DNA from: Desulfomonilia bacterium | Lineage (GTDB): Bacteria; Desulfobacterota; Desulfomonilia; UBA1062 | DNA length: 64,000 nt | NCBI GenBank assembly: GCA_050014195.1 | Contig: JBEKDT010000001.1 | Location: forward strand, 410,024 to 474,023 | Direction: 5' to 3' | In this document: positions 1 to 64,000 of the stretch, piece after piece | How positions within the stretch are numbered: the stretch's first letter is position 1 | How the letters are laid out: each line of letters opens with the position of its first letter | The notes under the pieces: model-generated | Told to the model about the DNA's origin: nothing | Databases searched by the model: none | The model's input: only the letters and a program-made list of their open reading frames with translations | Translations under genes and position numbers: made by a program

Positions 1-1950
<1,950 letters not shown>

Positions 1951-2046
1951 ACATCATATATTTCAAGTGCATCTTTGAGAGAAGTTGATCATTGAGGATA
2001 TTTATGTGATAAGTGGACTAGTCAGCGCGTCCTTTACGGAGATAAT

Positions 2047-2676
2047 ATGACACTTTGGGAGTTTTTTATAAAAGGCGGCCCCTTGATGTGGCCTCTGTTT
2101 GCATGCTCCATCATCGCTTTTACCATTATTATAGAACGGCTGTTCGCCCTACGACACGACCAGATCATCCCCAAGGAACTTGTCGAAGAGGTGGAGAGGC
2201 TCATCCGTTTGGGGAGGCTTGGTGATATTGAGCAGCTCCTGAAGAAGAGCTCCTCCCCCATGTGCCCCATCATCATGACCGCCGTCAAGAATGCCGGCCT
2301 CCGCCGCGAGGTCATCAAGGAATACATGGAGGAAGCAGGTGCGACGGAAGGATATACCATGGAGCGGTATATCGACATCTTGGGCATCATTGCAGCGATC
2401 GCTCCTCTGCTCGGATTTTTGGGTACCGTCGCGGGCATGTTCACCTCGTTTAAGGCAATGAGCACAACCCTTGAGCACTCCAGCCGGCTCTTCGCCTCAG
2501 GCATCTCAGAGTCCCTCATTACAACGGTTATGGGTCTAGCAATCGCAATACCGGTATACATATTTTATCGGCTTCTCATTGCACGCAGCGACTACCTCCT
2601 CATGGAGATGGAAATGACCTCTGCAAGAATCCTCGAATGCCTGAAGGGTGAAACATATGAGGTTCAGACGGAATAA
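2047..2676 (+). CDS. MotA/TolQ/ExbB proton-channel family protein
   Basis: 209 aa with three transmembrane segments and a TolQ/ExbB-like C-terminal region (GLLGTVAGM..F). It is followed by an ExbD/TolR-like gene. Confidence 0.8.
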   Translation: MTLWEFFIKGGPLMWPLFACSIIAFTIIIERLFALRHDQIIPKELVEEVERLIRLGRLGDIEQLLKKSSSPMCPIIMTAVKNAGLRREVIKEYMEEAGATEGYTMERYIDILGIIAAIAPLLGFLGTVAGMFTSFKAMSTTLEHSSRLFASGISESLITTVMGLAIAIPVYIFYRLLIARSDYLLMEMEMTSARILECLKGETYEVQTE

Positions 2677-3034
2677 ACACAAAAGAAGAATTGCATTTAT
2701 CGACACCACACCTGTCGTGAATGTTGTATTTCTGCTCCTGATTTTTTTCCTGCTCTCGATAGGCGTACCGTACGGACTGAAATCGGGGTCTATGGCAGGG
2801 GCTAGCGGAACTCCCGCTACCGGTCCAATGACCATCATTGTCATGCCTGATAAAGTTCTTATTGATGGCAAACCAGTGAGCGAACAGGTCCTGCCGGGGC
2901 TTCCACATAACAGGGATATCCTTATACTTGCATCTCGGAATATCCCCTATTTCAAAGTAAGTAGTGTCCTGGATGTCCTGAGAACATCCGGACACACACG
3001 GCTTTCACTCTCAACAAGACCCGTAAAGGACTAA
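2657..3034 (+). CDS. ExbD/TolR biopolymer transport protein
   Basis: Basic N-terminus, a single transmembrane segment (VVNVVFLLLIFFLL) and a periplasmic domain. It overlaps the upstream gene by about 20 nt. The ATG at 2657 is preferred over the GTG at 2648. Confidence 0.75.
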   Translation: MRFRRNKHKRRIAFIDTTPVVNVVFLLLIFFLLSIGVPYGLKSGSMAGASGTPATGPMTIIVMPDKVLIDGKPVSEQVLPGLPHNRDILILASRNIPYFKVSSVLDVLRTSGHTRLSLSTRPVKD

Positions 3035-3105
3035 GGGCTCGCTTTTTTTCTATCTTGTATCAAAAGGTTTGACTTAGTAGTATTATCTCATTAATATTAT
3101 TGAAA

Positions 3106-3468
3106 ATGAAGCGAATCCTCATCATAGAAGACGACAAGAATATCCAGGAGCTACTCCGCCAAGAGCTCAACGATGAAGGTTATGCCATCACTATTGCCTC
3201 AAACGGGAAAGAGGCCTTGTCTGTCTTGAAAGGCAAAGATAATGAGAAGCCGGATCTTATTATCCTTGACCTGAGAATGCCGGCCATGGATGGTTTTGAG
3301 ACCATGGGGCACATCCTGAAGCTTAAAGATGAGACCCCGGTGATCATCCACACGGCATACCCCAGCTACAAGGATGATGCACTGGCCATTGCGGCTGACG
3401 CGTTTGTCGTGAAGTCACATGATTTAACCAAGTTAAAGAATGCAATCTTTGAATTGATTGGGAAATAA
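3106..3468 (+). CDS. Single-domain response regulator (CheY-like receiver)
   Basis: MKRILIIEDD..DLIILDLRMPAMDG..K: receiver domain with the phospho-acceptor Asp and the conserved Lys. The ATG at 3106 is used (the ORF track starts at a TTG at 3100). The stop overlaps the glgC start (TAATG). Confidence 0.8.
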   Translation: MKRILIIEDDKNIQELLRQELNDEGYAITIASNGKEALSVLKGKDNEKPDLIILDLRMPAMDGFETMGHILKLKDETPVIIHTAYPSYKDDALAIAADAFVVKSHDLTKLKNAIFELIGK

Positions 3469-4703
3469 TGCCTTTTGTAAACCCCCACGACATTGAAGTG
3501 GTTATACTCGCGGGCGGAAAGGGCGAACGGCTCTATCCTCTGACCAAAGACCGCGCCAAGCCCGCGGTGCCTTTCGCCGGGATGTACCGCATCATTGACT
3601 TTACCCTGTCCAACTGTGTGAATTCCGACCTCAAGAAAATTTATGTACTCTCACAATACAAGTCCCACTCTTTAAACCGCCATATCCAGCAGGGATGGCT
3701 CTCGTTCTTCTCATATCCCATGGGTGAGTTTATCTATGACATCCCGGCACAGCAGCGGATCGGGAACAGTTGGTACGAGGGCACGGCCGATGCGGTTTTC
3801 CAGAACATCTATTCCCTCCAGCATGACATGCCCGGTTATACCCTGATTCTCTCAGGTGACCACATCTACCAGATGAACTATATGGAGATGATACAGTCCC
3901 ACGTGCGGAGAAAGGCGGATGTGACCATAGGGGTTGTCCCGATGCCCGTTGAAACTGCCTCTCAGTTCGGTGTGATCAAAGCGGATAAGGGCATGAACGT
4001 AGTGGGTTTCCAGGAAAAACCCAAGAAGGAACCCTTCACCATGCAGGGCGATGCAAGCAAGGTCATGGTCTCCATGGGGATCTATGTGTTCGACACCAAG
4101 ACACTCATCCGCAAGCTCGTGGAGGATGCAAAGCTGAAGTCGAGCTCACATGATTTCGGCAAGGACATTATCCCGCGCATGGTTAAGCACAACAAGATCA
4201 TGGTATATCCATTTAAGGGCATCATGGGAAATGGCTACTGGCGCGACATCGGCACGCTCGATGCCTACTACGAGGCCAACATGGACCTGGTATCCGTCAC
4301 ACCCCAATGTAACCTTTATCATCCCAACTGGCCGGTGCATACGGTCTATAGTCCCTTCCCGCCGGCAAAGATGGTCTTCTCCGGAGGTAAGGACGGCAAG
4401 CGCATCGGCATGGTGCTGGACTCCATTATCTGTGACGGTGCCATTGTCTCGGGCGGGAAGGTCGAACGTTCCATCATCTCGCCCAATGTCAGGGTCCACA
4501 GTTATTCCGAGATTGAGGATTCCATGCTCATGGAAGGTGTTGAGATCGGGAGGAATTGCAAGATCAGGCGTACCATTATAGACAAATACGTCAAGATACC
4601 GCCCCGAACAATAATCGGTTATGATCCGGAGGACGACAAGAAAAGGTTCGATGTCTCTCCCGGCGGGATTGTTGTTGTTTCCAAGAACACCATGTTCGAT
4701 TGA
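3468..4703 (+). CDS. glgC: Glucose-1-phosphate adenylyltransferase
   Basis: ILAGGKGERLYPLTKDRAKPAVPFAG N-terminal signature and a left-handed beta-helix C-terminal region; 411 aa. Confidence 0.9.
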   Translation: MPFVNPHDIEVVILAGGKGERLYPLTKDRAKPAVPFAGMYRIIDFTLSNCVNSDLKKIYVLSQYKSHSLNRHIQQGWLSFFSYPMGEFIYDIPAQQRIGNSWYEGTADAVFQNIYSLQHDMPGYTLILSGDHIYQMNYMEMIQSHVRRKADVTIGVVPMPVETASQFGVIKADKGMNVVGFQEKPKKEPFTMQGDASKVMVSMGIYVFDTKTLIRKLVEDAKLKSSSHDFGKDIIPRMVKHNKIMVYPFKGIMGNGYWRDIGTLDAYYEANMDLVSVTPQCNLYHPNWPVHTVYSPFPPAKMVFSGGKDGKRIGMVLDSIICDGAIVSGGKVERSIISPNVRVHSYSEIEDSMLMEGVEIGRNCKIRRTIIDKYVKIPPRTIIGYDPEDDKKRFDVSPGGIVVVSKNTMFD

Positions 4704-4711
4704 TCAGGCTC

Positions 4712-5998
4712 ATGAAACGTATCGCCCTGGTGAGCCTCGGCTGCCCCAAGAATCTTGTGGACTCGGAATATATATGTGAGAGGTTCATAAAGGCAGATTA
4801 TACCCTTGTCCAAAACCTTGAAGACGCCGATCTGGTCGTCGTGAACACCTGTTCTTTCCTCACTTCTGCAGTGGAGGAATCCGTCAATACCCTGCTGGAC
4901 CTTGTCAAAAGCGGCAAGGAGGTGCTTTGCACCGGCTGCCTGGTAAGCAGGTACGGCCATGAGATTGCCAAGGAACTCCCTGAGATCCGCCTGTTTGCAG
5001 GGCCCGGTAGTTATGAAGGGATCGTGGATGCGTATGAGTCCGGCAGGAAATACCTCGAACCGTCCTTTGACTCCGTTGTGAAGAGATCATTCTTCTCCGG
5101 TACGGCAAGTGCTTATGTAAAGGTGAGCGAGGGGTGCGACAACCGCTGCAACTACTGTCTTATCCCATCGATCAGGGGGAGGCTTGTAAGCAAGTCAGTG
5201 GAAGAGGTGGTTGCCGAATGCCTGGACCTTGCCGGCAGTGGGGCAAAGGAGATCATCCTGGTGGCCCAGGACCTGGGCGGCTATGGAAAGGACCTGGCCT
5301 TGAAGGACGGCCTTAATAGACTTGTCGAGAAGATATCCGCCATCGATGCCGTCGAGTGGATCCGCCTCATGTACATCCATCCGGCATCGCTCACCAAGGC
5401 TCTGATGAGACAGTTCGACAGCAACCCCAAGGTGTGCCCGTATATCGACCTGCCCATCCAGCATGTCTCCGATACGGTTCTTAAGGCCATGGGAAGGCGG
5501 GGCGGCTCAAAGGCTGTTCGCAGGGCCTTTGATCTCATTCAAAAGACCCATAAGGATATCTGGGTAAGAACAAGCCTCATGGTGGGCCATCCGGGCGAAG
5601 ACGATGAGGCCTTCAGCGAGCTGGAACACTTTGTTGCACAAGGGAACATTGACCATCTCGGTGTCTTTGCCTATTCACCGGAGCCTGGCACGAAAAGCTC
5701 CTGCCGGCATAACAGGGCTGAAGGCAGTGTCGCCCTGAAGAGGAAGCGCAGGCTCATGGCCCTCCAACAGCGCCTCTCGAAAAAAAGACTTCACAAGCTC
5801 AGAGGGAACAGGATAAAAGTACTCATCGAGGGATACCACCCTGAAACCAAGCTCCTCCTGAGAGGCAGGGCACCATTCCAGGCCCCGGAGGTGGACGGCA
5901 TGGTGATCATCAACGAGGGTGGGGCTGATGCCGGGACCATCGTGGAGGTTGAGATTACCGGTTCTTGGGAATATGATCTGATCGGAAGGGTCGTATGA
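4712..5998 (+). CDS. rimO: Ribosomal protein S12 methylthiotransferase RimO
   Basis: The N-terminal MTTase domain begins IALVSLGCPKNLVDSE. The radical-SAM CDNRCNYC motif is present, and the C-terminal region looks TRAM-like. The ATG at 4712 is used (the TTG at 4700 overlaps the glgC stop). Confidence 0.9.
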   Translation: MKRIALVSLGCPKNLVDSEYICERFIKADYTLVQNLEDADLVVVNTCSFLTSAVEESVNTLLDLVKSGKEVLCTGCLVSRYGHEIAKELPEIRLFAGPGSYEGIVDAYESGRKYLEPSFDSVVKRSFFSGTASAYVKVSEGCDNRCNYCLIPSIRGRLVSKSVEEVVAECLDLAGSGAKEIILVAQDLGGYGKDLALKDGLNRLVEKISAIDAVEWIRLMYIHPASLTKALMRQFDSNPKVCPYIDLPIQHVSDTVLKAMGRRGGSKAVRRAFDLIQKTHKDIWVRTSLMVGHPGEDDEAFSELEHFVAQGNIDHLGVFAYSPEPGTKSSCRHNRAEGSVALKRKRRLMALQQRLSKKRLHKLRGNRIKVLIEGYHPETKLLLRGRAPFQAPEVDGMVIINEGGADAGTIVEVEITGSWEYDLIGRVV

Positions 5999-6975
5999 AT
6001 GCATCCCGAATCATAGAGCTTGGAAAAGAAGCCGTGCGTATTGAGATCGAAGGTCTCGAGGAGCTTGCTTCTCAGATAGGAGAGGGATTTGCACTGGCAG
6101 TGAAGATCATCGCTGACCTCAAGGGCAAGGTAGTGCTCACAGGGGTCGGGAAGTCGGGCATCATAGCCAAGAAGATCGCCTCCACCATGATGAGCATCGG
6201 TACACCCGCCATCTTCATGCATCCCGTGGACGGGCTGCACGGCGATCTCGGCTCCATCGTAGCCGAAGATGCCGCCATCATTATCACCAACAGCGGCATG
6301 ACGACAGAGGTCATCAATCTCATCCCTTCATTAAAAAAACTCTGTATCCCTATCATCACCATCACCTCGGATACGGACTCTACGGTAGCAAGGGCATCCG
6401 ACGTGGTATTGAAATGCAGCGTGAGCCGCGAGGCCTGCAACCTTGGGCTCGCACCCACCGCCTCAACCACTGCCCAACTCGCACTGGGTGATGCCATTGC
6501 CGTAGTAGTCTCCCGGATCAAGGGCTTTGATAAGGATTCCTTTCATATCCTCCACCCTGCAGGCGAGCTTGGGAAACAACTCATGGTGGGCATCTCCCAG
6601 ATGATGATCACCGATGAACGTATCCCTGTGGTTAGCCTCGATATGCCTCTGCCTGATGTCGTAATAGAGATGACACAGAAAAAACTGGGTTTCACCCTTG
6701 TAAAAAAGGGGGCTTCCGTGGAGGGAATGATTACGGACGGTGACCTGAGGAGGGTGCTCCTTAAGTATGGGGATCAGCTTGCAGGGCTTAGGGCCAAAGA
6801 TATCATGTCACCGAAACCCAAGTGCATCAACGGCAACAAGCTGGCCATCGATGCGTTGGATATCATGGAGAAATTCCAGATCACTTCTCTCGTAGTAACC
6901 GACGAGTCCGACACAATGACCGGCGTCATTCATCTGCATGATCTCCTGGGAAGAGGTAAGCTGGGACTGCGCTGA
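5995..6975 (+). CDS. kdsD: Arabinose-5-phosphate isomerase (KdsD/KpsF/GutQ family; SIS + tandem CBS)
   Basis: SIS-domain motif VLTGVGKSG followed by two CBS domains. The start overlaps the rimO stop (ATGA). Confidence 0.85.
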   Translation: MNASRIIELGKEAVRIEIEGLEELASQIGEGFALAVKIIADLKGKVVLTGVGKSGIIAKKIASTMMSIGTPAIFMHPVDGLHGDLGSIVAEDAAIIITNSGMTTEVINLIPSLKKLCIPIITITSDTDSTVARASDVVLKCSVSREACNLGLAPTASTTAQLALGDAIAVVVSRIKGFDKDSFHILHPAGELGKQLMVGISQMMITDERIPVVSLDMPLPDVVIEMTQKKLGFTLVKKGASVEGMITDGDLRRVLLKYGDQLAGLRAKDIMSPKPKCINGNKLAIDALDIMEKFQITSLVVTDESDTMTGVIHLHDLLGRGKLGLR

Positions 6976-7124
6976 TGTTCATTCATACTCTTAAGAAGAA
7001 TTGCTGTAAACACACACCCTGCCTGATCCCTCTCATAACAGTTTGCAAACATAAGATAACCCTCTTTCCTTTTTGAGTCGGCTTCACTACGTAAAGTGCA
7101 ACTTTACACAGGGAGGATTTTTCT

Positions 7125-7598
7125 ATGGAAAAATCATGGCAGGATGTACTGGACAGATTCCATTACGGCATATACCTCATTTCTATAGCGGCAGACGGTC
7201 TTTATAACGGGATGATTGCCTCATGGGTGTCGCAATGCTCACACGACCCGCCGCTCATTACACTCGCCATCAGAAAGAACAGGCTTTCGCAGGGCCAGAT
7301 TATGCAAACGGGCAAATTCACCCTCAATGTCCTGCCCAAGGATGCCCTGCCTATCCTTAGCAAATTCAAAGTCCCGGACTGGAAACAAAAATTCGACGGC
7401 ATTGATTACGAACTCTCACCCGGCGGCAATCCCGTCCTCAAAGGTGCCCTGGGGTACCTTGACTGTAACGTTGAGCGGGCCGTCGATACGGGAGACCATA
7501 CCCTGTTCATAGGCCGTATAACAGGGGGTGCATTGAAGAATGAGGCAGATACGCTTTCTACGATCCAGTATCCTGGCAGGTACAGGGGCGATAAGTAG
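7125..7598 (+). CDS. Flavin reductase-like (FMN-binding split-barrel) protein
   Basis: 157 aa with an FMN-binding split-barrel signature (YGIYLISIA...GMIASWVSQCSHDPPLITLAI). Confidence 0.7.
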   Translation: MEKSWQDVLDRFHYGIYLISIAADGLYNGMIASWVSQCSHDPPLITLAIRKNRLSQGQIMQTGKFTLNVLPKDALPILSKFKVPDWKQKFDGIDYELSPGGNPVLKGALGYLDCNVERAVDTGDHTLFIGRITGGALKNEADTLSTIQYPGRYRGDK

Positions 7599-8080
7599 CA
7601 ACTGGGCAGGAATCAATAGGAACAGTGTCAAGCGACTGAATTTGTATTCCCCCGTAATGGGAAGATGACGGTGTACCATTTTCCATGCGAGCTGCAGAAT
7701 AAAATCCATTAAATCTTTTCCAAATCAATACGTTTAGATCTTGTTATGAAATCTCTGATAATCAAGTAGCGATAAGAATGTACATTATCATCAATTTCCC
7801 AGGTCTTGTGGAACTGATCAGTTATCGCAGTAATGTTCACTTTGGAAAAAGTGATGCTAATGAGTTATAATCAACAGTAGGCCTATTCAAACTTAGCTTA
7901 GGAATAGTCACATGATCATCGGTTTCTCAGTACTTGATAATAGTATTGCGAGGATTTTAGTATACTGCATTTTGCTTTGAACTTTTATAGTGCTAAGCTG
8001 TAAAAGAGAAGTATATTTATTGTTAGACATTAATGTTTAATGGATTATGCTTATTAGAATAAACTTAGTAGGTGAAAATA

Positions 8081-9001
8081 ATGAATGAAAAACAATTCGA
8101 GAGCATTCTGGAGAGGTATCCTGAGTTAATCGAGCATGGCCTACTACTCAAAGGACGGCAGGTCTCAATAAAAGGGAAGTATATTGATTTGCTTTATATA
8201 GATAAGCATGGTCAGAAGTTAATTATAGAACTGAAAATAGGTACAATTGTTCGCAACCATATTGGTCAACTCATAGATTATGAAGGTGAACTTCTTAGTC
8301 CAGATGATCCCACAATTAGAATAATGATCGTGGGTAACCGTGTTCCTCCCAATCTTCGAAGATCTTTGGAACATCATGGAATAGAATGGAAAGAAATCTC
8401 TTACCAATATTTGATCAGCTTTCTCAAGGAACAGAATGATTATGAGTTCCTTCAGTTTTTTAATAATGAAAATTTAGAATTTAATGAGGATGCTCCTTTG
8501 ATGAGGAAACAAAGGCATGTTTCAGAGTCAACACAATCAATCAATGTTTATAATAAACCTGAAGGACTACAGGTAAGAAACGGAGCGTGTCTTATGAAGG
8601 GATTAAACGAGTCTAAGTATTCCCTCCAAGAAGTTTACGAGAAACAAAATCCTAGTCCCTCTGTTCAAAGGCTTCTGGAGGAATTCCACCATCAGCTTGT
8701 TCAGCGACTGGATGAGAATAACCTGCATTGGATGGCCAGGACACACATCGCAGGAATCTCTTACCTCTGCAATGATCGTAAGGCCTTTTTATTTCTCGAT
8801 GTAAGACAGCAATTTATAACAACTCACTTCTTTACAGGAAAGAGTAGTATCGCTGGTATAGGTAAAAGGAATTGGTTACATCTCGAAGATAACCTTGGTA
8901 GCCAACCCCATAGAATTGTCGATAAAACGTCTCTAGATCGTGCGCTATCATTTGCTGTAGAGGCATATCACATAGCTAGCGAGTGGACAGGCTTAAAGTA
9001 G
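8081..9001 (+). CDS. NucS/DUF91-like PD-(D/E)XK nuclease-domain protein with an unassigned roughly 180-aa C-terminal domain
   Basis: N-terminal GKYIDLLYIDKHGQKLIIELKIGTIVRNHIGQLIDY matches the RecB-like D...E-L-K...Q motif arrangement of the NucS/DUF91 nuclease fold. An AGGTGA Shine-Dalgarno sequence lies 7 nt before the ATG at 8081 (the ORF track begins at a GTG at 8072). The gene and its flanks are AT-rich relative to the neighbourhood. Confidence 0.5.
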   Translation: MNEKQFESILERYPELIEHGLLLKGRQVSIKGKYIDLLYIDKHGQKLIIELKIGTIVRNHIGQLIDYEGELLSPDDPTIRIMIVGNRVPPNLRRSLEHHGIEWKEISYQYLISFLKEQNDYEFLQFFNNENLEFNEDAPLMRKQRHVSESTQSINVYNKPEGLQVRNGACLMKGLNESKYSLQEVYEKQNPSPSVQRLLEEFHHQLVQRLDENNLHWMARTHIAGISYLCNDRKAFLFLDVRQQFITTHFFTGKSSIAGIGKRNWLHLEDNLGSQPHRIVDKTSLDRALSFAVEAYHIASEWTGLK

Positions 9002-9273
9002 AAACTGATAACGATTGCCTTTTGTTATCTAATAAGAAATTCGGTGTTCCTCAATCCTTGATGTCATACCGCTGATTACGCAAAAGAAGCATCGGTTTTA
9101 TAAACATGGAAATATTGTATAGATCGTGCCATCTCTTATGGTTAATTCAGAGTGATGATTCCCTTGAAAATCAACATTCCCCACCAGCCTTTAAACCAAA
9201 GGTTTTGAGATGAAATCTCTATCCTTCCATTAAACAGATAAAACGGTCTACATGGTGTCGGAGACGATTAATA

Positions 9274-9473
9274 ATAATGTGAGCAGAGGTCTTTTTTCAT
9301 CCCCTCTGAACCCGGTGAGCGAGCGCTGGAAAATCTGGGGGGAAAGCGTCGTCTGTTTGAGCGGAGTGAAACGGAGCGAGTTTCGACGCGGCCCGGATTT
9401 TTCAAGCGAGCGAGCGCACCCTTCAGGGCGGGTTCATGGGGTGCCTTTTCTTTCGTCCTTTCTTTTGGCACCA
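9274..9473. other. GC-rich structured non-coding element, a candidate sRNA or protein-binding array
   Basis: Hairpin CAGAGG(9274-9279)/CCTCTG(9293-9298). Four direct GAGCGAG-type repeats lie at 9307-9316, 9350-9357, 9363-9370 and 9396-9407. A perfect 11-bp inverted repeat TCCTTTCTTTT(9446-9456)-GGCACC-AAAAGAAAGGA(9463-9473) is present, with an alternative GGTGCC(9430-9435)/GGCACC pairing. The overlapping small ORFs on the two strands (9252-9494 +, 9268-9531 -) have no ribosome-binding site and have complementary low-complexity translations. Confidence 0.3.
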
Positions 9474-9571
9474 AAAGAAAGGACAAGAAAATAAAAATGG
9501 TACAGTCTATAAACATAGGTAAAACAACCATAAATCTTCATTCTGTGAAATCTGCTCCATCCATCAAATCA

Positions 9572-9612
9572 GATAATAAAAAAGGGAGGGAACTTAAGAT
9601 TCCCTCCCTTGG
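9572..9612 (-). terminator. Rho-independent terminator downstream of the acyl-CoA dehydrogenase gene
   Basis: On the minus strand the stem AGGGAGGGAA/TTCCCTCCCT with loop CTTAAG is followed by TTTTTTATTATC. It lies about 20 nt after the stop at 9633. Confidence 0.6.
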
Positions 9613-9632
9613 TGTTTCGAATAGGAGACGGT

Positions 9633-11456
9633 TTAGATGGCGAATGCCTCGTCCGGGATCCTCACGCAGCTGATCTCGTCCTTGGTGAGTGTCTCACACT
9701 TGGAAGGGACCAGCGCCGTGATCCTGTTGATGTAGAACTTGGCGCCTTCGATCTTGCCCGTGTAGAACATCTTTTCCTTGTCGATGGGATTGGCTGCAAG
9801 CTTCTCGGCGGCGACGTTTGCCATCCAGATGTGGAACCAGCCGCAGATGGCCTCGGCAAGACAGTTGAGGAAATCACACGCTGCGATGAGCGGGATGAAC
9901 GGGTTTGACCTGATAAGCTGGCTGAACTGCATGGCGGTTCCGGCACATGCATTCAACGCCTTTTCCACGATCTCGGCCTCGGCCTTGAGGTTGTCGTTAG
10001 CCTTGGCCTTGGCAACCTGGGCGGCTGTTTCGCCGAGCATGTTCATGAAGTACAGGCCTTTCTTCATGCCGAGTTTCCTGCCCAAGAGGTCGAGTGCCTG
10101 GATGCCGTTGGTGCCTTCGTAGATGCCGTTGATCCTGTTGTCCCTCATCATCTGCTCGACCGGGTACTCACGGCAGAAGCCGTAGCCGCCGTAGGTCTGG
10201 ACCGCCAGGGAAGTGACCACATCGCCCATATCGGTGCCGTAGGCCTTCACGATGGGGGTATACATCTCGATCATGCCCTGCCACTTGACCTTCTCTTCAT
10301 CCGTAGTGGCAACCTTCAGCCTGTCCATGGCATAGTAGCAGTACAGGGCCAGGATCTTGAGGGCCTCGGTGATGGACTTCATCTTTAAGAGCATCCTGCG
10401 GATGTCCGGGTGCTGGATGATAGGGCACTGCTTTGCATTCGGGTCTTTCATCTGCATGATGTTCACACCCTGCATACGCTCTTTCGCATAGGCAAGGGCA
10501 TGGAGGTATGCGGTGGTCGACAGGGCGACACCCATGGTGCCCACACCCTGGCGTTCTTCGTTCATCATCTGGAACATGATCGGCATGCCCTGGCGCTCCT
10601 CGCCCATGAGGTAGCCGATGCACTTGCCGTTTTCGCCGAAGTTGAGCGTAGCGGTGGCATTGCCGTGGATACCCATTTTGCTCTCGATGCCGCCGCAGTT
10701 CATGTCATTGGGCTTGCCCAATGAACCGTCCGGGTTGATCATGATCTTGGGTACTACAAATATGGAGATGCCCTTGGTACCGGCCGGATCGCCCTCGATC
10801 CTTGCGAGTACCGGGTGAATGATGTTCGGGGTCAGATCATGGTCGCCTGCAGATATGAAGCACTTGGTCCCCGTGATGGAGAATGTTCCATCGGGATTCC
10901 TCTTCGCCGTTGACTTCAGCGCTCCCACGTCGGAGCCTGCACCCGGCTCGGTGAGGCACATGGTTCCGGCCCACTCGCCGCTGAACATCTTCTCAAGGAT
11001 GATATTTCTCAACGGATGCTGGAAGTGATCCTCAATGAGTCTGGCTGCGCCATGGGTAAGACCCGGATACATGAGAAAAGCCTGGTTGCCTGCAAGGAAC
11101 ATCTGTGCACATGCAGCGGCGATCATGGCTGGGAAACCCTGGCCGCCCACCTCGGGGTTGTCGGAAACGCTCATCCAACCGCCCTCGCAGTAGAGCTTGT
11201 ATACCTTATGGTATGATTCGGGGGCATACACCTTGCCATCCTTGAATACTGCCTCAACAGGCTTTCTCTGAACCTCGTCCGGATACGTAGGTGCGATATC
11301 ATTCTCTGTGAATTTTGCCGCCTGTTCGAGAACCATGTTCACCATGTCGGCATCGTGGTCTGCAAAAGGACCTTTGCCGAGGATCTCATCGCTAATGCGG
11401 AATACTTCGTGCAATATGAACTTGAGATCCCTCTCGTCTACCCATTGACTTGCCAT
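9633..11456 (-). CDS. Acyl-CoA dehydrogenase family protein (long form with a C-terminal extension)
   Basis: 607 aa with the ACAD middle and C-terminal domains (GTMCLTEPGAGSD...YEGTNGIQALD). Confidence 0.85.
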   Translation of the reverse strand: MASQWVDERDLKFILHEVFRISDEILGKGPFADHDADMVNMVLEQAAKFTENDIAPTYPDEVQRKPVEAVFKDGKVYAPESYHKVYKLYCEGGWMSVSDNPEVGGQGFPAMIAAACAQMFLAGNQAFLMYPGLTHGAARLIEDHFQHPLRNIILEKMFSGEWAGTMCLTEPGAGSDVGALKSTAKRNPDGTFSITGTKCFISAGDHDLTPNIIHPVLARIEGDPAGTKGISIFVVPKIMINPDGSLGKPNDMNCGGIESKMGIHGNATATLNFGENGKCIGYLMGEERQGMPIMFQMMNEERQGVGTMGVALSTTAYLHALAYAKERMQGVNIMQMKDPNAKQCPIIQHPDIRRMLLKMKSITEALKILALYCYYAMDRLKVATTDEEKVKWQGMIEMYTPIVKAYGTDMGDVVTSLAVQTYGGYGFCREYPVEQMMRDNRINGIYEGTNGIQALDLLGRKLGMKKGLYFMNMLGETAAQVAKAKANDNLKAEAEIVEKALNACAGTAMQFSQLIRSNPFIPLIAACDFLNCLAEAICGWFHIWMANVAAEKLAANPIDKEKMFYTGKIEGAKFYINRITALVPSKCETLTKDEISCVRIPDEAFAI

Positions 11457-11663
11457 ATTACCCTCCTTACAAGATTATCTTTGATTGTTTTACCTTCCTG
11501 TCCTGAATGAGCATTCATTCTTATATCCTTTCTATAAATTCATGTCAACATATCTTCTTTTTGGGTAGCGAATAAGTTTGAATAAATGGTTGTCCTAGAT
11601 AATCGTTTATGTCATAATTTCCATGCGGAATTGGTTGAATTGGAATAACAGGAGGACGAGAGA

Positions 11664-12500
11664 ATGAATACATTAAGCGGAACATTCACCACCCAGGACG
11701 GAACCACCCTGTGCTGGAAGGCTTGGCTTCCCAATGGAATCCCCAGGGCAGTAATACATCTTATCCACGGCTATGCCGAGCATATCGAACGCTATGGCAA
11801 TGTAGTGAATGAGCTGGTTCCGGCAGGCTATGCCGTTTTCGGCAACGATCATCGCGGCCATGGCAGGAGCCAGGGTCGCCGGGGCCACGTAAAGAGATTC
11901 CAGGATTTCATCGAGGACGAAAGACAGTTCTATACCCAGGTGATCCGGAAAGAGCTCCCCGACACCCCGTACTTTGTGCTGGGTCATTCCATGGGAAGCC
12001 TCATTGCCATGAACTATGTGGAACAGAACCCAGACGAACTGAAGGGGCTTGTGTTGTCAGGTACAGGATCACAACCGGGTACGGATATCCCAAAAATCCT
12101 CATAACCTTAACGAAGATTCTCTCAAAGATCCTACCGGCCATTCACGTGAAGTCGCCTCTACCTCCGGAGTTCATATCCAGGGACCCGGATGTAGTGAAG
12201 GCGTATGTGGATGATCCCCTGGTCTATAATGTCATAACCCCGAGGCTCGCACACGAGATGAACAGGTATGTGGTTCTGGGGGCGGAAAAAGCCTTCATGA
12301 TCAAAACCCCGGTGCTCATCCAGCTTGGTTCGCAGGACACGGCATTCTCAGGCCAGAAGGAGCTCTATGAGAAGATCGGCGCCAAAGACAAGAGCTTCAA
12401 ACTCTATGACGGCCTCAAACACGAGGTGTATAACGAGCTGCCCAACGATAGGGCCAAGGTGCTCTCCGATCTGCATACATGGCTTGACGCTCACTTATAA
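11664..12500 (+). CDS. Alpha/beta hydrolase (lysophospholipase / monoacylglycerol lipase-like)
   Basis: HGYAEH...GHSMGS nucleophile elbow with Asp and His placed later (GLKHEVY); 278 aa. Confidence 0.8.
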   Translation: MNTLSGTFTTQDGTTLCWKAWLPNGIPRAVIHLIHGYAEHIERYGNVVNELVPAGYAVFGNDHRGHGRSQGRRGHVKRFQDFIEDERQFYTQVIRKELPDTPYFVLGHSMGSLIAMNYVEQNPDELKGLVLSGTGSQPGTDIPKILITLTKILSKILPAIHVKSPLPPEFISRDPDVVKAYVDDPLVYNVITPRLAHEMNRYVVLGAEKAFMIKTPVLIQLGSQDTAFSGQKELYEKIGAKDKSFKLYDGLKHEVYNELPNDRAKVLSDLHTWLDAHL

Positions 12501-12515
12501 AATGGGAAAAGGCCC

Positions 12516-12648
12516 TCACCGTCCGTGACGGAAAGGGGCCTTAGGCTCATCATCGCTACCATGAGTTGTTCATGTAAGGATACCCTGTAGGAGCGGCTTT
12601 AGCCGCGAGGGTGATACCATCAGTCGCGACTGAAGTCGCTCCTACAAG
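12516..12648. repeat. Nested palindromes in a convergent intergenic region (REP-like or terminator-like)
   Basis: A CCGTC-CGT-GACGG hairpin sits inside AGGCCCT/AGGGGCCT at 12516-12546. An outer inverted repeat CTGTAGGAGCG(12585-12595)/CGCTCCTACA(12637-12646) encloses two inner hairpins, GCGGCT-tta-AGCCGC and GCGAC-tgaa-GTCGC. There are no clear T-tracts. Confidence 0.4.
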
Positions 12649-12690
12649 ACATTACCCTCACTCACAGATCAGTGTATTATATTAATAGTA

Positions 12691-14139
12691 TTAATATCTG
12701 TAATGCTCCGGCTTGAACGGCCCGCCGACACTCACTCCGATATAATCCGCCTGCTCCTTGGTGAGCCTGGTGAGCTTCACCCCAAGCTTGCCGAGGTGCA
12801 GCCTGGCTACTTCCTCGTCGAGGATCTTCGGCAGCGTCTTCACGCTGATCTCTCTTAAGTTCGCCCACAGGTCCATCTGGGCGAGCACCTGGTTGGTGAA
12901 CGAGTTGGACATGACGAACGAAGGATGACCTGTTGCGCAACCAAGGTTCACAAGCCTTCCTTCTGCGAGCAGATAGATGCAATGGCCGTCGGGGAAGGTG
13001 AACTTGTCAACCTGGGGCTTGATGTTAAGCCTCTTGATGCCCGGGAATTTCTCAAGCTTATCCACCTCTATCTCATCATCGAAATGCCCGATGTTGCATA
13101 CGATGGCCTGGTCAAGCATCTTTTGCATGTGCTCTATCCGGATGATCTTGCAGTTCCCCGTCGCGGTAACAAAGATGTTGGCCTCACGGAGCGCATCTTC
13201 GACCGTTACGACCTCAAAGCCCTCCATTGCGGCCTGCAGAGCGCAAATGGGGTCGATCTCGGTGACCAGCACCCGCGCGCCGAATCCGCGCATGGACTGG
13301 GCGCATCCCTTACCTACATCCCCATATCCGCATACGCACACCACCTTGCCAGCCACCATGACGTCGGTGGCGCGCTTGATGCCGTCGGCCAGCGATTCAC
13401 GGCATCCGTAGAGGTTGTCGAACTTGCTCTTGGTAACGGAGTCATTCACATTGATGGCAGGGAAAAGGAGTGTGCCGTTTTCCAGCATCTGATAGAGCCG
13501 GTGCACCCCGGTGGTGGTCTCCTCGGATACGCCCTTGATCTCGTTGACCACCCGGTGCCAGAAGCTCGGGTCATCCTTGAGTCTGCGTTTGAGCACCATA
13601 TTGATGATGGCGAGCTCTTTGTTATCCGTCTTCGCATCCAGGGTGGACGGGTCTTCCTCTGCACGGTAGCCCCTGTGCACCATGAGTGTGGCATCTCCGC
13701 CATCATCGACAATGAGGTTGGGTCCCTTGCCGCCAGGAAAGGTGAGGGCTTCCAGTGTGCATGCCCAGTAATCTTCAAGGCTCTCGCCCTTCCATGCGTA
13801 TACCGGTATCCCGCTTGCGGCTATGGCTGCTGCGGCATGGTCCTGGGTGGAGAAGATATTGCATGAAGCCCACCTGACATCCGCGCCCAGGGCCTTTAAG
13901 GTCTCGATGAGTACTGCAGTCTGGATGGTCATGTGCAGGGAGCCCGATATCCGTGACCCCTTCAGCGGCTGCTTCGGGATATATTTTTCCCTTACTGCCA
14001 TCAGGCCGGGCATTTCATGCTCGGATACGGTGATCTCCTTCCTGCCGAAGTCTGCCTGGGCAATATCCGCCACTTTATACTTGAGGCTGGAAAAATCAGG
14101 CAGCCCATTCGCGTCCAGCTTTTTCACCTTTTCAGCCAT
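12691..14139 (-). CDS. ahcY: Adenosylhomocysteinase
   Basis: 482 aa with an NAD-binding [10 protein letters not shown] motif and a conserved C-terminal region ([17 protein letters not shown]). Confidence 0.95.
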
Positions 14140-15308
14140 TATTTACCTGCCTTGTCTTTTAAAATAGCCACCTTATCGGTCTTTTCCCAGGTGAACTCCG
14201 GCTCGTTCCTGCCGAAGTGCCCATAGGCAGCGGTCTTCTTGTAGATGGGCCGCAGCAGATCGAGATGGTCAATGATGCCCTTGGGTTTCATCGGGAAGAC
14301 ATCCCTGACAAGCTTGCTCAGCTTATCGTCCGAGATCTTGCCTGTGCCTGCAGTGTCGATCATAACGGAAACCGGCTCGGCCACACCGATGGCATAGGCG
14401 AGCTGCACTACACACCGTTTCGCAAGACCTGCTGCAACAATGTTCTTGGCTATGTAGCGGGACATATATGCAGCGGAGCGATCGACCTTCGAGGGGTCTT
14501 TGCCGGAAAACGCGCCGCCTCCGTGGCTGGCAAAACCGCCGTAGGTATCCACGATGATCTTGCGTCCTGTGAGCCCAGTGTCGGCATGCGGGCCGCCCAG
14601 GACAAACCGCCCTGTGGCATTGATATAATATTTCGTGTCCTTGTCCAGCAGAGAAGCAGGAATCTGTTTCTTGATGACCTCTTCCATGATGCCGTCGCGG
14701 ACTGCCTCATAGCTCGCATCTTCGTCGTGCTGTGCGGCAATGACGACACTAGTAACCCTTTTAGGTTTTCCATTCTCATACTGCACCGTCACCTGGGATT
14801 TGCCGTCGGGTCTTAAGAATTCCAGGATCCCGTTTTTCCTGGTATCGGCAAGTCCTTTGGTCAGCAGATGGGCATAGTGTATGGGGGCGGGCATAAGCAT
14901 GTCCGTATCATCGCAGGCAAAACCGAACATCATACCCTGGTCTCCTGCGCCCTGCTCCTTGAAGAGGCCCTCGCCCTCCTGGACGCCCTGATTGATGTCC
15001 GGGGACTGCTTGTCAAGGGTCACGAGCACGCCGCAGGTGTTCCAGCTGAAGCCCATGACGGCCTCCGTATAGCCGATCTCTTTAACGGTTTGGCGTGCAA
15101 CACGCTGCACATCCAGATGGTGGGTCGTGGTTATCTCGCCGGATACGATAATCAGTCCTGTGGTAACCAGGGTTTCGCATGCAACATGTGCATTTTTGTC
15201 ATTGGCAATGATCTCATCTAAGATGGCATCGGAGATATTGTCCGCTACCTTGTCGGGATGCCCTTCCGTAACTGACTCGGATGAGAATAAGAAATTTCTG
15301 TCACCCAT
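14139..15308 (-). CDS. metK: S-adenosylmethionine synthetase
   Basis: [25 protein letters not shown]-terminal signature and the [19 protein letters not shown] motif; 389 aa. It abuts ahcY. Confidence 0.95.
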
Positions 15309-15415
15309 TCAATAATCCTCCTGTTTCATGAGTATTCTTATATTTGTTTGAAGACCTGGTGCGATATGTTATCCGCAAAACTTTTAAGTTTAAGGCAAAA
15401 TCCTTTGGGATCATG

Positions 15416-16810
15416 CTAGACCTTTCTCTTGAGTCCGAGGTATTCGGCAATCTCGGGGGCGCTTCCCTTAAGTGTCACCGGTGTATTTTTCAGTTCCTCT
15501 TTTGTGGAGATGCCGTATTCAGGGTCAAAGGCATCATCAAAATACAGCTGCTGGAACGAGGCAAACTTGAGCTGGTGGGAAGTGGAATCCACCACGAACC
15601 GTCCTGTAGCCGGGATCAGCTTTTCATGCAGTGCCTTCTTGAGGCCTGCAACAGACTCCCCACCCTGGGTGCAGACCACGTGACCGTGCCTGTTGGCCGT
15701 CAACATGCCTTCCATGATCTCATTCTCGGTGACCGAGATGACATAAAACCTGTCGTTAAAATGCTTCTCAACGAGCTGAGAGACCTTGGGGAAAGACACC
15801 GGGTCCCCGATCATGGCGGCCTGGGCCACCGATGGGGTTACCTTCAAGGGGACAAACCGGCCGGTTGTCCGCCAGCGGGCTATAGGGTCGGCATGATTGC
15901 TCTGAACACCAAGGATTTGAGGCAGCTCGGATATGATGCCGAGTTCATGAAGGTCTACAAACCCCTCCATGACGGCGGTGATGTTGCCTGCGTTCCCTAT
16001 GGGGACAACCACGGTGAGGCCCGCCGTATCCCATCCCAGTTGTTGGGCTATCTCATAGGCATAGGTCTTCTGCCCCAGAATCCGAACCGGATTCTTCGAG
16101 TTCAGAAGGAATACATGATAATCCCGCGCCAGCTCCTCCACCACACGCATGCAGTCGTCGAACACACCGGGCATCTCGATGACCTGTGCGCCGGAGCCGA
16201 GCGGTTGGGATAACTGTTGAGCAGTTACCTTGCCCTTGGGCAGGAGGACCACGGCCCTGACCTTGGATTTTGGGAGATAGCTCAAATAAAGAGCGGCAGC
16301 GGCCGAGGTGTCGCCCGTGGAGGCGCAGATGCCGAGGACGCTACTTAAGTTTTTAACCCTGATGATGTGATTAAGAAAGGATATCGCCGATGCCATGCCC
16401 CGGTCCTTGAAGCTGGCGGAAGGGTTCAACCCGTCGTTCTTTACGAAAAACGATGCACCCACCCACGTGCTTAATTCAGGGTTTGCCCTGACCATAGGCG
16501 TTTGACCTTCACCCAGGTAGATAACGTCTTGAAGCGGTATGATGGGCAAAATCAGCTCATGGAAACGGAAGATGCCCTGGATCTCCAGGACATTACTGTT
16601 CCTACGGGCATCAAAGATATTCTTCCAAGTTCCGGGCGGTGTGGCCTTCAGTTCGTCGAAGGCCGTGTTCTCAATCCTCAAAAGAGACTTGCAGGTCGGG
16701 CATGTGTAGATGAATTCGTAGATATCATAGCGCTGTCCGCATCCGATGCATGCATAAACCAGGTTCCCTCTTTTCTTAGGCATGTATGGTTCGGACTTTT
16801 CCGGCATCAC
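15416..16810 (-). CDS. thrC: Threonine synthase with an N-terminal Cys4 zinc-ribbon
   Basis: The PLP lysine motif SFKDRG is present, and the overall family is the long threonine synthase type. The N-terminus carries CIGCG...CPTCK. The start is uncertain. Confidence 0.85.
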   Translation of the reverse strand: MMPEKSEPYMPKKRGNLVYACIGCGQRYDIYEFIYTCPTCKSLLRIENTAFDELKATPPGTWKNIFDARRNSNVLEIQGIFRFHELILPIIPLQDVIYLGEGQTPMVRANPELSTWVGASFFVKNDGLNPSASFKDRGMASAISFLNHIIRVKNLSSVLGICASTGDTSAAAALYLSYLPKSKVRAVVLLPKGKVTAQQLSQPLGSGAQVIEMPGVFDDCMRVVEELARDYHVFLLNSKNPVRILGQKTYAYEIAQQLGWDTAGLTVVVPIGNAGNITAVMEGFVDLHELGIISELPQILGVQSNHADPIARWRTTGRFVPLKVTPSVAQAAMIGDPVSFPKVSQLVEKHFNDRFYVISVTENEIMEGMLTANRHGHVVCTQGGESVAGLKKALHEKLIPATGRFVVDSTSHQLKFASFQQLYFDDAFDPEYGISTKEELKNTPVTLKGSAPEIAEYLGLKRKV

Positions 16811-16914
16811 TTCCCCTTCAACCTATAAAGGCCCCACACTGTATAATAGACTATTGACTTTTTCAATACTTTTTTGGCATCTTAACGGCTTATTTCTTCA
16901 GCCTGGGAGAACAT

Positions 16915-17817
16915 ATGGAAACCTTCACAAATATAGAATTTCCTGCTGTAAAAAAGTTGGGGAGCGGCAAGGTCAGAGAGATATTTGATGCCGGCTCCGA
17001 GCATCTTCTTATTGTCACTACCGATCGCATCTCAGCCTTTGATGTGATCCTGCCCGATCCAATCCCTTCCAAAGGCTGTGTCTTAAACCTACTCTCCCTG
17101 TTTTGGTTTGAAAAAGGATCATCCATCATCAAGAATCATGTGGTAACTTCAGCCGTGAACGCCTACACGGAGCCATTTAAGGGAGACAGCCGCCTAGCCG
17201 GGAGGTCCATGCTGGTAAAAAAAACCAACCCTCTGCCCGTGGAGTGTATTGTAAGAGGGTACATCTCGGGCTCGGGCTGGAAAGAATACCTTAAACTCGG
17301 CTCCGTCTCCGGGGTGAAGCTCCCTACCGGACTAAGGGAATCAGACCGCCTTCCTGAACCTATATTTACTCCCTCCACCAAGGCACAGATCGGGCATCAC
17401 GACATCAATATCGATATGAAGACCGCAGGAGACCTCGTGGGTCAGTCCCTTATCGAAGAGGTAAAGAGTATCTCACTTTCAATCTACTCCATGGCGGCGG
17501 CCCATGCGCTGGGAAAGGGTATCATCATTGCCGACACGAAATTCGAGTTCGGGCTTTTAGAGGGAGAGCTCATCTGGATCGACGAGGCCCTCACTCCCGA
17601 TTCCTCCAGGTTCTGGCCGCTTGAAGGGTACATGCCGGGAGGGCCGCAGAAGAGCTTTGATAAACAGTTTGTCCGCGACTACCTGGAAACTCTGGATTGG
17701 AACAAGACAGCACCGGGGCCCAATCTGCCGCAGGACATCATTAAGAAGACCTCTGAGAAGTATATTGCCGCCTATGAGCTGCTTACGGGAAGAATATTCG
17801 CACAAGAACGGGCATAG
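16915..17817 (+). CDS. purC: Phosphoribosylaminoimidazole-succinocarboxamide synthase
   Basis: GKVREIF...[14 protein letters not shown] synthetase motifs; 300 aa. Confidence 0.9.
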
Positions 17818-17868
17818 AATCCGCCCCTGCTGCTTTTTTAGAATGGTCTTTCATGATGCAGGAGCTCT

Positions 17869-17908
17869 ATAAAAAAAACCACCACTCAAGAAGGCGGTGG
17901 TTTTTTAG
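17869..17908. terminator. Bidirectional intrinsic terminator between purC (+) and the NUDIX gene (-)
   Basis: AAAAAAAA-CCACC...GGTGG-TTTTTT: a GC stem flanked by an A-tract and a T-tract. Confidence 0.55.
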
Positions 17909-18180
17909 GAACGAGGATGACACTTTCTCAAGATGCAGGGTTCTTTCCGATCTCAATAAGGAGATGCCGGGGGTACCGAATAACAGGTCTGCGCGGCTCT
18001 ATTTTTTATAGTTTCTTCATTTAACCTTATGGTCGGTTAGCCCGCCTAGGGATCGGTTTTTCGAATACCCCAGCTCTTCTCCCTAAGAAATGTATCGGCA
18101 GCGATGTCGATTGCTTAAGCGTATTTCTTGAAAGAAAATTTCATGACGACCAGCGGTTCAATCTGGGTATTCCTCGCCTA

Positions 18181-18885
18181 TCATCTCAGGTTTTTATGGC
18201 CCCCCTGTGCAGACAAGAGATTGTTCACCCAGCTCCGGGCGGAGTCTGATACCGCACCGAAAGGTATCGGGGACCCGACGATCAGATCCACAAGATGCTT
18301 CAGCATGCGTGCCGTGGCACCCCAGACTACGCCCCCCTCGATCTCAAGGAAATAGATGTTGACGCCCCTGCCCCGGAAATGAGACCGCTCAGCCATCCAG
18401 GCCGAATCACTCAGCGCCTTTCTCAAGGGGACCAGCAGCAGGATCTCGGACTCGCTGTTGATCTTAAAGTCGTACGGATAAGGGATGGCACCCACCACCG
18501 GCGTGATGTGATATCCCACAATGGATATATGGTCATCCAGTAGGCCCAGGACTTCCACGTCATCCCGGCAGAGCCCGATCTCCTCGTGGGCCTCCCGCAG
18601 AGCCGTCTCCACCAGGCCCTTATCGCCGGTCTCCACCCCTCCGCCCGGGAAGCAGATCTCTCCCTTGTGGTGCTCAACGTCCATGGACCGCATGGTGACA
18701 ATCACCTGGGGATCACCGTCACTCCAGCACAGGGGGAGCAGGACGGCAGATTCCCGGAGGTCCTCCCGGGGGATGATCCTCCTCTTGTGGGCGGCCAGCA
18801 GGGTACGGATATAATCCTTCAAGGCCTGCTCACTACCAAGAAGCTCATGGATTCTGGAACCTTGCATGGATGCTTCTATTACCAC
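18181..18885 (-). CDS. NUDIX hydrolase (CoA pyrophosphatase-like)
   Basis: Nudix box GEICFPGGGVETGD...REAHEEIGL; 234 aa. The start may be internal (MQGSRI). Confidence 0.75.
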   Translation of the reverse strand: MVIEASMQGSRIHELLGSEQALKDYIRTLLAAHKRRIIPREDLRESAVLLPLCWSDGDPQVIVTMRSMDVEHHKGEICFPGGGVETGDKGLVETALREAHEEIGLCRDDVEVLGLLDDHISIVGYHITPVVGAIPYPYDFKINSESEILLLVPLRKALSDSAWMAERSHFRGRGVNIYFLEIEGGVVWGATARMLKHLVDLIVGSPIPFGAVSDSARSWVNNLLSAQGGHKNLR

Positions 18886-18923
18886 AAAGAGCTTGCCATG
18901 AACAGGCTTGACCGCATGAGGTC

Positions 18924-19532
18924 TTGCTGTATATTATACCACTCATGAGAAGCAAAGGTGCAATCAAGAACTACATCGTCCTCATCAGAGATCTGGTGAG
19001 TGATGTGGAACTCCTCCTGGATGACGACATTGAGCACGATTCTTCGCACAGGTGGAAGGAGCATGCAACACTCATCCTGGGTAAGATCCTCGGCAAGGAT
19101 CACACCTATGTCAAACAATTCGCTGGGATAGAGTTCTGCACCCCTTTCTTCGACGACTTTGATGAGTTTATGGAGGAGGATACCTTCCGGCTCGCCCTGG
19201 AGGATGCCAGATCATTCCTCATCTCTCTCATCGACGAGCTTGAGAGCGAACACAACTGTACACCCGGCCTCATGGACATGGAGAGCCTGTTCGCCGAGAT
19301 GAACCGTTATGTCCTCGCCCGAGTGGGAGACCCGGGTATGCGCAGCAGCCTCCACAACCGGATCACAAGGCTGAGAAACGGCATGATGTCAGGCGAGATC
19401 TCAGGTGATGAGGTGCGCTACCACATGGAGCACATCGGCTGCCTTGATTCCGGGCTCTACGAGCGCATAGTCCCGCTCCTGACATGGTATTATATTCAGG
19501 GGGCGGGGTTTAAAGGGGCACACAACAACTAA
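18924..19532 (+). CDS. Hypothetical protein
   Basis: 202-aa ORF of coding-like composition between the NUDIX gene and purH. No motif was recognised. Confidence 0.4.
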
Positions 19533-19584
19533 CCCATATCACACCTCCCTTATACATTCATTATTCCTAAGGAAAGGAGTTTAC

Positions 19585-21156
19585 ATGCCGAAGATCACAA
19601 GGGCCCTTGTGAGCGTTACTGATAAAAAAGACATTACGGAATTCATCAAAGAGCTCGCTTCATTCGGGGTGGAGATCATCTCAACGGGCGGCACCGCCAA
19701 GGCACTGAAGGATAACGGCATTAAGGTGGTGGACATCTCCGAGTATACAGGCTTCCCCGAGATGATGGACGGCAGGCTCAAGACCCTGCACCCCCTGGTA
19801 CACGGCGGGATGCTTGCCGTGCGTGACAATCCCGAGCACGTCGAGGCCATGAAAAAGCATGGCATCAAGCCCATTGATATGCTCGTAGTAAATCTCTACC
19901 GGTTTGAAGAGACCATTGCCAAGGGTGCATCTCTTAAAGAGGCCATCGAGAATATCGACATCGGCGGCCCCGCCATGGTAAGGGCCGCATCCAAGAACTA
20001 CAAGTACGTGTCCGTGGTGACCGATACTTCCCAGTATCCCAAGATTATTGATGAGATGAAGCAGACCGGCGGCACGGTGAGTGAAAAGACCAACTTCGAG
20101 CTTGCCCGGGATGCATTCTCTCTCACCGCGCGCTATGATGCCGCCATATCCAACTACCTCCAGGGTATCGATGTGGAGGAGGGGCAGTTCCCTCTCACGT
20201 ATACGGTCCAGTACAAGCGCTCCCAGATCATGCGATATGGCGAGAACCCACACCAGAAGGCTGCATTCTACAGCGAACCCAACATAGACCAGCCCGCAAT
20301 ATCAAGCGCCGAGAAGCTCTGGGGCAAGGAGCTCTCGTACAATAATATCATGGATTCCGATGCGGCCCTTGACCTCATCATGGAGTTCGACAAGCCCGCA
20401 TGCGTGATACTCAAGCATTCCAACCCCTGCGGGGCAGCCCAATCTACAAGCTCTTTGGCCGAGGCATACCGCAAGGCCCTGGCCGTTGATACTACGAGCG
20501 CCTTCGGCGGCATCGTGGGCCTGAACCGGGTCGTGGATGCCGAGACGGCCAGGGCTATCGGCGAGATCTTTACCGAGGTGGTTGTGGCGCCCGATTACAC
20601 CCCAGAGGCCTTGGCCATCCTCGAGGAGAAGAAGAATGTACGCCTCCTGAAGGTTCCGGGAATTGCCCAGGGTATCAAGGCAAAGAAGCAGATGCTCTCT
20701 TCACGCAGGGTCACCGGCGGCCTGCTCCTCCAGGAACGCGATCTGGGCGACATCGACCTTACAAAGGCCCAGGTGGTTACCAGGCGCAAGCCCACCAGTG
20801 AGGAAATGGAGGCGTTGAAGTTTGCATGGAGGATCGTTAAATATGTCAAGTCCAACGCGGTCATTTATGCAACAAAGGACCAGCTCATCGGTGTGGGTGC
20901 AGGCCAGATGAGCAGGGTGGACTCCTCGAAACTGGCTATCATCAAGGCTGCCAATGCAGGGCTTTCCACCAAGGGTACGGTAGTGGCATCGGATGCCTTC
21001 TTTCCCTTCAGGGACGGTATCGACGAGGCCGCCAAGGCAGGCGCAACGGCCGTGGTGCAACCGGGCGGTTCGGTGCGGGACGCGGAGGTCATCCAGGCAG
21101 CCGATGAGCATGACATGGCCATGATCTTTACCGGCATGCGTCATTTCAGGCACTAG
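19585..21156 (+). CDS. purH: Bifunctional AICAR transformylase / IMP cyclohydrolase
   Basis: [14 protein letters not shown]...[11 protein letters not shown]-like N-terminal domain and an AICARFT C-terminal domain; 523 aa. Confidence 0.95.
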
Positions 21157-21166
21157 GAGGTATTTC

Positions 21167-22447
21167 ATGCGGGTGCTGGTGGTAGGCTCGGGCGGCAGGG
21201 AGCATACCCTGTGCTGGAAGATCGCACAGAGCAGCCTCGTGGACGAGGTGTTCTGCGCCCCCGGCAACGGCGGCATCGCCCAGGACGCAGTTTGCGTAGA
21301 CATCGGGGCGGATGACATCGCAGGCCTGCTGAAGTTTGCAAAGAACAACCGTTTCGATCTCACTGTCGTGGGCCCCGAGGCGCCACTGACAGCAGGCATT
21401 GTGGATGCCTTCCGCTCAGAAGGCCTTGCCGTCTTCGGGCCGGACAAGGCGGCCGCAGCACTCGAGGGCTCAAAGGCCTTTGCCAAGGATGTGATGAAGG
21501 CCTGCGGCATCCCTACTGCAACCTATCGGGTATTCTCGGATGTGCATGCCGCCAGGACTTTTATTAAAGAGGCCCCCTACAACGTGGTGGTCAAAGCAGA
21601 CGGCCTGGCAGCGGGCAAGGGAGTGCTCGTCACCTCGTCCAAGGAAGAGGCCTATGCAGCCATCGATGAGGTCATGGTGAAGAAGTCCTTCGGCGCGGCA
21701 GGAGACCGGGCTTTAGTAGAGGAGCTCCTCGATGGAGAGGAGGCCTCGTTCATTGCCATCTGCGACGGCGAGAACGTCCTGCCGCTGGCCTCGTCCCAGG
21801 ACCACAAGCGGGTCTTTGACAACGATGAAGGGCCCAACACGGGCGGCATGGGCGCATACTCGCCTGCTCCCGTGGTGGATGATACAGTCACGGCTGCGGT
21901 GATGGAAAAGATCCTGAACCCCCTCGCCAGGGGCCTGAAGAAACAGGGCATCACATATCGGGGTGTCATTTATGCAGGGCTCATGATCACCAAGACCGGC
22001 CCATCCGTGCTTGAGTTCAATGTGCGCTTGGGGGACCCTGAGACACAGCCCTTGCTCATGCGGTGCAAGAGCGACATTGTGCCGGTGCTCCTGGAAGTTG
22101 CGAATGGCGGGGTCATAAGAAACTATACTCTCGATTGGGAAGAAGGTCCCAGTGTATGCGTGGTCGTAGCCTCAGGGGGTTACCCGGGCTCCATCGAGAA
22201 GGGCAAGGTGATAAGCGGCATCGCTCAGGCTGACAAGATCGCCGGTGTGAAGGTCTTTCATGCCGGCACAAGGCTCCAGGGAGATGCCTTTGTCACCATA
22301 GGCGGCAGGGTACTGGGCGTGACTGCAAAGGCCCATGAGTTGAAGGCCGCCATCGACAAGGCATACCAGGCGATATCCTTGATCTCCTTCGACAGGATGC
22401 ACTTTCGCAAAGATATCGGGCACAAGGCCCTGAAGAGGTTGTCATGA
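21167..22447 (+). CDS. purD: Phosphoribosylamine--glycine ligase
   Basis: MRVLVVGSGGREHTL...APGNGG; 426 aa with the ATP-grasp organisation. Confidence 0.95.
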   Translation: MRVLVVGSGGREHTLCWKIAQSSLVDEVFCAPGNGGIAQDAVCVDIGADDIAGLLKFAKNNRFDLTVVGPEAPLTAGIVDAFRSEGLAVFGPDKAAAALEGSKAFAKDVMKACGIPTATYRVFSDVHAARTFIKEAPYNVVVKADGLAAGKGVLVTSSKEEAYAAIDEVMVKKSFGAAGDRALVEELLDGEEASFIAICDGENVLPLASSQDHKRVFDNDEGPNTGGMGAYSPAPVVDDTVTAAVMEKILNPLARGLKKQGITYRGVIYAGLMITKTGPSVLEFNVRLGDPETQPLLMRCKSDIVPVLLEVANGGVIRNYTLDWEEGPSVCVVVASGGYPGSIEKGKVISGIAQADKIAGVKVFHAGTRLQGDAFVTIGGRVLGVTAKAHELKAAIDKAYQAISLISFDRMHFRKDIGHKALKRLS

Positions 22448-22932
22448 AAGTAGCCGTTCTCATGGGAAGCAAGTCGGACCTTTCGATCATGGAGGAGGCA
22501 TCGGTCGTACTCAAGCAGTTCGGCATCGATTGCGAGATGCGCATCATGTCTGCGCACCGTACGCCTGATGAGGTCCTGGCCTTCAGCAGGGATGCAAAGG
22601 CAAACGGGTTCTCGGTGATCATAGCAGGTGCGGGCATGGCAGCGCATTTGGCTGGAGTCATTGCAGCGCATACAACCCTGCCTGTCATCGGCGTACCCAT
22701 TGCCTCCTCTTCGCTGAACGGCATGGATGCCCTGCTCGCCATGGTGCAGATGCCTCCAGGCGTGCCGGTTGCTACGGTGAGCGTCGGCAAGGCAGGTGCG
22801 AAGAACGCGGCACTGCTTGCCGTGGAGATCCTTGCGCTCAACAATGAAAGGCTCCAGAAAAGACTGGCCCAGTACCGCTCCGACATGAGAAAGACCGTCC
22901 TGGAAGAAGACGACAGCATCAAGAACTCCTGA
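22444..22932 (+). CDS. purE: N5-carboxyaminoimidazole ribonucleotide mutase
   Basis: VAVLMGSKSDL...IIAGAGMAAHLAGVIAAHTTLPVIGVP; 162 aa. It overlaps the purD stop. Confidence 0.9.
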   Translation: MKVAVLMGSKSDLSIMEEASVVLKQFGIDCEMRIMSAHRTPDEVLAFSRDAKANGFSVIIAGAGMAAHLAGVIAAHTTLPVIGVPIASSSLNGMDALLAMVQMPPGVPVATVSVGKAGAKNAALLAVEILALNNERLQKRLAQYRSDMRKTVLEEDDSIKNS

Positions 22933-22935
22933 GCC

Positions 22936-23544
22936 ATGATCGTCACGAAAGATGCCTCAGCCATCGCCTCCCTACTCACCGGGCAGCCGGGCTCACTGGT
23001 CGCTTACCCCACCGAAACCTTTTACGGGCTTGGTGCACGGATCGCCGATCATAGTGCGCTTAATAGGCTGCTGCGCGTTAAAGGGAGGGATGCGACAAAA
23101 GGCATGATCGTGCTTGTGTCCGATCTGAGGATGGCATGCAGCATCGCGCGGATCAGCGACCCCTGGAAATCGATACTGGAGAAATTCTGGCCCGGACCTA
23201 TCAGTGTCGTGCTTTACGCACTCGATGATGTGGACCCGCTCATAGTCTCCCAGGGGAAAATAGCCCTCAGGATCTCCCCCTTGAGCCTGGCTACATCGCT
23301 TGTAGAGCTGGCCGGCCCCATTACTTCCACCTCTGCAAATAGATCCGGCGAGCCGCCAGCACAGACAGCAGAAGAAGTGGCGAAACAAGGGTTAGATACC
23401 GACGCTATCCTGGACGGGGGCCGGACACCAGGAGGAAAACCCTCTACCCTCATCGACCTCACGGTCTGGCCGCCTTTATGCCTGAGGGAAGGGGCGGTAC
23501 CCTTTCAGGAGATATTTGGACTTATTTCCCATGTTCTATCCTAG
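22936..23544 (+). CDS. tsaC: L-threonylcarbamoyladenylate synthase (TsaC/YrdC family)
   Basis: YrdC motif YPTETFYGLG and TSTSANRSGEPP; 202 aa. Confidence 0.85.
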   Translation: MIVTKDASAIASLLTGQPGSLVAYPTETFYGLGARIADHSALNRLLRVKGRDATKGMIVLVSDLRMACSIARISDPWKSILEKFWPGPISVVLYALDDVDPLIVSQGKIALRISPLSLATSLVELAGPITSTSANRSGEPPAQTAEEVAKQGLDTDAILDGGRTPGGKPSTLIDLTVWPPLCLREGAVPFQEIFGLISHVLS

Positions 23545-23547
23545 GTT

Positions 23548-24333
23548 TCACCGGCCGGAAAAGCTCGGCTTACGTCTCTCCAGCATGGCATCGATCCCTT
23601 CACGGGCATCATGTGTCCTGCCTGCCTCCATGATCCCGAGCCTTTCCTGCTCGAGCTGGTTTTCCAGGAGGGGGAGCATGGCACGGTTCAGGTTCTCCTT
23701 GGCAATGGCAAAGGCCGCAAGGGGTCCCTTCACGATGCGCTGAACCTTCTCAATGGTCTTCTTCTCCAGGTCGGCATCATCTACCACCTCGCCCACCAGG
23801 CCGATCTCATACGCCTTCTTGGCATCAATCATGGGGTCTGTGAAGATGAGCTCGGATGCCCTTCCGAACCCGATGAGGAGCGGCACGTTCAGGCTCCAGG
23901 CCCCGTCGGGCGTCAGGCCCACCGAGGTATATGCCTGGCGGAAAACGGCCGATGCGCCGCAGATCCGCAGGTCGCAGGCTGCCGCAATGGACAGGCCCGC
24001 GCCCATACATACCCCGTTGATCATGGCGATCACCGGCTTATCCATCCGTCTGATACCCGAGATGAGGGGGTTGAAGAGCTTGGTCATCTGCCTGGTGGTA
24101 TCGCCGATGTCCTCCGACTCCCTGAAGGCCGCAACATCACCACCTGCACAGAAGGCTTTACCCGAGCCGGTGATTATGACCGCCTTGGTTGTGTCATCAT
24201 CCCAGCACACCTCAAGGGCCTTCAGGAGATCTGCCGTGAGTTCGAAGTTCAGCGTGTTCATTTCCTTGAGCCGGTTCATTCGGATAATGGCAAGGTCATC
24301 CGATTGATCGAGAATGATGGTCTTAAAGTCCAT
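23548..24333 (-). CDS. Enoyl-CoA hydratase/isomerase (crotonase family)
   Basis: ITGSGKAFCAGGDV...INGVCMGAGLSIAAACDLRI oxyanion-hole motifs; 261 aa. Confidence 0.8.
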   Translation of the reverse strand: MDFKTIILDQSDDLAIIRMNRLKEMNTLNFELTADLLKALEVCWDDDTTKAVIITGSGKAFCAGGDVAAFRESEDIGDTTRQMTKLFNPLISGIRRMDKPVIAMINGVCMGAGLSIAAACDLRICGASAVFRQAYTSVGLTPDGAWSLNVPLLIGFGRASELIFTDPMIDAKKAYEIGLVGEVVDDADLEKKTIEKVQRIVKGPLAAFAIAKENLNRAMLPLLENQLEQERLGIMEAGRTHDAREGIDAMLERRKPSFSGR

Positions 24334-24648
24334 AGAGCCTCCTCGTTATCATTATGCAAACCGACACTTGGGTAACTCATGCCCTGAATCAGCATATCTT
24401 TATACACCCCTTTGGATGCAAAACAAGCCTGCATAACCTCTCGAAGGGAATTATTTGATCAGATTGTTACGTATGCCAAAACGATGCCGAGTCCTGTCGG
24501 ATAAGACTAATCCTGCAACACAGGAAACCACTTCGAAATACCATGGTACACATATTTTAATAATCTAATGAAATTATTGTGGAATTAATCTTTCGAAAAG
24601 TTGGTATAGGAATTGTAAGTACCCACCCCATGTCAATAATCTTTATTT

Positions 24649-24942
24649 TTGATGAGGAGCTCATATATGTACAGGAAGAAGAACCGCGATGAGGTTTCAA
24701 AAACAAAGGAATTCACTGCTATCGACCCGTTGTACGATCTCATCGAGATCATGGGTGACCATCTCGTTCGAGTTTATGAGCACAGGGAGAAATCAAGAGA
24801 ACAAATAGGTAGCTATAAACAACCCTGCCAGGACCGCCTGATCGTCGAAGCGATAGCTGAATTCCTTATGACAGGCAAGTTCCAGCTCAGATGCCCGATC
24901 AACGAGTGGGAAAATGTCAGTGTGGGAAGGTTTGAACGCTGA
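24649..24942 (+). CDS. Hypothetical small protein
   Basis: 97-aa ORF in an AT-rich leader. It ends 10 nt before the ferredoxin start. No motif was recognised. Confidence 0.35.
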   Translation: MMRSSYMYRKKNRDEVSKTKEFTAIDPLYDLIEIMGDHLVRVYEHREKSREQIGSYKQPCQDRLIVEAIAEFLMTGKFQLRCPINEWENVSVGRFER

Positions 24943-24952
24943 GGGAGACTTT

Positions 24953-25147
24953 ATGAGCAGGGTTGTCTATCTTGTGGAAGAAGAATGTATCGGATGCGGA
25001 ATGTGTCAGGATACATGCCCGGAGGTGTTCAAGCTTAACGAGGAAACCAACGTTGCCGAGGTCATCAAGCCTGAAGGAGGCCCTGAAGACCTCATCCAGG
25101 AGGCCATCGATTCATGCCCTGTCGAATGCATCCATTGGAAGGAATGA
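24953..25147 (+). CDS. Small ferredoxin (single [3Fe/4Fe-4S] cluster type)
   Basis: CIGCGMCQDTCP...CPVECI cluster-binding cysteines. About 64 aa from the internal M (MSRVVYLV). Confidence 0.75.
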   Translation: MSRVVYLVEEECIGCGMCQDTCPEVFKLNEETNVAEVIKPEGGPEDLIQEAIDSCPVECIHWKE

Positions 25148-25219
25148 TCGCATCCATATGCGGGCTTGCATGGCTTCTATACATGCCGGCCACTTTGAGA
25201 TTGAGATAGAATTCCTCTC

Positions 25220-25636
25220 TTACTCACCGATGATTTTCACCAGCACCCGCTTTTTCCGCCTCCCGTCGAACTCACCATAGAAGATCTGTTCCCAAGGTCC
25301 AAAATCGAGTTTACCATCAGTGACTGCCACGACCGCTTCACGTCCCATGATCTGGCGTTTCAAATGTCCGTCCGCATTATCCTCACCTACATTATGGTGG
25401 TACTGAGAAACAGGGCCGTGAGGAGCGAGCTTTTCGAGCCATACTTCAAAGTCATGGTGCAAACCACCCTCGTCATCATTGATGAACACACTGGCTGTGA
25501 TGTGCATTGCATTCACCAGCACGAGACCTTCCTTTACGCCGCTTTCTTTCAGGCACTGCCTTACTTGAGGTGTGATGTTGATGAACTCGACACGTTTGTC
25601 CGTGTTGAACCAGAGTTCCTTGCGAAAGGAATTCAT
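25220..25636 (-). CDS. YjbQ/UPF0047 family protein (secondary thiamine-phosphate synthase-like)
   Basis: 138 aa with [10 protein letters not shown]...NADGHLKR family motifs. Confidence 0.65.
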
Positions 25637-26118
25637 CGTTTATCCCCATCATGCCTTCTTAACTCCATTGCCCATGAGGATACCATTAACCCTTCGTGAA
25701 ACAGCACTCCTCGGTTTTCGTACTGTTCCGGTTCAAGCTGCCGAAGGTATTCCATCCCTGTAGAGGCCCCGTCCTCTGAGCTGAATGCGGATAGAATGGA
25801 ATCTCCTACAACGGCATAAACGCCATACAGCGTCCCAAGGGTGGGGTTCCGCGAGCACCAGGTAGTCGTAAGGCCGTCTCTTTCAAAGGGGACAATCTCA
25901 TAGTGATTCGTAAATTCCAAGCGGTTCTCTCCGAGCATCTTCATGGTACCTTCATTCACCCATAGATCGCCCTGGTGAATGATGCTCACTGTTCCTTCAG
26001 CCGCAACAGCTTTACCCTGATTATCTATGTACGTGCCTAACGCATGCCATGTTCCCGGGTGGAACAGAAAGGTGTGCCTCGTGGTTTCCATGTTTGCCCC
26101 CCTTATGAGATACTTCAT
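25633..26118 (-). CDS. Hypothetical protein (possible nitrobindin/lipocalin-like beta-barrel)
   Basis: [13 protein letters not shown] weakly resembles the GTWxGxG motif of nitrobindin/DUF1794. This is a low-confidence fold guess. Confidence 0.35.
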
Positions 26119-26291
26119 GATGCATAAAAAAATCTAGTCCAGCATCCACACTGGCCTTGGTGATGATACGAGAATAATACAGCCGATGTATGAAGCGCAA
26201 GTGTTGAACATATTACGTTGCAGCAAAACAGGACAGGAGGACTTGATTATAACAACGGCAATGGAGACAAAAAGTTTTTGTATCTTGCGGC

Positions 26292-26861
26292 TTACCTTCT
26301 TTTCTTATAATCCTTTCCCGAGCAGAAGGCCTTGCCTGCATAGTCTCCAACTTTCCAGTATTGGTTGTCAGGCATGGTTAAAAGCAGGGGGTCCATCTTC
26401 TTGATATCGGGCCTGCCCTCCGTAAGGCATCCCTCACCGGCATAAGCCCCGACAATCTCACCTATGTAGAAGGTATTGGTAGGGAACTCCATGGTCTTAT
26501 TGAGCTCGCACTCCAAACACAAAGGGCATTCCTCGATCATGGGTGCAGTTTTGAGCTTGCCGTAGAATACATGAAAGAGGCCGGCTTTATCGGCCTTCTC
26601 GCCTGATACTATACCGCAGTAGTCGGTGATCTCCATCATCTCGGCGTTGGGGAAATTTATGCTGAAAGTCTTAGTCTCGGCTATGCCTGGACAGGTGTAG
26701 TGGTGCCTGCCCACACCCACGCCGATCATCGGCGGATTCGCATTGACCCGGGTGATCCACCCCAGGGCCATGAAGTTGGGCTTGGCGTTCACCTGGGTTC
26801 CCAGGAGGGTGACCGGCATGGGAAAGACAAACGTGTTCGCCCCGATATCCACTTTCTTCAA
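26292..26861 (-). CDS. Flavoredoxin / flavin reductase-like FMN-binding protein
   Basis: 189 aa with an FMN-binding split-barrel (FVFPMPVTLLGT...NFMALGW). It overlaps the start of the large oxidase gene. Confidence 0.7.
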   Translation of the reverse strand: MKKVDIGANTFVFPMPVTLLGTQVNAKPNFMALGWITRVNANPPMIGVGVGRHHYTCPGIAETKTFSINFPNAEMMEITDYCGIVSGEKADKAGLFHVFYGKLKTAPMIEECPLCLECELNKTMEFPTNTFYIGEIVGAYAGEGCLTEGRPDIKKMDPLLLTMPDNQYWKVGDYAGKAFCSGKDYKKRR

Positions 26862-29800
26862 GCACTCTTCCCCTTCAGATAATTAATCATGGGCTGAGTG
26901 ACCAGCGGCACCACCTCTCCTATCATGTGGGGCATGAGGTTGGCAACGACCTTTGGCATGAGCTCAGGCATCTGCTCGCGCATGTAGTCGGGCATGGGGA
27001 TGCGCTCGGAGACCTTCTTGAGCATAGTAGGCATGACCTTGGGCATCATCATGGGCAGCAGCCTCGGGAACAGGACCGGGAACATGGGCTTCATGAGGTC
27101 GAGCGCACCCGGAATTTTGCCCATAATGCGCATCATGGGCCCCATGCCGAACGGCATGGCAGAGATGAGCTCGGACCACATGGTACCCATGAGGTCGGCG
27201 AACCCCTGCGGTGTCATGAGTGCTATCATGGCCTCGAACACGGCCCACTGCTTCTGCACTTCGGGATTGGGATCAGGGAAATCATACCCCAGGGCGGAAG
27301 AGGCGAATCGCGCCAAGTCCACTATTTCGAGCGGCATCTTCTTTTTTTCCGCAGTGACCCGGAACTGGAACTCGCAGCACGGGCACAGGGCCAGGACCTT
27401 CTGGGCTCCGGCATCCAATGCCTCGTTCAGACGCGTCTCCCCGATATCGGCGGCTACCAGGGGCTCCTTGAGGAGGTTGAGCACGCTCCCGCAGCAGTGC
27501 GCCTCGGCATGATGATAATCCATCTCCACGAATTTCACATGGGGGATCGCCTTGATGAGGTCCCGTGGCTCTTCATAAACACCCGATACACGGCCCATGT
27601 GGCACGAGTCATGCCAGGTTACCGTAACCTCTTCCTGCCCCGTATCCGGGAAGGTGAACTCGCCCGATCTGATCTTTTCCGAGAGGATCTCGCTGTAGTG
27701 GCGTGCCGTTATGTCATAATCGATACCCAGCTTTTTAGCCCATGTCGGGTAGACATGTCGCCACATCATATTGCATGCAGGGCAGGATGTAATAACGGTG
27801 TCACTGCCGGCTTCTTTGACAGCCTTAATGTTCCTCCTCATGATCGCTTCAAACACATCCCACTTGCCGGCAACCAGCATGGGCGTGCCGCAGCAGTTTT
27901 CCTTGTTGCCAACATAGGTGAAATCCACCCCTGCCTTATCCAGCAGCCGCACACTCGCCATGCCGATGTCCTCTTCCACATAGCTCGCGGTACACCCTGC
28001 GAAATAGACGTTCTTGGCCTTTGTGCCGGGGCCGTGCTTCTCCTTGAGGTCTTCTGGGAACCACTTGGCTCGGTCCTTACGGTAGCCGGCCCATATGTTG
28101 CCTTCCTTCATGGCTGCCGCCGACATGATCTCAAAGGGAGGGAAGGTCATCTTCTTTTCCTCATCTACGAGCTTGCCCCTGAGCTTCATCCAGGAAGGCT
28201 CTATGGGAAGCGCTGCAGAGCAACGGAAATTGCAGAGCTCGCAGGTGGTGCAGACCAGTATGGTGTCCACCATCTTCTGGTTCCACTCCTGCTTGCCTTT
28301 CATATACTCCCGCAACCAGTACCACTTGCCCCTTGGGCTCTGGCTCTCCCATCCGCGGCCGTAGAACTGATCACACTCATCCACACAGTAGCCGCACTGG
28401 GAGCAGCTGTAGGCATACCAGGCCACATCAGGCGGGATATCCCGAACATCTTTTTCAGGCCTCTCCCCCACTTCCGTGATAATGGCATAACTGAAAGGCC
28501 TGATGAGCGGCTCGAATATGCTCCCCAGTCTGACGGCAGTCCCGATGAGTCCTCCTCCGAGCACCTTGCCGGGGTTCAGTATCCCCTTGGGGTCGACCTT
28601 CTTTTTGAATGACTTCATCCGGGCAAGGCGGTCTTTTCCGAGGACCGCCTTTGCCTTGTTCTTGAAATAGAGCCCTGTGGCATACGCTCGTCCGCCATAT
28701 TTTTCAGCAATCTTCATGACCGTGAGCGACAGAGGGAAGACGAAGTTGTAGCTGAACTTCCGCTCATCGCTCGGGATGAATCCGAGGATGACCACCTCGG
28801 GCTTGCCGGATGCCGATTTCCTGATGACCACCCCCTCCTTGACCACGGGCTGCTGGATGGTGCTCTCCACCTTCTTCATGAAGTCGCCGAAGGAAGACAG
28901 CGGGATGACCACTTCGGCGGGTACAAGACTTGGACCCAAGCGCTTCACCACCATGAGCTTGAATCGGTGCTTCCATTCATGGTACGCAATTTTATCACTC
29001 AGGATCTCTGCCTCGCACAGTTTGATGATCTTGCCGAGGCCGCTCATAACCTGCCCTGCGTCCTTCTTACGGAAGGTGAGCGTGATGATGTAGGATGCAG
29101 GCAGGAGCACCCGCTCCTCTGCCGGGTGGCCCCAGTGCTCCATCATAGGTGCCTGGTTCTTCATCTCCGCCATCTTCGGGTTGATGAACACGATGGACCA
29201 TATGGGCAGGCCTTCGGATATCATTGCCTCCATGAGCTTCTGGAGGTCATGGGGGTTCGGACAGCCGATGGAGACCAGATCCATGGGCTCATCAAGCTGT
29301 ACCTTAATGGTGATCTCGCCGATCAGCCCGGTTATGCCTTCCGCATCACTGATCATATCGAGATCTTTCCCCTCGAACACGCTGACCGTACCATCGGGAA
29401 GCACGACGCGGGCACTCAGCACGATGTCCCTGAACCAGCCGGCTTCAAACGAACCGAAGCCTGCACCTCCCTGGGCAAGCCAGCCTCCTGCTGTTGAGCT
29501 CGGGTAGCTGGAAGGATAGGTAAGCAGCGTGAGGCCTTTCTTCTTCAGCTCGCGGTCAAGCCCTTCCCAAACAATACCAGGCTGGACAGTGGCTGTAAGC
29601 TTATCTTTATCGATAGAAAGCACCTTCTTCATGCGGTAGAAATCCACCACGATGCCGTTCTCAACGGGCAAAACTCCGCCGTAGCCCGAAGAAGCCTTGC
29701 CCCTCGGGGTGAGCGGGATATGGTTTTTGGCGGCCCACATCACCAGTTCTTTCAGCTCCTCTTCGCTCTGGGGCTGCACCACGGCATCGGGGGTGGTATC

Positions 29801-29944
29801 GCCGATCAAGGGCTTGATAAGGCTCGGCATGGCGGCTATGTCATGCCCATAGAGCATTCGCTCCACGTCATCAAAGGTCACACGGTCCTTGAATTTTTCC
29901 TTGAGATATTCTTTATGGGCTTTGCTGAGATTCGACATGCTCAT
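26858..29944 (-). CDS. FAD-linked oxidase fused to 4Fe-4S and tandem CCG (HdrD/GlpC-like) domains (YdiJ-like 2-hydroxyacid dehydrogenase family) with a Met/Pro-rich C-terminal tail
   Basis: N-terminal FAD_binding_4 region (PRGKASSGYGG, GIVVDF). Central CSQCGYCVDEC and CTTCELCNFRC Fe-S motifs. Two CCG-containing segments (NCCG, HCCG). The last roughly 115 aa carry repeated MP/MxxM motifs; 1028 aa in total. Confidence 0.85.
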   Translation of the reverse strand: MSMSNLSKAHKEYLKEKFKDRVTFDDVERMLYGHDIAAMPSLIKPLIGDTTPDAVVQPQSEEELKELVMWAAKNHIPLTPRGKASSGYGGVLPVENGIVVDFYRMKKVLSIDKDKLTATVQPGIVWEGLDRELKKKGLTLLTYPSSYPSSTAGGWLAQGGAGFGSFEAGWFRDIVLSARVVLPDGTVSVFEGKDLDMISDAEGITGLIGEITIKVQLDEPMDLVSIGCPNPHDLQKLMEAMISEGLPIWSIVFINPKMAEMKNQAPMMEHWGHPAEERVLLPASYIITLTFRKKDAGQVMSGLGKIIKLCEAEILSDKIAYHEWKHRFKLMVVKRLGPSLVPAEVVIPLSSFGDFMKKVESTIQQPVVKEGVVIRKSASGKPEVVILGFIPSDERKFSYNFVFPLSLTVMKIAEKYGGRAYATGLYFKNKAKAVLGKDRLARMKSFKKKVDPKGILNPGKVLGGGLIGTAVRLGSIFEPLIRPFSYAIITEVGERPEKDVRDIPPDVAWYAYSCSQCGYCVDECDQFYGRGWESQSPRGKWYWLREYMKGKQEWNQKMVDTILVCTTCELCNFRCSAALPIEPSWMKLRGKLVDEEKKMTFPPFEIMSAAAMKEGNIWAGYRKDRAKWFPEDLKEKHGPGTKAKNVYFAGCTASYVEEDIGMASVRLLDKAGVDFTYVGNKENCCGTPMLVAGKWDVFEAIMRRNIKAVKEAGSDTVITSCPACNMMWRHVYPTWAKKLGIDYDITARHYSEILSEKIRSGEFTFPDTGQEEVTVTWHDSCHMGRVSGVYEEPRDLIKAIPHVKFVEMDYHHAEAHCCGSVLNLLKEPLVAADIGETRLNEALDAGAQKVLALCPCCEFQFRVTAEKKKMPLEIVDLARFASSALGYDFPDPNPEVQKQWAVFEAMIALMTPQGFADLMGTMWSELISAMPFGMGPMMRIMGKIPGALDLMKPMFPVLFPRLLPMMMPKVMPTMLKKVSERIPMPDYMREQMPELMPKVVANLMPHMIGEVVPLVTQPMINYLKGKSA

Positions 29945-29990
29945 GCCTCCTGTGTGCTATCCCGCTGAGTTAATCGGAGCTGTTCCTGCA

Positions 29991-31280
29991 TTAAAAATAC
30001 CATGTGAGTCCGAAGTCAAGGCTGTCCTCGCTCAGCGTGGACTTGAGGGAGACTGCCTGTCCGAACGGGTCGGTGCCGGACTCAGAGATGGTCTTCTCGA
30101 AGGCATGCATGTAGCCAAGGTTCATGGAGAACTGCTTGGTGAAATTGTATCCAACACCGCAGGTCACATGCTTTTCAGCAACGGCCGGGAAACCGATGAT
30201 CCGGAAGGTCTCATAGTAATAGGCAGGGAATATGGTTCCCTGGACATTGACAGCGCTGTTGGGCATGCCGGTTGATGGATTGAAGCTCCCATTAAATCCG
30301 TTGTGCTCCTCAACAGGGTTTTTCGCATAGTTGAATCCGGCCCTGACAGTGAATTTCTTGATCGGCTCCGCCTTCAGCCCGATGGCATAGACCAACTGAT
30401 TTTTCCAGTCAAAATCTTTATAGCCGGCGGCATTCGCCCAGTTCAGCCATTTGACATCTGTCTCCACAAGAAGATTCATTGCAGAGGGGATCTCATATGA
30501 AGCACCGACCCCAAGCTGAGTGGGTGACTCCAGCTTCAATCTATTCAGGTTGGGCAGGTTGATGTTGTCATGGATTGTCTCCTGGGGAGAAGTATAGCTC
30601 AATCCCAGGTTGATTGAATCCGTGGGCATGAAGATAAGACCCAACTGGCCCCCGGCGGAATAGGCCGGTGAAGTGCCGTTCCTCAGATCGAGCATTGCAT
30701 AGTCGATGTGAACTGCCATACCAAGGGAGAGTTTGTCCGTGAGAAGCACACTTAAAGCCGGTGCGAACTTCATGACCTGCAGTGAGGTATAATCTCCCTG
30801 GATGAGAGGTGCGGTTTTCCCTCCCCCGAAATTATAATATGAAGAATTATCAAGTGCCCCACCACGATAATCTACGCCGAGACCCGTCACGCCATACGCT
30901 GCAATCCCGAACCTCCACACAGGAAGCTTATCCGTGATAGGCACGGACAGGCCTATGGCAGGAATGGCATAGACAGAACTCGCAGATGAGTCCTCTGCAA
31001 CTGACCCTGCATGTACGACCTCTGCCTTCACATGGGGCATGAAGAGCGTACCTGCAAAATCAAAGGATGATGACGGGCAGTACGGGCCGACGCACATGGC
31101 GGCAGGGTTGGCGAACACGGCACTGATCGCATCCTGCGGGGCGGCAATGCCTGTCCCTCCCATTGCACGGGCATTGGGTCCGATGCCGATCAGGTTATCG
31201 CCGTTCGTGGCAAAGGCTCCTGAACCAAACGCCATAATGACCAGCAATATGATCGCCGAACTTATTGAACTTCTTTTCAT
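29991..31280 (-). CDS. Outer-membrane transport protein, FadL/TodX (OMPP1) family
   Basis: Signal peptide (MKRSSISSAIILLVIMAFGSGAFA), alternating beta-strand pattern, and a C-terminal ...LTWYF. Confidence 0.8.
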   Translation of the reverse strand: MKRSSISSAIILLVIMAFGSGAFATNGDNLIGIGPNARAMGGTGIAAPQDAISAVFANPAAMCVGPYCPSSSFDFAGTLFMPHVKAEVVHAGSVAEDSSASSVYAIPAIGLSVPITDKLPVWRFGIAAYGVTGLGVDYRGGALDNSSYYNFGGGKTAPLIQGDYTSLQVMKFAPALSVLLTDKLSLGMAVHIDYAMLDLRNGTSPAYSAGGQLGLIFMPTDSINLGLSYTSPQETIHDNINLPNLNRLKLESPTQLGVGASYEIPSAMNLLVETDVKWLNWANAAGYKDFDWKNQLVYAIGLKAEPIKKFTVRAGFNYAKNPVEEHNGFNGSFNPSTGMPNSAVNVQGTIFPAYYYETFRIIGFPAVAEKHVTCGVGYNFTKQFSMNLGYMHAFEKTISESGTDPFGQAVSLKSTLSEDSLDFGLTWYF

Positions 31281-31363
31281 AACTTCCTCCTTGTGTTTCT
31301 TAAGATATCGATACCTGGCTCATGCAGTGGGTACTCTGGATAAGAATCTCCTTTTACATGGTG

Positions 31364-31699
31364 TTACTTTAAGTTTCTGTCTATAAAAGCAGCGAGTTTG
31401 GCCTTGGGGAGTGAACCAATCTGCGTCCCCCGGACCAGTCCTCCTTTTATGAACAATAATGTGGGTATGCTCCGGACTCCGTATTTTCTCGATGTCTCAG
31501 GACTCTCATCAACATTCACCTTCACCATATTCACCCGTCCGTCATATTCCTTGGCTATGTCTTCCAGAACCGGTCCGATAGCCCGGCAGGGTCCGCACCA
31601 TGGTGCCCAGAAATCCACCAGGGCAGGGCTTTCAGACTTTATAACAATGGCATCAAACGTGTTATCATCGGCATGGGTTACATATTGCTTGCTCTCCAT
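31364..31699 (-). CDS. trxA: Thioredoxin
   Basis: WCGPC active site; 111 aa. Confidence 0.9.
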   Translation of the reverse strand: MESKQYVTHADDNTFDAIVIKSESPALVDFWAPWCGPCRAIGPVLEDIAKEYDGRVNMVKVNVDESPETSRKYGVRSIPTLLFIKGGLVRGTQIGSLPKAKLAAFIDRNLK

Positions 31700-31835
31700 T
31701 CTTCGCTCCTTAAAAGTGTTGATTTCTTTTGCACCGGGATTCTTGCTTATGATAACAAGGTCTCATCCCGTGAGGTTAAGCATAAACCAGCTCAGTGGCG
31801 CGGTCATTGATCTAGATCAACGGAAATAGAAATTT

Positions 31836-32516
31836 ATGGATATACTGAAACAGATTCAGGACATCCCTCTCTTCCAGGGGCTCTCCAATGATGTATTGGA
31901 GGCCCTTTCCCTGCGTGTCCTGATCGGGACGTACCAGCCGGGAGAGGTGATTGTTGCCGAGACGGACCTGGTCAAGCAGTTCTTTGTCGTTATTACGGGG
32001 CAGGTGAAACTTTCCAAGAGCTCGATAGAGGGCAAGGAACAGACCCTGTACCTTTTAGGACAAGGGGAACCTTTCGGCCTGTGCACCGCCTTTGCCACCC
32101 ATGACTTTCCCGCCGAGGCCCTGGCGCTCAAAAAGTCCGATATCCTCACCATTCCCGGAGCAGCCGTGGAGGAGATCGTCATGAAAGAGCCGGCACTCCT
32201 CCTGAACATCCTGAAGGTGCTATCCAACAGGCTCAAGGAATCCATGAGCCTCATCGAGTCCCTGGCGCTCAAGGAGATCCCCCAGCGCCTGGCCTCATTC
32301 ATCATCCTCACCCAGCTAAGGGAAAATAAGGACAAAGGCGGCCGGATCGAGTTGTCAATTACCCATCGCGAGCTGTCGAAGATACTCGGGTCAACACCCG
32401 AGGCCCTCTCCCGTGCGTTGAGAAAAATGCAGAACGATGGAGTATTGGAAGTTCAGGGAAGGGTAATCACTATCCTGAACCACAAGGCCCTGGAGGAACT
32501 CTCGGAAGGTGAGTAG
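31836..32516 (+). CDS. Crp/Fnr family transcriptional regulator
   Basis: N-terminal cNMP-binding fold and a C-terminal HTH (SITHRELSKILGSTPEALSRAL). Confidence 0.85.
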   Translation: MDILKQIQDIPLFQGLSNDVLEALSLRVLIGTYQPGEVIVAETDLVKQFFVVITGQVKLSKSSIEGKEQTLYLLGQGEPFGLCTAFATHDFPAEALALKKSDILTIPGAAVEEIVMKEPALLLNILKVLSNRLKESMSLIESLALKEIPQRLASFIILTQLRENKDKGGRIELSITHRELSKILGSTPEALSRALRKMQNDGVLEVQGRVITILNHKALEELSEGE

Positions 32517-32750
32517 GACCGGGTAGTACTCTTGATCACAATCCTTGAACTCTATGGTATTGAGTGCGCAGTACCATGCCATGATACCTTCTGCTCTTGA
32601 ATGATCACAGGGTAATAATCACCCAGATGAGTAACATTATTTTTTCGTTGTGGTCTTATAGAACCGATCCAGAAGAGGTCCGGGTGCTTTGTCCCAGGTG
32701 GATGCATCCTAGTCAAAATCCCGCCTTGGGTTTGTCATGGGCTCACTCCT

Positions 32751-34076
32751 TTATTTCCGAGGTGCAACTCTTCGGTAGTTCATATTTGACATCAGTGCAA
32801 ACATCATCGAGGTGAAACTCCGCGTATTCTTCAAGGTAGAAACGGCTTTGCGAAGCAACACCGGCCAGGCGTAAATCTGCCGGTGGATCTCGATCATTTT
32901 TTGGGAAAGCTGCTCAGGCTCCATGCTGCCGGGACGATGGATCACCTCGGTCATGTCATAATGATTCCAATCTATGGGGAAGTTAGTATAGAGCAACCGA
33001 TTCTCTTTATAATACCTGTCGAAAACCCGAGTGCCGGCAAGCGGCGTAAGAAATGTGGTTTGCATCACATCTATTTGACTTCGGATCATAAAGTCGGCAC
33101 GTTGCTGCAGTTTATCAGCCGTATCACCATCCATTCCGAAGATGAAGGCCCCTAAAACAGCAATCCCTGCCTTGTTGATGCGACGGAATGCCTGGGAGTA
33201 GTAATCTACTCCCCGCTTGATATTGAGTTGTTTGTGAACCTCTTCCAAGGCACCCTCATCCTCTGCTTCAAGCCCAAGGAAGACCATCCTGCAACCGGCA
33301 CGCCTCGCCCAGAAAAGCACTTCCTCATCATCCCCGAAGTTAAGCGAGGCCTGGCAGAACCACCATTTGTTCAACTTACGCTCCACCATACCCTTGAAGA
33401 TCGCCAATGCCTGATCCCGTGACTCTTTGCCGTACCCGATGATATTGTCATCCACAAAGAATATCCTTTTCTCAGGGATAGTCTCCAGTTCAGCCAGTAC
33501 TTCCCCGGGGGGACGCCGCCGGTATCGCTTCCCATTAAAGGCTGTAACCGAGCAGAATTCGCAGTCCATGGGACAACCCCGCGAGGTCTGCACGGAGGCG
33601 AACATATAGCGTGGATGAAATAAGTCACGTCGCGGGTTCGGTGCACCTGACAGGTCGGTCCATCCTCCCTTGTATATCTTTTGCAGATGTCCTGCCTCAA
33701 CATCCGATATTACGTGCAGCCAGACGGCCTCTGCTTCGCCTATGACAACAGCATCAACATATTGAAGGGCTTCTTCCGGTCGGATTGACGCATGAATCCC
33801 GCCTATGACCACAGGTACCCTCCGCTGTCGATAGATCGAGGCAATTTCATATGCCCGATTGGCAGAAGCGGTAAAGGCTGTGATGCCCACTAAATCCGCA
33901 TCTTGATATGAGAAAGACTCCCAGTTCTCATCAAGCAGCTTTACCTTCCAGGAAGATGGTGTGACTGCTGCGACAATTCCCAAGCCGATAGGGGGAAACC
34001 GGGAAGACCTGTTGACCGTGAGACCAACACGCGCAGGGTTCACAGGGTTGATCAGGACCAGTCTTGGGCGCTTCAT
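32751..34076 (-). CDS. B12-binding domain radical SAM protein
   Basis: N-terminal cobalamin-binding Rossmann-like region followed by CPMDCEFC (CxxxCxxC); 441 aa. Confidence 0.8.
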   Translation of the reverse strand: MKRPRLVLINPVNPARVGLTVNRSSRFPPIGLGIVAAVTPSSWKVKLLDENWESFSYQDADLVGITAFTASANRAYEIASIYRQRRVPVVIGGIHASIRPEEALQYVDAVVIGEAEAVWLHVISDVEAGHLQKIYKGGWTDLSGAPNPRRDLFHPRYMFASVQTSRGCPMDCEFCSVTAFNGKRYRRRPPGEVLAELETIPEKRIFFVDDNIIGYGKESRDQALAIFKGMVERKLNKWWFCQASLNFGDDEEVLFWARRAGCRMVFLGLEAEDEGALEEVHKQLNIKRGVDYYSQAFRRINKAGIAVLGAFIFGMDGDTADKLQQRADFMIRSQIDVMQTTFLTPLAGTRVFDRYYKENRLLYTNFPIDWNHYDMTEVIHRPGSMEPEQLSQKMIEIHRQIYAWPVLLRKAVSTLKNTRSFTSMMFALMSNMNYRRVAPRK

Positions 34077-34146
34077 GTTATAGACAATTCCTTGTTATGG
34101 TCGGTTATTACGTCCCGACCTCATTTAAAAATAAAATGAACAGCAG

Positions 34147-34188
34147 CATTATAATGTTGTAATACCCAACCATTGTATTATAATACAA
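34147..34188. promoter_or_regulatory. Tandem palindromic operator candidates in the divergent rSAM | MarR intergenic region
   Basis: Perfect 10-bp palindrome CATTATAATG (34147-34156) and perfect 16-bp palindrome TTGTATTATAATACAA (34173-34188), both about 40-80 bp upstream of the marR start. Confidence 0.45.
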
Positions 34189-34228
34189 ATAGAGAATGCA
34201 ACTATTATTGTGAAAGGAAGAAACTATA

Positions 34229-34678
34229 ATGCCTCTTACAGATAAGGAATCCCTGCAATTGAATCAGGCATTGTTCAGCATGTCACACGCCTACCATTTG
34301 CGTACTGCAAAATATGAAAAAAAGAATCCGACCGGTCTTGCCTTTTCTGATCGGGCGGTGCTCATGGTTTTGGGCCAGCTGGCGCCGATCAACTCCCGCC
34401 AATTATCGAACTTGATGACCATCAATCCCGGCACGATTTCTCAGTATGTCCATAGCCTTGTCAAGAAAGGGCTGGTCGAAAAAAAACAAGATGAAAATGA
34501 CCGGCGTAAATGGTGGTTGAGTCTTACGAAAAAAGGGCAGGCCATCTATCAGGAAACAGTCTCAAAAGCGATTGTATACACTAGAGATTTCATATCCTCA
34601 CTGAGTGAAAAGGAACAAAAGACACTCCATCAATTGCTTTTAAAAGCGTCCCACGCCCTGGGATACGAGTGGCAATAG
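34229..34678 (+). CDS. MarR family transcriptional regulator
   Basis: Winged-helix region (SRQLSNLMTINPGTISQYVHSLVKKGLVEK...DRRKWWLSLT); 149 aa. Confidence 0.8.
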   Translation: MPLTDKESLQLNQALFSMSHAYHLRTAKYEKKNPTGLAFSDRAVLMVLGQLAPINSRQLSNLMTINPGTISQYVHSLVKKGLVEKKQDENDRRKWWLSLTKKGQAIYQETVSKAIVYTRDFISSLSEKEQKTLHQLLLKASHALGYEWQ

Positions 34679-34680
34679 AA

Positions 34681-35856
34681 ATGCGGATTTTGTGGGCAGT
34701 CAGCTCACTCGGCAAAGGTCACATCATGCGTGACATTGCAATAGTCAACCAACTTCAGAGGTTGACAGATGTAGAAGTTGACTGGCTTGTCCCTGATCCC
34801 GGCGGAGAATTCATGCGCAACAGGGGTTATACCGTCCTTGATCATTCAGGGCTCTTGTCCGGCAGCGGAAAGGTCTATGCCCAGGTTTTTGATGGCAGTT
34901 CAAACGAGATCAACCTGATGAGGTATACAAAGGCCGATACGAGACTTCACAAGCATGATTTTTTTGTGAGTAAGAAGGCATGGGAAGATAAGGTATATAA
35001 TGTAATCATCGGTGACGAGGCCTTCTGGCTCCTCACCGGATTTGCTTCAAGATGGGCAGCTAAGCCTGCCCCTTTTATTTTCCTCACGGATTTTATCGGT
35101 GTAAAGTCAATGCAGCCCGACATGAATGATATTCTCTTTGCCTGGTATAACAATCTCAAGTTCACCATGAGTTTTTTAGGACCGGATATCTACATCTACA
35201 TTGGATACGCAGAAGAAATCCCTGACGAGCCGATGGGTTTTCTGCTTCCGGGCAGGAGATCCTGGGCGCGGCGCCACTGCCGTTTTGTAAGACCCATTGT
35301 CAGCTTTGATCCTGAGGCCCTCCCTAATAAATCAACGCTGCGCGAAAATCTCGGATTGCCGGTTCATAAAACATTGTTCATTGCAACAGTAGGCCCGGAA
35401 GGAGACGCTTATAAACGAACAACAGACATAGAGTCGGTTCTGGAGCTCTTGCGGTCTGATTACCCGGATGCCCATTTTGTTATGGTCAGCCCGGAGGCAG
35501 GTAGGAAAGACTGGATTCAATACCATGGATACCTTGATGAGCTGTATAAATACTTTGCAGCAGCGGATTTCGTTTTGACCCAATCAGGATATGGGAAGGT
35601 TGCGGAGCTTGCTGCAACAGGAACGCCCTTCATCGCTGTTCCCCTGGATTTTCACTTTGAGCAGGAATACGTGATGGCTCACCGTTTGGACCACTACGGG
35701 GTGGGAAAGATAGTGACTCTTCGCAATAATTCCCCTGAAACGATTGCTGCAATGGCCCTTCAATTAATGGGTCAAGGTGGACGAAGGGTATCGGTAGACG
35801 ACGGAACAGAGGTCGCCTGTATTATCCTGAAAGCAGGGAAGCACACAAGTGCATGA
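34681..35856 (+). CDS. Glycosyltransferase, GT-B fold (GT28/MGT-like C-terminal domain)
   Basis: An N-terminal glycine-rich motif (SSLGKGHIMRD) and a C-terminal sugar-donor-binding region (TQSGYGKVAELAATGTPFIAVP) typical of MurG/UGT-like GT-B enzymes. The ATG at 34681 is used. The alternative GTG start overlaps the marR stop. Confidence 0.6.
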   Translation: MRILWAVSSLGKGHIMRDIAIVNQLQRLTDVEVDWLVPDPGGEFMRNRGYTVLDHSGLLSGSGKVYAQVFDGSSNEINLMRYTKADTRLHKHDFFVSKKAWEDKVYNVIIGDEAFWLLTGFASRWAAKPAPFIFLTDFIGVKSMQPDMNDILFAWYNNLKFTMSFLGPDIYIYIGYAEEIPDEPMGFLLPGRRSWARRHCRFVRPIVSFDPEALPNKSTLRENLGLPVHKTLFIATVGPEGDAYKRTTDIESVLELLRSDYPDAHFVMVSPEAGRKDWIQYHGYLDELYKYFAAADFVLTQSGYGKVAELAATGTPFIAVPLDFHFEQEYVMAHRLDHYGVGKIVTLRNNSPETIAAMALQLMGQGGRRVSVDDGTEVACIILKAGKHTSA

Positions 35857-36114
35857 CAATACGTCAGTTCAACACAGAGAAATTCTAAAAACGCTTTGCT
35901 TGAGTAAAAGGATAAGGGGGTCGGTAATTCTGCTCGGCTAGGTCCAGGAGATAAATACCAGGATAGAGTATACCAGAATGCTTATTGCAAATAACATTCT
36001 CATCAACTTCTCCTTCATGGATGGGCTTGTTACAAGTTGGTGCCCACATATACCTTTGTTTTTCAAGTTTCAAGAGGAATTATTATGGAAACAAACCGTG
36101 ATTGATCTTTTCCC

Positions 36115-36537
36115 TTACACGAGCTCTTCGAGGATTTTTACTGCATCTTGCACATATTTAACGCACCGGACGGCAAAGATGGCCTTTTCCCGGGCCTCGG
36201 CCAGTTGCTCGGGTTTGCCCAGGTCGTACCCGATAAGCTCGGTGCAGTTGATGGAGCCGTGGAGCCTGGTGAACCGGTCAACGAACTCCCGCACGACCTC
36301 ATAGGTCCCTTCCTTCATCTCGGGCCCGCCGCCGTGCTTCAGCCCGATAGCCATAAGAGCGCCTGTAACGGCACCGCAGGTGAGACCCAGGTGCGAGATG
36401 CCGCCGCCGAATGCACATGCAACCTTCGATGCCGTAAGCTGGTCCATGCCGAAGTCCCCGGCAAAGGCCATGAGCACTGCCTGGGCGCAGGAGTGTTTGG
36501 TTGAGAACAATTGCATGGCATGTTCTGTCTTTGTCAT
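36115..36537 (-). CDS. C_GCAxxG_C_C family protein
   Basis: CAQAVL...CGAVTGA...C pattern of the C_GCAxxG_C_C family; 140 aa. Confidence 0.65.
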   Translation of the reverse strand: MTKTEHAMQLFSTKHSCAQAVLMAFAGDFGMDQLTASKVACAFGGGISHLGLTCGAVTGALMAIGLKHGGGPEMKEGTYEVVREFVDRFTRLHGSINCTELIGYDLGKPEQLAEAREKAIFAVRCVKYVQDAVKILEELV

Positions 36538-36554
36538 AGTTACCTTTATACATT

Positions 36555-36612
36555 ATTTTTAAGAAAAAGGAACGCCGCACTGTCATGAATGAGGTCGTAA
36601 CAGCGCGGCGCG
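36555..36612 (-). terminator. Candidate intrinsic terminator downstream of hpf
   Basis: Minus-strand stem CGCCGCGCTGT/ACAGTGCGGCG (one mismatch) followed by TTCCTTTTTCTT. Confidence 0.45.
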
Positions 36613-36638
36613 ATATGCCTAGAGACGATGAGTGATCT

Positions 36639-37166
36639 TCAGATTTGGGGTTCTACCAAAGCAAGCTCTCCGTCCTGGCGTTTGTAGATAAGATTGAGCT
36701 GCTTTGAATCCGTGTTCTGGAAGATAATAAAGTTTTGTGGTGCTTCACCCATCTCCATGACGGCCTCGTCAACACTCATGGGCCTGACGGGATAGTTCTT
36801 CTCATAGATGAGGCGCTGTTTTGCCTTTTTGCTGACCGGGGGCGCAGCTGCCACTGTTGCCGCCTTACCCTGCTGGGTCTTCTTACCCTGGAGCTTCTCC
36901 TTGTACTTCTTGAGCTGCCTTTCAAGCTTATCCATCACCATGTCGATGGCTGCATACAAGTCCTCGGTGATCTCTACGGCGTTGATGACCGTGCCGTCCG
37001 CGGTGAGGGTGACATCAGCCTTGTGCCGGCGCTTTTCCACAGAAAGGACGACATGCGCTTCAGCGGTGCGGTCGATGTATCTGTCCATCTTCGAGAGCCT
37101 TTTGAACGCGTAGTCTTTCAGCGCATCGGAAGAGTCAATGTTCTTAAAGGTAATGTCGGTCTGCAT
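36639..37166 (-). CDS. hpf: Ribosome hibernation-promoting factor (long HPF/RaiA, sigma-54 modulation protein)
   Basis: S30AE N-terminal domain (MQTDITFKNIDSSDALKDYAFKRL), linker and C-terminal domain; 175 aa. It lies immediately downstream of rpoN. Confidence 0.85.
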   Translation of the reverse strand: MQTDITFKNIDSSDALKDYAFKRLSKMDRYIDRTAEAHVVLSVEKRRHKADVTLTADGTVINAVEITEDLYAAIDMVMDKLERQLKKYKEKLQGKKTQQGKAATVAAAPPVSKKAKQRLIYEKNYPVRPMSVDEAVMEMGEAPQNFIIFQNTDSKQLNLIYKRQDGELALVEPQI

Positions 37167-37195
37167 AAATCCTCCTCTCGTGGTTAAACAATGAT

Positions 37196-38575
37196 TTAAA
37201 AGTGTTTCTTCCTCCGGTTTGAAGGAAGAATACCAAGCAGCTCACGGTACTTGGCAACGGTCCTGCGTGCTATCCTCACCCCTTTCCCTTTCAGTTTATG
37301 GGCTATGGCCTGGTCGCTCAGGGGATGTTTGGCATCCTCCGCCTTGATGATATTTTCAATTTCATTCTTAACGCTCTGGGATGCGATAAAACTTCCGTCG
37401 CTCTTGGATATACCGCTGTTGAAGAAATACTTGAGCTCGAATGTGCCCTGGGTCGTATGCACATATTTATTAGATGTAACCCTGCTGATGGTGGATTCAT
37501 GCATGCCCACATCATCGGCAACGTCTCTGAGGACTAATGGTTTCAGGTTCGTGATACCGTGGTCGAGAAAATCTTTCTGGAACTTGACGATGCTCTCTGT
37601 GACCTTGCACAGGGTATTCTGCCTCTGCTGGATGCTCTTTAAAAGCCACTGGGCAGACTTGTAGCAGTCGGAGAGGTAGTCCTTGGCCATCTTGCCCATA
37701 TTGTCGGACTTCATCATGATCTGGTATTCTTTGTTGAGCTTGAGCATGGGCAGATCCTCCTCATTGAGCAGGATCATATACTCCCCCTCCATTTTCACCA
37801 CATACACATCCGGGACGATGTACTGGGGGGGATCGTCTGAGTAATCACGGGCGGGACGGGGTTCCATGTTGACGATGATCTGGGCGGCCTGTGCCACATC
37901 ATCCACGGTTGCAGAAAGCTCCTGGGCGATCTTGTTGTAGTTTTTGGTCTGGAGGTCCTCCAGGTGGGAATCGATTATCCTCCACACCAGGGTGTTCTCC
38001 AGGTCCAGTATTCTCGCCTGGATCCTGAGGCAGTCCTTCAGGTCACGCGCCGCGATGCCGGGAGGGTCGAACCGCTGAACCTTGACAAGTACCGACTCAA
38101 CTATGTCGGGTGTTGACCCGGTTTCCTGGCATATGGTCTCGGTATCAAGCCCCATGTAGCCGTTATGATCGAGGTTGCCGATGATGAAGAGGCCCACTTC
38201 CTGTTCTTTATCGGTAAAATCATTCAGTCTCAACTGCCAGAGGAGATGGTCCATGAGCCCTTCGGGTTTGCAGGTAGTGGACTCGATGGAGGGCCGCTCA
38301 TCGTCTTCATAGTAGGGGATATTGTCCTGGCCGTATGTCTCCAGGTAGGCATCCCACCTTTGCCTGAGCTGTTCCTTCTCCTTGACGGATTCGGGGGTGT
38401 CCTCGCGTACACGGGCAATTTCCACATCGAGCAGCGGGTTTTGTTCGAGCTCGCTGTCGATATATTCCTGCAGCTCGAGCCTGCTAAGCTGCAGGAGTTT
38501 GATAGCCTGCTGGAGCTGTGGCGTCATTATGAGCTGCTGCGCCAGCTTGAGATGTTGCTTAAGCTCCAAGGCCAT
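37196..38575 (-). CDS. rpoN: RNA polymerase sigma-54 factor
   Basis: N-terminal LKQHLKLAQQLIMTPQLQQAIKLLQL (region I) and C-terminal RpoN box ARRTVAKYRE; 459 aa. Confidence 0.95.
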   Translation of the reverse strand: MALELKQHLKLAQQLIMTPQLQQAIKLLQLSRLELQEYIDSELEQNPLLDVEIARVREDTPESVKEKEQLRQRWDAYLETYGQDNIPYYEDDERPSIESTTCKPEGLMDHLLWQLRLNDFTDKEQEVGLFIIGNLDHNGYMGLDTETICQETGSTPDIVESVLVKVQRFDPPGIAARDLKDCLRIQARILDLENTLVWRIIDSHLEDLQTKNYNKIAQELSATVDDVAQAAQIIVNMEPRPARDYSDDPPQYIVPDVYVVKMEGEYMILLNEEDLPMLKLNKEYQIMMKSDNMGKMAKDYLSDCYKSAQWLLKSIQQRQNTLCKVTESIVKFQKDFLDHGITNLKPLVLRDVADDVGMHESTISRVTSNKYVHTTQGTFELKYFFNSGISKSDGSFIASQSVKNEIENIIKAEDAKHPLSDQAIAHKLKGKGVRIARRTVAKYRELLGILPSNRRKKHF

Positions 38576-38587
38576 CCTTAACTCCTC

Positions 38588-39316
38588 CTAGAGAGAAAAG
38601 TCCTTACCCACATAGATCTGCTTGACCTTCTCATTCGCCACAACCTGTTCCGGGGTTCCTTCCTCAATTACAAGACCCTGATGGATAATATATGCCCTGT
38701 CACATATCTTCAGGGTTTCTTTTACATTATGATCCGTAATAATGACACCAATTCCCAATTTTTTCAAGTTTACTATCATATCCTGAATGTCATTGACCGT
38801 GATGGGGTCAATCCCTGCAAAAGGCTCATCCAGGAGCATGTATGCGGGGCTCAGGGCCATGGCCCTGGCGATCTCCACCCGGCGCCTCTCACCTCCGGAG
38901 AGAGAGACGCCTTTTTGAGTACGCACTTGATCAAGACCGAAGCTTGCCACGATCTCATCACGGTGCTGTTTCAGCTCAATCCCTTTCAACCCCCTGGCCT
39001 CCAAGGGGACAGAGATGTTGTCTTCCACGCTCAACCCCCTGAACACAGAGGGCTCCTGGGGCAGGTAGCCGATGCCTCGCATGGCGCGACCCGCGAGATC
39101 GATGCCGGTGATGTCGTCAGTACCGAGAAATACCTTGCCCTTGTCCGGGCGGATGAGACCCACGATCATGTAGAATGTCGTGGTCTTCCCCGCTCCGTTC
39201 GGGCCGAGCAGTCCGATGATCTCGCCCTTGTTGCAGGCAATGGAGAGGCCTCTGATGACGTACACCTTCCCAAAGCTCTTCTCAAGGCCATCGGCCTTCA
39301 GCGTCATTTCCCCCAT
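38588..39316 (-). CDS. lptB: LPS export ABC transporter ATP-binding protein
   Basis: Walker A GPNGAGKTT, ABC signature LSGGERRRVEIARA, and Walker B LLDEPFAGID; 242 aa. Confidence 0.9.
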   Translation of the reverse strand: MGEMTLKADGLEKSFGKVYVIRGLSIACNKGEIIGLLGPNGAGKTTTFYMIVGLIRPDKGKVFLGTDDITGIDLAGRAMRGIGYLPQEPSVFRGLSVEDNISVPLEARGLKGIELKQHRDEIVASFGLDQVRTQKGVSLSGGERRRVEIARAMALSPAYMLLDEPFAGIDPITVNDIQDMIVNLKKLGIGVIITDHNVKETLKICDRAYIIHQGLVIEEGTPEQVVANEKVKQIYVGKDFSL

Positions 39317-39810
39317 TGCATGATCCCCGTACTCTCTCCGGCATTCACCCGAACTTTCACCCTGCGGCCGGCACCTTCAACCACCTGAGTGTCGTTTTTC
39401 TTATCCAGTGTCACCTTCTGGCCGATGATTTTCTCCTGGCCTCTGGTGATGACGACATCACCCGTCATTACCATTACATCACTGACAAGATCATACACCG
39501 CCTTGGCACATGTTGCCTCTTTGTCTTTCCATAAGATATCCACATCACCTTCAGCGGTTAACATGTTGACCTTGTGTGATTTCTGGTCGTAGACCAACGT
39601 CAGGGTATTTCCCTTGACCGTGATATCGGGTTTCGTAGCCTTCACTCTGCCTTTGAATATCGCTGTACCGTTCTTGGTGTTCACGTCCAGTCTGTCCGCC
39701 TCGATGTCAACCATATCGGATACCTTAGGCGGTGTCTTGAGGCCTTCCGCATGAAGGGCATACGGCCAGAGAAGGCTAAAGATTAAGAATATTCTGCATA
39801 ACCTTTGCAT
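39304..39810 (-). CDS. lptA: LptA (OstA-like periplasmic LPS transport protein)
   Basis: A signal peptide follows the internal M (MQRLCRIFLIFSLLWPYALHA), and the protein has an OstA-like beta-jellyroll. It sits between lptC and lptB. Confidence 0.7.
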   Translation of the reverse strand: MQRLCRIFLIFSLLWPYALHAEGLKTPPKVSDMVDIEADRLDVNTKNGTAIFKGRVKATKPDITVKGNTLTLVYDQKSHKVNMLTAEGDVDILWKDKEATCAKAVYDLVSDVMVMTGDVVITRGQEKIIGQKVTLDKKNDTQVVEGAGRRVKVRVNAGESTGIMQWGK

Positions 39811-40309
39811 GGACCCTTCCGATACAAGCGATATTGGTGAATTGGTCGGAAAATTCCGCCCTGTCGGCCGTGATGACTCCACTTTCCCCCTCGATAACTA
39901 TTGGGTTATCCGTATGGGCAAAATTCTTTACCCTATCCCAGGTGAGGTTATTGAGCCTGGCGCGGGACCCGTTTTGTGTTTCAATGTTCACCGGTCCCTT
40001 AACCTCAAGGATGGATTTGGCGCGATCGTAGAAGGCATCTACACCGCTCAGCTTTAGCCCGCCGGTCTGTGTAAGGACAAAGTCTTTGAGACGCACGTCT
40101 TGATCCCCTGTCTCATCCACCTCCCGGGCGGACACTTCCATGGTCTTGTTATTTTGGCGATTGCGTTCGTACATGACTACATTCATGGCCTGTCGCCTTG
40201 GCTGCGTGCCCTTATTCAGGGATGGCGCCATTTGATTATCGCGGGAAACGGAGATGATGAAAGCCAGTACGACGATCACACCCGTCAATAGAATCAGCTT
40301 ATTCCACAT
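39776..40309 (-). CDS. lptC: LptC
   Basis: Single N-terminal transmembrane helix plus a periplasmic domain; 177 aa. Its position between kdsC and lptA matches the conserved order. Confidence 0.65.
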   Translation of the reverse strand: MWNKLILLTGVIVVLAFIISVSRDNQMAPSLNKGTQPRRQAMNVVMYERNRQNNKTMEVSAREVDETGDQDVRLKDFVLTQTGGLKLSGVDAFYDRAKSILEVKGPVNIETQNGSRARLNNLTWDRVKNFAHTDNPIVIEGESGVITADRAEFSDQFTNIACIGRVHAKVMQNILNL

Positions 40310-40802
40310 AGCGTTCCATGATCTTGTCGAAAAGCCCCTCGCGCTTCAGGATGATCTCTATGGCCTCCCTGACGGCGCCGTGACCGCCCGGCCTCGTGGT
40401 AACCACTTCGGCCCTCTCCTTGACCATATCCATGGCATCGGCCGGGGCAAAGGTCATACCGCACAGGGCCATGGGGGGAATGTCCACCACATCGTCCCCC
40501 ATGTAGGCCATATTGGTCGTGCTTATGCCGAGTTTCTGCGCCGCTTCCAACAGTGCCGGCTTCTTGTCTATTGCCCCCTGGAAGACGTGCGTAATACCGA
40601 GCTCATGCGCCCTGTACTCCAGTGCCTTTGATGTCCTGCCGGTGATAATGACCACCTCGATACCGGCCCGCAGGAGCATCCTCAGCCCGTGTCCGTCCTT
40701 GCTGTTGAAGGCCTTGATCTGGATACCTTCATCGGTGAAGTAGATGGAAGAGTCTGTCAGTACGCCATCCACATCGAGCACCAGGCACGAGATCTTGTTC
40801 AT
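40299..40802 (-). CDS. kdsC: 3-deoxy-D-manno-octulosonate 8-phosphate phosphatase
   Basis: HAD motif LVLDVDGVLTD and KdsC-like length (167 aa). Confidence 0.85.
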   Translation of the reverse strand: MNKISCLVLDVDGVLTDSSIYFTDEGIQIKAFNSKDGHGLRMLLRAGIEVVIITGRTSKALEYRAHELGITHVFQGAIDKKPALLEAAQKLGISTTNMAYMGDDVVDIPPMALCGMTFAPADAMDMVKERAEVVTTRPGGHGAVREAIEIILKREGLFDKIMERYVE

Positions 40803-41626
40803 GAGGTTACCTCGTGGATCTTTTTCAGCTGTACTAAAAGAGGTTCCAGCCGATCGAGCCTCAGGCTGTTCGGGCCGTCGCTGAGTGCCTGATCCGGGTT
40901 GTCGTGCACCTCCAGGAAGATACCGTCAAGCCCGAAGGCCACACCGGCCCGGGCAAGCTGAACGATATACTCGGCATTGCCACCCGATGATGAGCCCTGT
41001 CCTCCGGGGAGTTGGAGACTGTGGGTCACATCGAGGATTACGGGAAAGCCGAGCGAACGCATGACGGCAAGGCTCCTCAAATCGCACACCAGGTTGTTGT
41101 AGCCCAGACTCACTCCGCGTTCGGTAAGGATAATAGCATTGTTCCCGGTGCTTTGCACCTTTGCTGTTACATTGCCCATGTCCCAGGGTGCCATGAACTG
41201 TCCCTTCTTGATGTTTACCGGCAGGCCCGTCTTGCCTGCTGCAACGAGGAGATCGGTCTGCCTGCACAGAAAGGCAGGGATCTGGAGCATGTCCAGGACA
41301 TGAGCGGCAGGACCTGCCTGCAAAGGGTCGTGGATGTCCGAGGTGACGGGGATGGAAAGACGTTTCTTGATATCCAGAAGGATATGAAGGCCCATCTCGA
41401 GACCGGGCCCCCGGTATGAATCGATGGATGAGCGGTTCGCCTTATCAAAGGATGCCTTGAAGATATAGGGGATCCCCATGCGGGAGGTGATATCGCGAAT
41501 ACTTTCCGCCATGAACAGGGCATGGTCCTGCGATTCAATGACGCACGGGCCCGCGACCAGCACCAGATCGCCGGAACCGATAGTGATGTCATGAATCTTT
41601 ACCTTTTGCATATACCCCTGCCGCAC
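40799..41626 (-). CDS. kdsA: 2-dehydro-3-deoxyphosphooctonate aldolase (KDO8P synthase)
   Basis: LVLVAGPCVIES...IPYIFKASFDKANRSS; 275 aa. The start may be the internal M at about 41611. Confidence 0.9.
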   Translation of the reverse strand: MRQGYMQKVKIHDITIGSGDLVLVAGPCVIESQDHALFMAESIRDITSRMGIPYIFKASFDKANRSSIDSYRGPGLEMGLHILLDIKKRLSIPVTSDIHDPLQAGPAAHVLDMLQIPAFLCRQTDLLVAAGKTGLPVNIKKGQFMAPWDMGNVTAKVQSTGNNAIILTERGVSLGYNNLVCDLRSLAVMRSLGFPVILDVTHSLQLPGGQGSSSGGNAEYIVQLARAGVAFGLDGIFLEVHDNPDQALSDGPNSLRLDRLEPLLVQLKKIHEVTS

Positions 41627-41804
41627 GTGATTACTTTAGCCGCCGATCCAAAATGATAATCGGTGCTCCTGCTAGGGGATTTATCGTATGGTACGTGGGG
41701 TGTCAAGCAATCAGAAGATCAAAACACGCTAAAAGAGCACGGCTGTTTAGAGGGGCCGGGATAGGGGTTGACTACTCGATTCTGGATACTAATTATCTTT
41801 CTCC

Positions 41805-43532
41805 GTGACCATGAAGGCATACCCGAGGGAAGATCTATCCATTGTGCTTTCCGGTGAAGCAGGACAGGGCCTGCAGACCTTGGAACAGCTGATGCTGAAG
41901 GTCTTCAAGCTCTCAGGATACCATGTCTTTTCCTATAGCGAATTCATGTCGAGGATCAGGGGTGGGAACAACTCCACCCAGATACGGATCTCTGCAAAGA
42001 GGGTTGCGTCTTACCTCAGAAGGATCGATATATTCGTTCCGCTCAATGCCGGCGCCATGGAACGGTTTCACGACCGGATAACCCGTGAAACGGTCATCCT
42101 GGGCGATCGTACATTCATTGACAAACAGTACTTCGATGAGGGCTATCCCATTGGGGAGGTACCCATTGGAGAAATTGCCAGGGGGATCGGCGGACCGGTT
42201 TATACGAATATCCTCGTGCTCGGGATATTTGCAGGGCTCTTAGGGCTTGAAATGGGTCTGCTTGAAAATCAGGTGAGGCAATTCTTCAGCAAAGCCGGAG
42301 ATGAACGTACCGGCAAGAACATTGATGCGGTAAGGAAGGGCTTCGACACAGGCTCTCACGTGCTTAAATCGGGCCAGGTCCTTCCCGTCATCACAAAATC
42401 GGAAGAAGTGAAGAATGAGCTCCTCATGAACGGTGTCGATGCAATAGGCATAGGAGGTCTTGCCGGAGGATGCACGTTCGTCTCATCCTACCCCATGTCT
42501 CCATCAACCGATGTCCTGGTGTTTTATGCCAGGAATGCACACGATTTCGGGCTGGTGGTGGAACAGGCGGAAGATGAAATAAGCGCCGTCAACATGGCAC
42601 TTGGTTCCTGGTATGCCGGGGGGAGGGCTTTGGTGACTACCTCAGGGGGAGGATTTGCGCTGATGGTGGAGGGGGTGAGCCTTGCCGGATGCATCGAGTC
42701 TCCCCTGGTCATCCATATCGGCCAGCGCCCCGGCCCTGCAACAGGCCTTCCTACCCGCACCGAACAGGCTGACCTGGAGCATGCCCTCTACTCCGGCCAT
42801 GGTGAATTCCCCAGGCTGATCCTGGCGCCCGGTACCATAGAAGAGGGGTTCTGGCTTACACGCCATGCCTTCCGGATGGCAGATAAGTACCATATCCCTG
42901 TTTTTATCCTTACGGATCAGCACTATCTCGAATCCAATCATACCTTGAACCGCCTGGATATCCCGGAGCCGTTAAACGAGAGCTTTATCAAAGAGACAGA
43001 CACCGCATATAAACGCTATTTGTTCACGGAAAGCGGCATCTCACCAAGGGGCATACCCGGCTTCGGCCAGGGGCTGGTTTGCGTGGACAGCGACGAACAT
43101 GATGAGAACGGATATATCACGGAAGACTGTTCGGTGCGATCTTCCATGGTTGAGAAGCGGCTTCGGAAACTTAAGGCCATGGAAACCGACACGATAGCGC
43201 CGACACTCACCGGAGGGGATGACTATCGGCATCTTGTCGTCGGGTGGGGTTCGACCTATAACGTCGTCAAGGAGGCCCTGGAAATCCTCCAACGAAAAGA
43301 CCTCTCCTTCCTGCACTTCTCCCAGGTGTATCCACTCCACCCGAAGGCCCGTGAACTCATCAATCGGGCAAAAAAAAGGTTCATCATCGAGAACAATGCC
43401 ACGGCCCAGTTCGGAAAATTGATCAGACTGCATACAGGAATCGAGCTTGATGGGAAGATTCTCAAGTTCGACGGCATGCCGTTCATGCTCGAAGAAGTCG
43501 TAGAGCAGCTGGATGCCCTGATGGGAAGGTGA
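41805..43532 (+). CDS. korA: 2-oxoacid:ferredoxin oxidoreductase, fused gamma/alpha subunit
   Basis: An N-terminal gamma-like domain is followed by a pyruvate-flavodoxin/ferredoxin-oxidoreductase alpha domain (GYPMSPSTD); 575 aa. Confidence 0.8.
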   Translation: MTMKAYPREDLSIVLSGEAGQGLQTLEQLMLKVFKLSGYHVFSYSEFMSRIRGGNNSTQIRISAKRVASYLRRIDIFVPLNAGAMERFHDRITRETVILGDRTFIDKQYFDEGYPIGEVPIGEIARGIGGPVYTNILVLGIFAGLLGLEMGLLENQVRQFFSKAGDERTGKNIDAVRKGFDTGSHVLKSGQVLPVITKSEEVKNELLMNGVDAIGIGGLAGGCTFVSSYPMSPSTDVLVFYARNAHDFGLVVEQAEDEISAVNMALGSWYAGGRALVTTSGGGFALMVEGVSLAGCIESPLVIHIGQRPGPATGLPTRTEQADLEHALYSGHGEFPRLILAPGTIEEGFWLTRHAFRMADKYHIPVFILTDQHYLESNHTLNRLDIPEPLNESFIKETDTAYKRYLFTESGISPRGIPGFGQGLVCVDSDEHDENGYITEDCSVRSSMVEKRLRKLKAMETDTIAPTLTGGDDYRHLVVGWGSTYNVVKEALEILQRKDLSFLHFSQVYPLHPKARELINRAKKRFIIENNATAQFGKLIRLHTGIELDGKILKFDGMPFMLEEVVEQLDALMGR

Positions 43533-43535
43533 GGA

Positions 43536-44399
43536 ATGGGAACGGAATTCGACATTGATTACCCTGCGGATATTGCGTGGTGCCCCGGATGCGGAAACTA
43601 TCATATCCTCACGGCGCTCAAGGCCGCTCTTTCGGAGCTGGCACTCCATCCGGCATCGCTCGTCTTCGTATCCGGAATCGGACAGGCGGCCAAGACCCCT
43701 CAATATCTGAAGACCAACTACTTTAACGGCCTCCATGGGAGATCTCTGCCTGTTGCCACGGCGGTCAAGGTGACGAATCCGGAGCTTACGGTCATTGCTC
43801 AGAGTGGTGATGGATGCATGTACGGCGAAGGGGGCAACCATTTCCTCCATGCCATTCGAAGAAACCCGGACATCACGGTGATCATCCACAACAATATGGT
43901 GTACGGGCTTACCAAGGGACAGGCATCTCCCACGAGCATGCGGGGCTTTGTTACACCCATACAGGTGGGTGGGGTATGCATGGAGCCCTTCAATCCTCTG
44001 GCCCTTGCCATTGCCCTGAATGCATCGTTTGTTGCGAGGGCCAATGCAGGGGACGAGGAGCAGACAAAGGAAATCCTGAAAAAGGCCATCACTCATAAAG
44101 GATTCGCAATCGTTGACATATTGCAACCCTGCGTATCATTCAACAGGGTTAACACCTACCAGTGGTACAAGGATCATACGTATTATCTCGATGATTCCCA
44201 CAATCCATCCGACAGGGATGCCGCCTTCTCAGCAGCAACCCGATCGGACAGGTTTGCCCTGGGACTGATTTATATCGGTTCAGGAATACCCACCTTCTCC
44301 GAGTGTCAGGATGTCTATAAGACCGATCCCCGGCCGCTCTATCAACATATGGCGAGCCGTGAAAAGATCGAATCCTTGCTGAATGCAAAGAGGATATGA
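43536..44399 (+). CDS. korB: 2-oxoacid:ferredoxin oxidoreductase beta subunit (TPP-binding)
   Basis: CPGCGNY...GDGC..YGEGGNH...[11 protein letters not shown]-binding motifs; 287 aa. Confidence 0.85.
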
Positions 44400-45196
44400 G
44401 AATGAACCTTACAGGCAGGGTAGCCGTCATAACCGGTGCAGGACGAGGTCTTGGCAAGGCTATAGCCCTTGCTTTTGAACTATCAGGTGCCAATGTTACT
44501 TTGTTCAGCCTGTTGGAGGATGAACTGAAAGATATCGCCGCCGACCTTGAAAAGCTCGGCGGAGAATATCTCCTGCATACCGGAGATGTGTCGGATGAGC
44601 ATGATGCGGCTTCTGTGGTTGCTGAAACTTTTGCACGGTTCAGCAGAATAGACATCCTTGTGAACAATGCAGGCATCATCGGGCCGGCGCGGTTCCTTGA
44701 GGATGCCGTGCCGTCAGAATGGAAGCAGACATTAGATGTGAATCTTACCGGAAGCTATCTCTTTTGCCGGGAGGTGATTCCTTACATGATCAAACAGGGA
44801 GGCGGTAAAATCATCAATATCGTTTCCGGACTCGGGCAGATGCCGTTCCCGCGTTTCTGTGCATATTCGGTATCCAAAGCCGGTCTCATCCAGCTTACTC
44901 GGTCGCTCTCTGAAGAATTGAACCCCTTCAATATTCAGGTTAATGCCATCGATCCCGGCCTGATGGATACAACTATGGGAAATGAAATTCGCGCTATGGG
45001 CCCTGACGCACTTGGCCAGGGCCTGTACAACCAGATGATCGGGTATAAGGAGCAGGGTATATTAAAAGACCCCAGAGACATAGCGGATCTCGCGGCATTT
45101 CTTGCATCATCCGATTCAGGGGATATGACAGGTCATATCGGAACCACGAAATACTACCGTACTCTCGGATGGAAACCAAGCGAGCCGAATATTTAG
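44396..45196 (+). CDS. SDR family oxidoreductase
   Basis: [10 protein letters not shown] cofactor motif, NNAG, and the YSVSKAG catalytic Tyr/Lys; 266 aa. Confidence 0.85.
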
Positions 45197-45476
45197 CAAG
45201 TACTCCTTTTTTAAATCATATCAACACCGATCTTCATCCTAAGATTCGATATTCCTGCGAAAAAGGATTTGTCCTGTCCCACAAGACAATCAGCGATAAA
45301 CCACAAGGAATGAGGAAACCCGTAGATGCTAATAATATAATGAAATTATTTAACATTAAATATTCTACCGCGATGGCACGCCTATTGAATACATCAGATG
45401 ATAAGAGATATGAGTGCCAGCCATGTAATCAAAGGCAGGACTCGGGTTATGAAGATTAATCACGTGGAGGTTAGTC

Positions 45477-45740
45477 ATGAATTCATATACGGAATCAAGC
45501 TTAGGCAAGGATGGATCGAACACTACGAGAATAACCACACTCTACGATCTTATGGAAGAGATCAATGCAGAACAGATCAGCCCACAAAGGGATCCAGGCA
45601 GTTACAGTATCCAGGACCCTGCGGGGAATGGTCGATTCAGTCCGGCGGCAGAGAAGGTTTTTCAGATGTTTGAATCGGGACAAATCAGGTTCAAGAATCT
45701 CCAGGATGTCAAAAGAAAATATGCTGGGTGGCTATTCTGA
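45477..45740 (+). CDS. Hypothetical small protein
   Basis: 87-aa ORF in an AT-rich spacer between the SDR and sigma-factor genes. There is no recognisable motif, so the coding status is uncertain. Confidence 0.3.
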   Translation: MNSYTESSLGKDGSNTTRITTLYDLMEEINAEQISPQRDPGSYSIQDPAGNGRFSPAAEKVFQMFESGQIRFKNLQDVKRKYAGWLF

Positions 45741-45805
45741 CATCAGTCATGAACACCAAGGTTAAATTCGGCAATAAATGCCACGCCTGACGGCATGGTA
45801 ATTCT

Positions 45806-46606
45806 ATGGGGAAGGAAATACCTATGGACAACTCTTATGATTATATGGATTTTCAACAATACTACAGGGAAATTCAGCAATACCCAACTCTAACCCATGA
45901 GAAAGAGTATGAACTGGCAAAACAATATCAAAAGGGCGACGAAGCTGCCGGACAGCAATTAATCCAGGCGAACCTCAGGTTTGTGGTGAGGGTGAGCAGG
46001 AAATATTTTTATTGCGGTCACCATTGCCTCGAGATCATTCAGGAAGGAAACCTTGGTCTCATCAGAGCCCTTAATCGTTTTGACCCTGAGCGAGGGATAC
46101 CTTTTGTCTACTATGCAGTTTGGTGGGTTGAAGCCTTCATCAAGGCTTTCATGCACAAGAGCGGAAAGGTGAACACGGGGAGTCTGAGTCATGCCAAGAA
46201 ATTGCACTCATTGGATGAACACCTTGGAAACGATGACGATAAAGACCGATGGATTGATTTTCTCACAGATGGTGCTGATCCGGAGAAAATGTATAATGGC
46301 AGGGAGTCATCTCAAAATATTTCATCCGTACTCCATCATTGCTTCACCTTCCTCTCTCCAAGGGAAATATCTGTCCTGAAACAACGATTTTATTCTGATC
46401 CGCCTGTTAAGCTTAAGGAAATAGGGATGCAACTTGGTGTAAGCAGAGAACGTGTCAGACAAATCCAGACAAGATCCATGGAAAAATTAAAACAAATTTT
46501 AGAAGATCAGGTAAAGGGCCTTTGGGAGTCAACAACCCATGATTCCCATCCACTCACCGAGATCAATCAACTGGGGTTTATACGGAGAGGAGAATATCAA
46601 AACTGA
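45806..46606 (+). CDS. RNA polymerase sigma factor, sigma-70 family (group 3-like)
   Basis: Region 2 (IQEGNLGLIRALNRFDPERG...YAVWWVEAFI) and region 4 HTH (REISVLKQRF...EIGMQLGVSRERVRQIQTRSMEKLK); 266 aa. The start may be the ATG at 45824. Confidence 0.8.
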   Translation: MGKEIPMDNSYDYMDFQQYYREIQQYPTLTHEKEYELAKQYQKGDEAAGQQLIQANLRFVVRVSRKYFYCGHHCLEIIQEGNLGLIRALNRFDPERGIPFVYYAVWWVEAFIKAFMHKSGKVNTGSLSHAKKLHSLDEHLGNDDDKDRWIDFLTDGADPEKMYNGRESSQNISSVLHHCFTFLSPREISVLKQRFYSDPPVKLKEIGMQLGVSRERVRQIQTRSMEKLKQILEDQVKGLWESTTHDSHPLTEINQLGFIRRGEYQN

Positions 46607-46663
46607 AGTATCCCTCTTTACTGAAACACTCTGGCATGTTTTGATCTAAGATTTCTTTACATC

Positions 46664-48094
46664 TTGGAGAAAAGACTTTATCATGTTCAAGTGCCCATAG
46701 GTAATCAGGAAAAGATACTTGTTATCGATGATGACAATCTTGTCTGCAGTTCCATAGCAAACGTTGCTAAAGCCTTGGGATACAATGCTACGACAGCCCT
46801 TACCCTGAAAGAAGGCATCGAGTCGGTTAACAAGGAACCGTATGATGTAGTGTTTCTTGATGTGCATATGCCTGATGGGAACGGGATCGAAATGCTTCCC
46901 AAAATCTGCCAGAGTGGCGGCCGACCTGAAGTTATCGTCATAACCGCCTATGGAGATCCGGAATCAGTCGAGACAGCCCTTTCCCGGGGGGCCTGGGATT
47001 ACATTGAAAAACCCTTTTCGAAGAACGATCTTGTCCATCTGTTAAAAGATGCAATTCTCTTTCATGAAAGCAATAAGCAACCATTGATCAGCGTAGATTT
47101 TGAGAAAGAGGGGATCATTGGTAAGAGTTCCCAGATGAGAGAATGCCTGGCATTACTAAGCAAGACATTAAACAGTGATGCCAATGTGCTGCTTACCGGC
47201 GAAACAGGAACGGGTAAAGATCTCTTTGCGCTGGCAATCCACAATAACTCCAGCCGCGCCAAGAATAACTTTATTGTGGTCGACTGTGCCTCCTTGCCCC
47301 CGAATCTGGTGGAAAGCATTCTTTTCGGTCACGAGAAGGGATCATATACCAGTGCGGATAAAGCGCAGCAAGGTCTGGTCATACAGGCCCACAGGGGGAC
47401 ACTGTTTCTGGATGAAGTGGGTGAACTCCCCCTGTCCATCCAGCAAAAGTTCCTGCGTATCCTCCAGGAGGGTCGCTTCCGTCCTGTCGGAAAACCCACT
47501 GAGATTGAAAGCGATTTCAGAATCATATCTGCCACAAACCAGAATCTGGACAATTTAGCAGAGATAAAAAGATTCCGAAAAGATCTCCTCTTCAGACTCA
47601 AATCCATCACCATCCATCTCCCTGCACTCAGAGATCGACCCGAGGATATCCTGGAATTGACAAATCACTACCTGCAAAAACTCTGCAAGAAATATGGCAT
47701 GAAACCAAAGCGCCTCAGTACTGCATTTAGAGATACCATCATGCAGTATGCCTGGCCCGGTAATGTACGTGAATTGATTCACGCACTGGAGAGCTCGCTT
47801 ACGGTTGCACATGATAGTGCCATCCTGGTCCCAAAACATCTTCCACACCATATTCATGTGCAGGTGAAGCAAAATACTGTTGCAGCTAAAAAAAAGAAAC
47901 CGCTGCGCATTGCGACAAACAACAGCCTTTCCAGCCTCAATGAGGTGCGGGAAGAGGCTATCGCTGAGATAGAACAGCAGTATCTTAAGGAGTTGATGAT
48001 CCGGACAAAAGCCCATATTGAGACAGCCTGCAGAATATCCGGGCTATCCCGCTCGCGTCTCTACGCCTTGCTGAAGAAGTACAACATATCATAG
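46664..48094 (+). CDS. Sigma-54-dependent response regulator (NtrC family: REC + AAA+ + Fis-type HTH)
   Basis: REC (ILVIDDD...DVVFLDVHMPDGNG), Walker A GETGTGKD, ESxLFGHEKG, and a C-terminal HTH. The GAFTGA loop reads GSYTSA. The start is a TTG at 46664 or a GTG at 46691, so the N-terminus is uncertain. Confidence 0.85.
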   Translation: MEKRLYHVQVPIGNQEKILVIDDDNLVCSSIANVAKALGYNATTALTLKEGIESVNKEPYDVVFLDVHMPDGNGIEMLPKICQSGGRPEVIVITAYGDPESVETALSRGAWDYIEKPFSKNDLVHLLKDAILFHESNKQPLISVDFEKEGIIGKSSQMRECLALLSKTLNSDANVLLTGETGTGKDLFALAIHNNSSRAKNNFIVVDCASLPPNLVESILFGHEKGSYTSADKAQQGLVIQAHRGTLFLDEVGELPLSIQQKFLRILQEGRFRPVGKPTEIESDFRIISATNQNLDNLAEIKRFRKDLLFRLKSITIHLPALRDRPEDILELTNHYLQKLCKKYGMKPKRLSTAFRDTIMQYAWPGNVRELIHALESSLTVAHDSAILVPKHLPHHIHVQVKQNTVAAKKKKPLRIATNNSLSSLNEVREEAIAEIEQQYLKELMIRTKAHIETACRISGLSRSRLYALLKKYNIS

Positions 48095-48243
48095 TATTCT
48101 TGAATCGATATTTCATACGTGCATTCCTGCCGGAAGAGACTAGTCCTCCCACACAGGACAATCAGCATTCACTCTTGAAAGATATGCGTATCATGAAATC
48201 ATGTAACAAACTAATATTACATGCTGTCTCTTAATCTTCAACA

Positions 48244-48258
48244 ATGGCATGGTAATTG
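48244..48258 (+). promoter_or_regulatory. Sigma-54-like -24/-12 element upstream of the PEP-CTERM gene
   Basis: TGGCATG-GTAA-TTGA compared with the consensus TGGCACG-N4-TTGCW. The -24 half is canonical and the -12 GC is replaced by GA. It lies about 47 nt upstream of the ATG at 48305. Confidence 0.3.
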
Positions 48259-48304
48259 AGTATCCTTGTACGAAGGCATCCCAGAGAGAAAGGTACTGAA
48301 CGAT

Positions 48305-48628
48305 ATGGAAAATAAGATTTTGCTGTTGTCAGTAATTATGTTTTTCGGATTCTCGGTCCTTTCAGGGGCTACACCCATTGAATTTAAAAATCGGCATGTA
48401 ATCCTTGGCTATACCCCCATAACCTTGAGACAGCCTTCGGCCCAAGTGGGTAAGGCCTTCTCTGTCGGGGTGCATAACATTAAAAACACACTCGCGTTTT
48501 CTATGAGTGAACTCAAGAATACTTCTGCTCCCGCCCCTCTACCCAAGCCCTCAACCCTTTTTCTTCTTGGTTGTGGAATTATTTTCTCCGTTGGTTTCAG
48601 CAAAAGATACAGGCAACACAAAGAATGA
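48305..48628 (+). CDS. PEP-CTERM-like sorting-signal small secreted protein
   Basis: N-terminal signal peptide (MENKILLLSVIMFFGFSVLSGA). The C-terminus reads PLPKPSTLFLLGCGIIFSVGFSKRYRQHKE, giving a P-x-P motif, a hydrophobic helix and a basic tail. Confidence 0.55.
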   Translation: MENKILLLSVIMFFGFSVLSGATPIEFKNRHVILGYTPITLRQPSAQVGKAFSVGVHNIKNTLAFSMSELKNTSAPAPLPKPSTLFLLGCGIIFSVGFSKRYRQHKE

Positions 48629-48736
48629 CTCACATTCTGTGTTAATGCGTCACTACAGCACTATGACTTAAGCGAAAAGATTAATACCCGGGCAATGATA
48701 CATTGAATACTTGGAGAAATTCAGCAGGAGGTTATC

Positions 48737-49102
48737 ATGAATGCTACTCAGACCGAGACCAGATATTATATTTTCAAGTGTCGAGACCATGAATGCAATG
48801 AAACTATACCGGTAATATCTTTCATCTCTCAATATGCCTTTTCAGCAGGGAGTATCTATCTGAAAAGACAAGCCATTGAGAGAGACTATGACCTCATCAC
48901 CGTCGATGTCATATGTCCGTTCTGCTGCGCAGCAAATCACTTCCAGATAATGGAAAATAAAAAGGAGTTAAGCAGGCAGGATTATGATGAAGCAAGCAAG
49001 GTCATGGAGGTAAAATTGGCGTTGAGACATGAGCTCAATAAGATACTTGCACATGATTACAAGGGTCAGCCAGATGTTGTCTCTACAATACCCTTAAGGT
49101 AA
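48737..49102 (+). CDS. Hypothetical Cys-rich small protein
   Basis: 121 aa with C-x-D-H-E-C and C-P-F-C-C clusters, which may bind zinc. There is no homology call. Confidence 0.4.
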   Translation: MNATQTETRYYIFKCRDHECNETIPVISFISQYAFSAGSIYLKRQAIERDYDLITVDVICPFCCAANHFQIMENKKELSRQDYDEASKVMEVKLALRHELNKILAHDYKGQPDVVSTIPLR

Positions 49103-49747
49103 CTGAGCCAACTAGCCATAAGAAACAAAGCTATAACCCCCATAACTCTTGAGGGAGGGTATCAAGATGACCCTCTCTCGTTTTTTGTAATTTTGCTCAT
49201 CATCACCCACTCATCTCATCTCATCTTCAGCATCATGATCACCCATTCTTCTCGAACACACTCCCTGTAAGATAGCCAATTCCCAGGCTCGAAGCCTTTC
49301 CTCCAGATATAAAGAAGCCCTTGGGGTGTCACAAAAGATCGGACTTGTTCGGATAAGTTTTAAAGAATTTTGGGCTTTGACTGTGCCTTTTCACTGTGTT
49401 AGGGAGAGGCTATCATGAGTAGTGACGAGAGCAGCAGTAGTCATAGATTTTAATACCCTTGTCCCGGTATAGATCGTCTGTCCATGGGCAAGGGAGAGAT
49501 GATCGTGCCGGACATGTACCGTTTGCAATTTTCAGATAACCGGACGATCCTGTCAATAGATACGAGCAGGGTGCGGATGTATGCTGAGACATCACCGAGT
49601 CTCTTTTTGCGGGATGAAAGGATGGTTTTCAAACACCACGGCACATCCATGCCCTGTTCAGAGAAGTGATTTCCCCTGCTTGCAAGAAGCTAGCTTTATC
49701 GGACCTGTGTGCGAACATGTATGTGAAAGCGAAAAGAGGATTTCAGC

Positions 49748-51055
49748 ATGTATTGGCTGAGTAAATCTTTTCATCGCATCGATCGCTTTAAAAAAAGGCT
49801 CTTCGTCTTTCTTGCGGTCCTCGGCCCGGGAATCATCGTGATGATCGCCGACAACGATGCAGGCGGTATTTCCACCTATGCGGTTACCGGCTCAAAATAC
49901 GGGTTCAATCTTCTCTGGATGTTTGTCATCCTCCTGCCCATGGCCTATTATGTACAGGAAATGACCGTCCGTCTTGGCGCTGTGACAAAACGCGGCCACG
50001 CAGAGGCTATCTTTGACGGCTTCGGGCCTTTCTGGGGCTGGTTCTCCATTGTGGACCTGATCATTACCAACTGGCTCACCCTGGTCACGGAATATGTGGG
50101 AATGACGGCTGGCATGAGTCTCTTGGGCGTTCCTCCTTGGTTGACAATCATTGTCGTAACAGCAATCTTGTTCAGCATTGTTCTATCAGGGCAATACTGG
50201 ACCTTTGAAAAGATCACCCTTTTCTTTTGCTGCTTTAATTTCGTATACATTCCGGCTGCTATCTGGGCTATGGATATGCCCTCGGCACCGGCATGGAACC
50301 ACGTCTTTCAAGGATTCTACAATCCGAAGATGGGCGGTTTCACCATGGATCTCATCTTCATTCTTCTCGCCAACATCGGCACTACGATTGCCCCATGGAT
50401 GCTCTTCTTCCAACAGAGTGCCGTTGTGGACAAGGGTCTTGACATACACGACGTGACCTACGGGAAAATCGAGACATTTGTCGGTTCTTTTTTCACCTGC
50501 CTCGTTGCCGTCTTTATTATTATCGCAACAGGTGCAGCCTTTTTCTATCACCATCCACCGATCACGATTGAAGACGCCAAGCAGACCGCCGAGGCTATAG
50601 TGCCTCTTCTGCCTTTTGGTTATGGAGAACTCGCCAGGAAGCTCTTCGCCATCGGTCTCTTTGATGCCGGATTCCTTGGTGCACTCTGTATCTCTCTGGC
50701 CAGTTCTTGGGCCGTAGGAGAGGTTTTTGGCTGGGCACACTCCTTAAATCAAAAAGTCAAGGACGCCCCGTGGTTTTACATCGTTTACCTCGTGATGCTG
50801 ATCACTTCAGGTGCCGTGGTCTTAATACCAGGAGCTCCTCTTATTACTATCACCATGTTTGTCCAGGTGGTGGCGGTCACCCTTCTACCGGCCGCCCTGG
50901 TATTTCTCCTGCTCCTCCTGAATGATAAACCCCTTATGGGCGAGCACGTTAATACGCGCTCACAGAACATCATGAATTGGATGATTGTCCTCTTTGTCGT
51001 TATTATGTCCTCGCTGCTGGGAATAGGTACCCTGTTCCCGGGGTTATTCACATGA
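49748..51055 (+). CDS. mntH: NRAMP family divalent metal (Mn2+/Fe2+) transporter
   Basis: GPGIIVMIADNDAGGISTYAVTGSKYGFNLLW metal-binding segment and about 11 transmembrane helices; 435 aa. Confidence 0.85.
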   Translation: MYWLSKSFHRIDRFKKRLFVFLAVLGPGIIVMIADNDAGGISTYAVTGSKYGFNLLWMFVILLPMAYYVQEMTVRLGAVTKRGHAEAIFDGFGPFWGWFSIVDLIITNWLTLVTEYVGMTAGMSLLGVPPWLTIIVVTAILFSIVLSGQYWTFEKITLFFCCFNFVYIPAAIWAMDMPSAPAWNHVFQGFYNPKMGGFTMDLIFILLANIGTTIAPWMLFFQQSAVVDKGLDIHDVTYGKIETFVGSFFTCLVAVFIIIATGAAFFYHHPPITIEDAKQTAEAIVPLLPFGYGELARKLFAIGLFDAGFLGALCISLASSWAVGEVFGWAHSLNQKVKDAPWFYIVYLVMLITSGAVVLIPGAPLITITMFVQVVAVTLLPAALVFLLLLLNDKPLMGEHVNTRSQNIMNWMIVLFVVIMSSLLGIGTLFPGLFT

Positions 51056-51074
51056 GTACCAGGGAGGTAACAGC

Positions 51075-52361
51075 ATGATCGCGGATAAAAATTTTAAAAT
51101 GAAGACAAACGATCAGCACCCCGGTTTTGAACAGTTTCGATTTCTCTTCTTCTCCGAGCTGCTCAAACTGCCTGTGTGCAGGGAAAAGATCAAGAACCGC
51201 ATCGGAAAACTGAGCGACCTTGTCTTTCTCCATAAAGAGCCGTATCCGGAAGCGGTAGGCATCTATATAGAGCACGGCTGGGGAAAACCCACCGAGTTCA
51301 TTCCCTGGTCAAAGGTGATCAAGATTGAGGATGATGCAATCTTTGTCAGGCCGCCGGACAGCGGGGACGTGTATCCGCCCTTTGTCGATCAGCCGGGCTG
51401 GATCCTCATGGACAAGCATCTCATGGGTAAGACTGTCCTCGATATAGACGGCAGGCAGGTTGAGGTGGTCAATGATGTCCATTTCATCGAGACACGGGGT
51501 CTTTTGCTCCTGGTCCATGTGGATATCTCATTTGGCGGCTTCTTTCGCAGATGGGGCCTGGGTAAGTTCGAACTGGTCAACAGCAACCTCATCTCCTGGA
51601 AATATATCCAGCCGCTTTCTGTCGAGGATGCGGTTTCCACCGACAAGGTGACCCTCTCCGTAACCAAGAACCAGATGCTGGAGCTCCCCAGCGAGGATCT
51701 GGCCGATTTCCTGGAAGAGCTGCCCAATGAGGAGCAGCAGGTTCTTTTCTCGGCCCTTGATACGGAAAAGGCCGCCGAGACCCTCATGGAGGCTGAGCCC
51801 AGGGCTCAGCGCCAGATCATCGCCAATCTGCGGGAGGAAAAGGCCCGCAAGATCCTTTCGGAGATGTCGACCCCGCAGCTGGCAGGCCTGTTCACGGTCC
51901 TGCCGCACGACGATGTCACCGAGCTCATGGCTTTCCTGAGCAAGGAGCAGGCCGAGCGAGTCCGCAATATCCTTTCCCAGCGTGAAATTCAGGCGAGAAA
52001 TATCATGTCTTCCGATTATGTCGTTGCACAAAAATCAGACAAGGCCGGTGATGTCCTCACCGCGATCAGGGGTTCCGGCAGAGATCCCAAGAGCATCTCA
52101 TACATCTATGTGGTCAATGGTGACGGCAAGACCCTGCTCGGGGTGGTTGATCTCCGTGACCTGGTTCTCGCACAGGAGCATCTGACCATGAGCGATGTCA
52201 TGGTCTCGCCGGTGGTTTCAGCAGAAGAGGATGATGTACAGGATGATCTGGTGGAAATGTTTGTGAAGTATCAATACCACATGATCCCTGTTGTAGACAG
52301 GAATGACCGGATCCTTGGGGTGCTCTATCACAATGACATTGATAATCTCATATCACAATAA
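51075..52361 (+). CDS. Cytosolic MgtE N-terminal domain + tandem CBS domain protein (no membrane domain)
   Basis: The central region resembles the MgtE N domain (LADFLEELPNEEQQVLFSALDTEKAAETL...LAGLFTVLPHDDVTELMAFL) and is followed by a CBS pair. No transmembrane helices are present; 428 aa. Confidence 0.65.
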   Translation: MIADKNFKMKTNDQHPGFEQFRFLFFSELLKLPVCREKIKNRIGKLSDLVFLHKEPYPEAVGIYIEHGWGKPTEFIPWSKVIKIEDDAIFVRPPDSGDVYPPFVDQPGWILMDKHLMGKTVLDIDGRQVEVVNDVHFIETRGLLLLVHVDISFGGFFRRWGLGKFELVNSNLISWKYIQPLSVEDAVSTDKVTLSVTKNQMLELPSEDLADFLEELPNEEQQVLFSALDTEKAAETLMEAEPRAQRQIIANLREEKARKILSEMSTPQLAGLFTVLPHDDVTELMAFLSKEQAERVRNILSQREIQARNIMSSDYVVAQKSDKAGDVLTAIRGSGRDPKSISYIYVVNGDGKTLLGVVDLRDLVLAQEHLTMSDVMVSPVVSAEEDDVQDDLVEMFVKYQYHMIPVVDRNDRILGVLYHNDIDNLISQ

Positions 52362-52702
52362 CAGTTTCTCAAGGGGTAAAGGCATGCAAACAGTTATGGA
52401 GAGACGATTATGCCGCGCGTGAAGATAACAAAGATGAGCAGGATTGCTTTGTATTTCTTACGATTCTACCTAATCTTTCTGATTGGTCTTTTGCTGGTCA
52501 AGTTCCTGAAAGTGGTTCACTGATAATTGGTATAAGGCACTCGAATAGTACCTTCTCCTCAGGTATTACCATGAACATCCTTGTCCGGATTTTCACAACC
52601 TTCCACGGATTTGGTTACGAAAAATGATTCCCCATGTACAAATCTGTAGGCGGAACCTCTGATGGTGATATGTAACTGGCTGATAAAATAGACTGATAAA
52701 AA

Positions 52703-54157
52703 ATGGCTCATATTTTGCGTCCATCAAATCAGTACAATGGAACTACTGGAAACAATCGTATGAGGCCAAGCTTAAAAACCCTATCGGATAAGGGGGATAT
52801 CATCATGAAAAATGAAAAATTATTCTATGAGAAGAGAGAAAAGTCGGCAGGCGCAAGATACACGATCGGTAAATTTGATAAGGTACCGGAATCCTGTAAG
52901 CTTAAGAAGTGTCGATGGATTAAATGGTGCGCTACCCCTGCCGAAAACCTGATTTATGCCACAGCCGCCGATTTCACAGATCATAAGCCTGCCGATGCGG
53001 CGCAAAAAGAGAGGCTTGAGAATAAATTTATCCAGACCCGGGAAATTGAGTCTATCGAAAAAGGTGGTATTGCCCATGATTTCAATAACATCCTCACAGC
53101 CATTATGGGGTATACAGAGCTTGCAATAGATAATGCCTCAGAACCGGATAAGGTAAAGCAGAATCTGAAGAAGGCACTCATGGCGAGCACCCGGGCAAGA
53201 GACCTTGTGAGCCAGATCATAACCTTCAGCCGTCAGGCCGATAAAAAGTTCACCCCTATAAAGTTTAACTTTGCCATAATAGAATCACTCTGGATGTTAC
53301 GTCCAATGATACCCTCGAACATCAAGATCAGACAGAATCTTAAGGTCCCTGCTATGGTCATGGCTGATCCCACCCAGATTCACCAGGTCATGATGAACCT
53401 CTGTTCCAATGCGGTCCATGCCATGGTCGAGGATGGGGGTGAGTTGGATGTAAGGTTGGAAAAATCGATTATTTATGGTGATACGAATGCCCATGATCCG
53501 GATCTGCCCGCAGGGTCCTATGTAAAGCTTACCATCAGTGATACCGGGCAGGGCATGCCCCCCGAGGTCATGAAACGGATCTTTGATCCTTATTTCACCA
53601 CAAAAGAAAAAGAATTAGGACGCGGCAGAGGCCTGGGTTTATCGGTCGTTCATGGGATCGTGAAAAGTCATGGAGGCGCGATCACCTGTATGAGCACACC
53701 AGGAGAAGGGACTTCCTTTGTCATATATCTCCCTGAGATTGAATCCGGGAAAGAGACCATCGGAACCATCGAGGAAACGTCTCTCCCCACGGGAACCGAG
53801 CGGATTCTTTTTATAGATGATGAGCAGGTTATTGTGAATCTGGCAGAAGAGATGCTGAGTAAGCTGGGATATGATGTCGTTGCCAAAACAAGCAGCGTCG
53901 AGGCCCTTGCGTTATTTCAAGAAAACCCTGACAAATTTGACCTGATCATTACCGATATGTCCATGCCGGCCATGACAGGAGATAGTCTGGCTCAAAATAT
54001 CCTTGGTCTGCGCAGCGATATCCCCATCATCCTGTGCACCGGATATAGTAAAGATATCACTGAGGAGAAGGCAAAGAGTATCGGCATTCGAGAGTTTATC
54101 ATGAAGCCGGTAGAAATGAGGGTGATGGCTGAAACCATCCGGAAGGTGCTTGATTAA
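52703..54157 (+). CDS. Hybrid sensor histidine kinase (HisKA + HATPase_c + C-terminal receiver)
   Basis: HDFNNILTAIMGY H-box, G boxes (DTGQGM, GRGLGLS), and a C-terminal REC (ILFIDDE...DLIITDMSMPAMTG). The start is probably internal (MKNEKL at about 52805). Confidence 0.8.
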   Translation: MAHILRPSNQYNGTTGNNRMRPSLKTLSDKGDIIMKNEKLFYEKREKSAGARYTIGKFDKVPESCKLKKCRWIKWCATPAENLIYATAADFTDHKPADAAQKERLENKFIQTREIESIEKGGIAHDFNNILTAIMGYTELAIDNASEPDKVKQNLKKALMASTRARDLVSQIITFSRQADKKFTPIKFNFAIIESLWMLRPMIPSNIKIRQNLKVPAMVMADPTQIHQVMMNLCSNAVHAMVEDGGELDVRLEKSIIYGDTNAHDPDLPAGSYVKLTISDTGQGMPPEVMKRIFDPYFTTKEKELGRGRGLGLSVVHGIVKSHGGAITCMSTPGEGTSFVIYLPEIESGKETIGTIEETSLPTGTERILFIDDEQVIVNLAEEMLSKLGYDVVAKTSSVEALALFQENPDKFDLIITDMSMPAMTGDSLAQNILGLRSDIPIILCTGYSKDITEEKAKSIGIREFIMKPVEMRVMAETIRKVLD

Positions 54158-54216
54158 AACCAACTTCATGTATCAATACGTTTAAAAATTCAGCACCATT
54201 ATAATAGTTCTCTTTC

Positions 54217-56439
54217 CTATTGACCTTGGCGGGCTGATCCGACAAGACGCTGGGTAAACCTGGTGAAGCGTGTTTTGCTCCGGCTGTTCTCCACGCTGAG
54301 CTTGACCGCCCGGGCAGAGCCAATAGTCAAAACCAGTCGCTTGCCTCTTGTCACTGCGGTATAGAGCAGGTTTCTTGCCAGCATGACATAGTGCTGCGTG
54401 TGGACAGGCAGGATCACCGAAGTATATTCAGACCCTTGAGCCTTATGGATGGTCGTTGCATAGGCGATAACCAGATCATCCGCTTCGGAGGAACTGTATA
54501 AAACGACACGATCGTCATACCCGACCTGGAATGAGCCGTCCTTCTCGTTGATGTCCATCAGATACCCGATATCACCATTAAAGACCTCCAGCTCATAATT
54601 ATTGCGGGTCTGCATAACCTTGTCACCAACCCGGAATTCAGTATTGCCCCTCCTGTAAGGCCTGCCGTCCGGATTGAGGGCCTGCTGCAAATGCTTATTT
54701 AAGTTTTCAACCCCCAGGATGCCTTTATGCATGGGGCTCAACACCTGTACGTCCCACAAGGGATCCAGACCGTATTTTTGAGGCAGCTCCTCCCTCACCT
54801 GGCGGATGATCTCGGCCAGGATCTTTTCAGGGTCTTCCTCTGAAATGAAGCGATATTCTCCGTTGCCGTCTTGGCTAACCTCCGGCATCTTGCCCTGATT
54901 GATGCGGTGGCTGTTGACGATGATCCGGCTCTCCAGACCCTGCCTGAAGATCGTGTCAAGCCTCACCACAGGGATGATCCCGGATGCGATGATGTCCCTC
55001 AGGCAGTTGCCCGGGCCTACTGATGGGAGCTGATCGACATCGCCCACACATACAAGGGTGGTCCCGGGGGTAATTGCGCCGAGAAGATGGTGGAGGAGTA
55101 AGATATCCACCATGGAAAACTCATCCACAATAATAAGATCTGCCTCCAGGGGGGTTTCAGCATTGCGCTGGAAAACACCTTGGATAGGATTGAACTCGAG
55201 CAGCCTGTGGATCGTGCATGCCTCCTTGCCGGTAGCCTCGGTCATGCGCTTGGCAGCACGACCCGTCGGGGCACACAGGAGGATCTGTGCATCCACCTCC
55301 TCAAACATGTGGATAATGGCGGTGATCGTATATGTCTTCCCCGTGCCGGGCCCACCCGTGAGGACCATGCACGTGTTCTTTGCCGCACACCTTACCGCTT
55401 CTCTCTGCAGTTCGGACAGGTTGATGTTATAGCTGTCTTCCATCCATCTGGTCGCCCCATTCGGGTCTATATCGGAAGTGCTTTTATCGGCCTCGTTCAT
55501 CCTCGACAGGTTCGCAGCCGCATGCTTCTCTGCCTGGTGAAGTGAAGCAAGGTATATTGCGTCTTCGGAATCCGTCTTGCCCTGGACCTTCTCTGTGTAC
55601 ACGTAGTTCATCGACTCGAGTTCTGTGATATTCTCCGAGATCAGCCTCCTGTCGACCCCAAGGAGTCTCGACGCCTCCTGCAGCAGGAGACGGCGGGGAA
55701 AATAGGTATGGCCCTGTGTTGCGGCAAGCTCGAGTACATAGATGATGCCTCCGCAGATTCTCTCAGGGGCATCCCTGGCAATGCCTGTCTTCTCGGCGAT
55801 CCGGTCGGCGGTCATAAAGCCCACGCCCGGGATATCGACGGCGAGACGGTACGGGTTGTTTCTGATCACGTCAATCGTATTGTTCCGGTACTTCTTGAAG
55901 ACCTTGGCAGCGAGGCCGGCCGTAATGCCCTGGCTGTAGAGGAAGACAAACGTATCGCGCAGGTTCGTATGGTCCTTCCAAGCCCTGAGGATGGCCTCGG
56001 CGCGCTTTCTGCCTATGCCGCTTACCTCCCTGAGGCGATACGGCTCCAGGTCGATGATCGTAAATGTGTCCATGCCGAAGGCGTCAACGATGCGCTTTGC
56101 GAGCTCCGGGCCTATCTCGTCGATCTCGGAGGTAAGATAAGCCTTTATGCCCTCCACGGTCACCGGGGGCTTGGCCTCGAACTCTACAGCCTTAAATTGC
56201 AGGCCGTACTTCGGGTGCTCCACCCAGGATCCCTTGAACTGGTAAAGGTCCCCGATGCGAGGAGAGGGAAGGAAGGCCACGACGTTTACTTTTGAATCAT
56301 CATGCCCCTGGAGCCTGACCCGTGCGATGGTGTAGCCCGTATCAGAGCGGTGAAAGCGCACCTGCTCGATCTCCCCTGACAGGACCACAGGAGTATTCGC
56401 TGCGCCGTTCTTCTGTGAGGGTTTCTCAGCACCGCTCAT
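54217..56439 (-). CDS. recD2: RecD2-like SF1 ATP-dependent DNA helicase
   Basis: Walker A GGPGTGKTY, DEFSMVD, and the C-terminal TIHKAQGSEY motif; 740 aa with N-terminal HhH-like modules. Confidence 0.85.
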   Translation of the reverse strand: MSGAEKPSQKNGAANTPVVLSGEIEQVRFHRSDTGYTIARVRLQGHDDSKVNVVAFLPSPRIGDLYQFKGSWVEHPKYGLQFKAVEFEAKPPVTVEGIKAYLTSEIDEIGPELAKRIVDAFGMDTFTIIDLEPYRLREVSGIGRKRAEAILRAWKDHTNLRDTFVFLYSQGITAGLAAKVFKKYRNNTIDVIRNNPYRLAVDIPGVGFMTADRIAEKTGIARDAPERICGGIIYVLELAATQGHTYFPRRLLLQEASRLLGVDRRLISENITELESMNYVYTEKVQGKTDSEDAIYLASLHQAEKHAAANLSRMNEADKSTSDIDPNGATRWMEDSYNINLSELQREAVRCAAKNTCMVLTGGPGTGKTYTITAIIHMFEEVDAQILLCAPTGRAAKRMTEATGKEACTIHRLLEFNPIQGVFQRNAETPLEADLIIVDEFSMVDILLLHHLLGAITPGTTLVCVGDVDQLPSVGPGNCLRDIIASGIIPVVRLDTIFRQGLESRIIVNSHRINQGKMPEVSQDGNGEYRFISEEDPEKILAEIIRQVREELPQKYGLDPLWDVQVLSPMHKGILGVENLNKHLQQALNPDGRPYRRGNTEFRVGDKVMQTRNNYELEVFNGDIGYLMDINEKDGSFQVGYDDRVVLYSSSEADDLVIAYATTIHKAQGSEYTSVILPVHTQHYVMLARNLLYTAVTRGKRLVLTIGSARAVKLSVENSRSKTRFTRFTQRLVGSARQGQ

Positions 56440-56722
56440 GTCCCGGACTATTCCATCTCCTTGAGAGATTATACATCATGATGTTCCGGCAGGAACTACG
56501 AAAATCAATCTTTCCGTCATACCCGCAGAGGCGGGAATCCGGAGAAATAGCATGCAGGGTAAGTGGAGCACAGCCCGCCAGGTCCTCTTAGTATAATCCT
56601 CATAAATGACTCCACCCACCTTGCGCAAAGCACCCGTGTTGCATTATGTCATAATCGGCTTTATATGATCTGAAGGAATTGGAATGAAGTGTTTTCTTAA
56701 AAGCGCGCAGGGGTGATGCCAC

Positions 56723-57604
56723 TTGAAATCCGGAGAAGCCAGCCGAACTGCCGAGTTTAATGCGCTGTTCCGTGCTATCGAATCATCACGCCGCCCTCGG
56801 AGCAAGCGGCTTTTTGAGGACCCTCTTGCCCCCGGCTTCCTCGATAGATTGAAGTGCGCCTATTTTATATCACGATTGCCGTTGGTCGGCCGGCTCATAC
56901 CCTTATTTATCGACTGGAACTGGACCGGGGTCAGGGCCTCGGCCATCGGCCGGACATGCTGGATAGATGAGCAGCTTCGCGTTGCGCTCGAGGGCGGCAT
57001 TAGACAGGTCGTAATACTCGGAGCCGGTTACGATTGCCGCGCCTACAGGCTCTCAGGCATCGAACGGACCCGGGTGTTTGAGCTCGACCATCCAAGTACC
57101 CTGGCTGTGAAAGTAAAGCGCCTGAAATATCTCTTGGGCGCTATCCCAAAGCATGTGAGCTTCGTGGAAGTGGATTTCGACCGGCAGGACTTTGCTTTAC
57201 TGCTTGAAACTTCGGGATTCGATCGCTTCGTTCCCACATTCTTTCTCTGGGAAGGGGTCATGCACTATCTTAAAGCCGAGGCCGTCGACATGACTATACG
57301 CTCGATCGCGTCCTTGTCCGCACCCGGGAGCCGCCTCGTCTTCACCTACATCCACAGCGGCCTGCTCGACGGCTCGGTCCGCTTCGGAGACATGGGCCGT
57401 GTACCTGCCACACTGCGGAAGACCGGCGAGACGTGGACATTCGGACTTCGTCCGGAGGAACTCCCGGGTTATCTTGACGGGCGTGGGTTCTCGCTTGTTA
57501 CAGACATCGGCTCCACCGAGTACCGGGTACGTTACATGGGGGAGAAAGGCCGCCACCTGAAGGGCTTTGAGTTCTACCGGGCAGCGCTGGCCGAGGTGAA
57601 ATGA
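56723..57604 (+). CDS. Class I SAM-dependent methyltransferase (LCM/Ppm-like O-methyltransferase family)
   Basis: VVILGAGYDCRAYR SAM-binding motif and LCM-like architecture; 293 aa. Confidence 0.6.
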   Translation: MKSGEASRTAEFNALFRAIESSRRPRSKRLFEDPLAPGFLDRLKCAYFISRLPLVGRLIPLFIDWNWTGVRASAIGRTCWIDEQLRVALEGGIRQVVILGAGYDCRAYRLSGIERTRVFELDHPSTLAVKVKRLKYLLGAIPKHVSFVEVDFDRQDFALLLETSGFDRFVPTFFLWEGVMHYLKAEAVDMTIRSIASLSAPGSRLVFTYIHSGLLDGSVRFGDMGRVPATLRKTGETWTFGLRPEELPGYLDGRGFSLVTDIGSTEYRVRYMGEKGRHLKGFEFYRAALAEVK

Positions 57605-57826
57605 GGATAATTGGTTAGCTTGGTCCGACCCTGAACCTGACAATAATTTTAGGGTACCTCTAATAATGCAGGGGATTTCATATGAATTTATTTTTATTGT
57701 CACCCTGGTCCCCACTTTCGTGGGGATAAACTCCAGCGGGGGTCCAGAACTACTCAAAATAACTGGATTCGAAGCTTCCGCGGGAATGACACTGGGGGTG
57801 AGATCGCTCATTCTTTTTCGAGATCA

Positions 57827-58684
57827 TCAATTTTTTGAGGTGCCTTTTAACCTTTGAGAGGTGATTCTACTCAAGGGAATCACTTCGACCTGATTCGACA
57901 ATCGATAGGTCTTTTCGCCTGGATAGACCACGATCAGACGATCAAGATCCAGATCCGCAAGTGCGATCTTCATCGAGGGAGTTAACCGGGGGGCATCCAT
58001 GCGTTTGCATTCAAGACCGATCTTTCGGCCGTCTATGATCATCAGGAGATCAAGTTCAGCCCCGTTATGTGTGGCCCAGAAATAGAATTCCCTGGGATGA
58101 AATGCCTTAATGGATTCTTCTATCACATAGCCTTCCCAGGATGCACCGCACTTGGGGTGGGTGAGGAGTTTCTTTTCTGTTCGTATGCCGAGCAAACTGT
58201 GTAAAAGGCCCATATCCGTGAAGTAGATCTTGGGTGCCTTAACCTGGCGTTTTTTTAGGTTTGCGTGCCACGGCATCAGCTGCCGGATCATAAACACACC
58301 ATCGAGAAGATCGAGGTATCGCCTTGCTGTGGACTCATTAACACCGAGCGTCCGAGCGGGCTCGGCAGCATTCCAGATCTGCCCATGATAGTGGGCAAGA
58401 ATGGTCCAGAATCTCATGAGCGTTGTTGTCGATGCCCCTATCCCCATGATAGGCAGGTCACGCTCTAAAAAAGTCCGGATGAATGCGCTCCTCCAGGAGA
58501 AGCTTTCTGATTCGCTTTCAGCAAGGAATGAAAGAGGCAGACCTCCTCTGAGCCAATGTCTGGCCTGGTTTTCAATGCCGACTTCAGACAGTGAGAACCC
58601 GCTCAACGTGATGGTTTCCATTCGCCCTGTAAGAGACTCAGATGACTGCCGGAGCCATTGCCTGGATGCACTGCCGAATACCAT
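57827..58684 (-). pseudogene. DUF4143-family gene lacking the usual N-terminal AAA ATPase region (5'-truncated fragment)
   Basis: The translation begins within the region that is mid-protein in full-length AAA+DUF4143 proteins (GRMETITLSGFSLSEV...). Only about 50 nt separate it from the stop of the upstream ERCC4 gene, so there is no room for a Walker A domain. Confidence 0.45.
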
Positions 58685-58734
58685 GATATTGCTGCATGTA
58701 AAGCGGGAATTTCATGGAAATAGAACGGGGTTGT

Positions 58735-59373
58735 TCAAGTGCCGTCCCAGCCCGAGTCCAGGAGTATCCTGATACCCTCAGCCCTGGTTAATCCTATACC
58801 CTCGACTTTCTGAAGCTCCTCAACAGAGGCATTCATGACCCTTGATATCGACCCGAAATGCCCCATCAATCTCTTTGCAAGCCTTGGCCCTATCAGCGGA
58901 AGCCCCTGAAGGAGATACAACTGCCGTGACCTGAGCCTCCTGGGCCGATATCCGCCTCGCAAAGGAACAACGTCCATGTCTTTATCATACTGTGATCCTA
59001 TCATAATCAAAATGTCTCTGGTGTGTTCCTTTGAGCGGGAAAATATCACCGGGGTATGCCAGATCGTCTGAACCGATATGATTGACCCTCTTATGGCATT
59101 GCTGTTGAAATCAAGGTCTGTCATGTATGGATCGCCTTCTATGAGAAGGATCGGACGGCGGCAATACTTTTTCAAATTCGAGAGTTGCCTGAATAACCGC
59201 GTGTCAACTAAAGAGATGAGGAAATCCTTTGCGGTCTTTCTCTCGATGGTTATGGAATCGTTGATCACATAGTCGCCATACGGCAGAGCCTTGACCCGAA
59301 TCTGGATATCATCTCGTGCAAGCTGGTCAATGAGGCCGGAGTCTTTTTCCCGATAATCTATATCTATCCTCAT
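58735..59373 (-). CDS. Short XPF/ERCC4-type nuclease with C-terminal tandem helix-hairpin-helix domain
   Basis: GDYVINDSITIERKTAKD matches the ERCC4 GDx(n)ERKxxxD catalytic signature. The C-terminus GLPLIGPRLAKRLMGHFGSISRVMNASVEELQKVEGIGLTRAEGI is (HhH)2-like; 212 aa. Confidence 0.65.
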   Translation of the reverse strand: MRIDIDYREKDSGLIDQLARDDIQIRVKALPYGDYVINDSITIERKTAKDFLISLVDTRLFRQLSNLKKYCRRPILLIEGDPYMTDLDFNSNAIRGSIISVQTIWHTPVIFSRSKEHTRDILIMIGSQYDKDMDVVPLRGGYRPRRLRSRQLYLLQGLPLIGPRLAKRLMGHFGSISRVMNASVEELQKVEGIGLTRAEGIRILLDSGWDGT

Positions 59374-59406
59374 AGCGATTTCATTTCAGTGAATCATGGG
59401 ATGAAG

Positions 59407-59910
59407 CTAAAACATTTTCTTGTATTGAATCCTCAAAATCTTTCCCTTATTGATATTGTCTCTAAACACCTTTTCACGGTGTCTGGGATAGAGATTCTTG
59501 CCATGTCTTCCTATCCCCTCCAATGCCTTCTCCACGCTGATGGATGTATGTTCAAGTTCCATATATGAGATTAGCTGGATGGCGGAATGATCACATGTGC
59601 AGAACAGTATGTTCTTCACTGATGTGCTCAGGTAGGCAATGGATTCCGTTTCTCCGGGATCAATTCCGAGGAAGGCTTCCCGTGCTTCCAGCTTCACCTT
59701 CTTCAGCAACTGCTCATCAAGAACATCTACAATCGTAACTTTGTCCTTGATATCAATCGGGAGGGCCTGATCTTTATATGGATAAAATCGTGCTTCCCGA
59801 AAGACTGTACGGACAACGTAAACATCATAACCTCTGGTAATAGCATCAAAGAGCTGAAGCGAGTGAAGGTCGATGATCACATCCGCATCAAGCAACACCA
59901 ATTTTTTCAT
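59407..59910 (-). CDS. PIN-like domain protein (DUF4411-like)
   Basis: MKKLVLLDADVIID followed by spaced acidic residues (E in REARF, D in GIDPGETE, D in CDHS), consistent with a PIN fold. It overlaps the 3' end of the upstream XRE-ImmA gene. Confidence 0.6.
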   Translation of the reverse strand: MKKLVLLDADVIIDLHSLQLFDAITRGYDVYVVRTVFREARFYPYKDQALPIDIKDKVTIVDVLDEQLLKKVKLEAREAFLGIDPGETESIAYLSTSVKNILFCTCDHSAIQLISYMELEHTSISVEKALEGIGRHGKNLYPRHREKVFRDNINKGKILRIQYKKMF

Positions 59911-61036
59911 AGTGCTCTTCCACAAAGCCTTTCCCTGCTAAATAGGAATCTACCTCGTGGCGCTCGATGCTTAGGTATTGTGCGAACAACCCCCGTGAGA
60001 TCCGTCCTTCCATCAGGCAGCGGCATGCCAGTGATACATATCTCTGTGGGAACACCGGAGGCGTCTCCTCATCCTGCGCTTCCTGCCTGAGAGACCGGTC
60101 CAACTCGCGAACCTCGGGGTCTGCAAGATGGGCCTCCACATCCTTTTTCTTCAGTTTTCCAAGATTGACCAGCCTCCACAGAATGGCTTCCATTGATACC
60201 TCAAACTCAAGGGCAAGCTCGATGAGGTCTATGATGCGTATCTCGCCTCCAACAGAGATTTCCCTGAGCGCTTCCAGAAGAGCTGTCTCGGGCAGGAGCA
60301 GGTATGAAGCAAAGATATCCGCGTACTGTTCCGGTCTCGTCTTCTTCCCTTCGCCGATCTCTTTGTGGCTGAATAACTCCCAGGTGAGTACATGAAAAAA
60401 CTCATGTGCCAGGTCGTAGTTCCTTCTCCATGGCTTATCGCTGCTGTTGATGAGGATGCCCACCCCCAGGGCATCATCCACGACACAAGCCCCGGATATG
60501 GATTTATCGAACTGCATATGAAAGATCCGGTATCTGAGTGTCTGTTCAAGAATGTTCCGTAATTTAGATGCAGGCCTGCTCCCCAGATCGAGAATGCGGT
60601 GGATATCGTGTGCAAGGTTAGCCGCACACTCATATCCATGGCTGTCGAAGTTGGTACGCTCGCAGTTGACCGGAAGCCTCCGTATCTGGGGCTTTATCTG
60701 CAGGAGTCGTTCGAGCTCGGTATAATGCTCCAGGTGCTCAAGGAAGGTACGCTCCTGCTTTTTCACATCCGTATCGGGCGATTTTCTCCACAACGGCTTG
60801 GGGTCGGGCCTTATGTCCTGATCGAAGAAGTACAGGATGTCGCGTCGGTACAGACGGGCCATTGAGATGAGCTCGTGAGCATTGATGCTGCGCTTGCCCT
60901 TCTCGATGTCCGAGAGGGTCTGGTAATTGTTGAATCCGAGCTCTTTTGAAGCTTCTTTGAGGTTGTACCCTGCGGTATCCCTGGCCGTTACGAGCCGGTC
61001 TACGAGGATCTTCTGCTTTTCTTGTGTCATAAGCAC
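59888..61036 (-). CDS. XRE-family HTH fused to an ImmA/IrrE (Peptidase_M78, COG2856) zinc metallopeptidase domain
   Basis: The N-terminal HTH_3 (LKEASKELGFNNYQTLSDIEKGKRSINAHELISMARL) is followed by an HEFFH (HExxH) motif in an ImmA/IrrE-like domain; 382 aa. Confidence 0.8.
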   Translation of the reverse strand: MLMTQEKQKILVDRLVTARDTAGYNLKEASKELGFNNYQTLSDIEKGKRSINAHELISMARLYRRDILYFFDQDIRPDPKPLWRKSPDTDVKKQERTFLEHLEHYTELERLLQIKPQIRRLPVNCERTNFDSHGYECAANLAHDIHRILDLGSRPASKLRNILEQTLRYRIFHMQFDKSISGACVVDDALGVGILINSSDKPWRRNYDLAHEFFHVLTWELFSHKEIGEGKKTRPEQYADIFASYLLLPETALLEALREISVGGEIRIIDLIELALEFEVSMEAILWRLVNLGKLKKKDVEAHLADPEVRELDRSLRQEAQDEETPPVFPQRYVSLACRCLMEGRISRGLFAQYLSIERHEVDSYLAGKGFVEEHYEKIGVA

Positions 61037-61045
61037 CCTTTGATA

Positions 61046-61064
61046 GATAAGATATTCTTATCTT
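61046..61064. promoter_or_regulatory. Near-perfect palindromic operator candidate upstream of the XRE-ImmA gene
   Basis: AGATAAGAT-ATTCTTATCT lies about 10-30 nt upstream of the start codon at 61036. A TATAAT-like hexamer sits next to it at 61071-61078. Confidence 0.4.
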
Positions 61065-61234
61065 TTCCATTATAATATCGTCAATAGAATAAGATTAATT
61101 TATGGTCTTGTCAAGAGTTGGTTGTCTGTGAAATGTGTATCTATGTGGTATCAATTTCATGATTGATGATTATTTTGGAAAAGGAGATCTATGGGGAGGA
61201 TCACTCGGTACGACCCGTTAGAAACGTCCCCTTT

Positions 61235-61753
61235 TTACCCCTGCTCCAGGATGAACCGGAAATCGCAATGTGGTGCTCCCTGCATGATGGTCTGAGTTCG
61301 CAACAGCCTTATCCGAGGGTTGAAGCCCCTCGCAAATGGTTCATCCCGGCTGCAGGAAAGGCAGAAGCCGAACTCCCTCAAGCCCATCCTGTCATACAGC
61401 TCGACATAGCCACAGCGGATCACATCGAAGCTCAGCTTCAGCTCGGACTCTTCACGCATACGAATCACAATGGCATCATCTTCGGACCATATTTCCTTTA
61501 CCACGCGGCTCAATTCTCTCAGGGAATTCCCGCCGTACTTATCGGCCATCATCCTGCCTGAGGCCAGCGCATCGGCCTGAATAGCCGCAGTTGCGGCTTC
61601 CATGGCTTTATCATGACCCAGAACACTTCCGAATCCCCTTATGAGACACGCTGCTATCGGCGCTTGAATCTCCCGGCGCATGAGATGGCTGATCGCAAGC
61701 GAAGGTTGTTGAATGTTCTGACTGTCGGGGCTGTGCTGGTCTTCTCTGCTCAT
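61235..61753 (-). CDS. L-2-amino-thiazoline-4-carboxylic acid hydrolase-like family protein
   Basis: C-terminal CLSCSRD...GAPHCDFRF resembles the ATC-hydrolase family motif; 172 aa. This is a moderate-confidence family guess. Confidence 0.45.
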   Translation of the reverse strand: MSREDQHSPDSQNIQQPSLAISHLMRREIQAPIAACLIRGFGSVLGHDKAMEAATAAIQADALASGRMMADKYGGNSLRELSRVVKEIWSEDDAIVIRMREESELKLSFDVIRCGYVELYDRMGLREFGFCLSCSRDEPFARGFNPRIRLLRTQTIMQGAPHCDFRFILEQG

Positions 61754-61964
61754 CTCTTTCCCTATATTTCAGATGGTTCCCTGCAGCCTGCTGCAGGGTC
61801 CTTAACTTCCTCGCCCCTCGAGGGAGTGATTCGGGACATCCATGTCCCTCACCCTGAAGGGCGCACGTAAAGTGCGTCCAATTCGTCTATCCTGACGAAT
61901 TGTGGACCGAGGAGAGGGGGAACCGAATAACCCTTCGCTTCCCCGCAGCTTCATTTGCCCGATC

Positions 61965-62618
61965 TTATCGCACATCTTTCCCTGCAAACCGGGCTCCCAT
62001 TTCAAAGGCCTTTCTGCAATCTTCCGGAAACACCTCTCTGCGCCTTTTAGCCTTTTTCACGGGATCAAACCGGGATGAAACCACTTTTGCATAATCCTCG
62101 AACTGATAGGTATCGAAACAGAAGAGCGACTCGGACGCGCCGAATATCATCTGCAGAACCATCTCCTGTATGCCCAGGTGCAGGGCGTAGCCCCATTCTT
62201 TCAGCTCCTCTTCCTTGATATTCATCGTATAGATCAACCCGGTATGAATCTTTCTCGGGAAGATCGCCTGGTATGGATCCGTATACGCGGTGAAGGGGAA
62301 CATCAGGCGCTCCATGAACGATTTCATCTCTCCGGTAACCGTTCCGAAATAAATCGGGGAGCCAAGGATGACGGCATCGGCTTCTTCGACTTTTTTGAAC
62401 ACAGGAGCCAGATCATCTTTTACCGCGCACCTGCCGTAACTCTTTCCACCTATGGTCTTGCAGGCAAAACAGCTTATGCAGCCTTTATAGTTCAGATCGT
62501 AGAGATGAATGAGCTCGGTTTCAGCCCCCTGTGACGAAGCCCCTTCCAGGGCCTTTTCAAGCAGAGTTGCCGTATTCCATTTCTTTCTCGGACTTCCGTT
62601 TATTGCCATGACCTTCAT
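61965..62618 (-). CDS. Flavodoxin-like fold NAD(P)H-dependent FMN reductase
   Basis: MKVMAINGSPRKKWNTATLL. A strong Shine-Dalgarno sequence AAGGAGGTGA lies just upstream of the ATG at 62618 on the minus strand; 217 aa. Confidence 0.75.
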   Translation of the reverse strand: MKVMAINGSPRKKWNTATLLEKALEGASSQGAETELIHLYDLNYKGCISCFACKTIGGKSYGRCAVKDDLAPVFKKVEEADAVILGSPIYFGTVTGEMKSFMERLMFPFTAYTDPYQAIFPRKIHTGLIYTMNIKEEELKEWGYALHLGIQEMVLQMIFGASESLFCFDTYQFEDYAKVVSSRFDPVKKAKRRREVFPEDCRKAFEMGARFAGKDVR

Positions 62619-63102
62619 AGGCTTCACCTCCTTATTTATGTTACAATACAAAAATAAAAATGGATTGACAATGAGAGTAGGGAGAGTTCTTTATTTCAGA
62701 TAGAAACGTCCCCTTATATTTGAAGGTGCTTATCCAGGCAGTAAAACGTAATATCGACCGTTTTCTGATGATTTTATGTTTCAACTTTCCAGAGAAGAAT
62801 TTGAAAACTTGAGGTCACAAATTGTGACCTTAAATAGAGGCGGCCGTCGCTATCTCCCTTATGCATTCACAGAACAAGGCTTGATGCAAGGCGAACAAGC
62901 CGATGAAATCCGGGGACACCATTGCTTGTGATGCTGATATATACCGTTTCAAGTTATCACCCGATGCCTAATGCCTCATCAGGAACAATTCAAGATACTT
63001 GTATATCACAAAAAGAAAACCCGTTATTGCAGTCAAGATAGCTACAAACATTTTCAGCTTTTCCATATGTACGCCCCCGCCCTTTCTTTCCAATGGGAAG
63101 AG

Positions 63103-63607
63103 CTATATAGATTCTTGAGCACCAATATCGATTATCCTTTGTTTAAGAGCATTTATAATATCTTGAGGAATTTCCTTGTATTTCTTAAGCAATCCTTTTA
63201 CGACGTAATACGGGTTTAAAATCAGTATGTAATTGTAATCACCTGATGCACCTGGTTTCGCCTCAATAAATCCAAGTTCTGTTAATATTTTCATTCGATC
63301 TTTCCATGTCCTTTCTGCTCTTTCTCCTGTAAAGCCGGATTCAAGGGCAAACATTCTTGGATTATCGATTGTCACCATTGCCTCATCAAAAACATGGTGC
63401 CACAAGGCCATATAGGTCGATGATAAGGGTTTGCCTGAAGAGAGATGGTTCATTATGAGGCAGAAGTACGTCAATGTCCTCGGAATTGTTGTATAACCAT
63501 CACTGGTTTTTCTGTTCCACAGCTTATCTTCAGGAATCTCATTCCAAAGCTGATCTCTGAGGTCCATTTTTTTCTTATGAATTCTTTGTGATCTTTTCTG
63601 TGACATT
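63103..63607 (-). CDS. Hypothetical protein in an AT-rich islet
   Basis: An ORF of 168 aa (from MSQKRSQR) to 194 aa with a basic N-terminus. No family was recognised. Confidence 0.4.
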
Positions 63608-63818
63608 GTTTTCTCCTTTCTTTCAAGTATTATATTGCTGACTAATATATTATTAAGCAAGCAATAACAAGGACTTATGTAATACAAATAAAATAAGCAT
63701 GCCCGTGTTAACTGTTATCTCGATATATCAGTAGGCAAATACATGTCAACTCAATATTCAATAGGAATAAAAAGGCGTTATAAAAATCAATTGCTCCTAT
63801 AAATTCAAAATGATTGCG

Positions 63819-63869
63819 ATTTTGCACTGTGCTCTATGTGCTTATAGTGCTTATTTGTGCTGCTTGTCC
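63819..63869. repeat. Iteron-like direct repeats (GTGCT at 9-10 bp spacing)
   Basis: GTGCT at 63819, 63828, 63837, 63847 and 63865, with the first four in helical phase (TGTGCTCTA / TGTGCTTAT / AGTGCTTAT / TGTGCTGCT), in the AT-rich region upstream of the 63103-63607 gene. Confidence 0.35.
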
Positions 63870-64000
63870 TCATGGTGCTCATGTGGGTTCCAAGGGAGGC
63901 ACTATCTGATACATAAAATTATGGATCATGATAATTAAAGATACCATTACCTTAAAGAGATGAGGGTCAGGTCCCAACAATTAACACCCTTCTTGAAGCT

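What the first reader, a model, noticed from the sequence alone, without database searches (positions are those of the whole stretch)
7620..9250. AT-rich islet carrying a NucS/DUF91-like PD-(D/E)XK nuclease-domain protein with an unassigned C-terminal domain
Sequence from about 7620 to 9250 is markedly more AT-rich than the flanking housekeeping genes, and it has a roughly 450-bp ORF-free AT-rich leader. It contains one gene (8081-9001). The N-terminal 100 aa of its product carry the RecB-like D-(x)n-E-L-K-(x)n-Q motif arrangement of NucS/DUF91 endonucleases (GKYIDLLYIDKHGQKLIIELKIGTIVRNHIGQLIDY). The remaining roughly 200 aa have no recognisable family. The composition suggests horizontal acquisition. 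A stand-alone nuclease-fold protein with a novel partner domain in such an islet is a plausible single-gene defense or restriction-like factor.
Basis: partly seen in the sequence, partly recalled or inferred. Interest (0 to 1): 0.55.

Follow-up and report, generated by a model that had tools for sequence, protein, structure and literature searches.

The report
Inserted stand-alone NucS-type nuclease gene
A recently inserted 2-kb AT-rich piece of foreign DNA in an uncultured peat bacterium carries one gene for a DNA-cutting enzyme, built from a known nuclease module and a previously uncatalogued, probably DNA-targeting domain; it is most likely a one-gene restriction-type defence, though its function is inferred and not tested.

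Summary
ORF 8081-9001 (306 aa) lies in the most AT-rich stretch of the window (GC 0.39 vs 0.51; gene GC3 0.36 vs 0.45-0.75). The islet is wider than reported: about 7599-9566. It is a true insertion. Sister genomes with 96-98% identical flanks have about 150 bp where the window has 2,035 bp.

Best reading: a horizontally acquired single-gene, methyltransferase-less restriction-like nuclease with a new DNA-targeting domain. Defence function and target are inferred only. Novelty: a new variant of a known kind. Interest: moderate.

The parts
7599..9566 (.). Inserted foreign segment (about 1.97 kb). It lies between the stop codon of the flavin-reductase gene (7596-7598) and the terminator of the convergent acyl-CoA dehydrogenase gene.
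   Evidence: Relatives L007 and L008 (flanks 96-98% nt identical) have about 150 bp here, against 2,035 bp in the window. Homology ends right after the flavin-reductase stop and resumes at about 9567. GC is 0.386 against 0.509. No tRNA, no Rfam family, no recombinase and no convincing flanking repeats were found.
7599..8080 (+). AT-rich (GC 0.34) ORF-free leader, presumably the promoter and regulatory region. The best sigma-70-like match is at 7842-7871 (TTGGAA-18-TATAAT). A Shine-Dalgarno AGGTGA lies at 8070-8075.
   Evidence: Promoter-like sites: 11 found against 5.8 +/- 2.8 expected. These are consensus matches only, not evidence of function.
8081..9001 (+). Gene for the 306-aa two-domain nuclease (stop codon included).
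   Evidence: The exact protein is found on contigs in 67 blocks of the assembly collection. The 24 contigs read fall into six places, all with the same neighbourhood.
8081..8464 (+). N-terminal NucS_C-type PD-(D/E)XK nuclease domain (residues 1-128). Catalytic and motif residues: D36 (8186-8188), E50 (8228-8230), K52 (8234-8236), Q63 (8267-8269), Y67 (8279-8281).
8483..8590 (+). Disordered, poorly conserved interdomain linker (residues 135-170). Relatives carry extra domains at this point (DUF7225 in P0004; about 200 unassigned aa in P0001).
   Evidence: pLDDT below 50 for residues 135-170. Alignment A1 shows the insertions at this point.
8591..8998 (+). C-terminal domain (residues 171-306). 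It belongs to an uncurated family with an alpha-alpha-beta4-loop-beta-alpha sandwich of the frataxin/YdhG/YjbR type. It is the proposed DNA-targeting or sensor module.
8834..8899 (+). Signature loop of the C-terminal domain (residues 252-273: TG-x3-I-x-G-[LI]-x-K-x2-W-x4-D-x2-G). It is the most conserved part of the family and flexible in the models. It is the candidate ligand or DNA contact site (inference).
   Evidence: T252, G253, I257, G259, W265, D270 and G273 are 93-98% conserved and K262 is 86% conserved in 44 domain sequences. pLDDT is low for residues 98-104 of the domain model and for 257-269 of the full-length model.
9002..9566 (.). Non-coding 3' tail of the insertion. It holds a GC-rich (0.56) imperfect palindrome at about 9286-9450 and a near-perfect 21-bp hairpin at 9448-9491. 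Its role is unknown.
   Evidence: RNA fold of 9270-9500 on the + strand: -94 kcal/mol, z -4.7; on the - strand: z -2.6. Inverted repeats I2 and I14. No Rfam, Pfam, plasmid or other-locus match. It is absent downstream of the full-length relatives.

Best explanation
The region 7599-9566 is a recent horizontally acquired insertion in an uncultured Desulfomonilia bacterium. It carries a single gene.

The product is a modular DNA endonuclease. An N-terminal NucS_C-type PD-(D/E)XK domain, with an intact D36 / E50-x-K52 metal-binding catalytic centre, cuts DNA. A flexible linker ties it to a C-terminal domain of a new family with a frataxin/YdhG/YjbR ('double-wing'-like) fold. That domain most likely binds DNA and decides what is cut.

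The islet holds no methyltransferase, and relatives have no constant partner gene. The enzyme must therefore tell foreign from host DNA by itself. The most likely way is to recognise a feature absent from host DNA, such as a base modification or another property of phage or plasmid DNA. It would then work like a Type IV (modification-dependent) or other methyltransferase-less single-polypeptide restriction enzyme.

Shown here: the insertion, the nuclease fold, the conserved catalytic residues, the two-domain architecture, and the modular distribution of both domains. Inferred: DNA binding by the C-terminal domain, the defence role, and the nature of the target.
For: Insertion. Nine related loci keep the flavin-reductase and acyl-CoA dehydrogenase genes 59-340 bp apart and lack the gene, including two with 96-98% identical flanks. 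The junctions are mapped. GC and GC3 are the window's extremes.

Modularity of the nuclease module. The top 80 relatives share a ~130-aa module at about 45-70% identity. They carry at least 20 unrelated C-terminal clusters, including DUF7225, DUF4268, DUF5655+EVE and EVE. EVE is a published modified-base reader in restriction contexts (PMC7641849).

Modularity of the C-terminal domain. It is fused at either end to three unrelated nuclease superfamilies, all above Pfam cutoffs: NucS_C, PLD-like MIT_C (E 1e-35 to 1e-40) and HNH. Stand-alone copies lie in tight clusters with McrB/McrC, and with a DUF2357-PDDEXK_7 nuclease, beside integrases. The family is basic, with median pI 9.2.

Fold. Matches include YjbR/DUF419 and the DNA-binding domain of T4 MotA. 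[quoted passage not shown]

Precedent. A NucS-like PD-(D/E)XK nuclease fused to a sensor domain (END-Mag) restricts phages with modified guanine, and modification-dependent enzymes are modular sensor-plus-nuclease fusions (PMC12191111).

Context of paralogues. One lies beside ScoMcrA_N, YhcG and Dnd genes. Another lies beside a recombinase, a GIY-YIG protein and an EVE protein. Of 130 neighbour ORFs at 17 loci, 3 are DNA methyltransferases and 2 are Type III restriction subunits, and no partner is conserved. PADLOC candidate single-gene families PDC-S11, PDC-S18 and PDC-S02 share the nuclease N-terminus.
Against: No function was tested.

The window protein's own C-terminal domain is only weakly basic (pI 8.0, net charge +1).

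Many family loci sit among housekeeping genes rather than in obvious defence islands. I had no background rate against which to test enrichment.

No relatives were found on catalogued phages, on viral contigs or, apart from canonical NucS, on plasmids. The vector of transfer is therefore unknown.

The PADLOC match covers only residues 2-67.

Modification dependence is argued only from the absence of a methyltransferase.
Confidence: 0.55

Rival explanations
1. Selfish mobile endonuclease, like a free-standing homing endonuclease. The nuclease, guided by a sequence-specific C-terminal domain, cuts an empty intergenic site. The gene then spreads by repair from a carrier copy. Its main effect is its own propagation, not defence.
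For: The insertion is one gene with no integrase or transposase, no tRNA and no flanking repeats, placed precisely between two convergent genes. Many family members sit alone among housekeeping genes. The flavin-reductase allele next to the insertion is more diverged (89-93%) than its neighbours (mostly 93-100%). This would fit co-conversion of flanking DNA.
Against: Only one insertion site was seen for this gene, and carriers are 100% identical. The same nuclease module is fused to EVE domains and sits in restriction and Dnd islands. Stand-alone C-terminal domains sit in McrBC-type clusters. None was found in phages, introns or inteins. Restriction genes are themselves known to move as single units, so a solitary insertion does not discriminate.
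Confidence: 0.15
2. Ligand- or protein-activated effector nuclease of the abortive-infection type. The C-terminal domain does not read DNA. It senses a small molecule, a phage protein or a nucleotide signal, and releases a non-specific nuclease that degrades DNA in the infected cell.
Against: No signal-producing partner (cyclase or CRISPR type III) lies in the islet, and none is conserved near relatives. There are co-fusions with DUF7225. In sister architectures, a DUF5655 domain and an EVE reader follow the same nuclease module, which points to DNA-reading modules. There is an association with McrBC.
Confidence: 0.15
3. Housekeeping DNA-repair nuclease: a NucS/EndoMS-like mismatch or branched-DNA endonuclease.
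For: The best sequence and structure matches of the catalytic domain are NucS/EndoMS.
Against: Only the C-terminal half of NucS is matched. The NCBIfam NucS equivalog scores 42.9 bits against a cutoff of 216, covering model positions 129-237 of 250, so the NucS N-terminal domain is absent. The gene is missing from all nine related genomes examined, including near-identical ones. Its composition is foreign. The module is shuffled with many unrelated domains.
Confidence: 0.04
4. Silent or decaying passenger. The gene is intact but not expressed or not functional in this host, and was simply carried in on a recombined fragment.
For: The composition is very AT-rich with a long AT-rich leader. Such DNA is often silenced (general knowledge; the abstract of a 2026 preprint listed says H-NS silences AT-rich immunity loci, but I could not read the paper). 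There is no sequence variation among carriers from which to read selection.
Against: The ORF is full length with an intact catalytic centre and a good Shine-Dalgarno sequence. It is carried unchanged on contigs in 67 blocks of the assembly collection.
Confidence: 0.08

Closest known systems
NucS / EndoMS mismatch endonuclease (PDB 2vld, 5gke; Pfam PF01939 NucS_C)
   Different: It lacks the NucS N-terminal dimerisation and DNA-binding domain. The domain order differs: here the nuclease is N-terminal. It fails the NCBIfam equivalog. It is accessory, strain-variable and compositionally foreign. It carries an unrelated C-terminal domain.
END-Mag and other modular modification-dependent restriction endonucleases (END nucleases; MspJI, AspBHI, SauUSI; PMC12191111)
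   Different: The recognition domain here is not iEndoIII, SRA, EVE, YTH or a winged helix. It is an uncurated family. Modification dependence is untested.
MmcQ/YjbR (PF04237, DUF419), YdhG-like (DUF1801) and DUF5655 domains; T4 MotA C-terminal 'double-wing' domain
   Different: There is no sequence-profile relationship. No Pfam hit falls on the domain at E <= 0.01 in 57 members, apart from one sub-threshold DUF3788 hit. hhalign against P0033 is negative, and Foldseek is not significant. The domain has its own signature loop.
PADLOC candidate single-gene systems PDC-S11, PDC-S18 and PDC-S02
   Same: They share the N-terminal part of the nuclease domain (PDC-S11 E 5.5e-11, residues 2-67). They are also predicted single-gene systems.
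   Different: The match covers only 66 residues of a 358-position profile, and the C-terminal two thirds are unrelated. As far as I could read, these families are computational candidates and not characterised systems.
McrBC and the McrB N-terminal 5mC reader
   Same: A stand-alone homologue of the C-terminal domain is encoded in a tight cluster with McrB- and McrC-family genes. McrB-N is reported as a distant structural neighbour of YjbR (PMC3424535).

Membership tests
Pfam NucS_C (PF01939) domain family | Profile score at or above the gathering cutoff | tested here: met
   29 bits against 24, residues 3-107.
Pfam NucS_C (PF01939) domain family | PD-(D/E)XK catalytic residues (D, E-x-K) plus the Q and Y of the NucS motif | tested here: met
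   D36, E50, K52, Q63 and Y67 align to the NucS motif. They are 99-100% conserved in 81 sequences.
Pfam NucS_C (PF01939) domain family | Restriction-endonuclease-like fold that superposes on NucS | tested here: met
NucS/EndoMS orthologues (mismatch repair) | Full-length two-domain NucS architecture (N-terminal domain plus C-terminal nuclease) | tested here: not met
   The NCBIfam NF003270 equivalog scores 42.9 bits against a cutoff of 216. Only model positions 129-237 of 250 are matched. PDB matches cover only the C-terminal half of NucS.
NucS/EndoMS orthologues (mismatch repair) | Conserved core gene of the lineage | tested here: not met
   The gene is absent from all nine related loci that keep both flanking genes.
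NucS/EndoMS orthologues (mismatch repair) | Mismatch-specific cleavage and clamp interaction | not testable with these tools
   Biochemical property.
Type IV / modification-dependent single-polypeptide restriction enzymes | Nuclease domain plus a separate recognition domain in one protein | tested here: met
   Two domains joined by a disordered linker. Both domains recombine independently with other partners.
Type IV / modification-dependent single-polypeptide restriction enzymes | No cognate methyltransferase | tested here: met
   The insertion holds one gene. The flanking genes are a flavin reductase and an acyl-CoA dehydrogenase.
Type IV / modification-dependent single-polypeptide restriction enzymes | Recognition domain of a known modified-base reader family (SRA, EVE/PUA, YTH, winged helix, iEndoIII, McrB-N) | tested here: not met
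Type IV / modification-dependent single-polypeptide restriction enzymes | Cleavage that depends on DNA modification; protection against phage | not testable with these tools
   Needs biochemistry and phage challenge.
PADLOC PDC-S11 | Match along the whole family profile | tested here: not met
   Only residues 2-67 match profile positions 24-90 of 358.
MmcQ/YjbR (PF04237), YdhG-like (DUF1801), DUF5655 | Sequence-profile membership | tested here: not met
   No such Pfam hit in the window protein or in 57 family members. hhalign against the DUF5655-bearing P0033 gives probability 0.1.
MmcQ/YjbR (PF04237), YdhG-like (DUF1801), DUF5655 | Shared fold | tested here: inconclusive
END nucleases (PMC12191111) | Inactivated EndoIII/Ogg sensor domain | tested here: not met
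   No HhH-GPD or EndoIII hit in Pfam. The C-terminal fold is different.
Free-standing homing endonucleases | Cleavage of the empty allele and copying into it | not testable with these tools
   Only circumstantial evidence: a single-gene intergenic insertion without a recombinase.

The most novel reading that the evidence does not exclude
The C-terminal domain (residues 171-306) founds a new family of DNA-reader domains. Its conserved TG...GL.K.NW....DN.GS loop would recognise, and possibly flip, a modified or otherwise non-host base. It would be an interchangeable specificity module plugged into PD-(D/E)XK, PLD and HNH nucleases and into McrBC-type systems. This would add a structurally new sensor class, of the frataxin/YdhG/YjbR fold, to the repertoire of modification-dependent restriction enzymes.
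Probability: 0.3. Interest if true: 0.65.

Novelty: new variant of a known kind. Interest (0 to 1): 0.45.

Why it matters
If the reading is right, this is a clean natural example of a one-gene restriction-type defence gained very recently. Carrier and non-carrier genomes differ by only 2-4% in the flanks, and the empty site is intact.

It also flags an uncatalogued domain family that evolution has attached to three different nuclease chemistries and to McrBC-like systems. Recognition domains of modification-dependent nucleases are useful tools for mapping DNA modifications and for detecting phages with modified genomes (PMC12191111). A new reader fold would widen that toolkit.

It would also give a function to part of the large group of proteins annotated as 'NucS domain-containing', which are not mismatch-repair enzymes.

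If the reading is wrong, the finding is still a well-delimited accessory-gene insertion, useful as a strain marker in peat Desulfomonilia populations.

Tried and rejected
(1) Sequence link to DUF5655/YdhG. I expected the C-terminal domain to be a DUF5655/YdhG-like domain by sequence. Pfam scans of 57 members, hhalign against the DUF5655-bearing P0033 and a profile search of PDB sequences all gave nothing. Only fold-level similarity remained, so I do not file it in those families.

(2) Other C-terminal types. I ran hhalign of the C-terminal domain against the three other C-terminal clusters with at least three members, among them the EVE-bearing cluster. No relationship was found.

(3) Integration signatures. 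There is no tRNA or tmRNA and no Rfam family. The only bracketing direct repeat (7736-7756 / 9200-9220, 11 nt exact) is at chance level for 3 kb. There is no second copy of the leader or tail in the window or in the loci.

(4) Mobile-element carriers. There are no relatives in 50,697 phage records or in IMG/VR contigs. Plasmids hold only canonical NucS at 31% identity.

(5) The GC-rich palindrome in the tail. An exact 31-mer was absent from the metagenome collection. There was no plasmid match. It remains unexplained.

(6) The 135-aa 'stand-alone' protein P0157, identical to our C-terminus. It is a truncated gene call at contig edges, not a separate gene.

(7) A mixed full-length alignment misaligned the stand-alone domains onto the nuclease domain. 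I discarded it and modelled the domain and the full length separately.

The preprint that mentions both PDC-S11 and NucS could not be opened.

(9) The small ORFs in the leader and tail have no meaningful Pfam hit.
Full report
**1. The observation**

The ORF, the composition and the motif are all as described. The ORF listing gives one long ORF, 8072(GTG)/8081(ATG)-9001 on the + strand. ATG 8081 is preceded by AGGTGA at 8070-8075, and homologues start at the matching residue, so the product is 306 aa.

GC falls to 0.33-0.44 between 7501 and 9500, against a window mean of 0.509. The inserted segment as a whole has GC 0.386. That is z = -3.2 against all windows of equal length, and no window that does not overlap it is as low. 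The gene's GC3 is 0.358, while every other ORF of 250 aa or more has 0.446-0.753. The 482-bp leader has only very short ORFs, and the two tested have no family match.

**2. It is a real insertion, and a recent one**

The exact protein occurs on contigs in 67 blocks of the assembly collection. The 24 contigs read fall into six places, all with the same neighbourhood. The six fetched loci are 100% identical in DNA.

A genome scan with the neighbouring KpsF-like protein returned relatives whose record titles call them Desulfomonilia, delta proteobacteria or Thermodesulfobacteriota MAGs. In nine of these, both flanking genes are present and lie 59-340 bp apart, with no trace of the nuclease gene. 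Two of them, L007 and L008, are 96-98% identical to the window in the flanking genes.

Alignments show that homology stops right after the flavin-reductase stop (7598) and resumes at about 9567, just before the acyl-CoA dehydrogenase terminator at 9582-9610. The foreign segment is therefore about 7599-9566, roughly 1.97 kb, which is wider than the finding's coordinates.

No tRNA, Rfam family, recombinase gene or convincing target duplication accompanies it. The flavin-reductase allele beside it is 89-93% identical to L007, while most other 150-bp flank windows are 93-100% identical, and the KpsF/flavin-reductase spacer is replaced. This hints, no more, that the islet arrived on a larger fragment by homologous recombination.

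**3. The N-terminal domain**

- Residues 3-107 hit Pfam NucS_C above the gathering score (29 against 24 bits).
- The alignment to P. abyssi NucS puts D36, E50-L-K52, Q63 and Y67 on the NucS motif.
- In 81 family sequences, D36, E50, K52 and Y67 are invariant and Q63 is 99% conserved.

The protein is not a NucS orthologue. The NCBIfam equivalog scores 42.9 against 216 bits and covers only the C-terminal half of the model, so the NucS N-terminal domain is missing.

**4. The rest of the protein**

The full-length model shows a disordered linker (135-170) and then a compact domain. Modelled alone with ten sequences, the domain reaches pLDDT 85.8 and pTM 0.83. Its topology is helix, long helix, four strands, a conserved flexible loop, a strand and a long helix.

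No Pfam, NCBIfam or PHROG model and no PDB sequence matches it. An exhaustive HMMER search of 1.84 billion representatives finds 77 clusters. About half of the 57 members examined are stand-alone proteins of 130-150 aa.

The family is basic (median pI 9.2). Its strongest conservation is a loop, TG-x3-I-x-GL-x-K-x-NW-x4-DN-x-GS, at residues 252-273.

**5. What the two modules are attached to elsewhere**

The nuclease module (about 130 aa, roughly 45-70% identical among the top 80 hits) is followed by at least 20 unrelated C-terminal sequence clusters. These include DUF7225, DUF4268, DUF5655+EVE and EVE. None of the three clusters large enough to test shows profile similarity to our domain.

The C-terminal domain is in turn fused, above Pfam cutoffs, to NucS_C (many members), to the PLD-like MIT_C domain (two clusters, E 1e-35 to 1e-40, with the domain N-terminal) and to HNH. 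There are sub-threshold hints of Mrr_N and HSDR_N_2.

Stand-alone copies sit in tight same-strand clusters. One lies after McrB- and McrC-family genes, beside an integrase. Another lies before a DUF2357-PDDEXK_7 nuclease in an integrase-flanked island with helicases.

Paralogues of the nuclease module lie beside ScoMcrA_N, YhcG and Dnd genes in Desulfonatronum, and beside a recombinase, a GIY-YIG protein and an EVE protein in a Syntrophobacteraceae MAG.

Across 17 metagenome loci, the 130 neighbouring ORFs include 3 DNA methyltransferases, 2 Type III restriction subunits, an RE_endonuc protein, HEC-05 matches and ISL3 transposases, but mostly housekeeping genes. No partner recurs. I could not compute a background rate, so this context evidence is supportive and not decisive.

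**6. Mechanism**

This is the pattern described for modification-dependent restriction enzymes: a catalytically competent nuclease module joined by a flexible linker to an interchangeable module, in a gene with no methyltransferase and no constant partner. In those enzymes a sensor domain selects the DNA and a PD-(D/E)XK, PLD, HNH or GIY-YIG domain cuts it (PMC12191111).

That paper also shows experimentally that a 'NucS-like' PD-(D/E)XK nuclease fused to an inactivated EndoIII sensor (END-Mag) restricts phages with modified guanine. The YjbR/MmcQ fold has been proposed to bind DNA through a 'double-wing' motif, and it occurs in nuclease-YjbR-EVE fusions in defence loci (PMC7641849). McrB-N, a 5mC reader, is a distant structural neighbour of YjbR (PMC3424535).

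I therefore propose that the C-terminal domain binds DNA and sets the target, and that the NucS_C domain cleaves. NucS and most enzymes of this fold act as dimers (established knowledge), so this one probably does too. Self-DNA would be spared because the recognised feature is absent from the host.

- Shown: the insertion, the fold, the catalytic residues, the architecture and the modular distribution.
- Inferred: DNA binding by the C-terminal domain, the defence role and the target.

Modification dependence is the weakest step. I put it at about one in three on its own.

**7. Rivals**

- A homing-type selfish endonuclease fits the recombinase-free single-gene intergenic insertion and the diverged adjacent allele. 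It does not fit the family's EVE fusions and its restriction-island and McrBC contexts.
- A ligand- or protein-activated abortive-infection nuclease fits the fold's non-DNA-binding relatives and the Can2/Card1-like catalytic domain, but there is no signal-generating partner.
- A repair role is largely excluded by the missing NucS N-terminal domain, the strain-variable presence and the foreign composition.
- A silent passenger cannot be excluded, because carriers show no variation from which to read selection.

**8. Novelty and score**

The nuclease module and the general design are known. Sources already name relatives 'endonuclease NucS domain-containing protein', and PADLOC lists candidate single-gene families that share the nuclease N-terminus.

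Two things are new. The first is the C-terminal domain family, with its restriction-type associations; it is not in the Pfam copy searched. The second is a cleanly delimited, very recent acquisition with the empty site preserved.

I rate this a new variant of a known kind with moderate interest (0.45). A specialist would find it plausible rather than surprising, but it yields a concrete and testable candidate for a new DNA-reader domain.

**9. Loose ends**

The 3' tail of the insertion contains a GC-rich imperfect palindrome (about 9286-9450; fold energy z = -4.7 on the + strand) and an adjacent near-perfect hairpin. Neither matches anything I could search, and both are absent downstream of the full-length relatives. 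Their origin is unexplained.

Noticed in passing
window 9286-9491: Inside the non-coding tail of the insertion lies a GC-rich (0.56) imperfect palindrome of about 165 nt. Its RNA fold is -94 kcal/mol, z -4.7 on the + strand and z -2.6 on the - strand. A near-perfect 21-bp hairpin follows at 9448-9491. There is no Rfam, Pfam, plasmid, metagenome 31-mer or other-locus match, and it is not found downstream of the full-length relatives. It could be a MITE remnant, donor flank or a structured RNA.
   Followed up: partly
window 6976-7598: The flavin-reductase allele next to the insertion is 89-93% identical to the closest relative L007, while most other 150-bp flank windows are 93-100% identical. 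The KpsF/flavin-reductase spacer (6976-7124) is about 116 bp longer and cannot be aligned. This may be the left part of a homologous-recombination import tract that brought the islet in.
   Followed up: partly
window 7736-7756 and 9200-9220: A direct repeat (81% over 21 nt, 11 nt exact: ATGAAATCTCT) brackets the gene inside the AT-rich DNA. About one such match is expected by chance in 3 kb, so it is probably not an att or target-duplication site.
   Followed up: partly
window 45000-49500 and 62500-64000: These are other lower-GC patches (0.41-0.45 and 0.35-0.42). The first holds a sigma-70-family factor (45806-46606, GC 0.43), a sigma-54 activator (46868-48094) and two ORFs with no family (48266-48628, 48737-49102). 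The second holds an ORF with no family (63103-63687, - strand). No defence-related hit was seen. Whether they are also insertions was not examined.
   Followed up: partly
contig of P0132 (JGI sample 3300072015, no DNA held), genes at 26-3431: This is a tight cluster: a McrB-type AAA_5/McrB_lid gene, a McrC-family gene, a 205-aa unknown, the stand-alone C-domain homologue (135 aa) and a DUF6508 protein, with an integrase further on. It may be a McrBC variant in which DNA recognition is supplied by separate small subunits. The McrB gene starts 26 nt from the contig end, so it may be truncated.
   Followed up: no
P0004 (401 aa), P0089 (580 aa), P0001 (508 aa); locus L052 8001-9191: Longer relatives carry an extra domain between the nuclease and the C-terminal domain: DUF7225 in P0004 and P0089, and about 200 unassigned residues in P0001. 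The new domain and DUF7225 therefore co-occur and probably have different roles. DUF7225 is uncharacterised, and no paper in the library mentions it.
   Followed up: partly
loci L011, L012 versus L008, L010, L016: The record titles of closely related MAGs disagree on taxonomy ('Bacteriovoracaceae' against 'Desulfomonilia', 'delta proteobacterium' or 'Thermodesulfobacteriota'), although the locus is syntenic and 85-96% identical in protein. In L019 the KpsF and acyl-CoA dehydrogenase matches are split into several frames, which suggests assembly frameshifts.
   Followed up: no
literature (bioRxiv 10.64898/2026.09.05.749240): A September 2026 preprint on H-NS silencing of AT-rich immunity loci is indexed as mentioning both PDC-S11 and NucS, but it could not be opened with the tools. 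It may hold experimental data on a related single-gene NucS-like system.
   Followed up: no

Follow-up and report, generated by a model that had tools for sequence, protein, structure and literature searches.

A methionine- and proline-rich C-terminal domain predicted in a fused FAD, Fe-S and CCG oxidoreductase family

Analysis of a gene located on the minus strand of the window (the whole stretch of 64,000 nucleotides analysed) at positions 26858–29944 revealed that the last part of its product, a 1028-aa FAD/Fe-S/CCG oxidoreductase, is confidently predicted to be a real, autonomously folding, all-helical domain (approximately aa 886–1028), rich in methionine and proline and specific to a single enzyme family. 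We rate it as a new domain on a known kind of enzyme. As for its role, the reading that we prefer, to which we give somewhat less than an even chance, is that of a methionine-lined hydrophobic docking module beside an HdrB-like Fe-S site, access to the membrane and to quinones being its most plausible use.

The gene was delimited from the ORF list, Pfam matches and 120 full-length orthologs. The order of modules proposed in the initial annotation, an FAD oxidase followed by a 2x[4Fe-4S] segment and two CCG domains, was confirmed by Pfam on the 1028-aa translation. All on the minus strand, the modules are an FAD_binding_4 domain at aa 52–187 (29384–29791; PF01565, E=2.3e-39), a FAD-oxidase_C-like cap domain at aa 222–461 (28562–29281; PF02913, 41.8 bits), a 2x[4Fe-4S] ferredoxin-like segment at aa 513–579 (28208–28408; Fer4_17), and two CCG stretches (PF02754, E=6.3e-32), the best one at aa 646–727 (27764–28009) and the second, with approximate limits, at about aa 776–870 (27335–27619). 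The cysteines of the two CxxCxxCxxxC motifs of the ferredoxin-like segment (514, 517, 520, 524, 565, 568, 571, 575) were invariant in 108 sequences, as were C651, C684, C685, C721, and C724 in the first CCG domain and C781, C817, C818, C854, C856, and C857 in the second. An FAD_binding_4 domain, a two-motif ferredoxin-like segment and two CCG domains define the GlcD/GlcF-type architecture, and all of them are present here. In addition, PDB entry 9ojn matched aa 559–879, and a Foldseek search with the whole model gave mouse LDHD as the top match, retrieving nothing beyond the N-terminal D-LDH/AGPS fold. No signal or Tat motif was found at the N-terminus (MSMSNLSKAHKEYLKEKF...), and no segment of transmembrane grade was detected in the protein (maximum KD19 = 1.22). 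The lack of such a leader, together with the FAD and Fe-S cofactors, implies that the enzyme is cytoplasmic.

The richness of the C-terminal segment in Met and Pro was borne out, and the peptide quoted earlier corresponds to the actual translation. The location first given for this tail, 26858–27205, stands in that the segment exists but not in its start, which lies further upstream, the unit being aa 886–1028 (26861–27289, minus strand) as judged from composition, conservation, and AlphaFold2. The start was set at about aa 886 because of the invariant residues G886 and W900 and of the first predicted helix (893–909). There are 23 Met and 20 Pro in aa 881–1028, 21 of these Met within aa 914–1028 (the interval considered earlier), and 33 Met (3.7%) in the first 880 residues (binomial P = 9e-9 for the enrichment of the tail), so that Met accounts for around one residue in six of the domain and Pro for one in seven. 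The spacing of the methionines corresponds mainly to MxxxM (8) and MxxM (6) pairs, with only one MxM. Cys is absent, and the single His is 54% conserved. Apolar residues plus Pro make up 64% of the domain versus 48% of the core, and mean hydrophobicity reaches 0.24 versus 0.04 in the rest of the protein; its charge is about neutral (11 K+R versus 9 D+E, net charge around +2).

Comparison with the 120 full-length orthologs (72–95% identity, all of about 1026 aa) showed that the tail has been kept with the same frame and length. The segment was gap-free in all of them, in about 105 distant orthologs, and, down to an identity of 35%, in each of the full-length relatives examined. The tail was neither missing from the orthologs nor created by a frameshift, the outcomes that the initial annotation had named as refuting it. 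Column identity over 121 sequences was 84% in the Met/Pro domain versus 74% in the FAD domain. The sequences available amounted to only about 110 that differ effectively from one another. Over 57 ortholog pairs, the tail had a pN of 0.114 and the core one of 0.205, with pS of about 0.66–0.71 in both (0.659 in the tail), synonymous sites being saturated in this comparison. The number of Met ranged from 22 to 31 per ~130 aa, even in relatives of 35–55% identity, and Met at nine positions and Pro at 13 were conserved in at least 90% of the sequences along the whole range of 35–95% identity. These alignments show that methionine itself is under selection in the C-terminal domain, which is, on the same comparisons, the most constrained non-cofactor part of the enzyme. 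As the same segment appears in the same frame in hundreds of orthologs, its Met enrichment is neither due to chance nor an artefact. An origin from a frameshift-extended or read-through frame, or a functionless disordered tail, finds some basis only in the biased composition and can practically be discounted, given a frame and length that recur in over 330 species representatives and in metagenome proteins by the hundred, the low pN of the tail at a pS of 0.659, and a confident structure prediction.

The conservation extends to the junction between CCG domain 2 and the Met/Pro domain, at aa 877–901 (ARFASSALGYDFPDPNPEVQKQWA; 27241–27316, minus strand). In the 108 sequences, G886 and W900 were invariant and P890, D891, P892, and V896 highly conserved, from which we infer that the junction would be a fixed rather than a flexible joint.

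The initial annotation had described the tail as being of low complexity, a description at odds with its predicted structure and with a degree of conservation that only one other part of the protein surpasses. The AlphaFold2 model of the full-length protein reached a pTM of 0.91, with pLDDT values of 87–93 in the Met/Pro domain, and the domain modelled alone (pLDDT 91.7, pTM 0.81) was also predicted as a compact, all-helical unit, with four short helices and two others of ~35 residues. According to DSSP on the model, these long helices, both encoded on the minus strand, span aa 947–981 (27002–27106), with six Pro inside, and aa 986–1023 (26876–26989), with five, so that eleven Pro punctuate them in tetrads of the form h-M-P-x. 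The clearest case is the run MFPV-LFPR-LLPM-MMPK-VMPT in helix 1 (aa 954–973; 27026–27085, minus strand), where P956, P960, P964, P968, and P972 are 92–100% conserved. The hydrophobic moment of helix 1 at 90 degrees (0.43–0.56) exceeds that at 100 degrees, which is at most 0.42 in the tail, and its polar stripe is basic (K952, R961, K969, K976/977, R981).

The tail matched no described family in Pfam or the PDB. No Pfam family was found at E<=10 other than HEAT_EZ (E=0.26), no NCBIfam family matched the tail, and a profile search of the PDB returned nothing below E=0.2, with only a HEAT-like match at chance level. A HEAT/ARM repeat was rejected as identity of the domain, as the HEAT_EZ match reached 12.3 bits versus a gathering cut-off of 27 and that to the HEAT region of Mot1 was weak (E=0.2). 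Longer members of the family (1076–1287 aa) carry no additional Pfam domain. Nothing on this family or domain turned up in the literature on methionine-rich, CCG, and FAD-binding proteins, GlcD-HdrD fusions, YdiJ, and monotopic anchors that was searched. Moreover, an exhaustive profile search among 1.84 billion representatives gave only 248 matches to the Met/Pro domain, most of them short fragments, and in all nine matches of at least 390 aa, six of them full-length proteins of ~1000–1030 aa, the domain was C-terminal. On these searches, the domain is limited to the C-terminus of one architecture of ~1025 aa.

This ~1025-aa enzyme was found in at least 333 species-level genomes, including those of Chloroflexota (Dehalococcoidia, to which many of the carriers belong, and Anaerolineae), Zixibacteria, Syntrophales and other deltaproteobacteria, Gemmatimonadota, Actinomycetes, and Methanoperedens archaea. 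As protein identity between these phyla is at least 72% despite saturated synonymous sites, an important role in anaerobic energy or redox metabolism, so far unstudied, seems likely. The presence of the enzyme in a cultured organism, Thermanaeromonas toyohensis, makes the question open to experiment.

With respect to the identity of the enzyme, the label "YdiJ-like" was not sustained. The NCBIfam model for YdiJ orthologs (NF049975) gave 65 bits versus a cut-off of 1350, along positions 49–215 only, and BLASTP against E. coli YdiJ was restricted to 140 aa of the FAD domain (31% identity). YdiJ, a D-2-hydroxyglutarate dehydrogenase of 1018 aa, resembles the enzyme in its length, N-terminal FAD_binding_4 and FAD-oxidase_C domains and Fe-S segment, but it has no Pfam CCG domain and no counterpart of the Met/Pro domain, and it keeps the EHG motif. 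The alleged oxidation of hydroxyacids fared no better. In the alignment with mouse LDHD (8jdc) and 9qgz, the HxGDGNxH and EHG motifs of the metal site lie opposite RKSASGKPEV and GGRAYATGLY, respectively, and with its His/His/Glu residues replaced by others, the cap domain does not conform to the D-2-hydroxyacid dehydrogenases GlcD, LDHD, and D2HGDH. Because this site is missing, a simple D-2-hydroxyacid is unlikely to be the substrate. All the NCBIfam matches of the enzyme were far below their cut-offs, among them GlcD (TIGR00387, 104.5 bits versus an equivalog cut-off of 567.9) and GlcF (53 bits versus 333), and the best ones of the C-terminal half were TfrB, quinone-dependent LdhH, and GlpC.

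The modules and their order are nevertheless those of the glycolate oxidase GlcD+GlcF and of other FAD_binding_4 dehydrogenases coupled to such an Fe-S and CCG module, for example Dld-II/DVU3028 of Desulfovibrio, with which the enzyme likely shares the logic of substrate to FAD to Fe-S to acceptor; unlike them, it consists of one fused polypeptide that continues into a ~143-aa helical Met/Pro domain without a Pfam family. For SdhE, GlpC, and GlcF, which are CCG subunits of enzymes linked to quinone, a role as monotopic anchors that attach to the membrane through amphipathic helices has been proposed (PMC2754724). The present enzyme has in common with SdhE/GlpC-type proteins, whose quinone and membrane attachment is itself a proposal (PMC2754724), the CCG domains and the lack of a transmembrane helix, but in those the amphipathic helices are inside the CCG protein, whereas here a separate, added Met/Pro domain would serve. 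EMO/EtfD (SYN_02638, Rv0338c) combines, in one chain, an HdrC/HdrB-like Fe-S module with the dihaem membrane domain that reaches the quinone pool (bioRxiv 10.64898/2026.08.18.745454). The present enzyme would resemble it in joining HdrC-like and non-cubane (CCG) modules to the element for quinone access in a single chain, and 9ojn is the entry that matched aa 559–879. In contrast, the additional domain of EMO is N-terminal, with five transmembrane helices and two haems, whereas here it is C-terminal, in an enzyme without transmembrane helices and with a tail lacking Cys or any well-conserved His.

Two genes lie beside the enzyme gene in the window, neither of them a conserved partner. A flavin-reductase-like ORF (26292–26861, minus strand; Flavin_Reduct, E=1e-25), whose start overlaps the stop codon of the enzyme gene, lies downstream, and it was absent beside the orthologs in loci L001–L004 and L005, the last of 89% identity. 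A gene for a FadL/TodX-type outer-membrane protein lies upstream (29991–31280, minus strand; Toluene_X, E=4e-16), and it was not found beside orthologs elsewhere, not even in the 89%-identical relative. Among the neighbouring genes of four diverse genomes and 59 GTDB loci, none for a membrane subunit or an electron carrier was conserved. In 22 of these 59 loci (37%), an ArsR-family regulator with two conserved Cys is located directly upstream; among solved proteins, it is closest to the persulfide/thiol sensors SqrR, HlyU, and BigR. This regulator is absent from the 64-kb window and from most of the loci. The window also carries a thioredoxin gene two genes upstream of the enzyme gene.

In the docking reading that we favour, which keeps the membrane or quinone tether of the initial annotation as the leading idea, the Met/Pro domain, joined to the HdrB-like, non-cubane CCG2 through the invariant junction, would present a methionine-lined, deformable hydrophobic surface or pocket near the terminal Fe-S site. 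About two thirds of its residues are apolar, beyond what a 143-residue bundle likely buries, which argues for a large exposed hydrophobic surface or pocket. Since the gene stands alone, with neither a partner gene for a membrane protein or electron carrier nor a transmembrane helix, this surface would most likely be the acceptor site, where the enzyme would meet a hydrophobic electron acceptor, the likeliest one being the (mena)quinone pool at the cytoplasmic face of the membrane, in the manner proposed for SdhE, GlpC, and GlcF. Electrons would then pass from the substrate to FAD, the two cubane clusters, the CCG clusters and, finally, the acceptor at or under the Met domain, in this putative direction. 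A more specific form of the proposal, possible but rather less likely than not, is an undescribed membrane-access or hydrophobic-ligand module, built as a three-layer helical bundle with conserved h-Met-Pro-x tetrads in its long helices, in which a thioether-lined pocket would pass electrons from the non-cubane Fe-S clusters on to either menaquinone or a hydrophobic sulfur substrate. Counting against the membrane or quinone version are the neutral charge and the modest alpha-helical moments of the domain, as in-plane anchors of the classic type tend to be more strongly basic and amphipathic, the 4.0-residue period, which gives no straight amphipathic face on a regular helix, and the many carriers among the Dehalococcoidia, a class in which some members lack quinone synthesis. 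It also leaves unexplained why Met would be preferred over Leu or Phe in contact with lipids. A globular domain whose core is rich in Met would agree equally well with the confident compact fold and the rigid junction.

Alternatively, the domain could be a protein–protein interface, a plastic Met surface for homodimerisation or for docking a soluble protein, be it a partner or a substrate, for example a small carrier protein of thiol or redox type. The Met patches of the SRP54 M-domain and calmodulin bind varied hydrophobic peptides, and dimers are common among the FAD-linked oxidases with this fold. Position-specific conservation above that of the catalytic domain is typical of interfaces, and the compact predicted fold, the rigid junction, the neutral charge, and the modest amphipathicity also agree with this role; however, no partner gene is conserved nearby, the monomer model is confident without a partner, and neither in sequence nor in fold is there similarity to the SRP54 M domain or other solved domains, so we regard the interface as rather unlikely, if worth considering. 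The SRP54 M domain, calmodulin, CusF, Ctr1, and CueO share with the tail an unusual density of Met, SRP54 being also a helical, Met-presenting scaffold, but they lack its regular Pro tetrads, and neither the SRP_SPB family nor the M-domain fold of SRP54/Ffh was matched. More doubtful still is a Met-lined cap forming a second-substrate pocket over the HdrB-like site, where the CCG clusters would act on a hydrophobic or sulfur-rich compound (for example, an organic disulfide, polysulfide, S8, or an electrophile). In that case, it would be a donor:disulfide (or sulfane) reductase enzyme induced by thiol stress. The CCG clusters of HdrB are the site of heterodisulfide cleavage (bioRxiv 10.64898/2026.08.18.745454), and the position of the domain directly after CCG2, the SqrR/HlyU/BigR-like regulator, and the thioredoxin gene would all suit such a pocket. 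On the other hand, the Cys positions of the regulator differ from those of SqrR and BigR, the window and most loci do without it, no sulfur-transfer genes are conserved nearby, and no known sulfur-binding domain resembles the Met/Pro domain.

Two of the functions suggested originally for the methionines seem very improbable. Sequestration or sensing of Cu(I)/Ag(I) by thioether ligands in Mets motifs, as in CusF, CopC, Ctr1, and CueO, would fit the very high density of Met, with its MxxM and MxxxM pairs, and the presence in 37% of the loci of a regulator of the ArsR/SmtB family, which includes metal sensors. However, these regulators are nearer to thiol-switch members than to the metal sensors SmtB and CzrA, and the enzyme is a cytoplasmic one with FAD and Fe-S and no leader, whereas thioether sites are typical of oxidising compartments and cytoplasmic Cu(I) sites use Cys, of which the tail has none, in addition to its poorly conserved His. 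Furthermore, the Met spacing, with a single MxM, is that of helix periodicity, no Pfam copper family matched the tail even at E<=10, and free Cu(I) would be negligible for strict anaerobes of sulfidic settings, as the hosts appear to be. Similarly improbable is an oxidant-scavenging shield, in which surface Met would act as a sacrificial sink protecting oxygen-sensitive Fe-S clusters. The Met content next to the Fe-S domains and the nearby thioredoxin gene would be in line with it, but a sink needs abundance of Met rather than invariant positions, invariant Pro and a fixed fold, a methionine sulfoxide reductase gene is not among the conserved neighbours, and the names of most carriers place them in groups that are known chiefly from anoxic settings.

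Learning what the Met/Pro domain binds would provide the databases with a new domain family, reveal which electron acceptor is used by a large family of orphan enzymes, and show how CCG/HdrB-type coupling to hydrophobic acceptors takes place without membrane subunits. If true, the access-module reading would define a new class of self-contained, single-polypeptide dehydrogenase:acceptor oxidoreductases, widespread in subsurface anaerobes.

Finally, alignment of the two halves of the domain with hhalign gave a probability of 96% and E=3.9e-9, figures that composition bias may inflate, and long helices 1 and 2 look like the products of an internal duplication.

The minus-strand ORF at 26858–29944 was confirmed, and its product is 1028 residues long. 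Pfam detected all the modules listed in the initial annotation (FAD oxidase, 2x[4Fe-4S] and two CCG), with FAD_binding_4 at aa 52–187 (E = 2e-39), FAD-oxidase_C at aa 222–461, the dicluster domain Fer4_17 at aa 513–579 and two CCG stretches, and the C-terminal peptide quoted there corresponds to the actual translation. The Met richness of the tail was also borne out, as aa 881–1028 include 23 Met (15.5%) and 20 Pro (13.5%), compared with 3.7% and 5.6%, respectively, in aa 1–880 (binomial P = 9e-9 for the Met excess). The tail contains eight MxxxM, six MxxM and one MxM pairs, no Cys and a single His. The start of the domain is moved from the boundary drawn originally (27205) to around aa 886 (window 27289).

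A whole-protein search returned 120 full-length matches (1022–1076 aa, 71–95% identity, 99–100% query coverage). In their alignment, tail residues 901–1020 showed a mean column identity of 84% with zero gaps, compared with 74% for FAD_binding_4, 71% for FAD-oxidase_C and 74–80% for the CCG domains, the ferredoxin segment (87%) being the sole part above the tail. With the tail alone as query, 434 proteins were recovered, the best 120 of them 76–89% identical to it, and many of these best matches were C-terminal fragments still carrying part of a CCG domain. A DNA-level comparison of 57 orthologs taken from GTDB genomes showed saturated synonymous sites in core and tail (pS 0.71 and 0.66, respectively), whereas pN in the tail was about half of that in the core (0.114 versus 0.205). 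The low pN of the tail at saturated pS indicates that the frame is translated, and the difference in pN shows that purifying selection acts more strongly on the tail than on the catalytic part; that identity stays high between phyla reflects constraint and not recent transfer. An origin of the tail by frameshift or read-through can be discarded, since the frame is conserved and selected in orthologs, and we attach practically no probability to the tail being an artefact.

Conservation per position was analysed in a diverse alignment of 108 sequences (A4), spanning 35–89% identity. Met was kept in 90% or more of the sequences at positions 910, 919, 930, 938, 951, 966, 984, 988 and 1000, and Pro in 91% or more at 924, 931, 945, 956, 960, 964, 968, 972, 983, 985, 993, 997 and 1005, while G886 and W900, located at the junction between the second CCG domain and the tail, were invariant. 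As ATG, its only codon, becomes one for Leu, Ile or Val by a single base change, the maintenance of Met over saturating divergence probably indicates selection on the residue itself. Met richness outlasts the decay of identity, with 22–31 Met per ~130 residues at 35–55% identity. The exception is P0351, from a Dehalogenimonas sp. MAG, with 9 Met in its tail and mostly Leu, Ile or Val instead. This is the only Met-poor tail among the family members seen, it retains the Pro pattern, and it could be a natural test case for the role of the tail thioethers.

When 1.84 billion cluster representatives were searched exhaustively by HMMER with the profile of the tail (A1; E ≤ 0.001), only 248 proteins were found, short fragments for the most part; in the nine hits of at least 390 aa, the match was always C-terminal, and six of these were full-length (1002–1030 aa). 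A second profile search, seeded with five divergent family members, added about 105 full-length relatives with 38–51% identity to the seed, among them Thermanaeromonas toyohensis, Dehalogenimonas, Candidatus Methanoperedens, Bipolaricaulota and Clostridia. Comparison with orthologs, suggested in the initial annotation, thus found the tail in all 120 full-length matches and in all these divergent relatives, which makes it as old as the family. No other architecture with the tail was seen among the 1.84 billion representatives or in the family profile searches. With one genome scanned for each GTDB species, close relatives appeared in at least 333 species, including Dehalococcoidia, Anaerolineae, Zixibacteria, Syntrophales, Desulfarculaceae, Geobacteraceae, Gemmatimonadota, Coatesbacteria, Ignavibacteria, Actinomycetes, Thermoleophilia and Methanoperedens, and the nearest one belongs to an uncultured deltaproteobacterial MAG (L005; 89% nucleotide identity across the gene). 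On the tail, Pfam gave no match but HEAT_EZ (E = 0.26), a profile run against every PDB sequence gave a chance-level match to the HEAT region of Mot1 alone (E = 0.2), and Foldseek of the domain against the PDB gave nothing under E = 8. The tail is a new, unannotated domain carried by a known kind of enzyme.

The recurring unit of this domain is hydrophobic-Met-Pro-x, clearest at aa 954–973 (MFPV, LFPR, LLPM, MMPK and VMPT); the Pro signal peaks at period 4, and the hydrophobic moment of aa 946–1000 is 0.43–0.56 at 90 degrees, above the value at 100 degrees. Apolar residues and Pro account for 64% of the domain, compared with 48% of the rest of the protein, and no segment reaches transmembrane-grade hydrophobicity (maximum 19-residue Kyte–Doolittle mean, 1.22). 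AlphaFold2 modelled the full protein, with the 108-sequence alignment, at a mean pLDDT of 91.9 and a pTM of 0.91 (87–93 pLDDT in the tail), with predicted tail helices at 893–909, 912–920, 923–928, 934–943, 947–981 and 986–1023. Modelled by itself from 38 trimmed sequences, the domain showed the same helices (mean pLDDT 91.7, pTM 0.81), and such a confident model of the isolated domain predicts an autonomous, compact fold and not loose helices. Six prolines lie within long helix 1 (947–981) and five within long helix 2 (986–1023), whose variable or polar positions are mostly basic and mostly acidic, respectively. Comparison of their profiles by hhalign finds both helices alike (probability 96%, E = 4e-9, a score that biased composition may inflate), which suggests an internal duplication. 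The description of the tail as low-complexity does not fit its gapless column identity, its pN below that of the core or its compact predicted fold.

Regarding the carrier enzyme, its N-terminus was nearest to D-lactate dehydrogenase, glycolate oxidase and alkyl-DHAP synthase (~20% identity; Foldseek of the whole model and phmmer). When it was aligned with mouse LDHD and 9qgz, unrelated residues stood in place of the metal-binding motifs HxGDGNxH and EHG, making canonical D-2-hydroxyacid dehydrogenase activity, and with it the hydroxyacid oxidation originally attributed to the enzyme, doubtful. Instead of these motifs of LDHD, GlcD and D2HGDH, the cap domain (28562–29281, minus strand; aa 222–461) has conserved D393, R395, Y421 and Y426 (in S-D-E-R and G-G-R-x-Y-x-T-G-L-Y). 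The enzyme, initially called YdiJ-like, is not a YdiJ ortholog, scoring 65 bits with the equivalog model, whose cut-off is 1350; its BLASTP alignment with E. coli YdiJ covered no more than 140 aa of the FAD domain (31% identity) and a further stretch of 59 aa, and Pfam finds no CCG domain in YdiJ, whereas the enzyme here has two CCG stretches. For the C-terminal half, the top scores were TfrB, the quinone-dependent LdhH and GlpC, each well short of its cut-off, and PDB 9ojn, an “iron-sulfur-binding reductase”, matched aa 559–879. In E. coli K-12 (locus L085, 5223–8686), ydiJ overlaps the start of menI, a menaquinone-biosynthesis thioesterase gene on the same strand, which hints at a quinone link for YdiJ, a distant analogue of the enzyme.

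A gene for a FadL/TodX-type outer-membrane protein, a hydrophobic-compound transporter (29991–31280, minus strand), lies just upstream of the big gene on the same strand. Downstream, the TTG start of a flavin-reductase-like ORF (Pfam Flavin_Reduct; 26292–26861, minus strand) overlaps its stop codon, which suggests translational coupling. Beyond the FadL/TodX-type gene, there are a thioredoxin gene (31364–31699, minus strand) and a divergent Crp/Fnr regulator gene (31836–32516, plus strand). Genes for a B12-binding radical SAM protein (32751–34076, minus strand) and a UPF0047 (YjbQ-like) protein (25220–25636, minus strand), also in the neighbourhood, have no evident link to the tail. The FadL/TodX-type and flavin-reductase neighbours were not conserved in a Dehalococcoidia chromosome, a Zixibacteria chromosome, the T. 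toyohensis genome, a Methanoperedens contig or L005, and the thioredoxin and Crp/Fnr genes are not conserved neighbours elsewhere. Clustering of neighbours at 59 loci holding the full gene revealed no conserved membrane-subunit or electron-carrier gene, and a sole recurrent one, not in the window: an ArsR-family wHTH regulator of ~110–130 aa, directly upstream on the same strand at 22 loci (including L006, L009, L015, L018, L020–L022 and L030, in the last 14 bp upstream). It carries two conserved Cys, in ‘ICKxLAD’ and ‘ACDLV’, and among proteins of solved structure it is closest to SqrR, HlyU and BigR, thiol or persulfide switches with different Cys positions.

The domain is real and specific to this family, it is under unusual constraint, with selection for Met and Pro at set positions, and its fold is confidently predicted; its function we infer. 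An invariant junction links it to the final Fe-S domain of an enzyme that stands alone and has no TM helix. Being so apolar, the domain likely exposes a Met-lined surface or pocket, and the enzyme, having no partner subunits, would need some other route to its acceptor. The simplest reading, which we put forward tentatively, is that the domain serves as a hydrophobic module for docking at the membrane or the quinone pool, matching the membrane/quinone docking proposed for the CCG proteins SdhE, GlpC and GlcF (PMC2754724). If this holds, it would be a functional analogue of the membrane domain that is fused in EMO/EtfD to these same Fe-S modules (bioRxiv 10.64898/2026.08.18.745454). The extreme positional conservation, neutral charge and compact predicted fold would also suit a protein–protein or dimer interface, which we consider rather unlikely. 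A pocket in which the HdrB-like site would receive a hydrophobic or sulfur substrate draws support from the thiol-switch-type ArsR regulator and seems to us improbable.

The Cu(I)/Ag(I) binding first proposed from the Mets motifs lost most of its weight, as the protein is cytoplasmic, the tail is short of Cys and His, the Met spacing tracks the helix and there is no likeness to copper-binding families; we regard it as very improbable. Just as little can be granted to an oxidant sink, the scavenging shield of the initial annotation, which leaves the invariant positions and the prolines unexplained. Docking remains our preferred reading for a domain that is chemically odd, under strong selection and widespread, and for which a cultured host exists. 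Of the initial annotation, then, the observation holds and the interpretation is supported in part.

Finally, two long antisense ‘shadow’ ORFs, which are not genes, lie over the big gene (26927–28612 and 26994–27512, both plus strand). Where it runs opposite the tail, the former is strikingly His-rich, since each ATG of the gene is CAT in the complementary strand.

Follow-up and report, generated by a model that had tools for sequence, protein, structure and literature searches.

A GSYTSA variant of the GAFTGA loop in a probable sigma-54 activator of a Desulfomonilia bacterium, and the putative sigma-factor cascade around it

The activator gene and its surroundings

The window, by which we mean the whole stretch of 64,000 nucleotides analysed here, carries on its forward strand an operon in which orf87, encoding a conserved small protein without known domain, is followed by a gene for an RpoS/RpoH-like sigma-70-family factor and a gene for a response-regulator enhancer-binding protein (EBP), with genes for a small secreted protein and for orf121 further downstream (Table 1). 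The gene for sigma-54 itself, rpoN, is encoded in the same window within a cluster of the order kdsA-kdsC-lptC-lptA-lptB-rpoN-hpf, in which lptB-rpoN-hpf is the usual arrangement.

The longest open reading frame of the activator runs from a TTG at 46664 to 48094 (+) and would give 476 aa. Because a database copy that is 99% identical to it (P0001) has 467 aa, we place the start at the GTG at 46691. Profile searches found a receiver domain, a sigma-54 interaction AAA+ domain whose match to PF00158 spans the full model (1-168), an AAA_lid_14 domain and a weakly matching C-terminal Fis-type helix-turn-helix (HTH). All catalytic and signalling motifs are intact, including the Walker A motif and the ESxLFGHEKG segment, both of which a first reading made from the sequence alone (hereafter the sequence-only reading) had already judged to be so. 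Assignment to a named NCBIfam equivalog was tried and rejected, every score (NtrC, PrsR, AtoC, ZraR, GlrR, LuxO and others) being below its cut-off; the activator scored 344.5 bits against the NtrC equivalog TIGR01818 (cut-off 558.6) and 299.5 bits against TIGR02915, the PEP-CTERM-box response regulator PrsR (cut-off 502.6). The genes examined between 41.8 and 57.6 kb include none for a PrsK kinase, PrsT or an exosortase.

The sigma-70-family gene lies directly upstream of the activator gene, as the sequence-only reading had it. Its closest solved homologues are RpoS, then the primary sigma factors and RpoH, and it reached no NCBIfam equivalog cut-off. The 107-aa product of the gene downstream of the activator has a signal peptide and a C-terminal tail resembling a PEP-CTERM anchor, and this weak tail is the sole link to PrsR that we noticed. 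A formal PEP-CTERM assignment of this protein was rejected (NF041538, E=0.0035; 17 bits, cut-off 100), and since the match is below threshold we keep the description 'PEP-CTERM-like'.

Table 1. Positions of genes, domains, motifs and regulatory sites in the window
Feature	Position	Strand	Remarks
Tentative third regulon site	24491..24942	+	
Dyad of third site	24491-24507	+	GTCCTGtcggaTAAGAC
Weaker -24/-12 motif of third site	24602-24620	+	TGGTATaggaaTTGTAAGT
orf87-family paralogue of third site	24667-24942	+	
rpoN (sigma-54)	37196..38575	-	canonical region I and RpoN box; TIGR02395, 448 bits (cut-off 277)
Upstream activating sequence A	45271..45287	+	dyad GTCCTGtcccaCAAGAC; centre 96 bp upstream of promoter A GG
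Sigma-54-type promoter A	45374..45391	+	TGGCACgcctaTTGAATA; -12 = A
orf87	45477..45740	+	conserved small protein without known domain; first gene after promoter A
RpoS/RpoH-like sigma-70-family factor	45806..46606	+	regions 1.2, 2 and 4
Response-regulator EBP	46691..48094	+	REC, sigma-54 AAA+ and Fis-type HTH
Receiver domain	46715..47044	+	PF00072, residues 18-127
Acidic pocket of receiver domain	46721-46735	+	VIDDD
Phospho-acceptor context of receiver domain	46850-46879	+	VFLDVHMPDG
Conserved Lys of receiver domain	47003-47017	+	IEKPF
Sigma-54 interaction AAA+ domain	47114..47617	+	PF00158, E=1.3e-61, residues 151-318
Walker A	47198-47218	+	GETGTGK
ESxLFGHEKG segment	47312-47341	+	ESILFGHEKG
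L1 loop, counterpart of GAFTGA	47339..47356	+	GSYTSA
Walker B	47402-47425	+	LFLDEVGE
R-finger region	47570-47599	+	RFRKDLLFRL
Sensor II of AAA+	47759-47776	+	
C-terminal Fis-type HTH	48026..48082	+	ACRISGLSRSRLYALLKKY; HTH_8, weak match
Upstream activating sequence B	48143..48159	+	dyad GTCCTcccacaCAGGAC; centre 95 bp upstream of promoter B GG
Sigma-54-type promoter B	48245..48262	+	TGGCATggtaaTTGAGTA
Small secreted protein, 107 aa	48305..48628	+	signal peptide; weak PEP-CTERM-like C-terminal anchor LPKPSTLFLLGCGIIFSVGFSKRYR
orf121	48737..49102	+	
Hybrid histidine kinase	52703..54157	+	no PAS domains

Promoters and upstream dyads in the window and in orthologous loci

Against an expectation of 0.12, the 64 kb contain exactly two copies of the motif GGCAY-N5-TTGWDTA, and both flank the operon in the + orientation. 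Transcription is predicted to start near 45400 from promoter A and near 48271 from promoter B, which lies just past the activator gene, 34 nt before the corrected start (48305) of the small secreted protein. The presence of a sigma-54-like promoter directly downstream of the activator gene, noted earlier from the sequence alone, thus stands, with its coordinates revised from 48244-48258 to 48245-48262. Upstream of both promoters there is an inverted repeat, GTCCTG-N5-CAGGAC, of which the Fis-type HTH of the activator is presumed to be the reader. Enrichment of this dyad in the window is, taken alone, not significant (3 found, 1.94 expected); the weight of the window dyads comes from their position and from their conservation across loci. 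Matches to sigma-70-like promoters were at or below chance. The gap between the sigma and activator genes is short and has no predicted terminator on the + strand; judging from just these two features, the genes are probably co-transcribed. Promoter B possibly serves orf121 as well as the small secreted protein; the orf121 homologue in one related locus (L020) sits directly behind a type-A-like promoter.

Orthologous loci were gathered by a scan of species-representative genomes and by two contig look-ups, and the relatives that carry them are labelled Desulfomonilia, Syntrophaceae or Thermodesulfobacteriota. In every such locus with enough flanking sequence, a sigma gene 55-75% identical to that of the window lies 1-4 kb from the activator gene and is preceded by the -24/-12 motif yGGCAC-N5-TTGAATA, this type-A promoter standing either directly before the sigma gene or before an orf87 homologue and a LonC-like gene. 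When 19 of these promoter regions were aligned in register, cGGCAC-N5-TTGAATA (17-18 nt) was the sole conserved block besides an AT-rich stretch, and no conserved -35/-10 pair was present among the 19. The dyad, with at most two mismatches, was found in 17 of them, compared with 0.6% of shuffled sequences, and 13 of the 19 have it centred 93-97 bp from the GG. In front of the orthologues' type-B promoters no dyad was found, mismatches there being at background level; promoter B of the window is the only one of its type with a dyad.

Several components found in most orthologous loci are missing from the window: a PAS-containing hybrid kinase gene directly upstream of the activator gene, a LonC-like gene, and, shortly after the activator gene, a second promoter (TGGCAT-N5-TTGTTAT) followed by the gene for a stand-alone HTH protein of 80 aa. 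As all three of these genes are missing, we regard the circuit in the window as a reduced version of the one in its relatives. The hybrid histidine kinase encoded some kilobases downstream is a shorter protein that shares 36-37% identity with the kinases encoded immediately before the EBP in the orthologous loci; it is a possible candidate for the partner of the activator.

All promoters of this regulon and its relatives have TTGA or TTGT as the -12 element, never TTGC. There is precedent for functional promoters of this kind, since the verified sigma-54 promoters of Salmonella include several with a base other than C at -12, namely pspA (TGGCACGCAAATTGTATT), pspG, hydN and STM0649.S (TGGCACGCCTTTTGATTA) (PMC3844500), the last of which is identical to promoter A (TGGCACGCCTATTGAATA) in 16 of 18 positions. 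The PspF-dependent pspA and pspG promoters and STM0649.S resemble the promoters of the window in being functional with TTGT or TTGA at -12, but they are served by other activators, and a non-C -12 is the minority state in the organisms that carry them, whereas it is uniform in the window regulon and its relatives. The sigma-54 targets in Salmonella also include rpoH (PMC3844500), so that an RpoH-like sigma gene under the control of sigma-54 has a precedent.

Variation of the L1 loop and its interpretation

The segment GHEKGSYTSA is encoded at 47327-47356 (+), one base beyond the 47326-47355 given by the sequence-only reading, whose sequence for it was correct. In phmmer alignments 'lfghekgsytsa' pairs column for column and without indel with 'LFGHEKGAFTGA' of Aquifex NtrC4 (3dzd) and with NtrC1, so that the segment does occupy the GAFTGA position of solved NtrC-family structures (3dzd and 4l4u) with three substitutions (A2S, F3Y and G5S) as had been claimed. 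The six-residue length is unchanged, and an aromatic residue at position 3 (Tyr) and Thr at position 4, which the literature regards as the critical pair, are kept.

Could the loop be an error, either of sequencing or assembly, affecting Ser5 or the loop as a whole, or else mark a decaying gene? GSYTSA is confined to the species-level lineage of the window, as this explanation would have it. However, an independent MAG contig (L005) encodes an EBP that is 97% identical and has the same loop, and so does the cluster of P0001; since both carry the identical loop, we can dismiss the sequencing or reading-frame artefact that the sequence-only reading had allowed for. The reading frame is moreover intact at 467-476 aa with all motifs preserved, which argues against a pseudogene. 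Taken together, we consider an artefact or a decaying gene to be extremely improbable.

The loop was read in 117 of the best 120 homologues, and among these 117 it is GAYTGA in 50, GSYTGA in 37, GAFTGA in 19, GAFTSA in six, GAYTSA in two and GSYTSA in one. G1, T4 and A6 are constant across the homologues. In a neighbour-joining tree the loop states are interleaved, the A/S state at position 2 and the F/Y state at position 3 flip repeatedly, and Ser replaces G5 at no fewer than five distinct points of the tree, the backgrounds being three (GAFTSA, GAYTSA and GSYTSA). Nearly all proteins 60-78% identical to the window activator have GSYTGA, and therefore the window loop can be described as the clade state plus one G-to-S change, for which the Ser5 codon AGT is a single transition from GGT. 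On the sequences compared, Ser2 and Tyr3 are fixed in the clade and Ser5 is a recent single-transition change in the window species. Within one syntenic orthologue group, the loop is mostly GSYTGA, with GAYTGA in four loci (L014, L015, L016 and L020), GAFTGA in one (L019) and GSYTSA in the window and L005; these four variants precede the same promoter type, and we therefore conclude that the loop drifts within one regulon.

Such variation is also on record elsewhere. Of 37 EBPs of Desulfovibrio vulgaris just 25 have an exact GAFTGA (PMC4641369), as do 355 of 490 from clostridia (PMC6615313), so that to call the motif invariant, as the sequence-only reading did, was an overstatement; the supplement of the clostridial study lists GSYTGA twice and GAFTSA once (PMC6615313). 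Francke et al. (PMC3162934) listed A2S (LevR), F3Y (TouR) and G5D (Campylobacter FlgR) as substitutions with experimental validation, rated G5S as putatively functional, and classed as inactivating only replacements of T4 and of F3 by residues other than Tyr; none of the hexapeptides we looked for occurs in the supplements of that paper. HrpS always has GAYTGA and is sigma-54-dependent (PMC3105312). The occurrence of the variant loop in validated sigma-54-dependent activators, which the sequence-only reading had named as the finding that would speak against its suggestion, is thus documented for the substitutions residue by residue, though not for the exact hexapeptide. LevR (GSFTGA), TouR (GAYTGA) and Campylobacter FlgR (Asp at 5) each represent one class of the substitutions in the window, and none of them combines all three.

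The three departures from GAFTGA, together with the sigma-70-family gene adjoining the activator gene, could be taken to indicate a regulator independent of sigma-54, acting like TyrR, HupR, DhaR, VpsR or Rhodobacter NtrC with a sigma-70-type holoenzyme, perhaps one containing the adjacent sigma factor. The sigma-70-dependent homologues TyrR, DhaR, HupR and VpsR, however, have loop deletions or have lost the F or the T. No such deleted or destroyed loop is present in the activator, where by the criterion set by these proteins and Rhodobacter NtrC the loop is full length with both Tyr and Thr retained. In addition, the conserved block in the aligned promoter regions has -24/-12 spacing with no -35/-10 pair accompanying it, sigma-70-like matches do not exceed chance, and rpoN is at hand in the window. 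We therefore regard sigma-54 independence as very unlikely, and the earlier proposal of a weak or non-canonical, sigma-70-type activator, made from the changes in the loop, finds no support, considering the retained Tyr3 and Thr4, the precedents for the substitutions, the drift of the loop within one regulon, and the presence of rpoN and of the promoters.

A subtler possibility is that the Ser2/Tyr3 loop, perhaps with Ser5, lowers or reshapes the coupling to sigma-54 region I and is co-adapted to the TTGA/TTGT promoters, thereby setting the gain or the basal level of the cascade. The retention of GSYTGA across the clade at 60-78% identity and the missing C at -12 in every regulon promoter would fit such tuning, as would the 50% rise in HrpS activity when its natural Tyr was replaced by Phe (PMC3105312). 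We tried covariation of the loop variant with the non-consensus -12 element and rejected it: L019 with GAFTGA and the four loci with GAYTGA share the TTGA/TTGT promoters and serve the same promoter type. In more distant homologues (41-48% identity; Desulfotignum and others) an unaltered GAFTGA likewise goes with TGGCAY-N5-TTGA/T immediately after the gene, and thus the -12 variant is not tied to the loop sequence. The repeated flipping of loop states on the tree is, furthermore, what one expects of near-neutral change. Tuning or attenuation by the loop is for these reasons unlikely in our estimate. A more elaborate version would make the Ser2/Tyr3 loop (plus Ser5) a tuned, non-neutral sigma-54 contact that works with the non-C -12 regulon to give a previously undescribed Desulfomonilia/Syntrophales-like cascade a special gain or a special basal level, this cascade running from a two-component system via sigma-54 to an RpoS/RpoH-like sigma factor, with the orf87 family and, in most relatives, the stand-alone HTH copy as new modulators; we think of this combination as distinctly unlikely.

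Our preferred reading is that the activator is probably a genuine sigma-54-dependent enhancer-binding response regulator in which the substitutions of the L1 loop are natural and tolerated. GAFTGA is accordingly better regarded as a consensus than as an invariant motif, with Ser2, Tyr3 and Ser5 among its recurrent tolerated states, and because these states are recurrent and tolerated, the loop alone is unfit for calling an activator defective or sigma-70-dependent.

A putative two-component, sigma-54 to sigma-70-family cascade

Let us consider how such a system might operate. A hybrid histidine kinase would phosphorylate the receiver domain, and the activator would then oligomerise on the GTCCTG-N5-CAGGAC dyads roughly 95 bp upstream of the two -24/-12 promoters, where ATP hydrolysis might remodel the sigma-54 holoenzyme while the Tyr and Thr of the loop contact sigma-54 region I. 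Promoter A, within an architecture that is conserved, would drive orf87, the RpoS/RpoH-like sigma gene and probably the activator gene, resulting in positive autoregulation. Promoter B may drive the small secreted PEP-CTERM-like protein and perhaps orf121, and the RpoS/RpoH-like sigma factor could subsequently redirect transcription. The two promoters and their targets together suggest a two-component, sigma-54 to sigma-70-family sigma factor cascade, and a sigma-54-driven cascade of this kind onto the alternative sigma factor is, from the arrangement of genes and sites, the most likely function of the locus. The architecture is what one would look for in such a cascade, with a type-A promoter preceding the sigma gene wherever both are on the contig.

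Comparable circuits are known. HrpS, acting with HrpR in Pseudomonas syringae, is like the window activator a sigma-54-dependent AAA+ EBP that targets a sigma gene (hrpL), and its GAYTGA loop (PMC3105312) shares the Tyr, without Ser2 or Ser5. Unlike the window activator, which has a receiver domain, HrpS is without one and forms a hetero-oligomer with HrpR, and HrpL is an ECF sigma factor, whereas the sigma factor in the window is RpoS/RpoH-like. In the Rrp2-RpoN-RpoS pathway of Borrelia burgdorferi, an NtrC-type response-regulator EBP with a hybrid kinase partner activates an RpoS-type gene together with sigma-54 (PMC3037356, PMC2940757). The lineages are unrelated; in the window system a dyad is conserved about 95 bp upstream, and the operon also contains orf87, in its relatives often a LonC-like gene as well. 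The best matches among solved structures are Aquifex aeolicus NtrC4 and NtrC1 (PDB 3dzd, 4l4u and 1ny5; E=6e-78 for 3dzd), which have the REC-AAA+(-HTH) architecture in common with the window activator but differ from it in their canonical GAFTGA loop and in their targets.

The locus adds a further probable example of a sigma-54 to sigma-70-family cascade and outlines a well-defined regulon in uncultured Thermodesulfobacteriota, comprising a dyad enhancer, a fixed spacing of about 95 bp, -24/-12 promoters with a non-C -12 base, an RpoS/RpoH-like sigma factor and a family of small proteins. The natural series GAFTGA, GAYTGA, GSYTGA and GSYTSA before the same promoter type would allow the effect of L1 variation on output to be measured, and in our view the interest of the system comes mainly from the regulon and from this series, not from the loop itself.

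Lastly, we note the tentative third regulon site, which combines a dyad, a weaker -24/-12 motif and an orf87-family paralogue. Direct BLASTP between orf87 and this third-site reading frame was not significant (E=0.36); their homology is established only via the homologue in L008, which matches them with E=1e-8 and 2e-11.

A candidate third target site and the orf87 family

Beyond the two promoters A and B, the window holds a third copy of the inverted repeat presumed to act as enhancer, GTCCTGtcggaTAAGAC; 104 bp downstream of it comes a -24/-12 motif, TGGTATaggaaTTGTAAGT, which is weaker than those of A and B. This site stands ahead of a paralogue of orf87, the small-protein gene near the activator, and of a 4Fe-4S ferredoxin gene (24914-25147), and it may mark an additional member of the regulon. 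The two orf87 paralogues of the window belong to a conserved family of about 90-100 aa proteins, which have the motifs LYDL.E and F..G.I.F in common and gave zero matches to Pfam or NCBIfam. Many loci have an orf87-family member as the first gene transcribed, by position, from the type-A sigma-54 promoter, and we consider that the family could modulate the linked sigma factor.

Two further -24/-12-like matches were seen in the window: a palindrome, TGGCACGAGTCATGCCA (27600-27616), that scores on either strand, and TGGCATtgctgTTGAaat at 59094-59109 on the plus strand.

Coordinates of features in the window and in related loci
Locus	Positions	Feature
Window	24491-24620	Third dyad and weaker -24/-12 motif
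Window	24667-24942	orf87-family member
Window	36639-41626, minus strand	Complete kdsA-kdsC-lptC-lptA-lptB-rpoN-hpf cluster
Window	45477-45740	orf87-family member
Window	52703-54157	Hybrid histidine kinase lacking PAS sensor domains
L008	9636-9907	Stand-alone Fis-type HTH gene and promoter
L008	10320-10628	orf87-family member
L008	10871-12652	LonC-like AAA_32 gene (equivalents in other loci)
L020	9722-11635	Second type-A-like promoter, orf121 homologue, second sigma-70-family gene
L026	4101	TGGCAY-gcatc-TTGAtat motif
L029	9563	TGGCAY-gcatc-TTGAtat motif
L033	9562	TGGCAY-gcatc-TTGAtat motif
L038	9663	TGGCAY-gcatc-TTGAtat motif

Gene content of the orthologous loci

In many orthologues orf87 is separated from the sigma gene by a LonC-like AAA_32 gene, which overlaps the sigma start codon; this gene is absent from the window and from L005, L015 and L002. 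The adjacent kinase has been lost from the activator gene in the window's lineage, and the hybrid kinase encoded elsewhere in the window is a relative (36-37% identity) of the PAS-containing kinases found ahead of the activator in orthologous loci. L020 has a second type-A-like promoter (TGGCACggctaTTGAATA), behind which lie a homologue of the window's orf121 and then a second, divergent (28% identity) sigma-70-family gene; this arrangement suggests that orf121 is part of the regulon.

A stand-alone Fis-type HTH gene follows the activator in L008 and also in L006, L007, L009, L010, L012, L013, L014, L019 and L028, and is missing from the window. Its 80-aa product is ~55% identical to the C-terminal HTH of the activator and could compete for the enhancer. 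With a TGGCAT-N5-TTGTTAT promoter only 12-17 nt 5' of the ATG, the predicted transcript would be nearly leaderless.

Sigma-54, distant homologues and loop variants

The window encodes its own sigma-54, canonical in both region I and the RpoN box, ~8 kb from the activator gene. The more distant homologues (L023-L040; Desulfotignum and other Desulfobacterales), 41-48% identical to the activator, carry canonical GAFTGA loops, and a TGGCAY-gcatc-TTGAtat motif lies directly 3' of their activator genes; the product encoded behind it may be a small RNA or a small protein. A -12 base other than C is a trait of the whole family.

In one homologue of 64% identity, P0032, the loop reads GASTGA, with Ser in place of Phe/Tyr. 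From published work such a substitution would be expected to inactivate the protein, so P0032 may be an activator that is truly defective or has been repurposed.

Follow-up and report, generated by a model that had tools for sequence, protein, structure and literature searches.

At approximately positions 59407-61117 of the window, the 64,000-nucleotide (64-kb) stretch of Desulfomonilia DNA analysed here, lies a cassette that we regard, with a probability of about 0.8, as a self-contained and autoregulated two-gene unit of the HTH-COG2856 + PIN type, separate from the ERCC4 nuclease gene that follows it. Its first gene encodes an XRE-type helix-turn-helix (HTH) domain fused to a Peptidase_M78 domain (XRE-M78) and its second gene a PIN-fold protein. 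Judged from its sequence, the cassette is a member of the already published HTH-COG2856 + PIN / RosmerTA class, a kind of toxin-antitoxin or phage-defence module also known as 'three-domain' toxin-antitoxin.

Organization of the locus

Open reading frames for XRE-M78, PIN and ERCC4 are present on the minus strand where the initial annotation had placed them. The span that it had assigned to the module, 57827-61080, does hold the three genes, together with an ATPase gene remnant that had gone undescribed. The parts of the locus are the following:

61086-61114, minus strand: promoter-like site TTGACA-17-TATTCT, located on the upstream border of the mobile unit
61046-61062: perfect palindrome GATAAGAATATCTTATC, a candidate XRE HTH operator located between promoter and start codon
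59888-61036, minus strand: XRE-HTH/Peptidase_M78 fusion gene, identified by HMM and motif, with a likely start at ATG 61030 (380 aa)
59407-59910, minus strand: gene for a PIN-fold (VapC-like) putative toxin, identified by AlphaFold2 model, Foldseek and invariant acidic residues
59374-59406, minus strand: spacer of 33 nt separating the stop of PIN from the start of ERCC4 and marking where the exchanged cassette ends on its downstream side
58735-59373, minus strand: gene for an ERCC4-(HhH)2 short XPF/Hef-type nuclease, identified by Pfam and structure superposition
57827-58684, minus strand: AAA_14/DUF4143 ATPase gene remnant, 5'-truncated, identified by Pfam and PADLOC

The product of the remnant matches DUF4143 in Pfam (E = 2.6e-43) and PDC-S01 in PADLOC (E = 3.2e-54), while AAA_14 is represented by only the last 34 of its 129 positions. 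This segment is missing from the related loci L120 and L012, in which ERCC4 joins the LCM or the RecD2 gene directly; by this sequence comparison the remnant is an indel relative to the sister genomes and lies outside the module.

The XRE-M78 regulator

The description of the first gene as an N-terminal XRE-HTH fused to an ImmA/IrrE peptidase is upheld by Pfam matches above their cut-offs, to HTH_3 at residues 18-70 (E = 5.5e-7, 30 bits, cut-off 23) and to Peptidase_M78 (PF06114) at residues 170-289 (E = 6.2e-12, 45.8 bits, cut-off 22). The HEFFH motif is intact in the translation, and an HExxH zinc motif, HELFH, is found in each of 49 distinct partner homologs. Gene callers run on identical contigs start the protein at the ATG at 61030. 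It scores 60.8 bits against the NCBIfam equivalog cut-off of 335 for the spr1629 repressor/antitoxin and is, on this sequence criterion, a relative of that family and not an equivalog. Sixteen RmrA profiles of PADLOC, whose models come without curated cut-offs, match the protein, the best of them over residues 8-298 (E = 6.5e-22, 76 bits), and these similarities point to an RmrA-like regulator and putative antitoxin.

The PIN-fold partner

The second gene overlaps the XRE-M78 stop by 23 nt. Searches of its product against Pfam, NCBIfam and PADLOC returned no match, the RmrT profiles of PADLOC included. Its AlphaFold2 model (pLDDT 90.5) is matched by Foldseek to the PIN/VapC structures 1y82, 1v96 and 5h4g with probability 1.0 and TM scores of 0.55-0.66, and the best 10 PDB matches are all PIN/VapC structures (probability 1.0, TM 0.51-0.66). 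The residues D8, D10, E39, E87 and D107 are the same in all 28 homologs compared, and almost every one of 69 distinct homologs contains the motifs LLDAD and FC[TS]CD. The PIN-like fold with its acidic residues, as first described, is therefore retained, but the accompanying label DUF4411-like had to be dropped: the HMM of DUF4411 (PF14367) does not match the protein at E<=0.01, nor any of 28 family members at E<=1. PIN_4 gives weak matches in 9 of the 28 members, and a precomputed DUF3368 match exists for 2 of 120 homologs. Going by the structural model, the protein belongs to a PIN-fold family without a Pfam model, an unannotated subfamily.

The dN/dS of the PIN gene against its counterpart in L009 is 0.16, which indicates purifying selection. 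This value bears on the idea that the pair has decayed in the window to a non-functional remnant devoid of present activity. TA cassettes often decay, and the sister genome L012 retains a PIN stub of 33 codons beside an XRE-M78 gene that is possibly frameshifted. In the window, however, neither ORF is truncated, HEFFH and the full set of invariant PIN residues have been kept, the promoter is intact and the palindrome perfect, and together with the purifying selection this makes decay the least probable of the readings considered here.

A mobile pair with a promoter-like site and a candidate operator of its own

The tight linkage of XRE-M78 and PIN asserted by the initial annotation holds far beyond this locus: among the metagenomic loci that carry a PIN homolog, all 70 that could be tested have XRE-M78 directly upstream of the PIN gene and overlapping it. 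The promoter-like site and the candidate operator are conserved as well. Homology between the window and L009, L048, L012, L008 and L120 has a common start at 61115-61117 and ends before ERCC4; homology of the mobile unit to unrelated loci likewise begins at about 61117. The pair is found alone beside a variety of genes, among them those for methyltransferases, restriction-modification (R-M) subunits, Fic, HNH/AAA_15 and dehydrogenases. Its closest relative outside the lineage, in L048, has a PIN protein 85% identical to that of the window and no ERCC4 gene.

A crude consensus scanner recognises only one sigma-70-like site on the coding strand between 57600 and 61400, the promoter-like site at 61086-61114. 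The TTGACA of this site does not vary among nine aligned loci from unrelated contexts, and equivalent sites exist in L120 and L009. The palindrome GATAAGAATATCTTATC is conserved in A3. With up to 3 mismatches allowed, it is matched ahead of XRE-M78 in 18 of 45 distinct loci and nowhere in 285 kb of background, a distribution that makes it a candidate operator for the XRE HTH. It occurs once in the 64-kb window, which gives no sign of a regulon.

This last point weighs on a different interpretation of the cassette, according to which XRE-M78 is mainly a damage-responsive transcriptional switch comparable to IrrE/DdrO or ImmA/ImmR that induces DNA-repair-type genes downstream of it, RadC and ERCC4, the PIN protein being an accessory and no toxin. 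M78/COG2856 proteases are known damage sensors (PMC2701414), a RadC gene follows the pair in at least six loci of differing contexts and in L009 stands between PIN and ERCC4, and RadC and ERCC4, as recurring or lineage-specific downstream genes, both carry HhH modules that bind DNA. Yet most genes downstream of the pair are unrelated (methyltransferases, R-M subunits, metabolic genes), and the invariant partner in all 70 loci is PIN, with its catalytic acidic residues conserved. Since the solitary palindrome also fits poorly with such a switch, we hold this interpretation to be very unlikely.

The ERCC4-(HhH)2 nuclease

The 58735-59373 product matches the ERCC4 domain (PF02732, E = 6.6e-28) and, at its C-terminus, HHH_2 (E = 2e-10) and HHH_5 (E = 7e-10) in Pfam; residues 146-205 align with the Hef HhH domain 1x2i, and the chain ends in ...LLDSGWDGT. 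All 25 homologs compared have G33-D34-Y35, E44-R45-K46 and D50 unchanged. The protein aligns over its full length with Aeropyrum pernix XPF 2bgw/2bhn (E = 1e-27, 33% identity), and its model overlays the Hef nuclease domain 1j22 with a TM score of 0.90 and an rmsd of 1.5 Å. These results substantiate the short-XPF architecture initially proposed, a GDx(n)ERKxxxD signature followed by tandem HhH, as well as the expected superposition on Hef/XPF. The protein falls below the NCBIfam equivalog levels for archaeal Xpf (NF040956, 119 bits against 300) and for Hef (NF010337, 196.5 bits against 610, over model positions 572-779 only).

With the archaeal short XPF of A. pernix (2bgw/2bhn) and the nuclease and (HhH)2 parts of P. 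furiosus Hef (1j22/1x2i) it shares the two-domain architecture, the length and the GDY...ERK...D residues. Unlike these archaeal enzymes it is encoded by a bacterial host, a Desulfomonilia MAG with no PCNA, and unlike Hef it has no attached helicase. The unit would presumably act, like archaeal XPF/Hef, as a homodimeric endonuclease on flap or fork substrates. The remark that short XPF proteins are uncommon in bacteria needs qualification: a protein search gathered 478 clusters of the family, in which the names given lead to Deltaproteobacteria/Desulfobacterota MAGs, and 155 plasmids also carry genes for short ERCC4 proteins.

Separate histories of the pair and of ERCC4

The initial annotation had combined the three genes into a three-component system with ERCC4 as a further effector, and had itself proposed a search for the same triad in other genomes, counting a lack of co-conservation as grounds for refutation. 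Outside one narrow lineage that search speaks against the proposal. ERCC4 lies downstream of PIN in one of 51 testable PIN loci, and this locus, L120, belongs to the window's own lineage and has ATC-hydrolase, LCM and RecD2 genes in common with it; conversely, XRE-M78 is near an ERCC4 ortholog in one of 36 species-level Desulfobacterota genomes, again a close relative, in scans based on short exact peptide patterns, which sample the families and do not exhaust them. In 33 of these 36 genomes no XRE-M78 or PIN gene is found within 8 kb of the ERCC4 ortholog. The orthologs elsewhere reside among housekeeping or polysaccharide genes, their neighbours being wHTH and NusG-like genes upstream with an epimerase gene downstream, a ComEA-like gene, or a DinG/XPD-like helicase gene.

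Divergence within the lineage separates the genes further. Between the window and L008, L012 and L120, protein identity amounts to 94-95% for ERCC4, 96-97% for LCM and 91-95% for RecD2, against 57-59% for XRE-M78 and 50-51% for PIN. Relative to close relatives, dS is 0.07-0.10 in ERCC4 and 0.05-0.36 in the flanks, whereas it reaches about 0.9-1.3 in the alignable part of XRE-M78, and thus the pair and ERCC4 have had different histories. Nucleotide identity to the close relatives resumes at 59374, with the break falling exactly at the ERCC4 start codon. Moreover, ERCC4 is intact in L012, where PIN is destroyed, and is followed directly by RecD2. Missing co-conservation, discordant divergence and this intact gene beside a PIN stub led us to reject ERCC4 as a component of the module. 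As read from these comparisons, it is a resident chromosomal backbone gene, conserved across Desulfobacterota and a neighbour of the cassette, upstream of which the allele of the pair has been exchanged in the window's lineage.

Adjacency has nevertheless been kept despite allele exchange, the pair standing immediately upstream of ERCC4 in the window and in L008, L012, L120 and L009. The spacer at 59374-59406 contains TGAAATGAAAT, and in L009 the RadC gene is flanked on both sides by TGAAATGAAAT / TGAAATGGAAG. The crude consensus scan found no terminator-like site on the coding strand in the 33 nt between PIN and ERCC4 and, in the window, L120 and L009, no sigma-70-like promoter upstream of ERCC4 other than that of the cassette. 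Transcriptional coupling at the level of the lineage is therefore conceivable: transcripts begun at the cassette promoter may extend through ERCC4, which would then be co-transcribed with the pair. A stronger version would make the three genes a lineage-specific system in which ERCC4, expressed along with PIN from an XRE-M78-controlled promoter, has been recruited to be a second effector or a partner in repair or immunity. The conserved adjacency, the short gap and the single promoter speak for it; it is at odds with the two solitary instances of co-occurrence, with an ERCC4 gene that evolves with the backbone and not with the pair, with its survival in L012, with its absence from L048 and with the settings of its orthologs elsewhere, and we judge it unlikely.

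Comparison with known systems

Modules composed of an HTH-COG2856 (DUF955/ImmA) fusion and a PIN-like protein have been described computationally (Makarova, Wolf and Koonin 2009, PMC2701414; Matelska, Steczkiewicz and Ginalski 2017, PMC5499597), in agreement with the initial statement that comparative surveys had found COG2856-XRE genes beside PIN-like genes. The cassette resembles them in that an HExxH Zn-peptidase carries an Xre HTH at its N-terminus, in that the fusion gene directly precedes and overlaps a small PIN-like gene whose product has four conserved acidic residues, and in its mobility, many pairs of the window type lying beside R-M genes. It differs in that its PIN partner is, by HMM, neither DUF4411 nor any other PIN family modelled in Pfam. 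These published modules are computational predictions.

For other toxins the class has been established experimentally as RosmerTA (Millman 2022, preprint 10.1101/2022.05.11.491447; Ernits 2023, PMC10440598), and Ernits et al. point out a link between PIN-like toxins and the ImmA/Rosmer antitoxin node (PMC10440598). RosmerTA (RmrT/RmrA), an anti-phage toxin-antitoxin system, likewise combines a Zn-peptidase antitoxin, to whose RmrA profiles XRE-M78 is similar, with a variable toxin; the PIN protein differs from the validated Rosmer toxins, which are of other types, for example membrane-depolarising, and it lies outside the RmrT profiles.

ImmR/ImmA of ICEBs1 and DdrO/IrrE of Deinococcus also associate a Peptidase_M78/COG2856 protein with an Xre-type repressor function and have a palindromic operator, here a candidate one, at the module's own promoter. 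In the window, by contrast, a single polypeptide carries both repressor and protease, the gene under its control encodes a putative PIN toxin and not an integrase or a repair regulon, and the operator palindrome is single.

Proposed mechanism and implications

We propose that the two-gene cassette works as follows. Binding of the XRE-M78 protein to the conserved palindromic operator beside its own promoter is probable; in the role of antitoxin, the protein would keep the PIN nuclease, the presumed toxin, in check, and the 23-nt overlap suggests translational coupling of the two genes. Phage infection, DNA damage or a similar trigger would be expected to act through the metallopeptidase domain; once repression or neutralisation is relieved, the PIN nuclease would arrest growth.

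That the resident ERCC4-(HhH)2 gene has become wired transcriptionally to the XRE-M78 switch in this one Desulfomonilia lineage is a doubtful prospect. If it were true, an archaeal-type structure-specific nuclease would be induced together with the PIN toxin upon phage or DNA-damage signalling, and its part could be that of a second effector or of a repair activity that limits self-damage. Such wiring would represent a lineage-specific co-option and not a general three-component system.

Gene content of the locus

Four consecutive ORFs, all on the minus strand, occupy positions 57827-61036 and are preceded by a promoter-like site and a candidate operator.

Features of the locus (positions in the window)
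61114-61086, minus strand: sigma-70-like site TTGACA-17-TATTCT, the sole such site on the coding strand; upstream edge of the cassette
61046-61062: perfect palindrome GATAAGAATATCTTATC, unique in the window; candidate operator
59888-61036, minus strand: XRE-HTH/Peptidase_M78 fusion (XRE-M78), 382 aa
59407-59910, minus strand: PIN gene, PIN/VapC fold; 23-nt overlap with the upstream XRE-M78 gene
58735-59373, minus strand: ERCC4 + (HhH)2 nuclease (ERCC4), 212 aa
57827-58684, minus strand: 5'-truncated AAA_14/DUF4143 ATPase gene

The first three genes are confirmed as initially annotated, with the label DUF4411 corrected. The fusion of an XRE helix-turn-helix to an ImmA/IrrE peptidase is borne out by the Pfam domains HTH_3 (residues 18-70) and Peptidase_M78 (residues 170-289; 45.8 bits, cut-off 22), by the HEFFH motif and by 16 matching PADLOC profiles of RmrA, the antitoxin of RosmerTA (best E 6.5e-22); on identical contigs, gene callers start the protein at ATG 61030, giving 380 aa. 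The PIN protein has zero matches in Pfam, NCBIfam and PADLOC. Its AlphaFold2 model (pLDDT 90.5, with 28 homologs as input) resembles the PIN/VapC structures 1y82, 1v96 and 5h4g with probability 1.0, residues D8, D10, E39, E87 and D107 are invariant and 9 of 28 family members give weak HMM matches to PIN_4. The PIN-like fold and acidic residues claimed for it thus stand; its assignment to DUF4411 was rejected, hmmscan of the window protein and 28 homologs giving no DUF4411 match (0/28 members), and we therefore take it as an unannotated PIN/VapC-like subfamily.

The third gene is indeed an ERCC4 nuclease with tandem HhH: besides its Pfam domains, it aligns over its full length with Aeropyrum pernix XPF (E 1e-27), GDY...ERK...D is invariant across 25 homologs and its model superimposes on the Pyrococcus Hef nuclease domain with a TM of 0.90 and an rmsd of 1.5 A. 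Because of this similarity to archaeal XPF/Hef, the protein is most likely the host's homodimeric structure-specific DNA endonuclease. A role as defence gene was rejected, zero PADLOC models matching it.

The fourth gene lies inside the range of the initial annotation yet was left undescribed there. It is a remnant, since most of its AAA_14 domain is gone; its PADLOC match is to PDC-S01, a candidate-defence family (E 3e-54). Found in the window and in the near-identical contigs L001-L007, and absent from the sister genomes L120 and L012, it makes the position immediately 3' of ERCC4 a second spot of variation.

Discordant histories of the pair and ERCC4

The window's ERCC4 protein is present on many metagenomic contigs. 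Besides L001-L007, three sister genomes share the window's flanks, and L009 is a more distant relative with the order hsdRMS - XRE-M78 - PIN - RadC - ERCC4; many unrelated loci were also recovered.

Protein identity to the window
L008, L012, L120 (sister genomes): XRE-M78 57-59%, PIN 50-51% (absent from L012), ERCC4 94-95%, LCM 96-97%, RecD2 91-95%
L009 (more distant relative): XRE-M78 92%, PIN 82%, ERCC4 84%
L048 (unrelated context): XRE-M78 82%, PIN 85%, no ERCC4

Between the window and the sister genomes, nucleotide identity is 92-97% in the flanks, 96% in ERCC4 and a patchy 69-76% in XRE-M78, with zero nucleotide match for PIN. The break lies at 59374 on one side, a single base ahead of the ERCC4 start codon, and at 61117-61213 on the other. 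ERCC4 has a dS of 0.07-0.10 (dN/dS 0.24-0.43), comparable to that of the LCM, RecD2 and ATC hydrolase genes (0.05-0.36), and XRE-M78, in its alignable part only, has a dS of ~0.9-1.3. An internal deletion has reduced the L012 PIN gene to a 33-codon stub; the ERCC4 gene of that genome is intact, with RecD2 adjoining it. These discordant values, and an intact ERCC4 beside a PIN stub, place ERCC4 in the chromosomal backbone. The pair is a cassette of roughly 59407-61117 that is exchangeable and inherited separately. Fast evolution of the pair in situ was rejected because XRE-M78 has a dS of ~1 against 0.07-0.16 for adjacent genes and because the window's pair is nearer to those of L009 and L048 than to those of the sister genomes.

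The surroundings also vary. RecD2 directly follows ERCC4 in L012 (8001-10960; gap 57 nt), and an LCM methyltransferase gene and the DUF4143 remnant are inserted between the two in the window; the ancestral order of the lineage may be ERCC4-RecD2. In L008 (4701-9507), a second, tandem RecD2 copy is split into ORFs of 505 and 199 aa, which suggests either a frameshifted duplicate or an artefact of the assembly. Positions 62500-64000 of the window are AT-rich (GC 0.35-0.42) and contain a 194-aa ORF of unknown function. Longer contigs continue this stretch past the end of the window (L001:4477-6598) with a fragment of ORF6N and a gene of restriction type (Mrr_cat/zinc-ribbon); such content suggests that a small islet, acquired horizontally or of defence type, adjoins the locus.

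Neighbourhoods of the PIN family

Searching metagenomes with the PIN alignment yielded 80 loci, and XRE-M78 lies directly upstream of PIN and overlaps it in all 70 with enough upstream sequence. The PIN subfamily is widespread and well delimited, has no Pfam model and has an RmrA-like partner in every case. Its carriage on plasmids was rejected, tblastn giving zero matches in 72,556 plasmids. Where at least 700 nt follow (51 loci), ERCC4 stands downstream of PIN only in L120, which shares the window's ATC hydrolase, LCM and RecD2 genes. Other genes 3' of the pair are diverse: DNA methyltransferases, restriction-modification subunits, metabolic genes and RadC.

At least six loci have a RadC gene (UPF0758_N and RadC-like JAB domains) 25-180 nt 3' of the pair in the same orientation (L009:7317-7976, L048:4706-5365, L052, L059, L063, L125, L127; weaker in L107 and L116/L117). 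Since these loci cover the divergence range of the PIN family (51-85% identity), the case for a recurrent third gene is better for RadC than for ERCC4. In L009, RadC is flanked by TGAAATGAAAT and TGAAATGGAAG; the window keeps one copy at the junction and RadC is precisely absent. An order pair-RadC-ERCC4 like that of L009 is the probable ancestor of the window order.

Neighbourhoods of the ERCC4 family

With one genome per GTDB species, 36 ERCC4 loci were collected, nearly all titled Deltaproteobacteria/Desulfobacterota MAGs; the orthologs are 55-67% identical to the window protein (94% in L012). A phmmer search of all ORFs found XRE-M78 near ERCC4 in L012 only, and the remaining loci have other, recurrent neighbours. 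In at least 11 species, a winged-HTH regulator, a NusG-like gene, ERCC4, then an NAD-epimerase and polysaccharide-synthesis genes follow each other on the same strand (L015, L017, L019, L021, L022, L025, L026, L030, L033, L043, L044; ERCC4 at ~8001 in most), an odd site for a DNA nuclease. A ComEA-like HhH gene lies upstream in about nine species. In four loci, a DinG/XPD-like helicase (594 aa, DEAD and Helicase_C_2) is found ~44 nt upstream on the same strand (L010:6173-7957, L011:5905-7689, L020:178-2004, L046:5905-7689), a bacterial pairing of helicase and XPF nuclease reminiscent of Hef or XPD-XPF in split form.

Two records titled archaeal, L016 (CP070751.1, 'Thermoplasmata archaeon', a 5.16-Mb MAG chromosome) and L028 (CP070739.1, 'Methanomassiliicoccales archaeon', 3.2 Mb), carry Desulfobacterota-type ERCC4 genes (62-66% identity) with the epimerase downstream as in other loci and, in L016, the winged-HTH regulator upstream; wrong titles or chimeric bins may account for this.

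Short ERCC4-domain proteins, 32-36% identical to the window protein over its full length, are encoded by 155 plasmids, 136 of them from Pseudomonas (for example NZ_CP132996.1:157074-157775, NC_007949.1:172373-173026, NZ_CP010312.1:138471-139115); short XPF-like proteins are therefore not rare on bacterial mobile elements. Three plasmids inspected (Pseudomonas, Geoalkalibacter, Polaromonas) have small hypothetical genes beside ERCC4, and neither XRE-M78 nor PIN. Phage carriage of the window's family was rejected, matches being limited to distant archaeal-virus Hef-like genes. A survey from 2012 gave ERCC4 for archaea and eukaryotes only (PMC3424549); across Desulfobacterota, the short XPF of archaeal type forms a conserved gene family.

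The initial annotation proposed a three-component system in which the XRE-M78 switch licenses both nucleases. Co-occurrence in 1/51 PIN loci and 1/36 ERCC4 loci does not bear this out; the proposal is partly supported, in that the two-gene module stands but not the three-component system. A regulatory coupling peculiar to this lineage, by read-through from the pair into ERCC4, is possible since neither a terminator-like site between them nor a separate ERCC4 promoter-like site was found. The single lineage with both units has ERCC4 24-122 nt after the pair, or after RadC (L009), and we consider such coupling improbable. The evidence shows an HTH-COG2856 + PIN cassette of the ordinary kind, and ERCC4 as an unrelated neighbour from the backbone.

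Regulation and proposed mechanism

The cassette is self-contained. Pair loci of unrelated contexts share conserved TTGACA, a CTTAT element, CCGATA and the palindrome. The palindrome (up to 3 mismatches) lies upstream in 18 of 45 distinct pair loci, against 0 background matches in 285 kb, and HExxH is kept in 49/49 distinct XRE-M78 partners. This conserved promoter and palindrome fit autoregulation by the HTH through the putative operator. A wider XRE-M78 regulon was rejected, the palindrome at the same tolerance occurring in the 64-kb window only at its own promoter. The search for terminal repeats or att-like sites around the cassette identified no mobility mechanism, only short two-copy repeats of chance quality such as 15-nt inverted arms at 59368-59382 and 61259-61273.

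Most likely (probability about 0.8), the cassette is a toxin-antitoxin or defence module of the HTH-COG2856 + PIN class. The repressor/peptidase fusion would repress its own promoter and neutralise or limit the PIN nuclease; a trigger derived from phage or damage would act via the peptidase domain, and the nuclease would then arrest growth. This class has been predicted (Makarova 2009, PMC2701414; Matelska 2017, PMC5499597), and Zn-peptidase antitoxins have been validated with other toxins as RosmerTA defence (10.1101/2022.05.11.491447; PMC10440598).

Significance

A genuine three-gene system would have added an XPF-type DNA nuclease to the effectors under ImmA/IrrE-type switches. As a modest by-product, the short XPF is documented as a conserved Desulfobacterota family. 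Being always paired and having a conserved putative operator, the PIN subfamily is a clean candidate in which to study the action of fused XRE-M78 antitoxins.
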